From Octopus vulgaris (taxonomy: Eukaryota), in the NCBI GenBank assembly GCA_951406725.2, contig OX597821.1:87482001-87546000 (forward strand): a DNA stretch of 64,000 bases. Reading direction: 5' to 3'. The notes beneath the pieces are model-generated. The model saw only the letters and a list, made by a program, of their open reading frames with translations, ran no database searches and was not told the origin of the DNA. Position 1 is the stretch's first letter; each line of letters opens with the position of its first letter. The translations under genes were made by a program, and so were the position numbers. This document shows, piece after piece, positions 1 to 64,000 of the stretch.

Positions 1-17
1 AAAGAAAACAGCTGCTG

Positions 18-75
<58 letters not shown>
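18..75. repeat. (CTA)n microsatellite
   Basis: Direct reading of tandem CTA units. Confidence 0.95.
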
Positions 76-759
76 CATTTTGGTTTAGGTGACTTTGATA
101 CTTCAGTACCATAAGTAATGCCTGTTTATAATTTCTAGACTGTTCGGTTTGTCAGCTCTTAATTACAGCATTTGTGTCAGGCATTTAAGAATACAATTTA
201 GAATTAGGATGGTTTTTCCATGAATTTAGAGGGGATTTTTTCCACAGTATGCTTCCAACTAACACCATTAATCCCCCGTAGTTGACATCTGGAGATTGAA
301 AAGGCACAAAAAATTTTTTTGAAAATCACTTTACAATTAGAAAGCACCAAATGCTAATGCGTCAGTGTTTTGTTTTTCGGGATTACGTTCCTAGATAGAT
401 TACCGGTCAAAGTTTACAAGTTGCAATCCACTCATGGAGTGAGTTATCCTGCATCAGGTAACCCTTGCTAATTTTCCTCTGAAGAGTATAACTAGATAGT
501 CATGACTCTATCTTGGCTTCATCCCTCCTTTTGACAGGGCTTGTTTCTGCCCTGCTGAACGCCTAAGGTTTTCCTTACCAAGTCAGCAACCTGACTATGT
601 CAAAGGTTGTAATAGATCACATATTATGGAAACACTCCTAAGTAAGCTGAGGGAACCAGTGCAAACACTAAGGTCCGCATTGTACTGAACTACTAAAGTA
701 CTAAAGTCCGTATTGTACTAATGCATTATCTTTTATATCAGATACCCAAAAATTGAAAT

Positions 760-2060
760 GTGTAGCCAAGTAACTTGCACGTTGTAATGGAAAAGTCTGG
801 GAATGAAGTTTTGGCGAGGAAAAGAAGACAAAATCGGATGAACTATTGTCAAAAAGGTTACATGCCGAAATCAATAGGTTATATGAAGAAGAATAAATGC
901 TTGAATTGAAGAATATGACAATATTTGGAATTGCTGAAAATATCATCAACATCATGATATCCGACATTCCATATTTGGAACACAAAGCTGTATCTAGGAT
1001 TTGTCCATATTCAATGTTGCATTTTCCATGGAGATTCATTTTGTCCTTTTGTTCCTTGCTTTTGTTTTATCACTGATAACTGTCAATAAAATCATATGAA
1101 ACTGTTTGGATACAAATTTGGGAAGGAAGCTCCCAAACATTAATCACTTTCTATTTATAGTTGTTTACAAAATCAGAAAATTAAACTAATATGCAAGATT
1201 GTATTCTATTGTTGGTAGCATACAAGAACGGAGTTTAGCATTTCAGAGTGCACTGGAATTAGCTTAAGGAACAATATAAAAGAGACATGCAATGGTTTTT
1301 AGTTACCATCTGGAGAGAGTGATAGAAATATTGAATAAGCCATCAATAAATACAAATATGATAGAAAAGGTATAACAAGAGCAAATGAAAATGTTACAAA
1401 AGCCACCGAAGCTGCAATACAGAAGCTTGATTCCAGCCATCAATGGCCAAGCTGTAGTAATGATACGCTGCAATACTGCCCTTATTGGATTAAGGCAGTG
1501 GTTGAAAATCTTGACAGAAAAACTCAAAAGTTTGGTAGTGAGTAACATGTTACATCCACAAATAGGCTTGGTCTATTTGTACATACTTCGGGAGATTGGA
1601 GGTTGAAATTTTTTCCTGGTTGGAAGAATGTGTTTCCATTGAATATATAGACTTCAGTAAGTATTTGTTAATGAGTAATGAATTTCTTTTGCAGTATACT
1701 ATAAAAAAAATCATCTGTAATCTACTTCAGGAGTAGTGTAATGAAAACATAAGGAAGAAGGAAAATGAAATTATGCCCCTACATGATAAATTTCAAAGGG
1801 TATGGGGATCCCACAAAATTGAAGTTGTGGGATTGGCTAAGAAAGGAAGACCCGAAGCATCAAACTGGAAATGCAACATTTGCAGCTCAAAAGAAATTCC
1901 TTAACACAGACTCTGTGAAAAGAATATAAGATGTTTAATGTTATGTAGTCCGAAAATGGAAACTATGACTCATATTGTAAGTAATTGTAAAATGCTTGCA
2001 CAGAAAGACTATAATAGCATCAGGATAAAGTGTGCTCACATCTGATTGGTACTTGAAGAA
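760..2060 (+). mobile_element. Decayed R4/Dong-like (RLE-clade) non-LTR retrotransposon: post-RT region and CCHC knuckle
   Basis: Frameshift-joined translation: IPAINGQAVVMIRCNTALI / WIKAVVENLDRKTQK / VVSNMLHPQIGLVYLYILREIGG, then MPLHDKFQR, WDWLRKEDPKHQT..FAAQKKFLNT, LC..KMETMTHIVSNCKMLAQKDY. This follows the AINxxAV..W...LDRKTRK..LHP..LY..R..GG and CxxC-ET-xxHIxSxC pattern of R4/Dong ORFs. Many stops; RT core deleted. Confidence 0.65.
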
Positions 2061-2520
2061 AAAAAAAGTATGATTATGAAGTAAACCGGAAAAATTACCA
2101 GTCCGACAATGCTAGAAAATAAATTTGTTAAAATCTCGTTGATAATGTCCGTGAAACAGAGGAATTTCAGCCCATTTCAATCTGACATCCACATATCTTC
2201 ATCAACCATGAAGCGTTATCCTTCATACTTAGGTTTCATGCACTCTGAGAGAGAGAGAGAGAGAGAGAGAAGGAGAGAGAAAGAGTTGTTACTCCTTGCT
2301 TGCCGTCAGTGGTAACGATTTCCTCATTTGTGATAAACTGTTCATGCAGAAAATTCTTAAACTTAATATTTCAGAATAAGAACTAACAATTACTTACACA
2401 GCCTGAACTCCTCCTCCTGATGCTGATCCCCCTCTTCTTCCTCCTCCTCCTCCACCTACATTATCGTCGACATTGACGTCATCATCGTCGCCTTCAAGAT
2501 GATGATGGCAACAACGACCG

Positions 2521-2551
<31 letters not shown>

Positions 2552-2767
2552 ATCATCATCATCATTTTCATGTCTGTTTTTCCTTGCTGGTAAGGGTTAG
2601 ACGACACTTGGTAAATCAAATAATTTATGTCCGGATGCTCTTCCCGTCACCAACCCAACCCAACCCAACTTAGTTTTCTAGTAAAACGGCTATTCTTCTA
2701 ATCTTCCCCACTCATCTGCTGAACTACAGACCATTTGTTTACAGGTAAATATGTAATTAATGTCACC

Positions 2768-2807
2768 ATTATTATTATTATTACAATTATTATTATTATT
2801 ATTATTA

Positions 2808-2879
<72 letters not shown>

Positions 2880-2906
2880 TTACTATTATTATTATTATCA
2901 TTATTA

Positions 2907-2967
<61 letters not shown>

Positions 2968-3103
2968 CCTTATTATTATTATCATTATTATTATTATCCT
3001 TATTATTATTATCATTATTATTATTATTATTATTATTCTTACTATTATTATCATTATTATTATTATCCTTATTATTATTATCATTATTATTATTATTATT
3101 ATC

Positions 3104-3150
<47 letters not shown>

Positions 3151-3209
3151 CCCTCATTATTATCATTATTCTTACTATTATTATTATTATCATTATTATC
3201 ATTATTATA

Positions 3210-3241
<32 letters not shown>

Positions 3242-3408
3242 CATTATTCTTACTATTATTATTATTATCATTATTATCATTATTATTATTATTATCCTTA
3301 TTATTATTATTATCATTATTATTATTATTATCCTTATTATTATTATCCTTATTATTATTATCATTATTATTATCATTATTATTATTATTATTATCATTAT
3401 TATTAGTA

Positions 3409-3439
<31 letters not shown>

Positions 3440-3733
3440 CATTATTATTATCATTATTATTATTATTATCCTCATTATTATCATTATTATCCTCATTATT
3501 ATTATTATCCTCATTATTATTATTATTATTGTTGTTGTTGTTATTATTATTATTATCCTCATTATTATTATCATTATTATTATTATTGTTGTTGTTATTA
3601 TTATTATTATCCTCATTATTATTATCATTATTATCATTATTATTATTATTATTAGTAGTAGTATTATTATTATCCTCATTATTATTATCATTATTATCAT
3701 TATTATTATTATTAGTAGTAGTAGTATTATTAT
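2768..3733. repeat. Long compound (ATT)n/(ATC)n microsatellite, ~1 kb
   Basis: Direct reading; source of the poly-I/L/N/Y ORFs. Confidence 0.97.
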
Positions 3734-4552
3734 CTGCTCAGACAGTATTCATAAAGACATGAAGAAATTGACTGCCTCTAATTCACCCTCACACACATAA
3801 AAGCATACAATTATACAAATATACAAATACATGAAAGGCCTCCAATTATTTTCCATTTATTAGCTTCACTTACAAGACATTGGTTCGCCTAAATTTCTCA
3901 ACCATTTCTGTTTTTTACCTATGGACCCATTTGATTCTTATTTTAGTCGGATGTCCCCCACTAGCTATTCTATATTTTAAAAAATCCTCTAATATTATTG
4001 CGAATTGTATAAAAGAATTGTTAGAATATTTTGTGTATTGTATCAGTATAACCAATTTATTGCAGATAAATTTTAACAATAACATCTTATGTGGACCCCC
4101 AAGGGCCATAGACCCTAGCTGAGAACCATTGGTCTAAGGCTAAGCTAGAAAACACTTCGTCCAAGAAGTCACGCAATGAAACTAAACCCAAAGCTACGTT
4201 TTGGCTAAGTGAGCTTTATAACGACATAATATTATATAATAGCGTTTCTGCCCGAAATCTCAGTCTAATTCCACCCAAAGCTGAAAATCTCAAAATGACC
4301 CAAACATGATTATTGGGGAGAATTTAGAACGAGTATTGATTTTAGTGGGTCTGTGAACTTGGATGAGAAAATGATTACAACTTTATTTTCGTAAATGCGA
4401 CAGAAGTTACATTTTCTTTCAATAAATGTTGGTAGCAAAGGAATAAATGGTTTCTAAACTAATAAAGGCACATATATTTTTACACTATATTTAAAAAAAT
4501 TATAGAATCAGTTCTCTTTCAACGAACTCTCAAAAATATACATGATATATAC

Positions 4553-4918
4553 GAGTGGCTGTGTGGTAAGTAGCTTGCTAACCAACCACATGGTTCCGGG
4601 TTCAGTCCCACTGCGTGGCATCTTCGGCAAGTGTCTTCTGCTATAGCCCTGGGTCGACCAATGCTTTGTGAGTGGATTTGGTAGACGGAAACTGAAAGAA
4701 GCCTGTCGTATATATGTATGTGTGTGTCTTTGTCCCCCTAGCATTGCTTGACAACCGATGCTGGTGTGTTTACGTCCCCGTCAATTAGCGGTACGGTAAA
4801 AGTGACCGATAGAATAAGTACTAGGCTTACAAAGAATAAGTCCTGGGGTCAATTTGCTCGACTAAAGGCTGTGCTCCAGTATAGCCGCATTCAAATGACT
4901 GAAACAAGTAAAAGAATA
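4553..4918 (+). mobile_element. tRNA-derived SINE, family A
   Basis: Head GAGTGGCTGTGTGGTAAG..GGTTCAGTCCC (A/B-box-like), GGCAAGTGTCTT core, internal (TA/TG)n, tail ..TGACTGAAACAAGTAAAAGA; about 10 homologues in the window. Confidence 0.9.
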
Positions 4919-6644
4919 CACAAAAGATGTTAAGTATCCTTAACTTAGAGTAAGACATATTTTTTTAGAGGACTAGAGAAAATTAACTTCATACGTGGAT
5001 ATGATGCTATTCAAGCGATTGAGCAGCTTGTGGTTTGTAGACTGTCACCAGCATCAGCATTATGTTCGAGGCCAAGGGATTTCAATTATAAAAACGGCAA
5101 CGATCTAGCGTTAAGTAGCTACTAATGGTGATATTATCTTTCTACAGTAACAACTATTAGGGTAGTTGAACATAGATAACTTAGATGTATTTCAGCCAAA
5201 GATTTGCCAAGGCCGTGTCTAAATTATTAGCACCGACTGATAGGGTCTATAAAGTCATTTTTATTGAGAACCATCCTGTTTCTATCGATACAGTCTCCTG
5301 AATATGCTGAAAATTTTGTCTGATTTGTGTTAAATACATTGAACTTGCAGGCCCATACGCACGCACGCACTCATCCAGATATAACTGATGAATAGTATAC
5401 CAATGCAAGATGCTGGTTTCAAGTCTCCTTGTAGAAAATCTACCCGTGATAAATCAGTATCCTATAGAAGTAGGAAATTTGTTTCTAATCTATTTAACTA
5501 AACTATTTAAAACTATGGAACCTAGCTCTATGGAGCTTTTGTGATTTGGGAAAATCTAGCTCATGAAGTTTTCTTAAATACAGAAAGAGCTAAGTATTGA
5601 TTGTGGTTTAAAGGTATGGACTTCAAAATGGAATTCATTTTCAAAGGTTACTCATAAAAGGGATAGGAAGAGATATAATTAAATTTAATATTTTATCATA
5701 ACTTATGAGTATATGAATAATTCATTAGTGGTCCCATGGGTGGAGGTAGAGACCTGAAGAGACCTGAACAGTCCTGTTATTTATAAAATGTTAGTAAACG
5801 GAGTGTCATTAGAGTAGGTCTTTTCTCCATGCCTGCAATAGTATTGCAATTTAGATTTTGCAGCAACTATTCGAGAAGAATTTTCTATTGTATATTTATA
5901 TATTTTTGAAAAATTACCACGAATTGAATTGAATTAAATTGCACTGCATTGGAAATAGACAAATTTACAAACAACAGAAATTTATTCCATGGAAAAAATT
6001 AAAAGAAAAAAAACAAAAACTACATATGTACCATTACAAAAAAGTATTTTTTTTTTTAAAGTAAAGAATAAAATAAAATTCGAATAAAATTAGATATAAT
6101 TTTTTAAAAAATATTTCAAGATGTTGCCAATTAAGAATTTGGCTGACTGTCAATTTTGGCACAGGAATAATTCTTTAAGTATCTTCAGGTTGTTGTCACT
6201 GACACCTTAATATGGAAGAGTAGCTTTTTCTCAAGAGAATGAACATTCTTCATAATCACAACCATTTTACTCTCTTTCCATTACCCTCCTCTCGATATAG
6301 ACATATAAACACCCCTCCACACACAGCCATAAGAATACATACGTTTACATACATACATATATAGGGATATACATTGATGAAAGAACATATATATGCATGT
6401 ATTTACATATATAAACACTCATATACACGCACGTGTTTGCACAGTATACATGTGTGGCTCAATTATGTGCGACTGTCTATTTCCATATATGTATGTATTT
6501 AGCCCTTTCTTTGCTTTCTTAATAATCATTCCACTTTTCTCTATTTATATCTACTTATCTCTCCCTTTAAACGCACATACGTAAGTCTGTGTGTGAGAAG
6601 GCTTACACGTATCTATGTATGCATGCGTGCATGTTTGTGTGTAT

Positions 6645-6646
6645 AC

Positions 6647-6721
<75 letters not shown>

Positions 6722-6895
6722 TGTGTGTGTTTATATGTACATGTGTGAGTCTGTGTATGGATCGATGGATGTGTGTGTAGGAATAATGTTTATGCATTAG
6801 TTTTCAGAAATAAAAACGAAAAATTGGAATTTAATTGTACATACACTTACATGTAAAATACATACACACATACTTTCATGCAAGCATACACACAC

Positions 6896-6941
<46 letters not shown>

Positions 6942-7245
6942 GTCCATACATATATATATATATATACCTATATGTACAGATATACAATATATATGTATAA
7001 ATATATATATATGTATGCTTGTACATATATATATATTTATATATATAATGTTTATATATATATGTATATATATAATATTTACATATATATATACATTTAT
7101 ATATGTATATATATATATGTACATGCATATATATGTTTGTACATATGTATGCACGGTCGTGTGTATGTATATGTAGGAAAAGAGGGAGAAGGAAGTGCTT
7201 ATATTCACATTACACATATATGTATATATATATATATATATGTGT
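6645..7245. repeat. (TA)n/(TG)n compound microsatellite
   Basis: Direct reading. Confidence 0.9.
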
Positions 7246-7558
7246 GCACTCCCTAGTACAAGCATGTGCAAATACACACAATATGTATTGACCAATGTTA
7301 CATTCAACAAAATTCCAATTCTGTAGTCTGTTTAATGATTATTGATAAGAACGTCAAGTTGCACATATAGCAGCTGCATTTAAGATAGATAATAGTGATG
7401 TTGAAGAACAAAAATAAATTTTTACGCTGGTTGATGAAATTAGCTTTGTAAAACTGTTGAAAACTATGGTTAAGATACATCCAAAATTAAGAGACATGAT
7501 TTGTGGTGGAGACGTATTTCATCAACGACTAGAATTTTAAAGACAAAGAGGGGGAGGA

Positions 7559-7961
7559 AGCACTCCGTCGGTTACGACGATGAGGGTTCCGTCGGTTACG
7601 ACGATGAGGGTTCCGGTTGATCCGAATCAACGGAACAGCCTGCTCGTGAAATTAACGTGTAAGTGTCTGAGCACTCCACAGACACGTGTACCCTTAACGT
7701 AGTTCTCGGGGATATTCAGCGTGACACAGAGAGTGACAAGGCCGGCCCTTTGAAGTACAGGTACAACAGAAACAGGTAGTAAGAGTGAGAGAAAGTTGTG
7801 GGAAAGAGTACAGCAGGGATCACCACCATCCCCTGCCGGAGCCTCGTGGAGCTTTAGGTGTTTTCGCTCAATAAACACTCACAACGCCCGGTCTAGGAAT
7901 CGAAACCGCGATCCTATGACCGCGAGTCCGCTGCCCTAACCACTGGGCTATTGCGCCTCCA
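7559..7961 (-). mobile_element. tRNA-derived SINE, family C, full length
   Basis: Minus-strand head GGAGGCGCAATAGCCCAGTGGTTAGGGCAGCGG..GGTTTCGATTCC; flanking direct repeat AAAGACAAAGA (TSD); homologue at 46718-47097; ~24-bp tail duplication at 7565-7612. Confidence 0.9.
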
Positions 7962-8355
7962 TTCAAAGACAAAGAACCAAAGAAAGATAGCAAGATATTT
8001 GAAAGTTTAAAAAAGCTGCTATGTGAGACAATGCTTGAAAAAATGGCCCTTTGCCTGTCAAAAGCACTTTCATAAGTTTCTTTTAAACGTCCATGTTTCT
8101 TTTAAAAGATTTCGGCTGCCCCCGTTTCATACGTCCTGAGTTATATCAAGCTTTTTTTTCCTAAATATGAATTTATTCTGGTGATTAAAAAGAAATTGGG
8201 ATGTTGTCTTATATGATGCATGGACGCCAGGAAAATAGGTCCTGTGTATATCCTGTGCAATTAACTATCTGCTATTTCTGTTTGCATGCTTATAAACGTG
8301 GATTGATTTTTCGGTGGATAGAAATTTCTATTAGAGACGCATTATAAGACACTGT

Positions 8356-8677
8356 GAAGGCGCGTGGCTTAGTGGGTAAGGTATTCGGCTCAACATCGTA
8401 AGGTCGTGAGTTCAATTCCCGGCGACGCGTTGTGTCCTTGAGCATGACACTTTATTTCACGTTGCTCCAGCCCATAAGCCTGGCAAAAATGAGTGGTACC
8501 TGTATTTCGAAGAGCCAACCTTGTCACATACTTTCTTGCACTGAATCTCTTTGAGAACTATGTTAAGGGTACACGTGTCTGTGGGGTTCTCAGCCACGTG
8601 CACGTTAATTTCACGAGCAGGCTGTTCTGCTGATCTGATCAACCGGAACCCTTGTCGTCGTAACCGTCGGGGTGCCA
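8356..8677 (+). mobile_element. tRNA-derived SINE, family D (3' tail shared with family C)
   Basis: Head GAAGGCGCGTGGCTTAGTGG..GAGTTCAATTCC, GTGTCCTTGAGCA core, tail CACGTTAATTTCACGAGCAGGCTGTT..GTCGTCGTAACCG. Confidence 0.85.
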
Positions 8678-9044
8678 GTTATAAAAGACAGTAGATGGAA
8701 TAGCTGATTGGTCGAACAACAGACAATACCTTCAAAGATTTATCTATGTTCTTTCACAATCAGAATTAAATTTCTACATGCATCAATCTTACCTCTCGTA
8801 TTCTCTTAGTTGTTAAAGTTAGTTAAAGTCAAATGCTAGTGAAATATATACACCTCTCCAAGAAATTATGGTCATGTGTTAATATTAGAAATTAATCGAT
8901 TAAAGAGAAAGAATTAGGTCGAAAGACCGGGGTTTCAAAGTTCCTTTAACTAAATGACTTGAGCATGTTATCAACAGATAACCTGAAAGGAGAAAGTGTT
9001 TGTTCTCTGAAGGCAAAATACAATGATTAATATAATATTCCACT

Positions 9045-9228
9045 GCAACTTGACAACTGGAGTTGGTTTGTTTACGTCCCTGTAACTTAGCGGTTCGGCA
9101 AAAGAATCAGATAGAATAAGTACCGGGTTTAAAAGAAAATAAGTACTGGGGTCGATTCAATCGACTAAAACTCTTCAAGGTGGTGCTCCATCACGGCAGC
9201 AGCTCCAAGACGGAACCAAGTAAATAAA
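9045..9228 (+). mobile_element. SINE family A, 3' fragment
   Basis: GTTTACGTCCCTGTAACTTAGCGGTTCGGCAAAAGA..GATAGAATAAGTAC matches the family A tail. Confidence 0.75.
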
Positions 9229-9846
9229 AAAAAATAACAGAACATACATGTTCAGATCTGCCGGAGCATATTAAGAATGAATATGCACGTCAGTGTTTTG
9301 TTTCTCGCTGAAGTACGTGCACATGATAATTTATTAACGATTTGTCAGACATCAGCGCACTTCAGAAAGTAATTTGTTTGCTAAATTCTATGAGGAAAAG
9401 CCACCGTTATATTAATTCGAGAGCAGCTTTGACTGAAGAGACACAACCAGTCTGAAACAGTGGTGACAAAACATCCTCTTACGTTTATGAATCCAGTACC
9501 TTCTTCGGAGAACCTTGTTTCAGAGGAGGTGTTCTCTGAAGACGAAATACACCTAACATTAACATATTTTCGCTCTAATATGCCGGAACGTATAGGAAAC
9601 GAATGTGTACATCACCATTATTTTTCACACATACGCGCACGGGTACCAGACACATATACTCACACTAAACATACAAAATAAAATTGATTGTAAGTTAATG
9701 GTTATGTTAGAGATATTTTGAAATCGGAATGCATTACTTTGTCAGTGAATTGCTTCGAGCAGTGTTTATGCTGATGATCTACTGAATATAAATTTGATTC
9801 TTACCACAGCTATTACCTTAAAGAGCTGTGCAAGATCATGACCCGA

Positions 9847-10107
9847 CTTTTCGTCCGATGTCTCTTTGTCCAACATCGCTTCGTCTACGTCTTTTGGTAC
9901 GACGTCCTTTTGTCCCATATTTTCTTTTTTTGTCTGGCAATTTTTTAATTCAATTTTAAATAAACTCTTTAGAAAACAAGGTGAACATCAAAATCGAATA
10001 ATCATTGAGAATTTTATTGATAGGATTTGTCGTTGGACAAAAAAACAATCATTGGACAAAAAGACATGGACGAAAATATGCTTGACGAAGTGACATCGGC
10101 CGAAAAG
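9847..10107. mobile_element. MITE-like element with imperfect ~70-bp inverted termini built from short subrepeats
   Basis: Left CTTTTCGTCCGATGTCTCTTTGTCC versus reverse complement of right end CTTTTCGGCCGATGTCACTTCGTCA; repeated TTTTCGTCC/GGACGAAAA-like motifs. Confidence 0.6.
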
Positions 10108-10140
10108 ATATACTACCGCGCATGACTTCAGTTTACTTCA

Positions 10141-10559
10141 GGAGTGGCGAGCTGACAGAAACGTTAACATGCCGGGCGAAATGCGTAGCCGTATTTCGTC
10201 TGTCTTTACGTTCTGAGTTCAAATTCCGCCGAGGTCGACTTTGCCTTTCATCCTTTCGGAGTCGATTAAATAAGTACCAGTTACGCACTGGGGTCGATAT
10301 AATCGACTTAATCCATTTGTCTGTCCTTGTTTGTCCTCTCTGTGTTTAGCCCCTTGTGAGTAGTAAAGAAATAGGTATTTTGTATGCCGCTACGTTCTGA
10401 GTTCAAATTCCGCTGAGGTCAACTTTGCCTTTCATCCTTTCGGGATCCATTAAATAAGTAACAGTTACGCACTGGGGTCGATATAATCGACTTAATCCGT
10501 TTGTCTGTCCTTGTTTGTCCCCTCTGTGTTTAGCCCCTTGTGGGTAGTAAAGAAATAGG
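10141..10559 (+). mobile_element. tRNA-derived SINE, family B, with tandemly duplicated body
   Basis: GGCGAGCTGACAGAAACGTTA..GAGTTCAAATTCCGCCGAGGTCGACTTTGCCTTTCATCC..GTAAAGAAATAG; body repeated from ~10376. Confidence 0.9.
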
Positions 10560-10623
10560 AAATAGTTATTGTTTATACTGGAGACGGGGAGAACATTACA
10601 AGGACAGTTTACAGTTTACATTA

Positions 10624-10674
10624 GTTGTAGTAGTATTAGTAGTACAAGTAGTAGTAGTAGTAGTAGTAGTAGTT

Positions 10675-10727
<53 letters not shown>

Positions 10728-10770
10728 TGTTGTTGTTGCTGTTGTTTTTAGCAGTAGACGTAGTAGAAGT
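10624..10770. repeat. (GTA)n/(GTT)n microsatellite
   Basis: Direct reading. Confidence 0.9.
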
Positions 10771-11529
10771 AGTTGTTTGTTAATATTGTTGTTACGGCCA
10801 AGAAAATCCTGTGTGACCGACCTTACTTTAAAAAGTAGGTTGGAACTTGAGAGAGGTTTGTCTTCTATTTCTAGCGAAATCAAGCGATTGCGTGGGCGCT
10901 GTCTTCATATGAAAACTTTAAACTCCAACTTACCGCACCATACAAACTGTCTCCGTAGCAACACACTCAGATTCTGATGACGTGACTGGCAATAAATATA
11001 TGCCGCTGTAACTTTAAGCATTAACACCAGTTTCCAATATAATGAAAAATTTCCGAAACGTTACCACTAATTAATACATGGATAATGAAGTCTAATTGCT
11101 TAGTTCAGTGGTTTTAATGTATTTAATTAACTCCACACTCAGAGATTTCCAACGCCATCTCACCTACCCAACCAGTCACCTTGAAACAAATCGTGTTGGC
11201 ATTACTATACGTAATACTTTGACACATGCAGTACAAGACTCCAATTTAGATACCCTTCTGTCAGCAATACATTCTAGATACGCACGTCACCCGTTGACGT
11301 TGGAAATAGAAATGAAATGCTGCTAAATCACCTGACGGTTGGAATTCTTGATGGTACATGATAATACGTTTAAGAGGCAGTTGTTTACATTGCTTTTAAT
11401 CATTCTTCATTTAATTTTTGTTGTTGTGGTTGTGGTTGTTGCTACCGTTTTTGTTGTTGTTGTGGTTGTTATAACAGTTGTTTACTGTCAGACCAGCTCT
11501 GAGTAAACTTTTAAATTTTTACATTTTAT

Positions 11530-11700
11530 TTATTTTACTCAGACTGCTGCCATGCTGGGGCAGTATCTTGAAGAGTTTTAGTCGAACGAATCGACCATAG
11601 TATTTAGTAATTTTTTAAAAAAGCCTAGGACTTATTCTATCGACCCGCTAGGTTACAGGAAGGTAACCACACCAACACCGGTTGTCAAGCGGTGACTGGG
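11530..11700 (-). mobile_element. SINE family A, 3' fragment
   Basis: GCCATGCTGGGGCA..ACTTATTCTATCG..CGGTTGTCAAGCGG is the reverse complement of the family A tail. Confidence 0.7.
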
Positions 11701-11994
11701 GATTACCATAGGCATACATACACACATATATATTTCGTTTTTGTATTTGGTTTGCAAGATTCTTTATGTAAATTAGTGTGTTGAAGCATATTTTATTGTG
11801 TCTGGGGAGATTCATTCTCTTTTAATACCTTATTAATTTAACACACTCACCGGTCTGATTTCTACTCATTTTCTTATTATTACTAAAATGTTCGTTGCGT
11901 CTTGCAACCTTTTCAGTAGTCGTTGGATCTGTCCGTTATCAGAACTGCGTTCCTTTTTTTTTCGTGTGCATGCGTGTGCATCAGACTGCGTGCG

Positions 11995-13222
11995 CATTTC
12001 AAGGCATTTGCCTTCCAATGGACAGCAAGTCTTATCTTTGAAGTTGCAGTTCCTCAGATTAGATTCGGCACTGTAGTTGTTTGTAGTAATAATTTTCGTG
12101 TTATGCTGGTTAATAAGATAGGCGTTTTTGCAACAAGAATATATAACCTTCAGTGTTCTATTAAATATTCTGTAGAACTTATGGCTTGATTGAAAATGTT
12201 TAGAAACGAATTTTAAGAATTCCCTACCTATATTAGTCTTTACGGCAATATTAAATGCGGGTTTAAACCACAAAACCTTCCTAGTTCTAGTCCTACATGG
12301 TCTATTATTGTTGGAATTAACTTGACTATGCTGGATCTTCTCTGAGAATCCACTTTTTCTTAATGCATTATTGTATTACAGCGGAGCGTTTTGGAATGCT
12401 GTCTCAACTGAAGGAATTGATGATATTCGCCTTCCTACATTCTTAACTAGGTTCTTAAGAATTACGGGTGGATGATTAGATTCTTTGCTCATATAACATA
12501 GCTTTTCATTGGACTTACGGTAGGGCTTAAATTTATCTAATTGTAAATCTAAGTTGATATCTAAAACATTTACGTTATTAAGGTTACTTTCTATCGTAAT
12601 CCGTAAGCCCATTCTTTAGAAGTAAGTAATCAGATTCTTCCCAAGTTTATCTAACTCTTGGCCGTTTAAATTATGGGTGACTATAAGACCGTCATCCCTG
12701 TAAAATCCTGCATCTATAAAAGGGAATTCTAGATGCAGATTATGCAAAATATAAGTTCCTATAAGCATACACAACTCTGCCCCATCATATGCCCCTTCGG
12801 TACATTGAAAAGAGAATCCTCACTTTTTTTGACCTAGGTGGAAATCATAGTAAAAAGGAAGGGATTTCCTTGCATGCAGGATAATATCTATTTCCGTGCT
12901 ATCGATGGTGACACACTACATGGCGAAGTCTAATGCTTTTAGAAGCAAAGGCCTAGATATTGACGGATAAAAATCGACAATATCAAACTGCGTAAATTTG
13001 CAGTTATGCTTATGGCTAATCCCTTTGAACCAATCTATCACTGACTTACTATTTTTCCAAATCCCTAAATTTAATTCACTATTTAACTTGCTTAAAATAT
13101 GATCTAAAATATATTTGCTAATAATGCCTATTTCAGTTTTAGCTGGGTTAATTAGTCTACATTTAGGGATTCTATTGAAATTAGCTTTGTGGTCTTTTAG
13201 GGTAATAAAGGGTTGGCATGGG
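11995..13222 (-). pseudogene. Penelope-like element reverse transcriptase pseudogene (RT, thumb, Cys/His linker); GIY-YIG not seen
   Basis: FITLKDHKANFNRIPKCRLINPAKTEIG..QFDIVDFYPSI (motif A), GAYDGAELC (motif B), GFYRDDGL (YxDD, ~12685-12710), SNHPPVILKNL thumb, WFKPAFNIAVKTNIGREFL..KHF..IFNR..YSC..HN..CN..CPLEGKCL; broken by frameshifts and stops. Confidence 0.85.
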
Positions 13223-13224
13223 GG

Positions 13225-13392
13225 AAACCAATGAAACAAGACCATTTTCGAATGTGTATCTAACAAACTAATTGTATATTTATGCATATAACCTTATTTT
13301 TGCTCCATTCTAAACAAAAGTGTCCGACGAACGGAAACATGAAACTCTGAGTAACAGATTTTTGTGATATTTTTGCTGCTTTTTAATAAAGC

Positions 13393-13397
<5 letters not shown>
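13225..13397 (+). mobile_element. pLTR-like 3' segment, opposite orientation to the adjacent PLE RT
   Basis: Begins where RT homology stops; ends TTTAATAAAGCATAT before (TAA)n; TGTCCGAC..CTGAGTAAC..TTTAATAAA is also found reverse-complemented at 46531-46600. Confidence 0.45.
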
Positions 13398-13462
<65 letters not shown>

Positions 13463-13487
13463 CATAATAATAATAATAATAATAATA
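13396..13487. repeat. (TAA)n microsatellite
   Basis: Direct reading. Confidence 0.95.
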
Positions 13488-13713
13488 GGGAATATGATTC
13501 CAAACTTACAGGGAAAAATTCAATTGAGTAATACTAAATCAAATTTCACAATATATAATACATGTATATTAATTAGAAGAACCGCCATGTAGCAATTCAA
13601 CAATGATATACTTAAATCATACCATATAGAAAAAAATTAAAGATACGATAAAACATTTACCTCGAACTAAATAAAGTACGAAATAATAAATAAATAGTAC
13701 ATAATTAGTAAAT

Positions 13714-13796
13714 AGACTACACGTGTTTCGTGGTTATATTTTCAATTTGATAACAATAAAATCAATTCAATTTCAATATAGTCACTCATCAGGTCT
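13714..13796 (-). ncRNA. Type I hammerhead ribozyme in pLTR-like unit 13488-13800
   Basis: Minus strand AGAC-CUGAUGA-GUGACUAUAUU...AAUAUAACCAC-GAAA-C-ACGU-GUA^GUCU: stem I AGAC/GUCU, stem II 9/11 pairs, palindromic stem III ACACGUGU. Confidence 0.75.
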
Positions 13797-13946
13797 GAGA
13801 TAAAAACAATAAAATAATTAAATAAATGTACGTATATCATCTTATAAGAAAATATAAATATATATATAAAAATACGTAATTTTACAATAAAAAACCGAAC
13901 AAAATTCAACAATATATCTTAAAATAAAAACATGTACTATCTTATT

Positions 13947-14135
13947 ATAGCTATCAATAAACTTCCTTACAAAAATGTAATTTCCACAATTATTTGTCAA
14001 AAATTCTTGAAACTGTCGTCTGCTTTCTTAGGAATAAAATGTCGCGTCGTGCGCAGATGTGGTGTCGTAACGACAGCATCACGGTGACATCACGCTTACG
14101 TCACATATTTAAGTGCCCTTCTTTAGTTTTGACAT
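13947..14135. repeat. Copy 1 of a ~190-200-bp dispersed duplication (copy 2 at 16982-17184)
   Basis: ATAGCTATCAATAAACTTCCTTAC...TTTTGACAT shared; copy 1 lacks ~14 bp and has several substitutions. Confidence 0.9.
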
Positions 14136-16981
14136 TTTTCTGTAATGACTGTTTAATATTATGCATTAATTATGTATTGCGATGATTGTTGAGACGGAAG
14201 TAATGCAAAATGACGACGGCTAAAGTTGGATAATAGCTGTGGCAGCAACTATAAACCTGAAGTGCGATAAATATAAGCATTAGGATTTTGACTACAATAG
14301 CAATAGTAGTATTGAGGTAATATCTATGACATCGTTGAGACAGGTATTGGGAGATGGAAATGACTTTGATGATTGCAGCAGTAGTGGTGCGGAATGTAGT
14401 GCGTAACTGCCATTTCTGATGTTATATCAGATTAGCAGGACCCAAGGAAATTCCTCGTTCTAGTTTTGATTTTGATGCGTAAATTTGTAGCTCTTTATAA
14501 CGCGTTAGAAATATTTTATGCGTCCCAAAATTAAAGTGATTTAAGCTGTAACGTTCGAACACGTTACAAGCAGAATAATACACCATGTTTGTTACGTATA
14601 TGATTCACGATGATCAAATAAGAAATATAAAAGTGCAACACTGAATTAATGACTTATGCATATCCACTCAACCACTTCCAGACTTGTCTCTAAGTGCCAA
14701 ATGTTATATGAGACTAATAAACAGAAGGAGTGAGCCAAGGAATTTTCTGAATATCTCTTCACACACTTCAATTATTTTCTGTCTGTCTCTGTCTGTCTGT
14801 CTTTCTCATGCGACTTTTGAATCGTAAAGTTTTCTATTGTTCTTTCTACAGTTTTACTGTAATTGTTCACCTGTATCAGTTTTGGTTGTTCTTCTGTTAT
14901 ATAATAATAGGAAATAGTTACAACTAACCAACATTTGTTTAAAATATAAACACTTTATAAAAGAATGATAAAAGAAAGTATAATTTTTGTTACTGGCAAT
15001 TCATATTTACACATGTTACATGTTACTATGCATGACGATGGCTGGCTGGCACCAGTGCAGCTCTGATCGAGTAGACTTATCATCAAAGAAATTCTCAGAT
15101 ATATTATTTCTAAGAAAAGACTACATCAACCGATACGTCCTTCTGTTATTAAGATGGTAGGGAGTAGTTTGGCTGACCATTGGTTGCTATTTTTAGCGGC
15201 TCAGTACAGAGGCTTCCTAGAAATTTATAATACAGTTTTATATTTTAAAGATAAAGTATCAATTCACAATCATAAACAGGACTTCTTTGTTCAAACCGAG
15301 ATTTAACCATATAAAAAAAAAGCCATTTAAAATTCATGTTAATGTAACACTTGACTACAATGGTCATTATAATTTCCTTCATTTCCACATGAAATAAATA
15401 CCCAAAACTCTTCTAAGGCGGTGTCCGTGGAATACCACACTTTGCCCATCTCCTTTTCGATCTGTACTCAAATCCTGTTACAATAAATCTCCATTCTTTT
15501 GGGTTCTTTTAAATAGATTACCACTTAAATACTGAGGTTGATTTATTATTTACAGTAAATCAATCTAGATCTGACTGGAATTGTAGCTGTAGATTTAAAC
15601 CGATTATTGTATATTCTATTATTGCATTTTCCCGATATCTTTTTTTATCGCTGTGAGTTTCTGCAGAAGTTTGCTTGTGTGCAAATTTTATCTTTCTTTA
15701 CAAAGTATGTGCGCATCCATAAAAGTAACTGCTTTCAATTAAAAACATTGAAATTCCTCTTGGAAACATTGTGTGCGCCATTTCTTTTCCTTTGTGCGCT
15801 AGTTACAAAACGTGTGCATGCACAAACGTACAGTTAACAGGAGACATTATTCATACCGTTCATATTTGTCACGGATGGAAGCAAAACAAAATATACACGA
15901 GTGAAATTTCAATTGAAAATCTAGAATTTTCACTGTGTGTTAATAAGTATGTGATTCTAATGTTGAATTTTTTCTTGTTTTAGCTTGCTCATTAGTAGCT
16001 CCCTATATCTATGGATATTAAAGATGTTTGAAACCAAAAAGAAAATAACAATATACGAATAAGAAAACAATAAAAAGAAAAGAATCTACTAATAATTTCT
16101 AAATTTGGCTTAAAACTACAAAATAGGAATCTTATAATATTAACCGTACAGTGTGTGTGACACATACAAAAACCCCCAACTCGAAGAAAACAATTATGTA
16201 AATGGGAGTAGTGGTCAATTTAAAGAATTAATTGAAGATACAAAAGCTAACGTGCTCTGATTACATTCCAAATATTTACAAAATACTTGACAATGTTCTA
16301 AATTAAAATGTGTAAATAAAAATGTCTATTAATTTAATAAAATCCCAACAGATGAATTTTAGTCTGTTATATAGCAAATTAATTAAATTATATCTAATTA
16401 GTAATGAAAGCGTTTTCATAGATTGAAATTTTGTGAACTAATTTTGTATATTTGTATAATTTATATTTTATAGCAAAGTTTTGTAAATTAAACTTTCATA
16501 TAATTAACATTTCATAAACATTTCTTTCAAATATATTGGATAAAAATAAAAAAATAAAAATAAAAAACTCAATATTTTATAACAACAAAGAAAATTTATC
16601 GGAAGAACAGAAGGAAAAAATAACCACCATTCTTGGCGGCATAGCTCTGTTAGAATGCTATATCAATTCAACTACATAGATATCAGCACGTAAACATCAT
16701 ATTGAGGTATTTCAATGAATAAAAGAAATAATTTTAAACAATATTTTTCACTGCAATATTTAAATTGCCGTACCTTTATTTACATATTTGATTCTTTGTC
16801 AATAATACCTCACTCCAAGAATACCTGATGCAGCGAGAGTAACAACAGATTAGGAACAAACAAATTCTTTTTACCGTTGAAACTTCAGCATATTACCTCA
16901 GCACTGGAATAATTAGAAAAACAGAAAAATAAACAGTTGAAATCTAATTTATGACTCACAGAGAGAAAGAAAAATTATACC

Positions 16982-17184
16982 ATAGCTATCAATAAACTTC
17001 CTTACAAAAATGTAATTTCCACAATTATTTGTCCACCTTCGTCTTTCAAAAATTCTTGAAACTGTCGTCTGCTTTCTTAGAAATAAAATGCCGCGTCATG
17101 CGCAGCTGTGGTGTCGTAACGACAGCATCACGGTGACGTCACGCTTACGTCACATATTTTAGTGCCCTTCTTTACTTTTGACAT
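16982..17184. promoter_or_regulatory. CpG-rich promoter-like segment with CRE/ATF motifs (copy 2 of duplication)
   Basis: Perfect TGACGTCA at 17134-17141, TTACGTCA at 17145-17152, CATGCGCA nearby, in an otherwise very AT-rich region; function not shown. Confidence 0.3.
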
Positions 17185-17780
17185 ATCTTCCTCCCTTACC
17201 TTTACGTAATTTACTATTCTTTTTGATATCGAGTCGATTCCAGTTCATACCTCCCGCTCACTCTTACCTTCGGAGGGAGCAACGTCTCAAGTGTATATAA
17301 ATATATGAACAACTTCTTTCATTACATAATGAGTACTGGATTCCTTTGTCGCTGATATATATATATATATATTACCAATTATCACCATATATCACCGTGA
17401 CCAACCAGGTTATCAGATGTTGCTACACATCGCTGGTCACAATGCGCTTCGCATTGTTTAGCCTTCAAAGGACGCCACTTCGCTGGCTAAGCGAGCAGGC
17501 CAATATATATATATATATATTTATACAAAATTTAGAGGACCGACCACTAAAAACAATGGACATCCTATATCCTAGATGTAGACGTCAAAATCGCCATTTT
17601 CCACGAACAATGTGTTCTCAAGAAAAAAATCAGCAAAAAACCAAACTGTAAAAATAAGCAAGACAAATGAAAATATACGAAATAAAAAAAATTACCTACG
17701 TGCTAATTAGTTTCACTTGTTAATATTTACGTATATGGATACGCAAACATCTGCAAGATCATCAGCATAGTCTGTCGTTT

Positions 17781-17833
<53 letters not shown>

Positions 17834-17837
17834 AAAG

Positions 17838-18218
17838 GTACAGGTGTGACTGTGTGGTAAGAAGCTTGCTTCCCAATGACATGGTTCCGGGTTCAGTCCC
17901 ACTGCGTGGCACCCTGGGCAAGTGTCTTCTACTATAGCCTCGGGTCAATCAAAGCCTTGTAAGTGGATTTGGTAGACAGAAACTGAGAGAAATCCGTCGT
18001 ATATATATATTTGTGTGTGTTCTGTTTGTTCCCTCACCATCGCTTGACAATCAATGTTGGTGTGTTTACGACTCCGTAACTTAGCAGTTCGGCAAAAGAC
18101 ACCGATAGAATAAGCACTAGGCTTACAAATAATAAGCGCTGGAGTCTATTTGTTCGACTAAAGGTGGTGCTACAGTATGGCCGCATTCAAATGACTGAAA
18201 CAAGTAAAAAGTAATAGA

Positions 18219-18220
<2 letters not shown>
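17838..18220 (+). mobile_element. SINE family A
   Basis: Full head-core-tail homology to 4553-4918; flanked by (TA)n. Confidence 0.9.
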
Positions 18221-18275
<55 letters not shown>

Positions 18276-18444
18276 TGTATACTGCTAATTATGTCAAATT
18301 TAACAGTCTACGCTGAGCGACCTTTGTTTGGGACTGTCCATGACTTCAATATCAGCTAATGTTATATATATATCTTTCTGACTGTCTGTCTGTCTCTGTT
18401 CCCCTTACTCACAAACGTGCATACACACAAACATACTCACAATT

Positions 18445-18730
18445 GACTCCCTGTCGGTTACAACGACAAGGATTCCAGTTGATCCGATCAACTGAACAAC
18501 CTGCAGGTGAAAATATCGTGCAAGTGGCTTAGTACTCCACAGACGCGCATACTTGTAACGTAGTTTTGTAGGCAGGTTCAAACGTGATATATAATGTGAC
18601 TAAGGCTTGTGTGGACTGGAGCAACGGGAAATAAAGTGTCTTGCTCAACGACACAGCGTGCCGCTGGGAATCGGGCTCACAACATTACGATCGAGAGCAG
18701 GATGCCCTAACCAGGAAACCACCCACCTTC
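18445..18730 (-). mobile_element. Diverged, internally deleted SINE family D
   Basis: Tail CTGTCGGTTACAACGACAAGGATTCCAGTTGATCCGATCAA and core CTGGAGCAACGGGAAATAAAGTGTCTTGCTCAA. Confidence 0.7.
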
Positions 18731-18890
18731 ACCAAACGCGCGCACATATACACATACATATACATGAATGTATGTGCAAACGAGTGGTACATGTACCCAC
18801 ACATGATAAAGTTTATTAATTTATTCGAGGTCAAAGCATTGAATAAATGAATAACCTGTGTTATTGCATTGCAATTTTCTAGTGTCTATA

Positions 18891-20760
18891 TTAACGCTTG
18901 GTCTACCAGGGAAAATGCATGCCACAAATACCAACTGGGTTCAATGGACCCAATATTTTTCTTTTAATTAAATTTTATTAAGACTACCGCTATTTCTTAG
19001 TTATATTATATATACTGTCAGGTGAATGAAGAATTACTGTTTCTCACAAATTAAAAAAAAAGAAAATACTACTTACAGAATATATTATAAATTTAAAAAG
19101 TTACAAAAATACAGAATTACGTCTTTTCATGGCGGTGAATGCAGACGGGATTGGAATGTTCTTGGCAAACATGGGTATTACAATTCTTACATGTAACACG
19201 AGCTTTCCTATCTTGGGGGGGGGGGCATACAAATACAAAAAACATTTTCCATTTTTCTTTGAATGAGGCAGCTCAAATGAGGTTGATGATCGTTTTCTTT
19301 TCTTGTTTAGTTGAGAAATGTTAGCAGAACTAGAAGATTGTTTGTCATGTTCCTGTTTAGCATTAACTCCAGCAAGTTCCTTTCCTAATTGAATTAGCTA
19401 CTGTCTTCATTTATCCTTGAAAATTTGCAAGTGAAACTGTTTAGCAACAATGAAGGCATTCATTGCACTTATATCAATCATGTTGTAGAATAAAACTACA
19501 GGCCATCTTCGAGTCATTCTTTTGCAAGTGTATGTCCTTACCTTCTTATTTAAGGTATCTACTCCTTTTGTTTTGTTGTAACATGTAACAACTTCAGGTT
19601 TCATTCCAGCACTTTTTGAATCAATTGAAGGCTGAGAGTACATTGTATTCATAAGTGTGACTACATAATCTTTCTTGGGACAATAAAATAGGATCATAGA
19701 CACCTTTGAAATCCAAATATTGTGCTGTTGATTTATCTTGCTTTTCCATTTGTGAAAGCACTTGGAAGTTCGACTCTGTTCTTTCTAATTGTTCCAACTA
19801 AAGTAGTTTTCTTGCTAAGCAGCTTTCGAGCCAATCCTAGATTTGTAAAAAATTATCACAAGTTATACTGCGACCAGTATTTTCAAGTTCTTTTACAAGG
19901 TCTTTAACAACTCTTGCAACTTGATTTGTCTATCTCCATTTTACTGGGTCTTTTCCAGTGCAGATTTGCATTTTCCAGGCATAAGATGTTTCTCTGTTGC
20001 ATATTGCCCAAATTCTATTTCCATATTTCCCTGGTTTTGAACGAATATATACTCGGAATGGGCAGCGCCCTCTGAATGAAACTAATTGTTCATGAACTAT
20101 CATTCATGAACTTGGAACATATCCATCTTGCAAATTCGGATTCCATATTTCTAATACTTCTCTTATAGACTCCAATTTATCATCACTTCTCTTTTTTCTT
20201 CTTGCAGTAGCATCAAGACACAACATTTGTAAAATCTGTTGAAATTTTCCTTGGCTCATAATTTTGTTGAATATTTGGCGGCCATCTTCTTGACTCCATA
20301 ACTGTGTGACATTTTCATGTTTAGATTTATAAACATCTATAAAAATAATCAGTCCAATAAATTTCTTTAGTTCAGAGTGACCAATTTCCTTCCATTTATC
20401 TTTGTAAACAACCTCACCTTCAACGTTTGTCCATTTACGAATTACTTCAAGAAGATTCTAGCGCATAAAGATAGCAAAACATGTTTCAATCGTACCGCAA
20501 AACCTTTTAGCGGTCCGGGATGGTCCACATTCTTGGCGCACAATATTGCAAGATGAAGTTCTTACTGCTGCTTGAGTAAGAGGATTAGAACGCTAAACTT
20601 CTTGTCTGTCTCTAGAAACGTATAAACACACTGCCTAAATATCAATCTTGAGAAATTAGGCTTCTCAAAATCAAAAAGGAAAAAGTTGATTCAAAGACTA
20701 CAGATCCAATTCATCACTGGAACCGTAAAAATCTGTAAAACCTTCCAGAAGTTTATCATT
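18891..20760 (-). mobile_element. piggyBac transposase pseudogene (PGBD4-like)
   Basis: ELKKFIGLII..LWSQEDGRQIF..IVHEQLVSFRGRCPFRVYIRSKPGKYG (first catalytic D replaced by H), ITCDNF..LVGTIRKNR, YNKTK-GVDTLNKK..TRRWPVVLFYNMIDISAMNAFIV, C-terminal CKNCNTHVCQEH; multiple stops and frameshifts; TTAA at 18891 possibly the right end. Confidence 0.9.
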
Positions 20761-21024
20761 TAAGTATGTATAACCATGTCTAGTTATGCAAGTATATGCA
20801 TGAGAAGATATACATAAAACAAAACACAAATCTGCATACATACATGCATACATACATACGTACATACATACATACATAGAAAAATATCCTGTTGTTGATG
20901 TTGAAATTCCAGTGAAGGAGCATTGGATCTAGGTTAGAAACTGGTTCTTTCTCTATTGGCAAGAAATCTTGAAATAAAACTGAATAATGGCATACATATA
21001 CAAACGCATCCGTACATAGACAGA

Positions 21025-21493
21025 TAATACATACATACATACATACATACATACATACATACATACATACATACATACATACATACATACATACATACAT
21101 AAATACATACATACGTACATACATACATACATGCATACATGAATACATACATACATACATACATACATACATACATACATACACATACATACATACATAA
21201 ATACATACACACATACATACATACATACATACATACATGAATACATACATACATACATACATACATAAATACATACATACATACATTCATACATACATAC
21301 ATGCATACATACATACATACATACATACACAAATACATACATACATACATACATACATGCATACATACATACATAAATACATACATACATACATACATAC
21401 ATACATACATACATACATAAATACATACATACATACATACATACATACATACATACATACATACATACATACATACATACATACATACATACA
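21025..21493. repeat. (CATA)n microsatellite
   Basis: Direct reading; gives the MYVC/HTYI ORFs. Confidence 0.95.
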
Positions 21494-21899
21494 CGTATAT
21501 GTGTCAGAATCTGGTTTGATAATAGAATACTCGCTCGTTACACGGGAGGCTTGGTTTCGATTCCTAGCCTAGACACTTACATTTTCAAGGCGTGTGGATT
21601 AATAATTATGGTTTCGACCTCTCACTCATTAGGTCGTACGTTCAATTTCTATGCCGGGTGCCGCGTTGTCTCCTTGTACAAATCACCTCATTTGATGCTA
21701 CTCTGATACTGCAAACGAGTACTAGCCAAGTGCTGGTGAATCCCCTGTCCTTTAGGTTGTTACATCCAGGATGTTCTGCTGCTGGGCAAAGAAGGAGAGG
21801 GCCGATGGGATTTCTATGTCTGTTCGCGACTACACAGATACCCAAAACAACCAGTGAAAGCACGACACGTGATACTCGTACCTTGTCATACATGCTTGT

Positions 21900-22179
21900 A
21901 GTTAGTTAGTTAGTTAGTTAATTTTTTGGCTCAAAAAGCAAAAAGCAAAGCCATGTAGGGGGACATGCAGTTATGTACAGGGTGGTGTTCATGTAAAGAG
22001 TTCAGGCCACTTGAAGTCAAGGGAGACTTTGAACCGCGCGGTCGTCGGCATCTTCACTATCTCGTCCGGCAGCTTATTCTACGGATCCGCAACCCGGACG
22101 GAGAAAGCCCCTCTCCTTCGATTGAGATGAAATCGTAGCAGATAGAGCTTTTCGGAGTGACCCCGCAGCCGACGCTCTG
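21900..22179 (-). mobile_element. CR1-clade LINE 3' end, 5'-truncated
   Basis: RRLRGHSEKLYLLRFHLNRRRGAFSVRVADP*NKLPDEIVKMPTTARFKVSLD (RGH..F..RV..WN.LP..FK..LD CR1 C-terminus), short UTR, (TAAC)n tail; second copy at 33301-33645. Confidence 0.85.
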
Positions 22180-22599
22180 AGGGTTATTATTTCTATTTTT
22201 TGTACACACACACACACGCACGCACACACTCACACACAAAGTTTCTTGTTCCATTCTCATTTACTTCAAATTCTCTAATTTCCTTGTGTGTGTTACGTTG
22301 GCAACCATCTGTTTGTTGTCAGCCGTGTGACTAGGGAGTTACGTTACCGATTTGTTTCATTGTGTCTGTTCCAGTTTTTCATTTGCTTCGGTTTGCCTTT
22401 TGTTGGTGTCAACGTAAGAGCATTTGTGTATGATTTTTTTTTTCTAAGATTGTAGATTGCTTGTGCATGTGTGTGTAGTTTGAAGTTTGTGTGTGTTTAT
22501 ATGCTTAAGGGTATGTGTGTTTGTGACATGTATATGTTGTCAGTATTTGTCGTTCATGGACACACGTTTTCTCCTTTTTACACGGTCATTCCTATTGTT

Positions 22600-23205
22600 T
22601 TTCTCTGTGACTCTTTTACTCCCCCCTCTCTCTCTCTGACTAGTACTCTCTCTCTCTGTGACCATTACTCTCTCTCTTTCTCTCTTTCTCTCTCTTCTCT
22701 GTGCATCTTACTTTAACACACTAGCTCAATCTCTGACGTTTTACTTCTTCTCTACTTACTCTCCTCATATTTTCATTTATATTACTCTTCTTTCTCTCTC
22801 TCTAACTCTCATTTCCCTCTTTTTTTCTCGCTGTCGATCTCTCTCTCTCTCTCTCTCGTCCCCTGTCCCTTTGCCTCTCTGTGAGTTCTTACATTCAGAC
22901 ATTCTCTGACCCTTCTCCTATACCAACATCTTTTCTTTAACATCATTCTTTTCTCTCTCCGACTCCTTTTCTCTCTGTCTCTTACTCGTACTCTCCTCGC
23001 TATTTCTCTTTGTCTCTCTGTCTCTGTCTGTCTGTCTGTCTATCTCTCTCTCTCTCTCTCTCTGCCTGCCTGCCTGCCTCTCTCGTATATATTCACACGC
23101 TCACTTTAACTTTTCTAAACTCTAAATTTTTTCTCCTTCTTTTCCTGCCTCGACGTCTCTTCATTTACAACATTCGTTTCTTTCTCTCTTCTCTCTTCTC
23201 TTAAT
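22600..23205. repeat. CT-rich low-complexity tract
   Basis: Direct reading. Confidence 0.8.
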
Positions 23206-23759
23206 ACTGTTTCCAACTCTCTTCCAACCAACGAAATAAATGCAAGGTGGACAAAGCCATTGTACTCTAGTCAGTCGGTTCACCAAATGAACCAACAATA
23301 GAAATGATATTGAAATAATCGATAGATTATTTCTAAAAGATAACGGCCACGAAGAGAAAATCTAATGTTAACTCCATTAAAAGTCCATCATTTCCAAAAA
23401 CGGTGGTTCCGTTCGAAAGATGAAGTGTAAAAGCGATGCTCCAGCATGACCGTATTCCAATCGCTGAAATCATGCAAGAAATAGCAATTAAATTTATACC
23501 AAGTTACCACATTGGAAAATGCAGGGAAATGTAGTTCCAGACAGATTATGTGTGAAAAATGTTGCAATTGTCATGGTAGGAATGTCTTTGAGCCTAGGTC
23601 TCTTCATTCAGGATTGACCTGGGGGAGAAACAGTCGCAACATTAACGGCAATCCATTGCGAAGCAGGTAGGGGGTGGGGTGAGGTGGGGGTTGATTATCT
23701 CTTGAGTGGTTTAATGCTGATTGTATTGCACATGGATGTTGGAAAAAGAATGAAAGGGA

Positions 23760-23822
23760 AAGAGATAGATAGAGAGAGTTTAGAGAGAGAGAGGGAGGGA
23801 GAGAGCGAGAGAGAAATATATT

Positions 23823-23884
<62 letters not shown>

Positions 23885-23989
23885 AATATATTGAGAGAGA
23901 GAGAGAGAAAGAGAGAGAGCGAGAGAGAAATATATTGAGTGAGAGAGAGAGAGAGAGAAAGAGAGAGAGCGAAAGAGAAATATATTGAG

Positions 23990-24021
<32 letters not shown>

Positions 24022-24041
24022 CGAGAGAGAAATATATTGAG

Positions 24042-24075
<34 letters not shown>

Positions 24076-24172
24076 CGAGAGAGAAATATATTGAGTGAGA
24101 GAGAGAGAGAGAAAGAGAGCGAGAGAGAGAGAAAGAGAGCGAGAGAGAAATAGATTGAGTGAGAGAGAGGAG
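23760..24172. repeat. GA-rich minisatellite with recurring AAATATATTGAGT unit
   Basis: About 7 repeats of GAGAAATATATTGAG(T) separated by variable (GA)n. Confidence 0.85.
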
Positions 24173-24521
24173 AAGTTTTCTATTTCTGGTTTCCTCGTTT
24201 TCTGTTGTTTGTTAATGTATTCCCGAGGTCTGAGACAAAAGCTCGTGCGGTGATTTTGGTCTCTGTTTTGCAATAAAGTAATCTGTTCCCATTGTACAAT
24301 TTTTGTCTTGAGAAAGTATTCGAGTGTTTTCGGAATTGGCAGGGAAATAGAAAAAGGTATGTGGATTTATAATTATAGGGAGACGACAGATGAGTTTTGG
24401 CAAAGAGGAAAGAAAAGATGGAAGGAAGGAAGGAAAGAAGGGAAAAAGGAGAACAAAAAAAGGAGAACAAAAAAAAAGCTGTAAGAAGAAAACATTGAAA
24501 TAATAATAAATATGCTGCAGT

Positions 24522-24653
24522 TGATGATGATGGTGATGATGTGGTTGATGACTATGATGATGATAATGATGATGATGATGGTGATGTTGGTGATGATGAT
24601 GGTGATGATGATGATGATGATGGTGATGATGATGGTGATGATGATGGTGATGG

Positions 24654-24703
<50 letters not shown>

Positions 24704-24764
24704 GTGATGATGATGGTGATGATGATGATGATGGTGATGATGATGGTGATGATGATGGTGATGG

Positions 24765-24812
<48 letters not shown>

Positions 24813-24825
24813 CCATTATGATGAT
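24522..24825. repeat. (GAT)n/(GGT) microsatellite
   Basis: Direct reading. Confidence 0.95.
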
Positions 24826-25400
24826 TTCCTCAGGGGAGGAGGTAGTTCGATTACAAGCATCCCAGTGCTCAACTATATTCTATCGATCTCGAAAAGACGG
24901 AAGACAAAGCCGACGGAATTTGGAACCAATGTAAGGAATTGTAAGTAATACCGAAAAACATTTCTCTAATGCTCTAACGTATCTGCCAGCAGTTCTTGCA
25001 GCAGCAGTATTAGTATTAGTATTAGTATTAGTATTAGTAGTAGCAGTAGTAGTAGTAATTTTTGTTGTCTCAAGATCATCAAATGGGGGAAGACATAACA
25101 AGGACAGTTGCAGTTTACATTAAGGATAGGAAGAGAGGAGGGAGAAAAGCCTGGATATGTGGTTGGCAAATTCGCTTCCCAGCCATATGATTCCGAGATA
25201 CATTCTACTCTAAAACACTTTCAAAGTTCCAGGCCATCCAATATTTTGCCAGTAGAATTTGGTATACAAAAACTGTACAAAGACACGTGCAGACTTTTAT
25301 ATATGCACACACACACACACACGCGCACACACACACGCACACGCACACACATACACACACGCACACGCACACACACACACACACACACATATATATTTCA

Positions 25401-25467
25401 ATCACCTGAAGATTGACTGTAACTCGAATTTTTACGAATTGGACAGCCATGAAACGATCGTAGTGTT
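25401..25467 (+). ncRNA. Type I hammerhead ribozyme in pLTR-like unit 25395-25683
   Basis: CAC-CUGAAGA(25406-12)-UUGACUGU...ACAGCCAU-GAAA(25451-54)-C-GAUC-GUA^GUG; palindromic stem III ACGAUCGU; unit ends TTTTTCCCTGTAAGTTTGGA..ATTCCCT, as does the 13488-13800 unit. Confidence 0.7.
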
Positions 25468-25679
25468 ATACTCATTATCCTTTTTTAATAATTTTGATAT
25501 ATATATTTAAAATAATATAAATTAATTAATCTTATGTATTGGCTTAAGTTTTTCATTGTATGATTTGCCTAATAGTGGTTTTATCTCTAATTTAATATAA
25601 TATAATATTTTACTATAAAATTGGATTCAATCCTAAATCTGATTTTTCCCTGTAAGTTTGGATTTATTCCCTAATATTT

Positions 25680-25729
<50 letters not shown>

Positions 25730-25731
<2 letters not shown>

Positions 25732-28600
25732 ACACTATTTTCACCCCAATAGATGAAATTGTAAATGACATTAATACACAAAGTACTTTTCCTAAAGATA
25801 CTCTAGGGATCACAAATTCTGCCTGTCTCGAAGAAAAATTTACAAGAAACATCAGTTGATATGCACAAACAAAATTAAATGAAACCATAACTCTGAAAAA
25901 AAATTGGGGGATCAACGCAAACAAGCATATTGGAAACGCATTTGATGTGATAAAATAACCAATAGCTACCAAATTTGTCGAAACAAAGAAAACCCAATCC
26001 TTCACCAGAAAATTCTTCATTAGAGTTGGAAAGGGTGAAAGGTAGAAGAGAAAGCGATACATGCAAACTTTGCATTATGCCGTCTGGAAACAGAAATAAA
26101 CCGCCAAAAAAGAAAAGTTTGGTTTGAAGAAAAGCGCAAAACAACTGATGCAGTCATGTTTGCTTAAATCTCAGAACGAAGTGATAGTCAAAGTGAAAAA
26201 CTACAAAAAACTATGGAAAGAAGACACCAAACGAGGTGAGGGAAAAAACTGTAAAAATGTGGGAAACAACAAGAGTGGTTCATTAATTACGAAAATAACT
26301 TTGGAGAAAAACCTATTATGAAAACAAAAGCACAACGAAAAAATACAGACAAATCACAGAAAAAGATGAAAATCGGCCCCAGAGGAGTCAGACGAAAATA
26401 CAGATTTCCAGTCATCCAAAGACATATGCGAGATGGCCTCAAGTTAATCCCAAATGCAAACTACGATTCCAAAACAAGATACTACCACAAACAAACACGC
26501 AAGATATAAGAAGACAACCACCATCCCATTATACCAAATGCCCTAGATGTACAAACACATGGAAAGAAAGACAAAGGAAAAACAGACAAAATAAGTAATA
26601 AAACAAATAAATATCATGGAAGATCAAAAAATCTTCGGTTAACGACCAGCAATCCCAAACATCCAGAATGGCCAAACAAGCATACAAAGCGATAGGAAGG
26701 AGACAGATAGATAACACAGAATATTGTCTCACCTACGAAGAAACAAGAACCTCTGAAGTTGAAAACGGGGACACAATATTACAACTCCATTTCTAGGGAA
26801 AACCTACGACAACCGGGACCCAGATTCGATGACACAGAGATTTTAATAAACCCATACAATAGGTAGAATCTAAAATTCTAAAATTATACATTTATCAAAA
26901 AAAAAAAAAAGTCCTCAAGGCGCAGGAGTGGCTGTCTGGTAACTAGCTTGCTTACCAACCACATGGTTCCGAGTTCAGTCCCACTGTGTGGCACCTTGGG
27001 CAAGTGTCTTCTACTATAGTCTCGGGCCAACCAAAGCCTTGTGAGTGGATTTGGTAGACGGAAACTGAAAGAAGCGCGGCTTATATATGTATATATATAT
27101 ATGTATATATGTGTATATGTTTGTGTGTCTGTGTTTGTGCCTCCAACATCGCTTGACAACCGATGCTGCTGTGTTTATGTCCCCGTAACTTAGCGTTTCG
27201 GCAAAAGAGACCCATAGAATAAGTGCTTGGCTTACAAAGAATAACTCCAGGGGTCGATTTGCTCTACTAAAGGCGGTGCTCCAGCATGGCCACAGTCAAA
27301 TGACTGAAATAAGTAAAAGAAAGAATAAAAGAATAACAAAAATGAAATAGATTTTTCACTGAAAGGTTTCAGATTTATCCCTATACCTAATTCTAACCTC
27401 AAAGAACTAAAAGTCGCAGACAGTGAATATTTTAGTCGCTGTTTACGCTTCATGGAATTCCTCGGCAATAAGAATATAAATGACGAGTCAATTGTCAGAA
27501 ATAAATCCTACTTCAGCCCCCTACAAGGGGAATGACAAGCATTTAGATACATATAAAGATACAATTTCCGAACCCCCTCTTAGTTCCCGTAAATATAAAG
27601 AAGAAAAAGGGGGCTTTACTAGTACTAAAAAAAAGACGACTAAATCATCCCAAGATAATCGTACAAGGGTGGAAGCGATCGTGGTTATGGACCATGACAA
27701 TTGTAAAGACAAAATATTGGAACGTTTAACAGACAAAAATTACTATAAGGAAGAAACAAGAAATCTAGAAAAAACAAAAATGAATAAAATCAGAACATAT
27801 TTTAACCAAAACCCAAACTTCTTCACATATAAAAAGAAGATAGATTACTTATGTAACTCTGAAATTAAAGAGAGCGATTTCTACGGATTATTCAAGATTC
27901 ATAAAAGGTCAGAAATATAGAGAACCATAAGTGAACAGAAGAAGCAGTTCATAAAATTAGAAAGGCCCACTGATCTCAGATTGAGATCAATAGTTGCTGG
28001 CCACAATCTCCAACACAACGACGTAGTCATCTTTTAGATATGCTAGTTAAACTATTATACCAAGTAATACCCAGCTATATGCGAGTACGAGACGATATGT
28101 ATTTCTCAAATATATTCCGCCCATTATCCCAGAAGTTCTGATATTATCCTTACAAGTTCTGATATTATCCTTACAAGTTCTGATATTAGTAATCTTTATT
28201 CTAACATATTTCACACTTTGGGCCTGGAAGCAATCAAACACTGAGTAGAAAAACAGAAGATAAGCGAACGTTTCAAAAGGCTTTTTTTCGTTACTGAAGC
28301 CACACGCCTTGTACAAGAAGAAAACACCTTTAACTTTGATGGTAAAATATCGACAAAGGCAGGTCACAGCTATAGGGACGACATTTAAACCTCATATACT
28401 AACCTGGTGGTTGGTTTTTTAGAAGTTAAAATATCCAAGAAAGTAGACAAAAGTTTCAAGACAAAAGTTTCAAGACCAAAGTTTCATTGGAAAGTGGAAA
28501 CCCTCCTTCGATAAATACCATATGTTGTAGGAAAAATCAAGCGATCTACAAATATTCACTAACTTGAGAAATTCTTATTAAACATTAGTTCCTAGATGAA
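25730..28600 (+). pseudogene. Second, heavily decayed Penelope-like element ORF (N-terminal region and RT), interrupted by a SINE
   Basis: NSKIIHLSKK [SINE] NEIDFSLKGFRFIPIP..IVRNKSYF..AIVVMD..FYGLFKIHKRSEI..PTDLRLRSIVAG..SSDISNLYSNI..LGLEAIKH..YRQRQVTAIGT (Penelope-type FYGLPKIHK, RPIV, DxxxLYxNI, QxxGTAMG). Assignment of 25730-26870 is less certain. Confidence 0.75.
26919..27335 (+). mobile_element. SINE family A inserted in PLE ORF
   Basis: GGCGCAGGAGTGGCTG head to AAAAGAATAA tail; PLE translation resumes on both sides. Confidence 0.9.
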
Positions 28601-28634
28601 TCAAACCAGATTACTGGGTATTATTATTAATAAG

Positions 28635-28878
28635 CAATAATAAATCTCTGAGCGAGATGTAAACAGTAAGCGTTCGACAACGTAAAGTATACTAGCCATC
28701 TCAATATGGCTAACCACTAAGGGTGGGTGTTACTGTAGCTTTTTAGCCCCAGGAGATCATCGTCTCCAGCTGGCTTTAGACACAATTTCTGTGACCTTAT
28801 GATATTTGCAAAGGGAGGTCACCCCTCTCGCAAACCCAAGTGATACGCAAACCCAAGTGATGGCTAGTATACTTTATA
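28635..28878. repeat. Unclassified repeat with 18-bp inverted segment; related to 43534-43690
   Basis: Shared CAATAATAAATCTCTGAGCGAGAT(G/A)TAAACAGTAA; TAAAGTATACTAGCCATC (28683-28700) inverted at 28859-28876. Confidence 0.6.
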
Positions 28879-29680
28879 TTATTAATAATGTTTTTATTAA
28901 TGTTACTAAAATAACTGGAAAAATTCACTTAAGCAACCAACACACACCACACACTCCAACACATATACACTTAAACACACACACACACACACACACATAC
29001 ACACGCGTGCACGCACACATGCACTTAAAGACCCTTCAAAACAATTAGACCGATTCTATTCTCTACAGCTGGGTAACATGACAACTGACCGAAAATACTG
29101 TCAGTCATACAATGACGGAAAGAAATTTATTGCAATTGATGAAGAAAAATTGACCTTTTTGACCGATCATCAATTTCAATCATCCCAGAAAACACTTTTC
29201 TATCTTTCTTGCTTTCTTTCTTCCTTTTCTTCTTTTTCTCTTTTCCTCTCTCTAACCATGCCTCCAAAAATGTAAACACACACAAGTATGAACACATACA
29301 TACACACAAATATACACGCACAGAATTCAAAATGACAAAAATAAAAAAAACATCTCAACCGCTCCTAAAACATCCTCTTCCAAGAAAACAAATTCAACTG
29401 TAGATTTTTTTTTATTTTCAACTAATCATATATAAAAGGTATGAATTTTCTATGAAAATATCATTCATGATGAATCCGTCAAAGGGATGAAAGCGCTAAA
29501 TAGATAGCTTTTATCAAAATCCTGACTACCTTATTTTTCTTAATGCATAAAATCTGTACACCACTTCAAACAATCTGAATACGCACACACACACATTTCT
29601 AGAAATTGAGAAAAATTTCGAATGCAGGAGAATATCTATGAAAACAACTTTAGAGAAGTACTCCTCTATAGGCGAAAAAG

Positions 29681-29908
29681 TAAAGTGGCTTGCAACCACT
29701 GCAAAGAATCGAACTCAGTGCCTCTCGAATTCTGGCTGAGTGCTCCGTACTGCTGAGTTAAACGGCGCCAACCAACAGCATCTTTCATAATGCTAAACAT
29801 AAAATGTGCCGGACGGTATCTGTCGTTTAGCTCAATTGTACAAAGCGTTCAGCCGGAATTTGAGAAGTACAGAGTTCGATTCTCAATAGCGGCTGCTGGC
29901 CACATTTA
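29681..29908. repeat. Divergent inverted pair of tRNA-like heads
   Basis: Right arm GTCGTTTAGCTCAATTGTA..GAGTTCGATTCT; left arm on minus strand GCCGTTTAACTCAGCAGTA..GAGTTCGATTCT. Confidence 0.6.
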
Positions 29909-30080
29909 ACCTCTATTTTCTAACGCTGATTTCAATGCTATTCTCCTGCGTTCGTGATTTTCTTAATTTCTAAAATATGTCACCCATTTAACGCTTCAAT
30001 GTTTATATATATATATATTTTATTTTTTATTCTATCTAGTTTCAGCTCACGAGCTGTGGCCATGCTGGGACACCGCCATT

Positions 30081-30132
<52 letters not shown>

Positions 30133-30194
30133 CGCGAGGACGTGGAACAAGTATAGTGTTATTGGACGCTCAGGAAAGGAAAGAAAGAAGGAGG

Positions 30195-30229
30195 ATTTAA
30201 CGTTTCGAGCGGAGCTCTTCGTCAGAAAC
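30195..30229 (-). ncRNA. Minimal type I hammerhead ribozyme in pLTR-like fragment 30131-30303
   Basis: Minus strand GUUU-CUGACGA-A-GAGC-UCC-GCUC-GAAA-C-GUU^AAAU; palindromic AACGUU stem III typical of PLE minimal HHRs. Confidence 0.65.
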
Positions 30230-30906
30230 ATAAGAAGAGGAAAGATCCAAGGAAGGGAAGACGGAGAAAAAAAAATAGCCAACGGTACACACGCGGTCAC
30301 ATTTGTTGTTTGTTCCTTCTGGAGCCATACCTGGCTCATAAGGGCCGGTTTCCTCGTTTCATTGGCGTGTAGGTTCCCCATATGGACGGGACGCCGGTAC
30401 GTCGCAACACACACAACTCTGTATTACACTCAGTGTGCGGATGCATCATTGAAAGCTTATTAACTGCGGTATTTTCTTGATGCTACAGTTAGCCGGTCAG
30501 TAGAATAAAAATTCGTTATGTGCAACACAAGTAGTATTTAAACAGGGGAGTTGTTTATCATACTTAATGCACATACATCGTAGATAGCCTAATTAAATAT
30601 GGTACTTGTATTAAGATATATCCTATAGATGTAAAATGTTAAGTAACATAAAAATATATAAATAGCAGACGGTAATTATCCAGTTAATTCCATTTTCCAT
30701 CATGTATCTGCATTGAGTATGATGTAGAGATAATTATTTTAATCTAATATTACTTCTGTTTTACATAATAAATTTTACTTTGCCGGCCTGTTAATTGCAA
30801 CATCAGAAATTTTTTCCACTTAGTGACGTCAGATTTTTAATTAACATTTGGTTGCCAGTTTGTATTTGATACTGACGAAGATCAATAAGGCAGAAATGCA
30901 CATCTT

Positions 30907-31140
30907 TAAGGCGGCGAACTGACAGAAATGTTAGCACGCCGGGCGAAATGATTAGCAGTTTTTCGTCTGTCTTTATGTTCTGAGTTCAAATTCCGCCGAG
31001 GTCGACTTTGCCTTTCATCCTTTCGGGGTCGATAAATTAAGTACCAGTAACGTACTGGGTCGATGTAATCGACTTAATCCCCTTGTCTGTCCGTGTTTGT
31101 CCCCTCTATGTTTAGCCCCTTGTGGGCAATAAAGAAATAA
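30907..31140 (+). mobile_element. SINE family B with 15-bp TSD
   Basis: AGAAATGCACATCTT at 30892-30906 and 31140-31154 flanks a full family B copy. Confidence 0.9.
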
Positions 31141-31402
31141 GAAATGCACATCTTGCAATACCACGACCAGTGCTGGACGATTTTCGCCTGTTAGTGTTAT
31201 ATTTTCTTCAAAATCCATGTCATATTTGCAGTAACTTTTTTTCTTGATTTAATTCATGTTCCTCTGCTGTTAATATCAATCCCTCTTTTTTCATTAATAC
31301 TTTGCTTTATCAAAACTAGAATCTGTATCACCATTAATCTCTTGTGTCTTTTACAAACACGCAGAACTTAGTTTCTTTCCTTCAATGTTTGGCTGCATTT
31401 AA

Positions 31403-31590
31403 GACGGTGAGCTGGCAGAAACGTTAGCACGCCGGGCTTAACGCTCTGAGTTCAAATTTCCTCCGAGGTCGACTTTATCTTTCAGCCATTCGGGGTCGAT
31501 AAATTAAGTATCAGGTAGGTACTGGAGGTCGATATAATCGGCTAACCCCGTTCCCAAAATTTCAGGCCTTGTGCCAACAGTAGAAAGAAT
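31403..31590 (+). mobile_element. SINE family B variant with internal deletion
   Basis: GGTGAGCTGGCAGAAACGTTAGCACGCCGGGC..GAGTTCAAATT..GAGGTCGACTTT. Confidence 0.75.
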
Positions 31591-31958
31591 AATTTTTTTA
31601 ATTTCTTTCGCCCGATAAGATCTGTTTACATGCAACGTTCAAAGTTACAATTTGTTGATTTTTTCTGATAAATGGATGTTTATTTTTGTGTCACGTATTG
31701 TAGACTGTTACATGGAGATGATAAGTTCGCCATTTTTTTTTGTTCTTTGTTTTTTTGTTTTTATTCTTTTGTTTGGAGTAAAAGGACATTTTAACATACT
31801 TTTTGTTTTGTTTGCATGCGTGGAATATGAGTACAAGACATAGTAACAACATCCTTTCAAAGAAAAGTTTTTTAGTTGAATACAACTGCATACATGTGCA
31901 CAGACACAGACACAGACATACACAGACACAGACACACACACACACACATACATACACG

Positions 31959-32022
<64 letters not shown>

Positions 32023-32183
32023 GTAATGAAAACCTACTAAGTATATTCTACAACAAGATATTCGCACTTTGATAAAAAAATCCTCATGACATTTCTATTG
32101 GCAAAGGTATTAGAATGACATTTCTATTGGCAAGGCGTTTGCAATAACAATAATCGCAACAACAACAACAACAGCAACAACAG

Positions 32184-32299
32184 TGGAGGCGCAATAGCCC
32201 AGTGGTTAGGGCAGCGGACTCGCGGTCGTAAGAACGCGGTTTCGATTCCCAGACTGGGCATTGTGAGTGTTTATTGAGCAAAAACACCTAAGCTCCACG
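32184..32299 (+). mobile_element. SINE family C, 5' fragment
   Basis: GGAGGCGCAATAGCCCAGTGGTTAGGGCAGCGGACTCGCGG..GTTTCGATTCCC. Confidence 0.85.
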
Positions 32300-33300
32300 G
32301 CTAGTTAACTACAGCATCAGGGATGTCCCAGTTCAATGACGACGGGGTTTTTCTTAGTATGTGGTTACCAGTTGATACTTGATACTGACAAAGCTCAATA
32401 AGGCAGAAATACGCATCTTGCAATACCACAACCATTGCTGGACAATTTCCGCCTGTTAGTGTTATATTTTCTACAAATCCATGACATTTTTAGTAACTTG
32501 TTTTCTTGATTTAATTTACCCTTAATTCAAGTTCTTGTTCTGCTAAAACCATTCACTCGTTTTTCAATAATTCTTTAATCAAGGCTAACGTCCTTGTCAC
32601 CTCTAATATCTTGTGTCTTTTTCAAAAATACAGAAAGGTTGTTTCTTTCCTTAAATGTTTGACTGATGCCCACACCCTATGTTTTCTTCTTTTTCGTTTC
32701 CTTTTTCGTTTATGCAGAAAATACCTGAATCAGCAAAATACAAGGATAATGAGTCACGAATATTGAGCGCTTGCTTATAGTTTCCAATGTAGCGCAATAC
32801 GGACGCATGCTGGTTGCAGATATGTGGCCGGTAAGGCTCGGAATGGATGTAAAATTCTAAATATCATCGGAAAGCATTCGTCTTTCCAGAGTTGTTGCCT
32901 AGACTGTGCGTTCAGGATCAAAAGCAAAGATATCGGTGTAGAGCGGAAAATTCAGCTGCGACTTGTTAGTCCGCAAGAGCAACATAGAAGTTTGTGTCCC
33001 AAAGAGAGTGAATGAGCGAGTGAGAGGAAAGGAGACTGAGATAAGAGAAAAGAAAGAGATAGAGGAAAAAGAGAGGGGGAGAGAGAAAGAGAGAGAAAGA
33101 TAAAGATAGAGAGAAGAAATACTGTTAGCTGCAGGATCAGCAGTAACAGGTATCGGAGATTGTTATTCTAATGGCACCGACTTGTCGCACAAACGGTTGC
33201 AGGTCTGAGGATTGTCAAAAAAACTCCCTTTTCTTTAGCATCAGGAGCTGAGGACGTCGAATACTCTCCCTTTAGTAGTACCATTTTTGTGAACGTGGGG

Positions 33301-33645
33301 AGTTAAGTTTAGTTAAGTTAATTTTTTGGCTCAAAAAGCAAAAAGCAAGGCTATGTAGGGGGACATGGAGTTATGTACAGGGAGGGTGTTCATGCAAAGA
33401 GTTCAGGCCACTTGTGGTCAAGGGAGACTTTGAACCGAGCGGTCGTCGGCATCTTCACTATCTCGTCCGGCAGCTTATTCCACGGATCCGCAACCCGGAC
33501 GGAAAAAGCCCCTCTCCTTCGATTGAGATGAAATCGTCGCAGATAGAGCTTTTCGGAGTGACTCCGCAGCCGACGCTCTGGAGCAGGAGTGAAGAAGGCT
33601 CTTTCGAGAGGTTACACTTTCCGCTTATGATGTTGTGAGCAAGAA
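33301..33645 (-). mobile_element. CR1-clade LINE 3' end, second copy
   Basis: LAHNIISGKCNLSKE..ERRLRSHSEKLYLRRFHLNRRRG..VRVADPWNKLPDEIVKMPTTARFKVSLDHKWPELF; highly similar to 21900-22179. Confidence 0.85.
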
Positions 33646-34041
33646 TTAATAAACAGGGTTTGGACAGCAGTAGAAAACTGTCTCAGAGGGAAAGAAATGG
33701 AAGAGAGTAGAATGAATCCAAGCAGTTGGTGTTTAGGACACTGATGCAGCTTTCCCCGCGGAGTCACTTAACTTCACAGTAACCTGACATGTTAATGGAC
33801 TGCTCAAAATATTTGAAGGGCTATTTTCCCGCGGCATGAGGGGTCCTTAATGAATCAGTTGACAAATTGGAGGAGGTTTTGGGAATTACGGAAATTCACT
33901 CGAGGCCGTGATGGAGGTAGTGGTAAGAGTTCTGATTCAAGATAGATGGTGGGCCTGGATTCGTGTGAGGGTAGGTTTCCATTATCAGTTTTGGTTTTAC
34001 TTATTCCTTAAACTACATACATACATACCCACACAATATGC

Positions 34042-34079
<38 letters not shown>

Positions 34080-34162
34080 GCATATACATATACTCACATA
34101 AGTATATATAGTTCAAACACACACACACACACATGGATACATAGACATATAAATATGTATAT

Positions 34163-34204
<42 letters not shown>

Positions 34205-34375
34205 GCATACATACATATATATATATATACATATGTATATATGCATACATACATATATATACATATGTATACATATATATATACATATGTATATCATATA
34301 TATATATATATACATATGTATATTTGTATATTATATATATGTAAGTATATATGTATGTATATATCTATATATATA

Positions 34376-34761
34376 CTAGCAGTATCGCCCGGCGTTGCTC
34401 AGGTTTGTAAGGGAAATAACTATAAAGCATTTTTAGAGAGTTATAGCCAAAAAATAGCAAAAAAATGGAAAAAAAATGATGGTAAATTTTTTTTGAGAGT
34501 TAAAAAAGGTGGAGTTGCGTCCCCTAGACGGTCTGTGATTTGGGTTTCTGATACTCGACCCCATGTCGAATTTATCGATTTTTTTCAGAACTGGGGGAAC
34601 TTTTCAAAATTTTCGCTGCGTTAGTTTTGAATTATGACATTGGGCTATGTGTGTGTCACGTTTCATCAGAATCGGTTGAAAGCCGTGGTCAGAGAGAGGG
34701 TACGAGAAAACAGACACACAGAAAACGCACAGACAAACTGCCGTTTATATAGAGTGAGAGA
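34376..34761 (-). mobile_element. Non-autonomous Helitron
   Basis: Minus strand starts TC and ends CTAG after a GC-rich hairpin (CCTGAGCAACGCCGGG); inserted between A and T with no TSD; internal TTTCATCAGAATCGGTT and CAGA-like repeats typical of small invertebrate Helitrons. Confidence 0.75.
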
Positions 34762-34956
34762 TTTACATATACCTACAAATATATGCATATATGTATGTAT
34801 TGTAAAAATGACCCTGTTCCTCTTCCATTCTCATATAACTGTATTTACACTCCCCACACATCCTTTCAACCCTTTTGTAGTCCGTTCTATTGTATGTATG
34901 AAAGGAGTCTGGTGACAGTAATAAAGATATTATTATCATCATCATCATCATCATCA

Positions 34957-35005
<49 letters not shown>

Positions 35006-35834
35006 CATCATTAGTGGTGGTGGTGGGCGATGGTGGGGGATGGGGCTGCAGTGGCAGTGGTGTCTGTGGTAGTGCTGCTGGTAGTACAAGTAATAGTAGT
35101 AATAGTGGAAGATGATGATGACGATGATGATGGTAATGATGATGATGACGGTGAAAAGAATTTTGGGAGGACGAAGAAGAAAGACGAGGAAAAGAAGAAA
35201 AAGATTTGGCAGCAGTAGGAGAATAAGAAGATTTGGCAGGAAACAAAGACTTGTTCACATAAATGCGAAGAAGGAGAAAGAAACAAAAAAAATTCTTTGA
35301 TATGTCCCCACTTTTCAAGAGTCCCCATTCCATTATAAATTTCCTCTATTGAAAAATGGATGACGGTGCGTTGAACGAACGAATGGCCTCCAAGGCGGAA
35401 GGATGAGCTGGTGGCGTGCAAGGGTGAACGTGGAGGTGGAAAGGAGGCGGTGTTGTTATTGTTCCGCGGGGTCCTGCAGCATAGAAACGAGAGAAGGTCA
35501 GCTGAATTGACCGTTCGCATACGGATGTTTTCTATCTATCTCTATCGTTTCTACCGTTCCTTCAATGAATGTCCCGCCAGCTTCAGGTTTTTACGTGGAT
35601 TGTCGTTATGGCTTCTGCTGTTATGGTGCATTCACCCTCCCCTCCGCCCCTCCACCTCTCCCACTGTCACTCACCATCGCAGCTTCCCGCCAGTACAGCG
35701 ACCCTTATTTGTCATGTCTTATGTCTGTCGCCATCCAAAAACCTCTTTTATAATTTATTAGATTAAGTGGTCGCTCGCTTGCAGTGCATCTTCTTGCCTA
35801 TTGTACGCAATACTTACACATAGGCGCGTGCACA

Positions 35835-35992
35835 TATACATACATACATACATACATACATACATACATACTTAAACACCCACATACGTACACACACTCA
35901 CACACACATATATATATGCGTATGTGTACATATGTGTGAGTGTGTGTATGTCTATATACATTCATGCATATATATACATGTACATACATATA

Positions 35993-36042
<50 letters not shown>

Positions 36043-36144
36043 TATTTATATATACATATACATACATACATACATATATATTTATATATACATATACATA
36101 CATGCATACATATATATTTATATATGTATACATATACATATACA

Positions 36145-36205
<61 letters not shown>

Positions 36206-36420
36206 GTATACATATTTATACATACATATATATATATATACACATATATATATATAATTACATACACATATGTGTATATACATATATTCATATATACACA
36301 CACACGCACATATATACATGTATATATACATACACATACATACATACATATATATATATAGATAGATATACATCCCACACACACATACACATATACGTAT
36401 ATGCTTACATATATATACAG
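35835..36420. repeat. (TA)n/(CATA)n compound microsatellite
   Basis: Direct reading. Confidence 0.9.
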
Positions 36421-36718
36421 AGAAAGAATTGGGCTAAGGCAGTTATATTTGTGTAGTTAACTGGGGGAGTTCCAAGCGTTACTGCATATATGGGTGGATG
36501 GGGTGAGTGATGGGGCTTCCATGTGCAGGGGTTATGTTTATATGAGTTATTGGTGGGGATCCATATGTGTAGGGCTCTGAGCGTGTGCTTAAATACGTGT
36601 GATTGAAAGGTATTTATGCATGTTGTAAGCAGTACTTTTGTATTGCAGTTGTGTATGTATGAGCTCATTTCACACACACACACGTATGTGTGTGTGTGTG
36701 TGTGTGTGTGCATGTCTG

Positions 36719-36787
<69 letters not shown>

Positions 36788-36959
36788 TTATCTATATACT
36801 TTATATAAGTTACACACACACTCATACACACACAAATGTATATGTTCATATGTGTGCGTATATGTATGCGTGAATGTATGTAAGTTAGTGCATGCGAGAG
36901 TATGTTCTAGAATGTGTTTGTGTGTGCGTATATGTATATATCTATATCTATATCTGTCT

Positions 36960-37009
<50 letters not shown>

Positions 37010-37020
37010 GATATATAATA

Positions 37021-37410
37021 GGCACAGGAGTGGTAAGTAGCTTGCTTACGAACCACATGGTTCCGGGTTCATTCATACTGCGTGGCACCTTGGACAAGTA
37101 TCTTCTACTATAGCCTCGGGCCGACCAAAGCCGTGTGAGTGGATTTGGTAGACGGAACCTGAAAAGAAGCCCGTCGTATATATTTATATATGTATGTGTG
37201 TGTATATGTTTGTGTGTCTGTGTTTGTTCACCCAACATAGCTTGACAACCGGTGGTGGTGTGTTTACGTCCCCGGCAAAAGAGACCGATAGAATAAGTAC
37301 TAGGCTTCCAAAGAATAAGTCATGGGGTAGATTTGCTCGACTAAAGGTGGTGCTCCAGCATGGTCGCAGTCAAATCACTGAAACAAGTAAATGTAAAAAG
37401 AGTAAAAGAG
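37021..37410 (+). mobile_element. SINE family A
   Basis: Homology to the other family A copies, small deletions. Confidence 0.9.
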
Positions 37411-38354
37411 ATATGAAGAATATTTCTATGCAGGAGTGGTACTGTGTGAATGTTATAAGTTTGTGCTTCGTGAGAAATGTATGGTTATGTATGTGTAAAT
37501 ACTCGTGCGTAGGAGTTCCTAGCGGGTGTACCTTAGTGAATGACATGCATATTCCTGTGATTGAGTATGCTTTAAAAACGGAAAACGAAGATTAAATGTT
37601 CGGGTATTCCATGTATCAGGACAATAAACAGAACCAGTTAACTGATCTTCCATCATAAGAAGTATTCTTCAACGAAAGAAAAAAAAAAATTTTTAAGCCA
37701 CCGGAAAATTAAATGATAGATTTGTTACTTTCATATTTTTCTTTCTCGTCATGTGGTGTGTAGCGGCATCACGTTGTGATATGAGTTTGAATCTTCGCAA
37801 AGTTGACTTAATCAGTTAACATTTTGATTTCGATCAAATAATGTATCGGCCAATTATATCGATACAAATACCTGGCCTGGTCTAATAGCTGGTACTCCCC
37901 ATCTAAAAATTCTGGCTTTACTGAGCACTAGAACTTTGGATTAGCTTCAGCTAAATTGTTGGCAAGCAAATATAATTTCCTCGTCCAGGACTTTATAATT
38001 ACCTCTGAAGATTAAAAGATCAAGATATTTTTTATTTGCCTAGGGATTATGAAGAAACTAGTTAAACTAATTTAAAATCATCGAGGCGAGGGCTGAATTA
38101 GTAGAGAACTAGTTAAAAGGCTTTACGGTATTTGCTTCGGCTCTACGTTCTGAGTTCAAATCTTACCAAAATTAACTTTGATTTCATTTATCCGGGGTCG
38201 ACTAAAATTAAGTGCCAGTCCTATACTGAAATCAATAGTATACATTGCCCCCACCCCTGAACATTTCTAGCCTTGACTCTGAAGTTATTATTGTTGAAAT
38301 GTCTCAACCGTTAGGAAATTATTTCTAAAATAGATCACACACACACACACACAC

Positions 38355-38396
<42 letters not shown>

Positions 38397-38404
38397 TCAT
38401 ATAC

Positions 38405-38638
38405 TTATTTCTTTACTACCCACAAGGGGCTAAACACAGAGAGGACAAACAAGGACAGGCAAACGGATTAAATCGATTATATCGACCCCAGTGTTTCACT
38501 GGTACTTAATTTATCGACCCCGAAAGGATGGAAGGCAAAGTCGACCTCAGCGGAATTTGAACTCAGAATGTAACGGCAGACGAAATACCGCAAAGCATTT
38601 CGCCCGGCGTGCTAACGTTTCTGCCAGCTCGCCACCTT
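38405..38638 (-). mobile_element. SINE family B with TSD
   Basis: Reverse complement of the family B consensus; AGAGATCATATAC on both sides. Confidence 0.9.
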
Positions 38639-39473
38639 CATATAGAGATCATATACCAAGGCAAAGAAACACACATTCACAGACATACCTACACCCAAAT
38701 ACATACGTTAACATATGTGTATGAGTGGATAAGTAATTGAATACGTATGCATGAGTACGTACAGCTTTGCATGTATATGTATATATGTATGCACATATGT
38801 GTATGTGGACATTTATGGATATATTCAAAGGTAGCTATACAGAGTGCCAGTTATAAAGATATTTGGAGAGCTTTGGACAGGATGCAATGTTGAATGGTTA
38901 TCGGTTGTGAGCTTTAAGTTCAAATGGTCAAAGTAGCCGAGGTTAAACATGATGTAGATCGTTTTGGGATTTTATAAAATACCAGTAAGGTTCGGTACTT
39001 GGGGCAATTCTTTTTCTTGTTCTTATTTGCCTTCTTCTTCTTCTTCTTCTGTGTCTTCGTCTTGTTGTTTTTGTTCTTTTTCTTTGGTTATCTGTCTTTC
39101 CCTGACTCTCTCATTGTCTTCCATACACGCGTGCGCACATGCACGCACGCGCACACACACACACACACACACATCTGCTGCGTTAAAACTCGAAGAGCTG
39201 CCAGCTCCGCACTGCTTAAAATGCCTAAAACACATCAGCACCCTTCCGATTTCATCAGGAGGTGTGCGCTCAAGGAAGGAAGTTATATAAGTTGGACAGA
39301 TTGATTTATAAATAACTGAACATAATTGTGCATACACACAAAACCTACACAACCACATACATACACACATTTATGGGCCCAAGGAAAGAAGAAATACAAG
39401 TTCAACAGACATAGATTATTTCTAAGTATCTAGTTACATGAACGAATACCCACAGATAGACACTTACATACAC

Positions 39474-39544
<71 letters not shown>

Positions 39545-39601
39545 CACACGTGTGTGCGTATGTGAGTGTATGCGGTATATGCATCAATACGCAGATATGT
39601 A

Positions 39602-40150
39602 TTGGGTTGTCCGGAAAGTTCGTGCCGATTTTTAAAGGTAAGAAAAAGGTAAATAAATACTTCCTATTACATTTTTAATCAATCAAATATGCCAAATATG
39701 AACCATTTTGTTGCACAATGCGTCTCCATCTTTTATTTAACTTGAAAATACCCTCTTCCCAGAATTGAGGTGGTTTCATGGCAAAGAATTCATCAAGGTA
39801 TTTTTTTACGTCATCCAAAGAATTGAAATGTTTACCATTAAGACGATTCTTCAGACACCTGAATAAGTGGAAATCCGAAGGAGCAATATCTGGTGAATAT
39901 GGAGGGTAGGGTAACACATCTCAGCCAAGCTGCAGCAATTTTTGTCTGGTTCCCAAAGCATCAAGTGCCGAAAATGAACGTTCTTATCTTCCATTTTAAA
40001 TGGTTACAGAATTAACACAGGTTATAGGAACATAAACCTTCTTCCGTGAAAAGATAGCTTAAACTGTGCTCTAAATAGACTCAACCATGTTCTAAAATAA
40101 GTCGAAATGTAAGCTACTATAAATTAACACGAACTTTCCGGACAACCTAA
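39602..40150 (-). mobile_element. Internally deleted mariner transposon
   Basis: TA-flanked TIRs TTGGGTTGTCCGGAAAGTTCGTG / CACGAACTTTCCGGACAACCTAA; N-terminus MEDKNVHFRHLML (ATG 39994) fused to C-terminus ..DVLPYPPYSPDIAPSDFHLF..WRRIVQQNGSY. Confidence 0.93.
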
Positions 40151-40904
40151 TAGTTAAGCTTGCTAAGTCGTAGAAACCGGTAGACAGATACTCAGCTAGA
40201 TACAGAAATTGAGAAAATAGAATCCCTATTATAATAATACTATGATAATATACTACTATAATGTAATATAGAATCTTTGTAGCTACATATTAGGTGACAT
40301 ACGGAGATATATTTTATATGCGTGTACGAATAAAAGAGTTTTCAAGAAATGGATTCTTTCCGCGCGCGTGCGTATGTTAATTAGAGGTATTGGTATGTAC
40401 GTATGTGCATGTGTGGAGTTTATACATACATATATGTGTGTGTGTATGTTTTTACACACACGTACATACACACACACACACATATATGTATATATGTGTG
40501 TGTGTGTGCGTGTGTGTATGTATGTATATAGATGCATGTGCGTATATATATATATATGCACACACACACACATATATATATATATACACACACACACACA
40601 TACACATGAATATGCGGTAAACTGCTGTGTGCAAATCAACTTTCTGGGTTCGAAAAATCTCTCCAAAACTAGGGGTCGACTTATACGCGTATTGTAGTCA
40701 TCAACGTAGAATATTCTTAGGAAAACCATCAGTAACAACAATCCCAATAGAACCAAAATGATGTACCTAAATGGTGGACATAGGCCGAACACTGAATTTT
40801 GATGTACAGGTTTTAAGATCGACATATATGCGAGGTCGACTTGTACGTCGCTACGTTCATACATGCATGCATACATACATTCACATAGGTACTATATTAT
40901 CATT

Positions 40905-41254
40905 CATTTATATTTTTCCGTCATTTGACTGTGGCCATACCGGAGCACCGCCTCTAGTCGAACAAATCGACCCTAGGATTTATTCTTTGTAAGCCTACTA
41001 CTTATTCTATCGATCTCTTTTGTCGAACTGCTATCTTACGGTGGCGTAAACAAACCAGCATCAGTTGTCAAGCGACACACAGACACACAAACAGGGTGTT
41101 CTTTCAGTTTCCGTCAACCAAATCCACTCACAAGGCTCTGGTCGTCCTGGGGCTATAGTAGAAGACACTTGCCCATGGTGCCACACAGTGGAACTGAACC
41201 TGGAACCATGTGGTTGGTAAGCAATCTACTTACCACACAGCCACTCCTGCGCCT
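40905..41254 (-). mobile_element. SINE family A
   Basis: Plus strand ends ACCACACAGCCACTCCTGCGCC, the reverse complement of the head. Confidence 0.9.
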
Positions 41255-41435
41255 ATATATAATATCATATAATAAAATAGAATAAAATAATGTGTGAGTG
41301 TTCGCGTAACTTTATGGAAGATGACCCCGCATACACGTCAATCGTAAGAATCCTAGCGCAAAATTGTAAACACACCTTCATATTCATTGATATGTACATA
41401 CGTGTGTCTGTGTGTGCATGCTTGCGCCTGTGCTT

Positions 41436-42032
41436 GTCTCACCCGCCACTTAATAGCTGCTGTTGGTTTGTTTATATCCCTAAAATCAAACGGTTCAGAA
41501 AAAGAAACCGACAGAATAAGTACGACACTATATGAAAAAAAAGTGGATTGGTGTTAATCTGTTCCACTAAAACCCTTTCTAGACGGAGCCCCAGCATAGG
41601 CGCAGACCAATGACTGAAGCAAATAGAATATAAATGAAATATAAGAAAAAAACCCAAAAGATTTATAGTTAATTCTACTGGGATGCGAAACCGTGTTGCT
41701 GCTATCTTCATTTCTACACCGCTGTACTGTCCGTGTTCGTCTCACCCGCCACTTAATAGTTACTGTTGGTTTGTTTATATCCCTAAAATCAAGCGGTTCA
41801 GAAAAAGAAACCGACAGAATAAGTACGATACTATATGAAAAAAAAGTGGATTGGTGTCAATCTGTTCCACTAAAACCTTTTCTAGGCGGAGCCCCAGCAT
41901 GGGCGCAGACCAATGACTGAAGCAAATAGAATATAAATGAAATACAAAAAAAAAAAAGCAAATGACTTATAGTTAATTCTACTGGGATGCGAAACCGTGT
42001 TGCTGCGATCTTCCTTTCTACATCGCTGTACT
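41436..42032 (+). repeat. Tandem duplication, ~303-bp period, containing a diverged SINE A tail
   Basis: GTCTCACCCGCCACTTAATAG..CGCTGTACT at 41436-41728 and 41739-42032. Confidence 0.9.
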
Positions 42033-42414
42033 CCCCATTCTCTTTGATCTAATTACTCTCCATCATTTAACTGTTTTACAAATGAGCCGTTCCTTTACGG
42101 GTTTATTTTTGGCTAAGCCATTCCTACCATCTACAATAGAATGATGGAGGTGCTAGGGGGTGCGCTGGAAGAAGGTAAGGAAACGTAAATAATAGAAGGG
42201 GAAGAAGTGGATGGAGGAGGAAAGGAGAAAGAAATTACTCGAAGTTAGTTGGTAATGATGTTTGTCAATATTTGGAAAAGCACATTAATGAACACAGAAA
42301 TGATAGGTAGATTGGCTTTTATGAAGTTGTTAAACGTTATTTCGGGAGCTTGATCCAAAAGGCTCACATCCTCTTACGTACGTATATATACATATATAAA
42401 CAAACTCCGCCTAC

Positions 42415-42421
42415 ATACATG

Positions 42422-42480
<59 letters not shown>

Positions 42481-42643
42481 GTGTGTATATGTATATATAT
42501 ATACATTATATATGTATGTGTGTGTGTATATGTATATATATATACGTTATATATGTATGTATGCATATATATATATATATATATATATATACATTATATA
42601 TGTATGTGTGTGTGCATATGTATATATATATACATTATATATG

Positions 42644-42708
<65 letters not shown>

Positions 42709-42880
42709 ATATATATATATATATATACATACATATATACATAGTACACATATGCGTACATATATAAAATCATGCTTATATATGTGCACATATACATACA
42801 CACATAAAAACACACAGCCACAAACCGCATATATATATATGAATAGCATACATACATGCATACATAAGCACACATATACA
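42415..42880. repeat. (TA)n compound microsatellite
   Basis: Direct reading. Confidence 0.9.
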
Positions 42881-43495
42881 TCTTAAAGGGGACATAGGAT
42901 ATGAAAAGGTAATCGAAAGGGATGCAGCGATGGTAGAATTTCCCTTAGGTATAGAAAACACAAAGGAGTTATTTTTCTCTGCAAATTGAAACTATTTTAG
43001 GACAGAATTGGTGGTGAAGTGAAAGAAGGAAAGAGAGATAGAGACAGACAGATAAAATAGATAGATAGATAGAAAGAGAGAGAGAGAGAGAGAGAAGAAG
43101 GGAGAGTTAGAGTAAGAGAAACTAGAGGCAAGGGAGAGAAACAGATAGATGAGAGAAAGAGGTGGGAGTAAGAGAAACTGGTAGCGACATGAGAAGACGG
43201 CAAGGAAAAAGGATGAAAATAAGCTGAAATAGAAGATACAGAGATAAGTAAGGACAGAGAAAGTGATGGATAGATGTACAATCTATGGATTAACAAACAC
43301 AGAGAAAGAAAGTGAGAGATAAAACATCAAATCTGATTGGATAAAAGGGACAAGGTGAATGCTGGAGATAATCTTGACTAATAGATGATGGTAAAATATA
43401 CAGTATTTAGGCGCAGTAGCGGCTGTGTGGTAAAAAGCTTGCTCCCCAACCACACGGTCTCGGGTTCAGTAGACAGAAACTGAAAGAAGCCCGCC

Positions 43496-43533
<38 letters not shown>

Positions 43534-43576
43534 CAATAATAAATCTCTGAGCGAGATATAAACAGTAACTGCTCTA

Positions 43577-43688
43577 TAACATAAGAGGGATCAGCCATCT
43601 GAATGTGGCTAGGGTCAGGGCGGGGTAACACCCCCACCACCCCGCCCTGACCCTAGCCACATTCAGATGGCTGATCCCTCTTATGTTA
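43577..43688. repeat. Perfect 50-bp inverted repeat, 12-nt spacer, between (TA)n tracts
   Basis: TAACATAAGAGGGATCAGCC..GGGCGGGGT (43577-43626) and its reverse complement (43639-43688). Confidence 0.9.
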
Positions 43689-43841
43689 GATATATATATA
43701 TATATAGTTAATCCAAACATGAACAAAGAGAAAACACAACAACGCGAGGAGGTGGAAATTTCGAACCTGAGTTCTCATTCCTAAGGTGTTTTTCGATGTT
43801 ATTATTAATTATTATTACTATTATTATCAATTCTTCTTCTT

Positions 43842-43919
<78 letters not shown>

Positions 43920-43950
43920 ATCACTGCCTCGAATCGAACTCGGAGTCAGC

Positions 43951-43990
43951 CTGATGAAGGGCGGAGGGCATATCAGCCGAAACGTGTTAA
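43951..43990 (+). ncRNA. Degenerate hammerhead core, stem I lost
   Basis: CUGAUGA-AG-GGC..GCC-GAAA-C-GU-GUU; upstream sequence does not pair with downstream. Confidence 0.35.
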
Positions 43991-44835
43991 CAACAAACAA
44001 GATGAGGACAAAAATCCGTCAAATGTTAACAATGTAAATAATGTACATAATTCCTCATCTCTTAAATATAGAACTATATTGCTCACTGAATATACTGCAT
44101 AATGTTTCTGCACAGGGAGTTCAAGCTTAGGCATAAGTAAAGGTCTTTTATTCCTTCAATTGCAGATCGATAAAATAAGGAATCAGAAAAAAAAAAAAAA
44201 TTATCCAGCAAGGATTTTGCGTAACTCCAGATACTGAAGTGTTGAGTAAAATGTGAGTTGAATTTCGAATTAGGATAAAATTACGAAGAAAACAACACAA
44301 TCTCTCGTCAAAAATAAAACAATAAGTTTATGGTAAAACGATTCCAACCTATGTATTTTGCAACAACGCCATAATAAATTGGTGCATAGTGGTGCAAGAG
44401 GGAGAGAAACGTTATCCAGTGAACATCATTCTTCCTCCTCCTCTACTACTACAACTACTAAACCGTTGTTTATGGTGAGGGAGATTCTTGTTATGAACAC
44501 ACACAGACACACACACACACACATACATTACACTCTCGCATGTAAAACAAGATGGGAAAATAATAACCGAAATTCAAAGCTAGAATCAAAGATAGCGTTA
44601 TATGCAATTGAATATCTTTCATGTAACCGAACATCCGACTGACTATATATATATATATGAACATTTAATGCGGTTTTAGAGTCAAGTTTTGACTGCTATT
44701 TCCAGCGTGGAGGTATCTCTTAGATACCCTAAATTATAATTTTAAATAATTATTACCCTTGAAAGGTTTTTATTCCCATGCTGGCCACCTGATAAGATCG
44801 GTATTTAAATATCGACCATGTCCTCATTTATATAA

Positions 44836-44922
<87 letters not shown>

Positions 44923-45104
44923 TATGACCATAGCATCTTGTTTTGGCTACACGCGGGTGGGAAGGGGCTGGTGACACAATCCTTTCATTCACACTTTGAG
45001 TTTGGTGATACTAGTTGCGGATTCTAGCTCGCTCTGATACTGAGTTGAGTTGGTGCCTTCTAGTATCTCAAAATTCAATATATAATCACTTATGATTATA
45101 GTAT

Positions 45105-45204
45105 TCTACGCTGAAGAGAAAAGAAGTTTGGGTAACGTAGAATTATTTAATATTTAATTCTTATGCTTTCCTAAAAACTTGATTTCGAAACGTGCGTCCG
45201 TAGA
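45105..45204 (+). ncRNA. Type I hammerhead ribozyme, copy 1 (predicted cleavage after 45198)
   Basis: UCUACG-CUGAAGA-[69-nt stem II: GAAA/UUUC, AAGUUU/AAACUU, GAAUUA/UAAUUC]-GAAA-C-GUGC-GUC^CGUAGA; perfect 6-bp stem I. Confidence 0.85.
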
Positions 45205-45700
45205 TAACTTAAAATTGTATGATAGATTGCCGTCAATTCATTCTCTCTTACCTGTTTGTGTCTGCCTTCCAATTGCTGTGTTTTTTACTGAGATCTCCCT
45301 TTTTAGTAGAAGAAATAGCTATAACTCTTTGACTGCTATTTCTAAATTCGGTCTGTGGTAAGGCAATTCGTTGCTAAACCCTTTATTGCTTAGTATTACT
45401 TAAATTTTCCTCGAATGAGGCTTTTACATGCCGAAGACTACTTGGTGTAATTGATAATTATTCCAAATTAATTAATTTCACCCTTCATTATTACGGATAA
45501 CCATATTTTATCTCAGTAGATGACCATAGCATCTTGTTTTGGCTACACGCGGGTGGGAAGGGGCTGGTGACACAATCCTTTCATTCACACTTTGAGTTTG
45601 GTGATACTAGTTGCGGATTCTAGCTCGCTCTGATACTGAGTTGAGTTGGTGCCTTCTAGTATCTCAAAATTCAATATATAATCACTTATGATTATAGTAT

Positions 45701-45800
45701 TCTACGCTGAAGAGAAAAGAAGTTTGGGTAACGTAGAATTATTTAATATTTAATTCTTATGCTTTCCTAAAAACTTGATTTCGAAACGTGCGTCCGTAGA
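45701..45800 (+). ncRNA. Type I hammerhead ribozyme, copy 2 (predicted cleavage after 45794)
   Basis: Identical to 45105-45204, 596 nt downstream. Confidence 0.85.
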
Positions 45801-46112
45801 TAACTTAAAATTGTATGATAGATTGCCGTCAATTCATTCTCTCTTACCTGTTTGTGTCTGCCTTCCAATTGCTGTGTTTTTTACTGAGATTTCCCTTTTT
45901 AGTAGAAGAAATAGCTATAACTCTTTGACTGCTATTTCTAAATTCGGTCTGTGGTAAGGCAATTCGTTGCTAAACCCTTTATTGCTTAGTATATATATAT
46001 ATATATATTCATAAATGAGGGTGAAAAATTAGATATTAATTTAATAATACCGTCAGTTTAACACCAAGTGGCCCAACACATAGAAACCAGGGAGACAGTA
46101 CAAATTTATATA

Positions 46113-46474
46113 TAAATATAAGAGAGTTAACGATAAGTGGCTAACTCTAGTGCTAGAAATAGCTCCTTATTCTGGTATAGCCACCGAAGATTTTTTCCAC
46201 AGCAGAAATAGCATTACCTTCAACGTAAGGGAAGCGAAATACAACAAAAAGATAGATTAATACTGAACAATTGTTTCCTTATCAGCATAATATGTAATTA
46301 TACTCACATATTTGTCTATAAGTCATCGGCAGCATTTGTCCTCGATACAATTTATCAGACTTCCTTACGTTGAAGGTAATGCTATTTCTGCTGTGGAAAA
46401 AATCTTCGGTGGCTATACCAGAATAAGGAGCTATTTCTAGCACTAGAGTTAGCCACTTATCGTTAACTCTCTTA

Positions 46475-46480
<6 letters not shown>
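46113..46480. repeat. 118-bp inverted repeat (46113-46230 / 46363-46480) in a pLTR-like unit
   Basis: TAAATATAAGAGAGTTAACG..CAACGTAAGG and its reverse complement; (TA)n flanks. Confidence 0.9.
46261..46334 (-). ncRNA. Type I hammerhead with U4C core change, probably impaired
   Basis: Minus strand UGCUG-CCGAUGA-CUUAU...AUAAG-GAAA-C-AAUU-GUU^CAGUA; palindromic ACAAUUGU. Confidence 0.6.
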
Positions 46481-46531
<51 letters not shown>

Positions 46532-46602
46532 GTTTATTAAAGCTGAAAAATGTATCCAAAGCGGTTACTCAGTGTTGTACGTTCCCACTAGTCGGACAGT
46601 TG

Positions 46603-46635
<33 letters not shown>

Positions 46636-46717
46636 TACAAGGGTACTACGTGAGCACCTGCATCGTTAAAAATAGAAGTCAAAAATACTTCTGTGCTACG
46701 AAATAGTTACAAAATTC

Positions 46718-47097
46718 GAGGCGCTCCGTTGGTACGAGGACGAGGGTTCCAGTTGATCCGATCAACGGAACAGCCTGCTCGTGAAATTAACGTACAAGTG
46801 GCTAAGCACTCCACAGAAACGTGTACTCTTAAAGTAGTCCTCGGAGAGATTCAGCGTGACACAGAAGGTTACAAGGCTGGTCCTTTGAAATAAAGGTACA
46901 ACAGAAAGAGGAAGAAAGAGGAAGAGAAAGTTGTGATGAAAGAGTACAGCAGGGTTCGCCACCACATCCTGTCGGAGCCTCGTGGAGCTTTAGGTGTTTT
47001 CGCTCAATAAACACTTACAACACCCGATCTGAAAATCGAAACCACGATCCTACGACCGCGAGTCTGCTATCCTAACCAATGGGCCATTGCGCCTCCA
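46718..47097 (-). mobile_element. SINE family C
   Basis: Colinear with 7559-7961; TSD-like GT(T/C)ACAAAATT. Confidence 0.9.
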
Positions 47098-47372
47098 CTG
47101 TCACAAAATTAATACAAGCATGGTAGGAAAAAATTCTACTGAACAATAAAATCGTTTTACCTCTGTTAGGTCAGCAAAAGTAATGCTGGTTAGTTTGATA
47201 TCATGATTTCGAATTTAGCGCCAAACGGCGCCTGATTCGCGTCACCCAAACCTGCCGGCCAGCAACTTCTAAAATTTTCCCCCATCATGCTTGCAAATTC
47301 ATTTGAAGTCGCCAAACACCACTTAAACAAACGAAATACGTGAAATTATTTATGTGTAAATATGAGAGTGAT

Positions 47373-47508
47373 AGTACTTGTCATAAAACCGTCACTAGTG
47401 GCAGTGAATACCATCTGTACAGGCAAAATTAATAAAATATATCTTTTATTAATTTTGCCTGTACGGCTGGTATTCGCTGCCACTAAGTGATGGTATTTTG
47501 ATAGTACT
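47373..47508. repeat. Imperfect palindrome / MITE-like hairpin, ~65-bp arms
   Basis: GTGGCAGTGAATACCATCTGTACAGGCAAAATTAATAAAA-tatatc-TTTTATTAATTTTGCCTGTACGGCTGGTATTCGCTGCCAC. Confidence 0.8.
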
Positions 47509-47847
47509 GGGGAGTCCCCCTTCGATCATGAACGACCATGGGATTGCACCTAGAAAGTTACCCTCCGAGGAACTAGTCCGGGCAAGATTGTTTATGGAAG
47601 ACCAGCAGTCGCCCATGCATACCAACCTCCCCTCTCCTCGCCATCGATGTTATCCAAGGGAAAGGCAATGGCTTGGCATCAGGCTTGGCATCAGTGATGT
47701 CGCAACTCATTTCTACAGCTGAGTTAACTGGAGCAACGTAAAATAAGTGTCTTGCTCAAGAACACGACACGCAGCCCGGTCCGGAATCGAACTCACAACC
47801 TCACGATCGTAAGCTCGACGCTCAAACCACTAAGCCATGCGCCTTCC
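47509..47847 (-). mobile_element. SINE with family D head and a different, RTE-like tail
   Basis: Head GAAGGCGCATGGCTTAGTGG..GAGTTCGATTCC and core match 8356; tail ends GCAATCCCATGGTCGTTCATGATCGAAGGGGGAC. Confidence 0.8.
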
Positions 47848-47877
47848 CTGATTGTAGTATCAGTCTCCTATATACTC

Positions 47878-47913
<36 letters not shown>

Positions 47914-48229
47914 ATAGGTATATATCATTAATGATAGAAAAATAAGTCAGTGATGGAGGTATTTTTCCTTACTATATTTCTAAATAGATATGTAAGTTGG
48001 GATATTTCTCAGGAAACTGTATATGACTATCTGATGCTTTGACGGTCCTGTCGTCTGCGTATGTAAACCCGGCTCTCCCGTGTACCAGTTCAAGCGTAAA
48101 GCCTATTTATGACTCTAGCCTTTGCAATAGTGACCAAGTGCCAAAACCTACAGAAGAGATGAAAACCGGCTATACTTAGGACAATTGCATAGTACAATAA
48201 TTAACGACGAATATGAAGCTGAAAGGGAA

Positions 48230-48680
48230 TAATTAATTACAATGTTATTGGTTGCGTAATCTTAATCTGCAAAGAATGCTTGTGTGGGCTTTCAGGATTG
48301 AGACCTTTATGGAAATTACTCCAGCATTGTTAAAACCGACAGGAAAGAAGTGGCATAAATCAAACGCAGGTTCTTAGAGAATGAGAAAATGACTTTACTC
48401 TGAGATATGCATGCGAATAAACACAGGTAAATCAAGGTAAATCGAACAGATGTTGCTATAAAAGATACGTAGAGATAGGATTTCATCCAGATCAAAGTAT
48501 TAGTGAATCGCTAACAGAAATATAGAAATTATTCAAATATAAATATCTGGAAATAGCAGTAGAAGCAATCTTTATAATAATATATTTACAGAACGATAAA
48601 GCAATATTAAAAAATGCAGGTAAATACATAAGCAAAATTTTGGGATTATATATATATACATCATACTGAAAATAGCATTA
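48230..48680 (+). mobile_element. R4/Dong-like LINE remnant, restriction-like endonuclease region
   Basis: KWHK../FLENEKMTLL*DMHANKHR*IKVNRTDVAIKD..KLFKYKYLEIAV resembles ENE..ILWD..TDR.IKANRPD..EKL.KYKDLEI. Confidence 0.5.
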
Positions 48681-48873
48681 CTAGTCAAGATACACGTATT
48701 ACGCTGAGTGTTTTCAATGCAACAAATAAACAAAAACCAACAAAGAACGAAAACAATGTACTTACTTTCAACCCGTGTATTCGCTGTATAGTTTTAAAGG
48801 TACAGCAATAAGTTCCATTGCTTTTGCTGTTTTTCAGTTGAGATAATTTCTCCCTATATGTCCCAGAAGGCTT

Positions 48874-49105
48874 TACTCTCTTTTACTCTTTTACTTGTTT
48901 CAGTCATTTGACTGCGGCCATGCTGGAGCACCGCCTTTAGTCGAGCAACTCGACCCCGGGACTTATTCTTTTTGTAAGCCCAGTACTTATTCTATCGGTC
49001 CCTTTTTGCCGAACCGCTAAGTGACGGGGACGTAAACACACCAGCATCGGTTGTCAAGCAATGCTAGGGGGACAAACACAGACACACAAACACACACACA
49101 CACAT

Positions 49106-49172
<67 letters not shown>

Positions 49173-49332
49173 TACGACAGGCTTCTTTCAGTTTCCGTCT
49201 ACCAAATCCACTCACAAGGCATTGGTCGGCCCGGGGCTATAGCAGAAGACACTTGCCCAAGATGCCACGCAGTGGGACTGAACCCGGAACCATGTGGTTG
49301 GTTAGCAAGCTACTTACCACACAGCCACTCCT
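48874..49332 (-). mobile_element. SINE family A, well preserved
   Basis: Full reverse complement with (TAAAAGAG)n tail and expanded internal (TA)(TG). Confidence 0.92.
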
Positions 49333-49584
49333 TGTTGCAGTACTAGATAAACTTAATTTAATGCGAAAATTTAATCTGTTTCCGTGTTTTCTTAGACAAA
49401 GATGTTGAATTTTCCTCTTTACTCTCTCCTGGATTATATCCTGTGACAAAAATATGCTGTTGGATTTTATAAAACTCTCCCAGTTACATTTAATGGGAAG
49501 GCTTAATTCTTGTACAGCTGCTGCTGCATGAACAGACTGCAGTTTTTGGGATCGGGTAAGAGTTGCTTCTGTTGTCGCCAGTGT

Positions 49585-49722
49585 TCAACAAGTACTTATT
49601 TTATCGACCCTAAAAGGATGAAAGTCGACGTCGCTGAAATTTGATCCCAGAACGTAAGGAATCGGAAGAAATGCCGCTAAGCATTTCGTCCAGCGCAGTA
49701 AAGATTCAACCATTTCACCGCC
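49585..49722 (-). mobile_element. SINE family B fragment
   Basis: GTACTTATTTTATCGACCC..GGATGAAAGTCGAC..CAGAACGTA..GCATTTCGTCC. Confidence 0.7.
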
Positions 49723-49787
49723 TTTCAATGCTGCCGCTGCTGCAACTACTACTACTACTACTATTGCTTCTGCTGCTGCTGCTGCTG

Positions 49788-49823
<36 letters not shown>

Positions 49824-50419
49824 TCATGAAGAACAACAACAGCCATAACAACAGGAACAATAATAATGATGGTGATGATGATGATGATGATGATAACAAT
49901 AATAATAATAATGATGACAATGATAATGATAATGATAATGATGATTTATTTTATTAGCCACGGGGGCATTGATGAAGGGGACAGGAGCACAAAACATCAA
50001 TTTTCAGACGAGGAATAAGCCGATGCCATCGACGCCCCAAGTTGAATGGACGACTGTATACAAAAAGGCCCAGTTTACGCAAGAATTTAATTCTTGCTAT
50101 GAACACTGAGGTCATATGTGGAAGTACAGTACTATGCTGGCATTTTTAAATGGATTAAGACTGAGGTTAAAGAGATAGACGACAGAACAGAAAATATGAC
50201 GGCCGTACGAGGCATTACACCAGCAATAATGTAAATCAGCTATACCTGAAACACATGAAAAGGTCTGATGAGCGTGATGGGTGGTTATTGCAACCAGTTT
50301 CGTCAGAAACGGTTCACGAAAAATGGGCCTATGAAGAAGAGTTTAGCAGTCGATTTTCTGTGGTAAAAAGAAGTATTAGTTACAAACTCATTGCATGGCC
50401 AATTTGATTGGCTAACATC

Positions 50420-50870
50420 GGAGACAAACAGCGGTTTCAGATTTAGACACAAGGCCAGCAATTTCAGGTGAAGGTGTGAGTCGATTAGATTGATCCCCGT
50501 GCTCAATTGATGCTTATTTTATCAACCTTGAAGGATGAAAGGCAAAGTCGACCTTGGCGGAATTAGAACTCCGAACGTAAAGACGGACAAAATATTGCTA
50601 AGCTTTTTGCCAAGCGTGCTAAAAATCCTGCCAGTTCGCCGCCTTATTTTGAGATGAATAATCATTTCTTCCACAGGCACAAGGCCTGGATTTTTGTGGA
50701 GTGAGTGGGTGGTTGGTTGGTGGAAATCGATTACATCGACCCCAGTTCTCAAATAGTACGAAAGAATGAAAGGCAAAGTCGACCTTTTCTTTTGCCTTTC
50801 ATCATTTCGGGGTCGATAAATTAAGTACCAGTTGCGTACTGTGGCCGATGTGATTGATTGTCCCCATCCA
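50420..50870. mobile_element. Cluster of family B SINE fragments on both strands
   Basis: GGATGAAAGGCAAAGTCGACC (minus) twice, then TTTGCCTTTCATCATTTCGGGGTCGAT (plus). Confidence 0.75.
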
Positions 50871-51242
50871 AACAAAGAAACAAAACCAAAAGAAATTTGA
50901 GATAAATAGTGAAATGTGTTGGGATTGACTTTCCTTCAGGAGTCTGAAGGGGAAAACTAAAACAACACTAATATCAGAGGTTAACGTTTGGATATTAAGC
51001 CAGTCATTAAAAGTATACATCGTCTTGGTGAAAGTGAGAACCCTTCATCTTTGTGAAATCAGTGCCAAGTTTGTCACCAACACAGAGAAAGTGAATGCAA
51101 AATTATTAGGAACATAAAAGAAGGCTACACGAAATCTACCTGTATCTTTTACTGGTTACCGTGTAAATGGTATGGATATTAAGTATCTGATAATGGTGGT
51201 AGCAGATTCTAGAGAATGTTCTTGATGGTATAAGCAAGATTT

Positions 51243-51660
51243 GAAGACGGCGAGTTGGTAGAAGCGTTAGCACGCCGGGCGAAATGCTTAGCGGTATTTC
51301 GTCTGCCGCTACGTTCTGAGTTCAAATTCCGCCGAGGTCGACTTTGCCTTTCATCCTTTCAGGGTCGATTAAATAAGTACCAGTTACGCACTGGAGTCAA
51401 TATAATCGACTTAATCCGTTTGTCTGTCCTTGTTTGTCCTCTCTGTGTTTAGTCCCTTGTGAGTAGTAAAGAAATAGGTATTTCGTCTGCCATTACGTTC
51501 TGAGTTCAAATTCCGCCGAGGTCGGCTTTGCCTTTCATCCTTTCGGGGTCGATAAATTAAGTACCATTTACGCACTAGTGTCGATATAATCGACTTAATC
51601 TGTTTGTCTGTCCTTGTTTGTCCTCTCTGTGTTTAGTCCCTTGTGGGTAGTAAAGAAATA
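51243..51660 (+). mobile_element. SINE family B with duplicated body and 13-bp TSD
   Basis: GGTATAAGCAAGA at 51227-51239 and 51661-51673; second body starts ~51478. Confidence 0.92.
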
Positions 51661-52333
51661 GGTATAAGCAAGACTTCGATGTTTTGGAAGCTCACTATTC
51701 AAACGAACCGCACACAATTAGCCTGATATTATACTAGAATATATTATATCGAAACCGGAGGAATGATAAACAAACCCAATCCCAGCAGAATTCGAACGCA
51801 GAGTGTAAGCATGAAACTAAAAACTATCAAAGTAAAGCAGAATTATCAATGTTTGTTATTTTTGTTGTTGTTATTGCAACTCCACTCTGATCGCTGCCCC
51901 ACCACTTCTTTCTGAGACAAGAACAAACAATAATAATAGCGACAAAAGAAATGATAATACATTAAGAATAAGAAGAATAAAGTGAGATAAATTCATTAAT
52001 ATACTTTTCAATTATGGTTTAAGTAAAACAACAAAGAAATGGAATATAACAATGATAAAAAGACGTAAAACAGACAACAAGTTAATAGGAATAAATAAAA
52101 ACGTGTTTCCTTTAGCTTTCGTTATTATTTGTTTCACGTAAAAACAAAGAGACGAAAAGGAAACGGGTAATCTTCTTTTATTATCTTCAAGATTTTCTTT
52201 GAGAGTTTTTTATTTTTATTTTTATGAAGATGTGGTGTGTGAATACGTTAGCTGGATGTAGTGGTGGGGTGGGGGGTGGATGCGTACTTATTTATGTGTG
52301 AGTATTATATTTATTTTATGTAATATCATATGC

Positions 52334-52334
<1 letters not shown>

Positions 52335-52375
<41 letters not shown>

Positions 52376-52483
52376 CACACACATATATATATACATACAT
52401 ACGTGTGTGCTAATAATGTATATAATGTATATAGCTTTGGAATGTAGTTATGTGGACGTGTGAGGATGTACATATGTGTGAGT

Positions 52484-52547
<64 letters not shown>

Positions 52548-52734
52548 ATACGTGTATATATATGTATATATATGTGTGTGTGCATATGTATTTTTGTATA
52601 TATATATATATGTATGTGTACGTGTATATATATGTATATCTGTGTATGTATGTATGTATATATGTATGTATATATGTATATGTATATATATATGTGTAAA
52701 TGTATATATATATGTGTGTGTGTATATATATGTG

Positions 52735-52800
<66 letters not shown>
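52335..52800. repeat. (TA)n/(TG)n compound microsatellite
   Basis: Direct reading; similar tracts at 53220-53290, 53695-54050, 54425-54560 (TCTA), 55030-55540. Confidence 0.9.
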
Positions 52801-52802
<2 letters not shown>

Positions 52803-53217
52803 ACACACCGCAACGCACAGCCATATAACACCTACACATCCAAGCTATACACCTCATTCGTTTCATTATTTTGCCGGGTCTCAATATTAATACACTTAAA
52901 TATATCCTTTTCTGCATCATTAGAAGAAAAACACATAAAGTAAGGCAAAGAACGACTGGAGAAGGATGTAGGGTGGTTTTTGTTTATTTTCATCCCCTCT
53001 TCTTCCCTTCTTACGTTTCCACGCCCCCCCCATCAACCTTGTTCCTTCTCATCTCCCCCACCCCTCCTTTTTCATCCTCCATCTTTCCTCACATCATTAA
53101 CTGCAATGAAGAAACTTAGGTAACTGAAACCTTTCAGGTTGGGTTGCTTTGGTTGAGAAGGTGAGAGGGTGAGAGATAGAAAGGTTGAGCAGATGTGAAT
53201 ACCTTTGTGTCTATATA

Positions 53218-53291
<74 letters not shown>

Positions 53292-53690
53292 AGAGAGAGA
53301 GTAGCAGAGTATGCTTTGTACGTGAGTGTGAATATTTAAATGAATGCGCATGAGTGAATATATATGCGTGAGTATATATGTAATCACGTGTGTACGTACG
53401 ATTATGCATGTGTACGTTGAATGTATGCGATTGTATATGTTTCTAAGTATTTGTAAAGGTAAAAAAACTTTTCGTTTGCCCAGCAAAATACCACTTCGTC
53501 ATCTCTTTCTTCGACCACGTAGTCTTCTGTACAGGATTTATTGGCGTAGAGGTATGTGCGTGAATTAGTGAGAGCGTGTATACAGCCACCCCTATTTCAC
53601 TAACTACCTCCAGAACTAACGCCACCTCATAAATTTTATATATCCCATTTCTCTTTGTGTGAGTCTGTGTGTGTGCATATAAGTACGTAC

Positions 53691-53773
<83 letters not shown>

Positions 53774-53908
53774 GTACAGACACTTCTGACTGACGTTCAC
53801 CCGCCACCACTTCGTCTCAGTTATCGACCTCACCTTTGGTGTTCAAGGTGCGTGTGTTTGTGTGCGAATCTTACCGGTGTCTTTGTATACGCATGTGTGC
53901 GCCTTTGT

Positions 53909-54034
<126 letters not shown>

Positions 54035-54425
54035 ATATATATGTATGTAGTGTGAATGTGAGCGTGTGGGTTTCAGTATAAAAAGATGGTTTACAATATA
54101 TCACATAGCAGTGATTGTGGTGGTGAATAAGATGAAGACTTCTTAAGACTAGAAAAAATATTTTTTTTGTCTTTTTTTTTTAGGGAACCAAAATGCAATA
54201 TGATACGTCATATTACACGTATTTTCTTTGCTTATCTTTATTTCAATCTTTTTTTTTTTCAATTCCCTCTCTATTATTTTTGTTTCTTGGTGAATGCGTG
54301 CGAGTATTTAACTAGCTGTTTATTTATTTGTCTGTAGTTATCTGTTTTCACCAATCAATCAATCAATAACTGTATCAATACGTCTCTCTCCCTCTCTCTT
54401 TCTATTCCTATCACTATCTAAATCC

Positions 54426-54516
<91 letters not shown>

Positions 54517-54517
54517 A

Positions 54518-54562
<45 letters not shown>

Positions 54563-55072
54563 ATTTACTGTTGAAATACTTGTTTATCTACCTTAATATA
54601 TGTACAGAATTCGATATATATATATATATATATATATATCCTTCAATCACTGTCATTGGTAAGATATAAAGACACTGTACATATTCGCATTATTTGCCTC
54701 CTTACTCTCTCTCTCTCTCTCTCTCCCTCTGCACACTATCAATCTTTCTCTGCATCTCTCTCTCTCCTTACTCTTCATTTTATTCTCCCTCACGCTCTTT
54801 GTAGGCTTTTTGCTTTTCTTCTTCCCTCTTTTCTCCTTCTCTTCCCTCTTGAATACATAATGCTTTATTTATTTAACTATATATTTATACACATTCATAT
54901 ATATATAGAAATATTACTTACGAATCTGTCTGTCTGTCTGTCTGTCTCTCTCTCCCTCTCACTCCCTCTCTCTCTAACTCTCCCCATCTCTCTCTTTCTC
55001 TCTGTGTGTCTCTCGCTCTCTGTATAAGCATACATATATATATACATACATTGATAGATATAGAATATAGAT

Positions 55073-55133
<61 letters not shown>

Positions 55134-55217
55134 TATATATTCAATATCTTTCTTTCTTTCTTTCTTTCTTTTTTTTTCTCTCTCTCTTTCTCTTTCTCCC
55201 TACCTCTCTCTCTCTTG

Positions 55218-55259
<42 letters not shown>

Positions 55260-55451
55260 GTAAATAATTATAATAGTATTTTATAAGCTTAAACCATCGC
55301 ATATATATATATATATATGTATATATATACATGCTGGATGTTTTTTTGTCCCTTTTTGTATCACCTAGTTGTCCGGATGTTTTGCGTTTTTGTCCCATTT
55401 ATATATATGTATTTTATATATATATATATATATAATACATACATACATACA

Positions 55452-55524
<73 letters not shown>

Positions 55525-55763
55525 ATACATACAAACATACTTTAACTGTACGGTGTATTAGCATTTTGTATATAGTTCGATATACCAGAATATACTTAAA
55601 ATATACTTTGCAGCTGGCAGACGGAACAGATTCGATTTTGGCGGCAGTTTTAGTGATGGTTGTGTTGGCGGAGAAAGTGCGTATGGAAGAATGACGTCTC
55701 TGTGTTTTGTAGGGAGTACAAACACATCGAAATTCTTGATGATATTGATTAAGAAGGTATAAA

Positions 55764-55965
55764 GCGGTGAGCTAGCAGAATCGTTGGCTATCCGGGCTAA
55801 ATGCTCAGCGGCATTTCATTCGACTTCATGTTCTGAGTTTAAACGAGGTCGACTTTGCCTTTCATCCTTTCTAGGTCGATAACGTAAGTACCAGTTGAAT
55901 ACTGGGGCAGACGTAATCGACTTACCTCCAGAACGTGCTGCCCTTATGCCAAAACTGGGAACCAA
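55764..55965 (+). mobile_element. Diverged SINE family B
   Basis: GGTGAGCTAGCAGAATCGTT..GAGGTCGACTTTGCCTTTCATCC. Confidence 0.75.
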
Positions 55966-56104
55966 TGTTGATTAAGGAGGTGAAGTGATCAAAAATTTCA
56001 GGTAACTAACTACGTGTACTTCCGCTGTCAGCTCAAGTCCCTTTTAGACATTTCATTATCTTAAGGCTATATAGATTGATATCTATATTTATACTTTTAG
56101 ACAT

Positions 56105-56293
56105 AGTGTGGCTGCGTGGTAAGAAGTTTGCTCCCCAACCACACGATTCTGGGTTCAGTCTCATTACGTGGCACCTTGGGCAAGTATCTTTTACAATAGC
56201 CGCGGTCTGACCAAAACCTTGTGAGTAGATCTGGTAGACCAAAACTGAAAGAAGCCTGTCGTGTGTATGTATATGTGTCTGTTTGTGTGTGTA
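56105..56293 (+). mobile_element. SINE family A, 5' half ending at the Tc1 insertion
   Basis: GTGGCTGCGTGGTAAG..CACCTTGGGCAAGT..GAAAGAAGCCTGTCG(TG)n. Confidence 0.8.
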
Positions 56294-56295
56294 TA

Positions 56296-57513
56296 CAGGG
56301 GATAGACAAAATAATGGAAACACCTTAAAATTTCAAACAAATTTATTTTAATATGGACTCGTACGAAGTTTGAATTATTTCGAAAGGAATTTTTGTCCAT
56401 TCTTCAGCTAAAACAATCACCAGTTCTTGTAGTGATGATGGTGGAGGATATCGACTCCTTACTTGTTTTTCTAAAATGTACCATAAATGTTCAATAATAT
56501 TGAGATCTGGGGACTGTGGTGGCCAGATAAGATGTTCAACTTCACTAGAATGTTCTTCGTGCCATTCATTAACAACTTTAGCTGTGTGAATTGGTACATT
56601 ATCATCCTGACAGATTGCGTTTCCCTCCGGAAACCATAGGATAAATTTGATCAAATAAAATGCTTAAATAGTCTTGACTATTAATTCTGCCGTGAAGGGA
56701 AACCACTGGGCCAGCGGATTTCCAAGATATAGCCCTCCCAGATCACAGATGCTCTTCCATGTTTAACAGTTGAAAGAAGGCAGTCTGGGTTAAATGCTTC
56801 TTTTGGCTGTCTTCACACGTATACTTGACCGTTGGTCGGAAATAAGGTAAAGGATGACTCGTCCCAGAAAATAACATTCTTCCACTGCTCTAAGGACCAA
56901 CTCTGTAAGTTTTTACTTCACTCTAAATGCTTTCAAACGTTTGGTTTTGAAAGTTGTGGTTTTCTGATTGCAACCCATCCGTAAAACCCATCTGGTTTTG
57001 TACGGCTTCCGGCGAATAGTCTTTGTAGAAACTGGGTTCCCCAGGTTGTCATTAAGCTCTGCAGTAATTTTTGGGACCTGTACGTTTGTGATCCTTTCTA
57101 ACAATTCGCGAAATTGTCCCACGGTCCCCATCTGGAAAACTTTGGTTTTCTTCTGGAGTTTTGTTTCGACGAGGAGGTTTTTTTCCTTCTTTCTCAAAGG
57201 CTGTCCTTACTTTCAAGACAATACTTCTTGATACATCAGACATTTCGGCTGTTTCCTTACGCTAGCGCCTGCTATACTAGCATCAACAATTTGACCTTTT
57301 TGAAAGTCCGATAGATCTGTCATTTTAATGAATTTTAATTACCTTTTCCTGATGATATCTGAAAAGAAACTGCGATTTTAGCAAAACATATTAAGCAACA
57401 CTTTTAATAAATAAAAAAAGCATAAGATTAAACTAGTTTTTGACGGTTTTATAGATATTTCAAAATTATGATGCTATGATACTAGGTGTTTCCATTATTT
57501 TGTCCAAACCCTG
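56296..57513 (-). mobile_element. Full-length decayed Tc1-family (DD34E) transposon
   Basis: TA-flanked TIRs CAGGGGATAGACAAAATAATGGAAACACC / GGTGTTTCCATTATTTTGTCCAAACCCTG; ATG 57323 MTDLSDFQKGQIV; FWDESSFTLF, QDDNVPIH, WPPQSPDLNIIEHLW; frameshifted. Confidence 0.95.
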
Positions 57514-57514
57514 T

Positions 57515-57742
57515 ATAATAGTATTTATGTAAGCTAAAACCTTATAGCGATCACCATGCAATGACTAAGGAAAATAGCCTAATAATGGTGCACATAAGCT
57601 CTCGACAGGGTTCGCGTCCCACCCGGATGGGAAAGCCTACTTTTTTTTCTGTCGAGGGCTTATATGTCCCATTATTAGACTATTCTCCGTAGTCATTGCA
57701 CAGAGATCGCTATAAGCTTTAAACTTATATAAATACCATTAT
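57515..57742. mobile_element. MITE-like imperfect palindrome, ~93-bp arms
   Basis: CTTATAGCGATC..TGCAATGACTA..TAATAATGG..ATAAGCTCTCGACAG versus CTGTCGAGGGCTTAT..CCATTATTA..TAGTCATTGCA..GATCGCTATAAG. Confidence 0.75.
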
Positions 57743-57870
57743 TATTACTTACAGGATTGTAAAACTCGGTACCCTATAACAAAGCCATTCGCACCGAAAT
57801 ATATATATATATAAACATTATTGGTGAATTGAAGAAATGGAGTGAACGCAGATTGAACAGAAATCGTTTT

Positions 57871-57962
57871 ATTTCATTCTACACGTGTTTCGAAAGGCAC
57901 AAATTACCAAATTCCGATTGAATAATGGGACCATATTGTGTCTTTCTCTTCAGGAAGAAAAT
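57871..57962 (-). ncRNA. Type I hammerhead ribozyme (mirror copy)
   Basis: Reverse complement of 58124-58215. Confidence 0.8.
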
Positions 57963-58123
57963 AGGAAATCCGTTGGAAAAACAAAAACAGAACAGAGGCG
58001 GAGCAAAAACAAATCGAACTATGCTCCTAAGAGCCCATGGTTTCGCCATGGGCTCTTAGGAGCATAGTTCGATTTGTTTTTGCTCCGCCTCTGTTCTGTT
58101 TTTGTTTTTCCAACGGATTTCCT

Positions 58124-58215
58124 ATTTTCTTCCTGAAGAGAAAGACACAATATGGTCCCATTATTCAATCGGAATTTGGTAATTTGTGCCTTTCGAAACA
58201 CGTGTAGAATGAAAT
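58124..58215 (+). ncRNA. Type I hammerhead ribozyme (predicted cleavage after 58206)
   Basis: AUUUUCUUC-CUGAAGA-GAAAGACACAA...UUGUGCCUUUC-GAAA-C-ACGU-GUA^GAAUGAAAU; stem I 8/9, stem II 10/11 pairs. Confidence 0.8.
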
Positions 58216-58586
58216 AAAACGATTTCTGTTCAATCTGCGTTCAGCTCCATTTCTTCAATTCACCAATAATGTTTTAATTTCAATTATCCGCACCAACGCA
58301 CGGTTGCAACACCATATGGTTGTACCTCCAACCGTGCTGTTTACTGCTGTGATTTTTGCTACTAAGGTATCGGTTAAACTTTTGATTAATCTACTACAAG
58401 ATTATTCATCTTTCTATTTCACATAATATATATATATATAGATATATATGTTGATAAAAATGGTAAGACAACAAAAGAATGAAAGAGACCTCGATATTAT
58501 GCAAATAGAGGAATTTATGTGACAATCATTCGGTAGCCAATATATATATATATACAAACATATATTTATGTATATATATATACATA

Positions 58587-59445
58587 CAGGGTGCGGTGAA
58601 TAAACTATTGTCTAAATTACGCAAAAATGAAGATAACACTGACATCTCATTTTAAGAGATATATTTATCAAAATTGCATAAAGATATCTTGAAATACTAA
58701 AGAGTAAATTTATTCAATAAAATCCTCATTGGCTTCAACCACGGACTCCTGACAACTTCGGAATTTCCTGCGACTCTTCTGGACGGTCTCCCTGTTTAAG
58801 TTGGTGAATGCTGCCATAATCCGTGCCTTCAGTCCAACTTTGGTGTTACAAGGAGTTTTGTTGTTCTCTCGCTCAACTGCGCCCCACACATGTTAAAGTG
58901 TGTTGCAGCCTGGGGAGTTAGGTGGTCAAATGTTAGATAGTTATTGTCTGATAGTCATGACTGGGTTCTCCTGCGTGCGTGACATGGTGCAGTGTTCTTT
59001 TGCCAGACATAGGGTCTTCCAGCAGCCATCCTCTTGACCCAGGGCAGTACTATCTCCCCCAGGCACTTGATGCAAACTTCCGTGTTGAGTGAGAGGCAGT
59101 GTAGGAAGATGAATGGAGCCATAAAATGATCATTCCAAACACCATGATGATGACGAGTTGTTTGAGTTTTATCACTCTCTCTTATTGTCCTCGTATTGCA
59201 CCGTCCTCAGATCGATACCCAAACTCTCAAAATGTTAGTATTGGAGTTTTCGGCGCGAATGCCAAGCAGTGCAGCATGTCGTTTTCAAATGTTTAGCTGA
59301 GTGAATTGCATCATGGTGCTGTTTTTCTCACAGACGGTGCCCAACTGACCCTACTATATAGTGTAGTCGACGAAATCAAAAACAAACAATGCGCGTGCGC
59401 GAAATTAAAAGTATAAAATGGCAGCAACTTACCTATCGCACCCTG
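58587..59445 (-). mobile_element. Internally deleted Tc1/mariner-superfamily element, maT (DD37D)-like
   Basis: TA-flanked TIRs CAGGGTGCGGTG / ATCGCACCCTG; WQKNTAPCH..PPNSPGCNTL..VWGAVERENNKTPCNTK..LKARIMAAF..VVEANEDFIE*. Confidence 0.8.
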
Positions 59446-59474
59446 TATATATAAATTACAACCTGCTTTTATAG

Positions 59475-59661
59475 CTACGTTCTGAGTTCAAATTCGTCTT
59501 GAAAGCAAATATGATCGTTTTTCTTCTAGCGAGGTCGACTTTGCTTTTCATCCTTTCGGGGTCGATTAAATAAGCACCAGTTACGCCTGGGGTCGACATA
59601 ATCGACTTAATCCCTTTGTATGTCCTTTTTTGTCCCTTCTATGTTTAGCCCTTGTGGGCAA
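59475..59661 (+). mobile_element. SINE family B, 3' part
   Basis: TACGTTCTGAGTTCAAATTC..GAGGTCGACTTTGC..TAGCCCTTGTGGGCAA. Confidence 0.8.
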
Positions 59662-60119
59662 TTGGTGACAATGATGATGAAGACGACAATGTGAGGACGA
59701 GGACGAAGGCGAACGACAATGATGACGAGGATGATGAAGATAATAATAACGACGATGATGATGCTAAGTTGGTGGTGGAGGTGGTAGTGACAGTGGTGGT
59801 GGTGACGATGACGATGATAATGATTACGATGATGATGAAGATTTTGATGATCTCGGTGATAATGATGATATTACTAATGATGGCGGCGGTGATGCTGAAG
59901 ATGTTTCTACTTGCTGCCGCTGCTGCTGGTACTGCTGTTACTGGGGCCGCTGCTGCTGATGATGATGGTGATGGTGATGATAGTGACGATGACGACGACG
60001 ACGGAGACGGCGGTGATAACTTTGATGATGAAGGTGATGGAACTGAAAGTCAGATAATGATGATTTGCGCCGGTGTGTTGTGGCAAAGATTATGAATATA
60101 TTGCTACTGTTGATAACGC

Positions 60120-60137
60120 TGATGTTGATGATGATGG

Positions 60138-60170
<33 letters not shown>

Positions 60171-60249
60171 GGATGATGGTGATGATGATGATGATAATGG
60201 TGATGATGGTGAGGATGATGATGATGATGATGATGATGACGACGACGAC

Positions 60250-60296
<47 letters not shown>

Positions 60297-60371
60297 CGAT
60301 GATGATGGTGATGATGGTGAGGATGATGATGATGATGATGATGATGGTGGTGGTGATGATGGTGATGATGA

Positions 60372-60405
<34 letters not shown>

Positions 60406-60414
60406 GGTGATGAA

Positions 60415-60507
<93 letters not shown>

Positions 60508-60525
60508 GGTGACGACTATGATAAT
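60120..60525. repeat. (GAT)n/(GGT)n microsatellite; degenerate flank from 59665
   Basis: Direct reading. Confidence 0.95.
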
Positions 60526-60944
60526 GAAACTAAACAACGTATCCCAAAACATTTTCTGAAGAAGTTTTTGTTTTTAACACAAGAAGTTTATACAGAAAAA
60601 TCAGCAAAGAATTTGTTTTATATTTCATCTATTTTTTTTTCTAAACTATTGAGTTCTATTTTAGCATTTCTTTATCTTTATTACAACATTTTTTTTCTTC
60701 TTCTTCTTCTTCTTCTTCTTCTCGTTCGTGTCGTTTTCGATCAATAAATATTTTATTCTCTTTTCGTGAAGTTTGGCAATTAGTTAAAAATACTCCGGAG
60801 GATATTATTCAAATGGAAAAAGAAAAAAAAGAAGAAGAAAAGACTTAAGCAAGATTTGTTTTTCCTTTGTATAGTAGCAAAATTAATGAGTTTATGTTAA
60901 GCACGATATATATAGTAGCAAAATTAATGAGTTTATGTTAAGCA

Positions 60945-61622
<678 letters not shown>

Positions 61623-62437
61623 TTTAGTGGTCAGCACACAATGAAGAAATACGAGAAGGTAACTCACGAATGCAAGTAGGGACTGTCGGTGGGCTGGCAG
61701 CTCAGTGCATGGAGAGACAATTGCATACCAGTCATTGTAGGGAATCGCAGGTTCAAGTTGAAGAGGCTTGGAATCTGGTTCGAGCCAAAACATCGAAGGA
61801 GATAAGAATTGGGACGGAGTTAAGAGGAGCTAACGAATCTCACTCAGAAAAATAATGAGAAAAAAAAAGTTAACTCTAAAACGCCGATAGAAATGGTGAA
61901 CACATATATCAATTCTCTCATTTATCATCGACTGCTTGTCGTGTCTAGTCCAAGTTTTAAGCTGTCCAAACCGGAACGTCAATTGTTTCTCATTTTCTTT
62001 TGGGAAAGAGTGCGTACCTCTACACGAATGCCCTATCCGATGCCAACGACTTTAGCACAAAAATCTCGATATGCTTCGTGTGGGACGATGTGTAGACAAG
62101 CCCTAAGGTTGTGGTATCTACACAGATGCTTGACAAGCAAGTGAGTGCGGTTTAGGCTTGTCAAGAACTCGTCCCTTTCATGGTGTTACAACCAACTGAA
62201 GACTAAGATTAATCGCCGGCTTCTGGAATATTACCAGGTGCTAACAGTTCTCTACCATCAAGGTAATGATGTGAGTAGTACCCCGTTCTCAGAATTCTCT
62301 TGTATTAGCGATAAGCAAAATCCACGAAACCTTGAAGTTCTCCAGTGACTCTAGGCGTTGATGGACACCAAGTAAATAGTCTATGGACAATTTCTAGAAA
62401 TCTCCGACTAGTTTAATGATCCTTGATCTTTGACTGT

Positions 62438-62622
62438 TTCTTTACCTCCTCTCGGACACATTTTTGGGTCAGCTGGGTCCGAGATATATATCAAAGGCAG
62501 ATTTTCGTCCCAGTCCTCGAACAATGATGATGATGATGCTTCTTTGCCTCCTCTCGGACACATTTTTTGGTCAGCTGGGTCCGAGACATATATCAAAGGC
62601 AGATTTTCGTCCCAGTCCTCGA
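62438..62622 (+). repeat. Two-copy tandem repeat (~82-bp unit, ~102-bp period)
   Basis: CCTCCTCTCGGACACATTTTT..CAGCTGGGTCCGAGA..GTCCCAGTCCTCGA twice. Confidence 0.9.
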
Positions 62623-62839
62623 GAATTATATCTAAGAATTTGGTTTAATTGGCTTTTTCAGTTAGAAACCATGCCTCGAAAATAATGTAGTAAGGTCCGT
62701 GTGTGATATTGTGTATTCGTTTCATATTGTATATAACTTGGCTGTGTCGAGATATTACTCAACCGATTTAATCCTGTCTGTGCACGTATTTAGATATGAC
62801 CAGGACTGAGTAACCGGAAATGATGCTGTCTTATTGTGG

Positions 62840-63178
62840 TTTCTACTCTTTTGCTTGTTTTAGTCATTGGATTGTTGCCATGCTGAGGAACGACCATGAA
62901 GGGTTTAGTTGAAAACATGGTTGGTAGTACTTACTCTTTTAAGTTTGATACGTACTTATTCTATCGGTCTCATTTGCCGAACTGCTAAATTACGGGGAGG
63001 TAAACACACGTACACATACGACGAGCTTCTTTCAGTTCCGTCCACCAAATCCACCAAATCCACTGAGAAGGATTTGGTCGACTCGAAGCTACAGTAGATG
63101 ATACTTGCTCAGGGTGCCACACACTGCGACTGAACCCGGAACCAAAGGCTGGGAAAAAAACTTCTTAGGACACAGCCG
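62840..63178 (-). mobile_element. Diverged SINE family A
   Basis: TACTCTTTTGCTTGTTTTAGTCATTGG..GTACTTATTCTATCGGTC..GACTGAACCCGGAACC. Confidence 0.75.
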
Positions 63179-63249
63179 GGCTTAGGCTGTATTTCTAAGT
63201 GTAGTGTTTCAGTTTAATTTTAAAAATCTAGATTGCTGTAACCACCGAC

Positions 63250-63730
63250 AGGATCTGTTTCGTGATCGGAATAAAGGATCACGTCTTGGAATATATAGGT
63301 TTGGTTGCACATTGTCAGGCATGTGTTTCCATAAATGACGCTTACAGACCTCTGTTGATGGACAATTGCGGTCCCTAAAATATCCACCCTTGCATTTTAG
63401 AAAGGATTAACGAAGAATATGAGGGACAATGACCTGGGGACACTCTGGACGTTGAAGAGGATGTGCAGTGTGCGGCTTTTTGAAGGGGGCTCTTAAAGCA
63501 GGGATTATTGATAATTGACAAATATCCTTGGCTTAGCAGTGACTACGAGATGGTCAGATATGTTAATACTTACAGCCGGACGTGACCGAAATACTGAGAA
63601 AATGGCGAAACTGTTTGGATACGTATTCGTTCAGTGTCCGCCGGTTCTCGGTCCATGGAATTATGTTGAGCGGCTGCAATCAGATGCGGTAGGAATCTCG
63701 CTGTTATCTGAAATCAGTTGTGAAGATCAG
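63250..63730 (+). mobile_element. Possible L1/Tx1-clade ORF2 C-terminal remnant
   Basis: IIDN*QISLA*Q and NGETV / VFVQCPPVLGPWNYVERL resemble the ET..H.F..CP...W zinc-knuckle region; very decayed. Confidence 0.4.
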
Positions 63731-63823
63731 GGAGGTGGAATCGATAAAATATGCGGCAGAAAGCAATGGGGTCTAATTAATCAAATGTGCATGATATTTG
63801 TGCTTACACGTGAATTCATTTCT

Positions 63824-63990
<167 letters not shown>

Positions 63991-64000
63991 ACCGGAGGTG

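Follow-up and report, generated by a model that had tools for sequence, protein, structure and literature searches.

Introduction

In the metazoan species studied by Cervera and de la Pena (2020, PMC7229834), non-LTR retrozymes have units of 220-400 bp, and circular RNAs have been shown for them. According to the same report, the motifs of axolotl retrozymes cleave better as dimers, and Penelope-like elements (PLEs) were proposed as the mobiliser. In vertebrates, the consensus lengths of non-LTR retrozymes are given as 51-972 bp and most families have seven units or fewer (Li, Clavereau and Pollet 2026, bioRxiv 10.64898/2026.07.22.740005). In that account, catalogued elements were matched by 24 of the 57 frog families (PLEs in 21 of 22), and of nine frog dimers assayed in vitro eight failed to cleave. 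By its account, the survey sampled no mollusc, leans to local amplification and leaves the insertion ends unmapped. In both studies it is a hypothesis that retrozymes spread by way of circular RNAs of which PLE enzymes make copies (PMC7229834; bioRxiv 10.64898/2026.07.22.740005).

PLEs themselves carry hammerheads. Those of the dimer type are described as having a helix III of 1-2 bp with a palindromic loop and low activity in vitro, and are expected to act as a dimer (Cervera and de la Pena 2014, PMC4209133). The hallmarks of PLE insertions are 5' truncation, partial tandems, an inverted arm and a tail at one end (Craig et al. 2021, PMC8557442). For Poseidon PAc of Anolis, two internal reverse-transcription start sites 3' of the hammerhead were shown in vitro to set the genomic ends, together with an AT-rich target and a tail (Frangieh et al. 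2024, PMC11167929). According to that report, the Anolis PLE was inserted from uncleaved linear RNA, unprocessed RNA was the main substrate, and hammerhead mutants were without effect.

Here we analysed a 64,000-nucleotide stretch of the Octopus vulgaris genome (assembly GCA_951406725.2, contig OX597821.1, positions 87,482,001 to 87,546,000; hereafter the window), in which a tandem double-hammerhead element had been noticed (hereafter the original prediction). The element is real and young, and it is of a known kind, ordinary as a type. When we searched the octopus and cephalopod literature on hammerheads, Penelope and retrozymes, we found no published description of the 596-bp family or of retrozyme insertion ends; repeat databases and some supplements lay outside this search, and the family may be catalogued.

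Results

Structure of the element in the window

The element is a single-armed insertion at 44924..45992 on the forward strand, in which 44924-45396 matches 45520-45992 over a common 473 bp, giving 1.8 head-to-tail units with a period of 596 bp. The sole mismatch between the two repeats is at 45295 versus 45891. Periodicity, flanks and repeat alignment thereby uphold the original prediction of 1.8 copies of a non-coding unit, differing by one substitution, within (TA)n. The left (TA)n target occupies 44829..44923 and also closes an adjoining related element at 44659-44832, and the right one was read at 45993..46008. The insertion overlaps these flanks by a 2-nt AT at its 5' junction and a 3-nt TAT at its 3' junction. 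The longest stop-to-stop reading frame in the unit has 67 codons.

Both units contain, in the order stem I, CTGAAGA, 69-nt stem II, GAAA, ACGTGCGT and GTC, a type I hammerhead on the forward strand, and the two motifs are identical. The first copy lies at 45105..45204, with a 6-bp stem I (45105-45110/45199-45204, TCTACG/CGTAGA), the core segments CTGAAGA (45111-45117) and GAAA (45187-45190), stem II at 45118-45186, a self-complementary stem III at 45190-45197 and a predicted cut after 45198. The second lies at 45701..45800, with its CTGAAGA core starting at 45707 and its predicted cut after 45794. Thus the intact motif claimed for each repeat (6-bp stem I, CUGAAGA, GAAA and GUC) was found in both units. 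We found CUGANGA, GAAA, NUH, stem I and a self-complementary minimal stem III, which are the elements of a dimer-type type I hammerhead. The monomer predicted between the cuts is 45199..45794, with 596 nt and 35% G+C.

Folding and a hammerhead model search had been proposed together as checks. When we folded the 69-nt stem II, it formed a long hairpin (z -3.0), with only 2 of 200 shuffles equally good. Co-folding of a two-unit transcript paired the ACGUGCGU stretches of the two units with a probability of 0.79-0.95, which supports the dimer-type assignment. The ACGUGCGU at 45190-45197 is that of this copy's subfamily and sister subfamilies have a perfect ACGUACGU, the predicted duplexes being -8.8 versus -9.8 kcal/mol. 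The model search came out otherwise: Rfam gave no hammerhead match in 43000-48000 of the window even at E≤1, likely because of the long stem II and the 2-bp stem III.

Downstream of the first hammerhead, motif search, alignment and folding delineated a conserved 3' module (45333..45490, forward strand) common to sister families. It consists of CTGCTATTTCTAA, a helix formed by 45347-45355 with 45427-45435, and a pair of hairpins with ACCCT after each. Junction mapping placed a short (S) end zone at 45386..45405 (unit positions 461-480, mostly 471, which is 45396). A long (L, tail) end zone at 45491..45511 (unit positions 566-586) is used by one arm of two-armed copies elsewhere, both zones being on the forward strand. 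The window copy itself ends at 45992, the equivalent of unit position 471, so its second 3' module, found by module search at 45929..45992 on the forward strand, is ended at the S end.

The family in the genome

A search of the same genome with the 596-bp unit brought up 1801 candidates; the 40 that were scored gave at least 148 matches, almost all of them with 96-100% identity. The dispersed arrays that the original prediction had suggested looking for are thus present; they are short, spread over many contigs and 98-100% alike. In these arrays, as in the window, consecutive units each carry a complete type I hammerhead, and no LTR layout was visible in the genomic arrays examined. The exact 18-nt ribozyme core gave 278 genome matches against none for a reversed control, and therefore the hammerhead is not there by chance. 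A looser pattern detected 795 complete hammerheads of this lineage genome-wide (reversed control, 0).

A 3' motif common to sister families of ~555-600 bp, derived from three diverged fragments, had 10,604 genome matches (control, 0). The sampled carriers of this motif are short truncated copies or tandem units of ~557-596 bp, and many of those reaching far enough upstream have a hammerhead ~130 nt before the motif with a stem II of 25-70 nt. Across subfamilies, hammerhead position N7 varies among A, T, G and C, stem I changes on both sides from TCTACG/CGTAGA to CCTACG/CGTAGG with the palindrome kept, and the base of stem II changes on both sides from GAAA/TTTC to GGAA/TTCC. These two-sided stem changes, few as independent events, point to selection on the predicted hammerhead fold.

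The large monomer and the 69-nt stem II had been taken as distinctive, and neither is. Published retrozyme consensus lengths span 51-972 bp in the range given by Li et al. (2026), and stem II hairpins of 56-70 nt also occur in sister families, in the second hammerhead of the window and in an intact PLE of ~980 aa. The proposed assignment to retrozymes is supported: the 596-bp family shows tandem hammerheads, 35% G+C and dispersed copies, and lacks coding capacity and an attached ORF. By every sequence criterion tested, the element is a non-LTR retrozyme, and it is likely a non-autonomous PLE.

Insertion ends and the 3' module

Copies of the family usually sit in (TA)n, with scattered 5' ends and two fixed 3' ends ~200 and ~300 nt beyond the predicted ribozyme cut. 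It is these downstream ends, which had been missed in the original prediction, and not the ribozyme cut, that bound the copies. When we counted distinct junctions from the motif to (TA)n over all motif-bearing loci collected, 137 of 148 fell into two zones 100 nt apart, at +50-79 (93 junctions) and at +150-179 (44 junctions). The 52 classed loci of the 596-bp family, which include two duplicates of one insertion, comprised 21 single-armed S copies, 17 two-armed L+S copies, two S+S copies, no L+L copy and 12 unclassified loci, some of these because the loci were cut off. Two-armed copies thus have one end type per arm in 17 of 19 cases (p=3.6e-4). Insertions are 0.3 to about 5 units long, with arrays of ~5 units at loci L100 and L184, and a target-site duplication is unreadable where the insertion lies inside (TA)n.

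The family therefore shows 5' truncation, partial tandems, an inverted 5' arm and two alternative 3' ends, all of them PLE-type features, although the two 3' ends are ~100 nt apart and not at the 30-40 nt of the usual PLE tail. The two fixed ends, used one per arm, match internal initiation by PLEs. Together with the (TA)n targets and the arms, this footprint supports the claim that a PLE enzyme mobilises the unit in trans, and we consider mobilisation of the PLE type very probable for the family. No pile-up of 5' ends was found at the ribozyme cut. We also considered a pile-up at unit position 1, as a possible transcription start, and rejected it, with two copies there and two at a control position.

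The 3' module is likely an RNA signal for the reverse transcriptase, a candidate role proposed from its structure and conservation. In 16 diverged representatives, the region that includes both ends forms a conserved structure: 95% of the cells are paired and covariation is 0.149 versus 0.116 in shuffled alignments, above all 500 shuffles. Pairs changing on both sides are only 2 of 25, a value that 378 of 500 shuffles equal and that may reflect one lineage. A second, re-wired hammerhead within the module was discarded: its CUGA/CCGA word is taken up in the pairing of helix 1 and shows no conservation as CUGANGA.

Search for a partner PLE

We recovered four intact, (TA)n-flanked PLE families from the genome, encoding proteins of 727, 811, 781 and ~980 aa, a sample in which Naiads are not represented. 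Pfam detected RVT_1 in the 811- and 781-aa proteins, GIY-YIG in the 781-aa protein and nothing in the 727- and ~980-aa proteins. By their motifs, we tentatively label the intact proteins Neptune-like and Hydra-like. The terminal repeats of the four families matched neither the unit by BLASTN nor the 3' module by nhmmer profile, and the unit or module hits within their loci are separate insertions. Where unit copies lie close to PLE ORFs, (TA)n lies between. When we compared the 727-, 811- and 781-aa proteins with 255 motif-bearing element bodies by tblastn, no hit was obtained; the search for copies attached to PLE ORFs that the original prediction had envisaged thus yielded none. Since no body contains a PLE fragment and no terminal repeat matches, the unit is not an ORF-linked pseudo-LTR in this sample.

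The ~980-aa PLE (L334:2026-4965 and 1.6-1.8 kb downstream) is young and intact, contains an Asn-rich insert, and has a hammerhead with a 60-nt stem II and two (TA)n-joined ends ~117 nt apart. By its architecture only, it is the best partner candidate. The intact 811-aa family has an overlapping upstream frame of 495 aa (L143:253-3998 and L254:1245-3587), and hammerheads with variant cores beginning UUGA seem, on visual inspection, to be present in both the 811-aa and the 781-aa family.

Other elements in the window

The adjoining element at 44659-44832 (forward strand, module profile) is a 5'-truncated copy of a distantly related abundant family with the same 3' module layout. We rejected it as an autonomous parent: 30 loci gave no PLE hit, and it looks like another short tandem family. 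Longer copies of that family have a hammerhead-like motif of their own and seem to consist of short, ORF-less units in tandem. Another type I hammerhead motif, unrelated to that of the 596-bp unit, is found at 13714-13796 on the reverse strand, with a 56-nt stem II, a perfect 8-nt palindrome and a GUA site. Some 500 nt downstream of it is a decayed PLE ORF (12001-13233), which shares 68% identity with the intact 727-aa family. Protein comparison revealed another decayed PLE fragment at 27347-28493 on the forward strand, 26-45% identical to the 811-aa family.

At 46099-46494, 132-bp inverted arms, 97% complementary, contain GCTATTTC words and have (TA)n at the end; these may represent a PLE-type insertion with two arms and not a MITE. 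A long hairpin with weak Rfam hits at 43550-43680 has arms that resemble, by eye, the 3' end of a 359-bp hammerhead family, of which it is probably a short two-armed insertion; the 359-bp unit shows no sequence match to the 596-bp unit. At 10207-10559 and 51293-51665, the window contains 184-bp near-dimers of a SINE-like repeat.

Variants within arrays

The base before the predicted cut is kept in 500 copies and absent in five, and among those five there are no clean (TA)n starts and one inversion junction at that site. As insertions do not start at the cut, the enzyme would read through this site, its template being either a ring closed by ligation or RNA left uncleaved.

Units differ by 0.25% within insertions versus 1.2% between them. 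In 51 insertions, we found 15 private variants present in every covering unit, four in some units and 60 in a single unit, 'private' being judged on these 51 insertions of one assembly, in which source arrays may be missing. The partly shared variants, four or, under a looser filter, five, occur in at least two units, the other units keeping the family base, and three of them are at mirror positions of the two arms (L017, L088 and L091). When we tested three fixed variants genome-wide, one had five matches, all in the units of its own insertion and in both arms, the second had three matches in its own insertion only, and the third was also found in one copy on another contig.

The fixed and single-unit variants have different spectra. 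Changes of A>G or T>C make up 11 of 15 fixed variants versus 15 of 60 single-unit variants (p=0.0008), and for A>G by itself the value is p=0.028, falling to 0.015 when three loci of older subfamilies are set aside, these tests having been picked after the data were seen. The strand bias of the fixed variants is slight (A>G 6 versus T>C 5). In insertion L023, private A>G changes occur on both strands of stem I in all units, a pattern that editing might give, though A>G is hardly commoner than T>C. Since their spectrum differs from that of single-unit variants, the fixed variants are unlike the outcome of conversion of ordinary genomic mutations. They fit changes in one RNA monomer before repeated copying, and so favour a repeatedly read monomer. 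The partly shared variants argue against a model of circles only, and suit multimer templates or conversion across inverted arms.

Unit sequences in sequencing runs

Words of the unit were found in 20 sequencing runs from nine studies under three organism labels, with 0.62-0.93 of the words present, and none of these runs is recorded as RNA. We examined eight runs, in whose contigs a ring and a tandem transcript would look alike. In run X1, whose kind was guessed as RNA, a contig of 626 letters bridges the cut, and this is 596+30, the length that a closed cycle would give. In run X3, of uncertain kind, a 709-letter contig bridges the cut and has non-unit letters at one end, as read-through would give. 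These bridging contigs show that the joined sequence is present, not circularity or cleavage. Unique flank bins are without cover in the guessed-RNA runs, which carries no weight as evidence. In runs X3 and X7, which belong to two studies, identical non-unit letters are joined before 45364 of the window, which suggests a single locus with read-through from its flank.

Discussion

We suggest the following course of events for the 596-bp family. Hammerheads acting in pairs would cleave tandem transcripts, and ligation would turn some of the resulting monomers into circles. The reverse transcriptase-endonuclease of a PLE would act in trans, nick (TA)n, attach to the conserved 3' module and use the TA overlap for priming. 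Its reverse transcription would start within the RNA at either of two fixed positions, ~200 or ~300 nt beyond the predicted cut. Running round the template for a variable distance, it would produce insertions of 0.3 to about 5 units, and the inverted arm would arise when priming happens again, at the tail site. The templates probably include uncleaved multimers as well. Taken as a whole, with both PLE mobilisation and a circular template, this is the model that we favour, at somewhat better than even chances. A stronger version, which we put forward tentatively and hold at rather less than even, is that the insertions record, in the genome, how a Penelope enzyme ran round individual circular RNAs: changes in the ring, some of them perhaps A-to-I edits, would be written into every unit and both arms, and the two-hairpin module, with more than 10,000 copies and no sampled autonomous parent, would set the two start sites.

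Here, we need to consider that the same PLE enzyme and the same start sites could operate on uncleaved multimers only, the hammerhead being weak or serving another purpose and circles taking no part in the copying. The Anolis experiments, as reported, speak for such a course, since hammerhead mutants inserted unaffected and unprocessed RNA was the main substrate (PMC11167929), as do the eight of nine frog dimers without cleavage in the vertebrate account (bioRxiv 10.64898/2026.07.22.740005). The mirror-unit variants at L017, L088 and L091 fit one variant unit copied by both arms, and the absence of a 5'-end pile-up at the cut would be expected on this course too. However, for variants that are fixed in 4-5 units and both arms and occur nowhere else in the assembly, a homogeneous source that has escaped notice would have to be postulated in every case. 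Copying from linear RNA can make arrays shorter but not longer, and arrays of ~5 units that are young are nevertheless present (L100 and L184). The fixed and single-unit variant spectra differ as well. We therefore regard copying from linear RNA only as rather unlikely.

Growth at the DNA level would work differently, with a PLE inserting short copies and the arrays then expanding and being homogenised by unequal crossover or conversion. This would account for the low divergence within arrays and for the partly spread variants, and local amplification is discussed in print (Li et al. 2026, bioRxiv 10.64898/2026.07.22.740005). It is difficult to reconcile with fixed variants that span inverted arms and have a spectrum unlike that of single-unit mutations, and with arrays that are short, lie on many contigs and are 98-100% alike; we consider it improbable. 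If the unit were merely a pseudo-LTR belonging to an autonomous PLE, with truncated 3' ends being what is seen, then its hammerhead, tail and target would all be as in PLE pseudo-LTRs, which they are, and PLE families have been only partly sampled. On the contrary, none of 255 bodies hit the three PLE proteins by tblastn, the units abut head to tail, and copies near PLE ORFs are set off by (TA)n. Because the sampled copies have no linked ORF, the pseudo-LTR explanation is already contradicted for them, and overall it is the least credible, with a very small chance of being right.

The interest of the family lies in making ring copying testable and not in the element itself. It is so young and has so many copies that the ring-copying hypothesis can be tested on its insertion ends and on the variants within its arrays. 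The analysis provides two start sites and a candidate structure for enzyme binding, and the genome has at least four intact PLE families as possible partners. If it is true that RNA-level changes become fixed into arrays, this would be a route from RNA editing or errors into the genome.

Comparison with known systems

The 596-bp family resembles the metazoan retrozymes, as characterised in PMC7229834, in that it consists of tandem repeats without coding capacity, has a single type I hammerhead in each unit and has a G+C below 50%. It differs from them in its 596-bp unit and its long stem II, and circles, shown there, are a prediction here. The insertion-footprint analysis made here has no counterpart in the parts of that study considered (PMC7229834). 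A length of 596 bp falls inside the vertebrate retrozyme range, and a PLE origin is argued in that survey as well; unlike the frog families matched to catalogued elements in it, the 596-bp unit has no parent that we could find (bioRxiv 10.64898/2026.07.22.740005).

Compared with the dimer-type PLE hammerheads outlined in PMC4209133, the octopus motif has the same minimal helix III with a palindrome, whereas helix II is 4-8 bp there and a 69-nt hairpin here. The 596-bp family has (TA)n targets and head-to-tail non-autonomous copies in common with the PLEs presented in PMC8557442, which include the Hydra and Naiad clades and non-autonomous Chlamys elements, e.g. MRC1. Non-autonomous Chlamys elements are depicted there as resembling their autonomous kin at the 3' end and as mostly without hammerheads, while the 596-bp family has a hammerhead and no autonomous match was found for it. 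Poseidon PAc, in the account of PMC11167929, is autonomous and has its sites 30-40 nt apart, in contrast to a 596-bp unit without an ORF and with sites ~100 nt apart, but the two systems are alike in having two 3' ends beyond the hammerhead and an AT-rich target.
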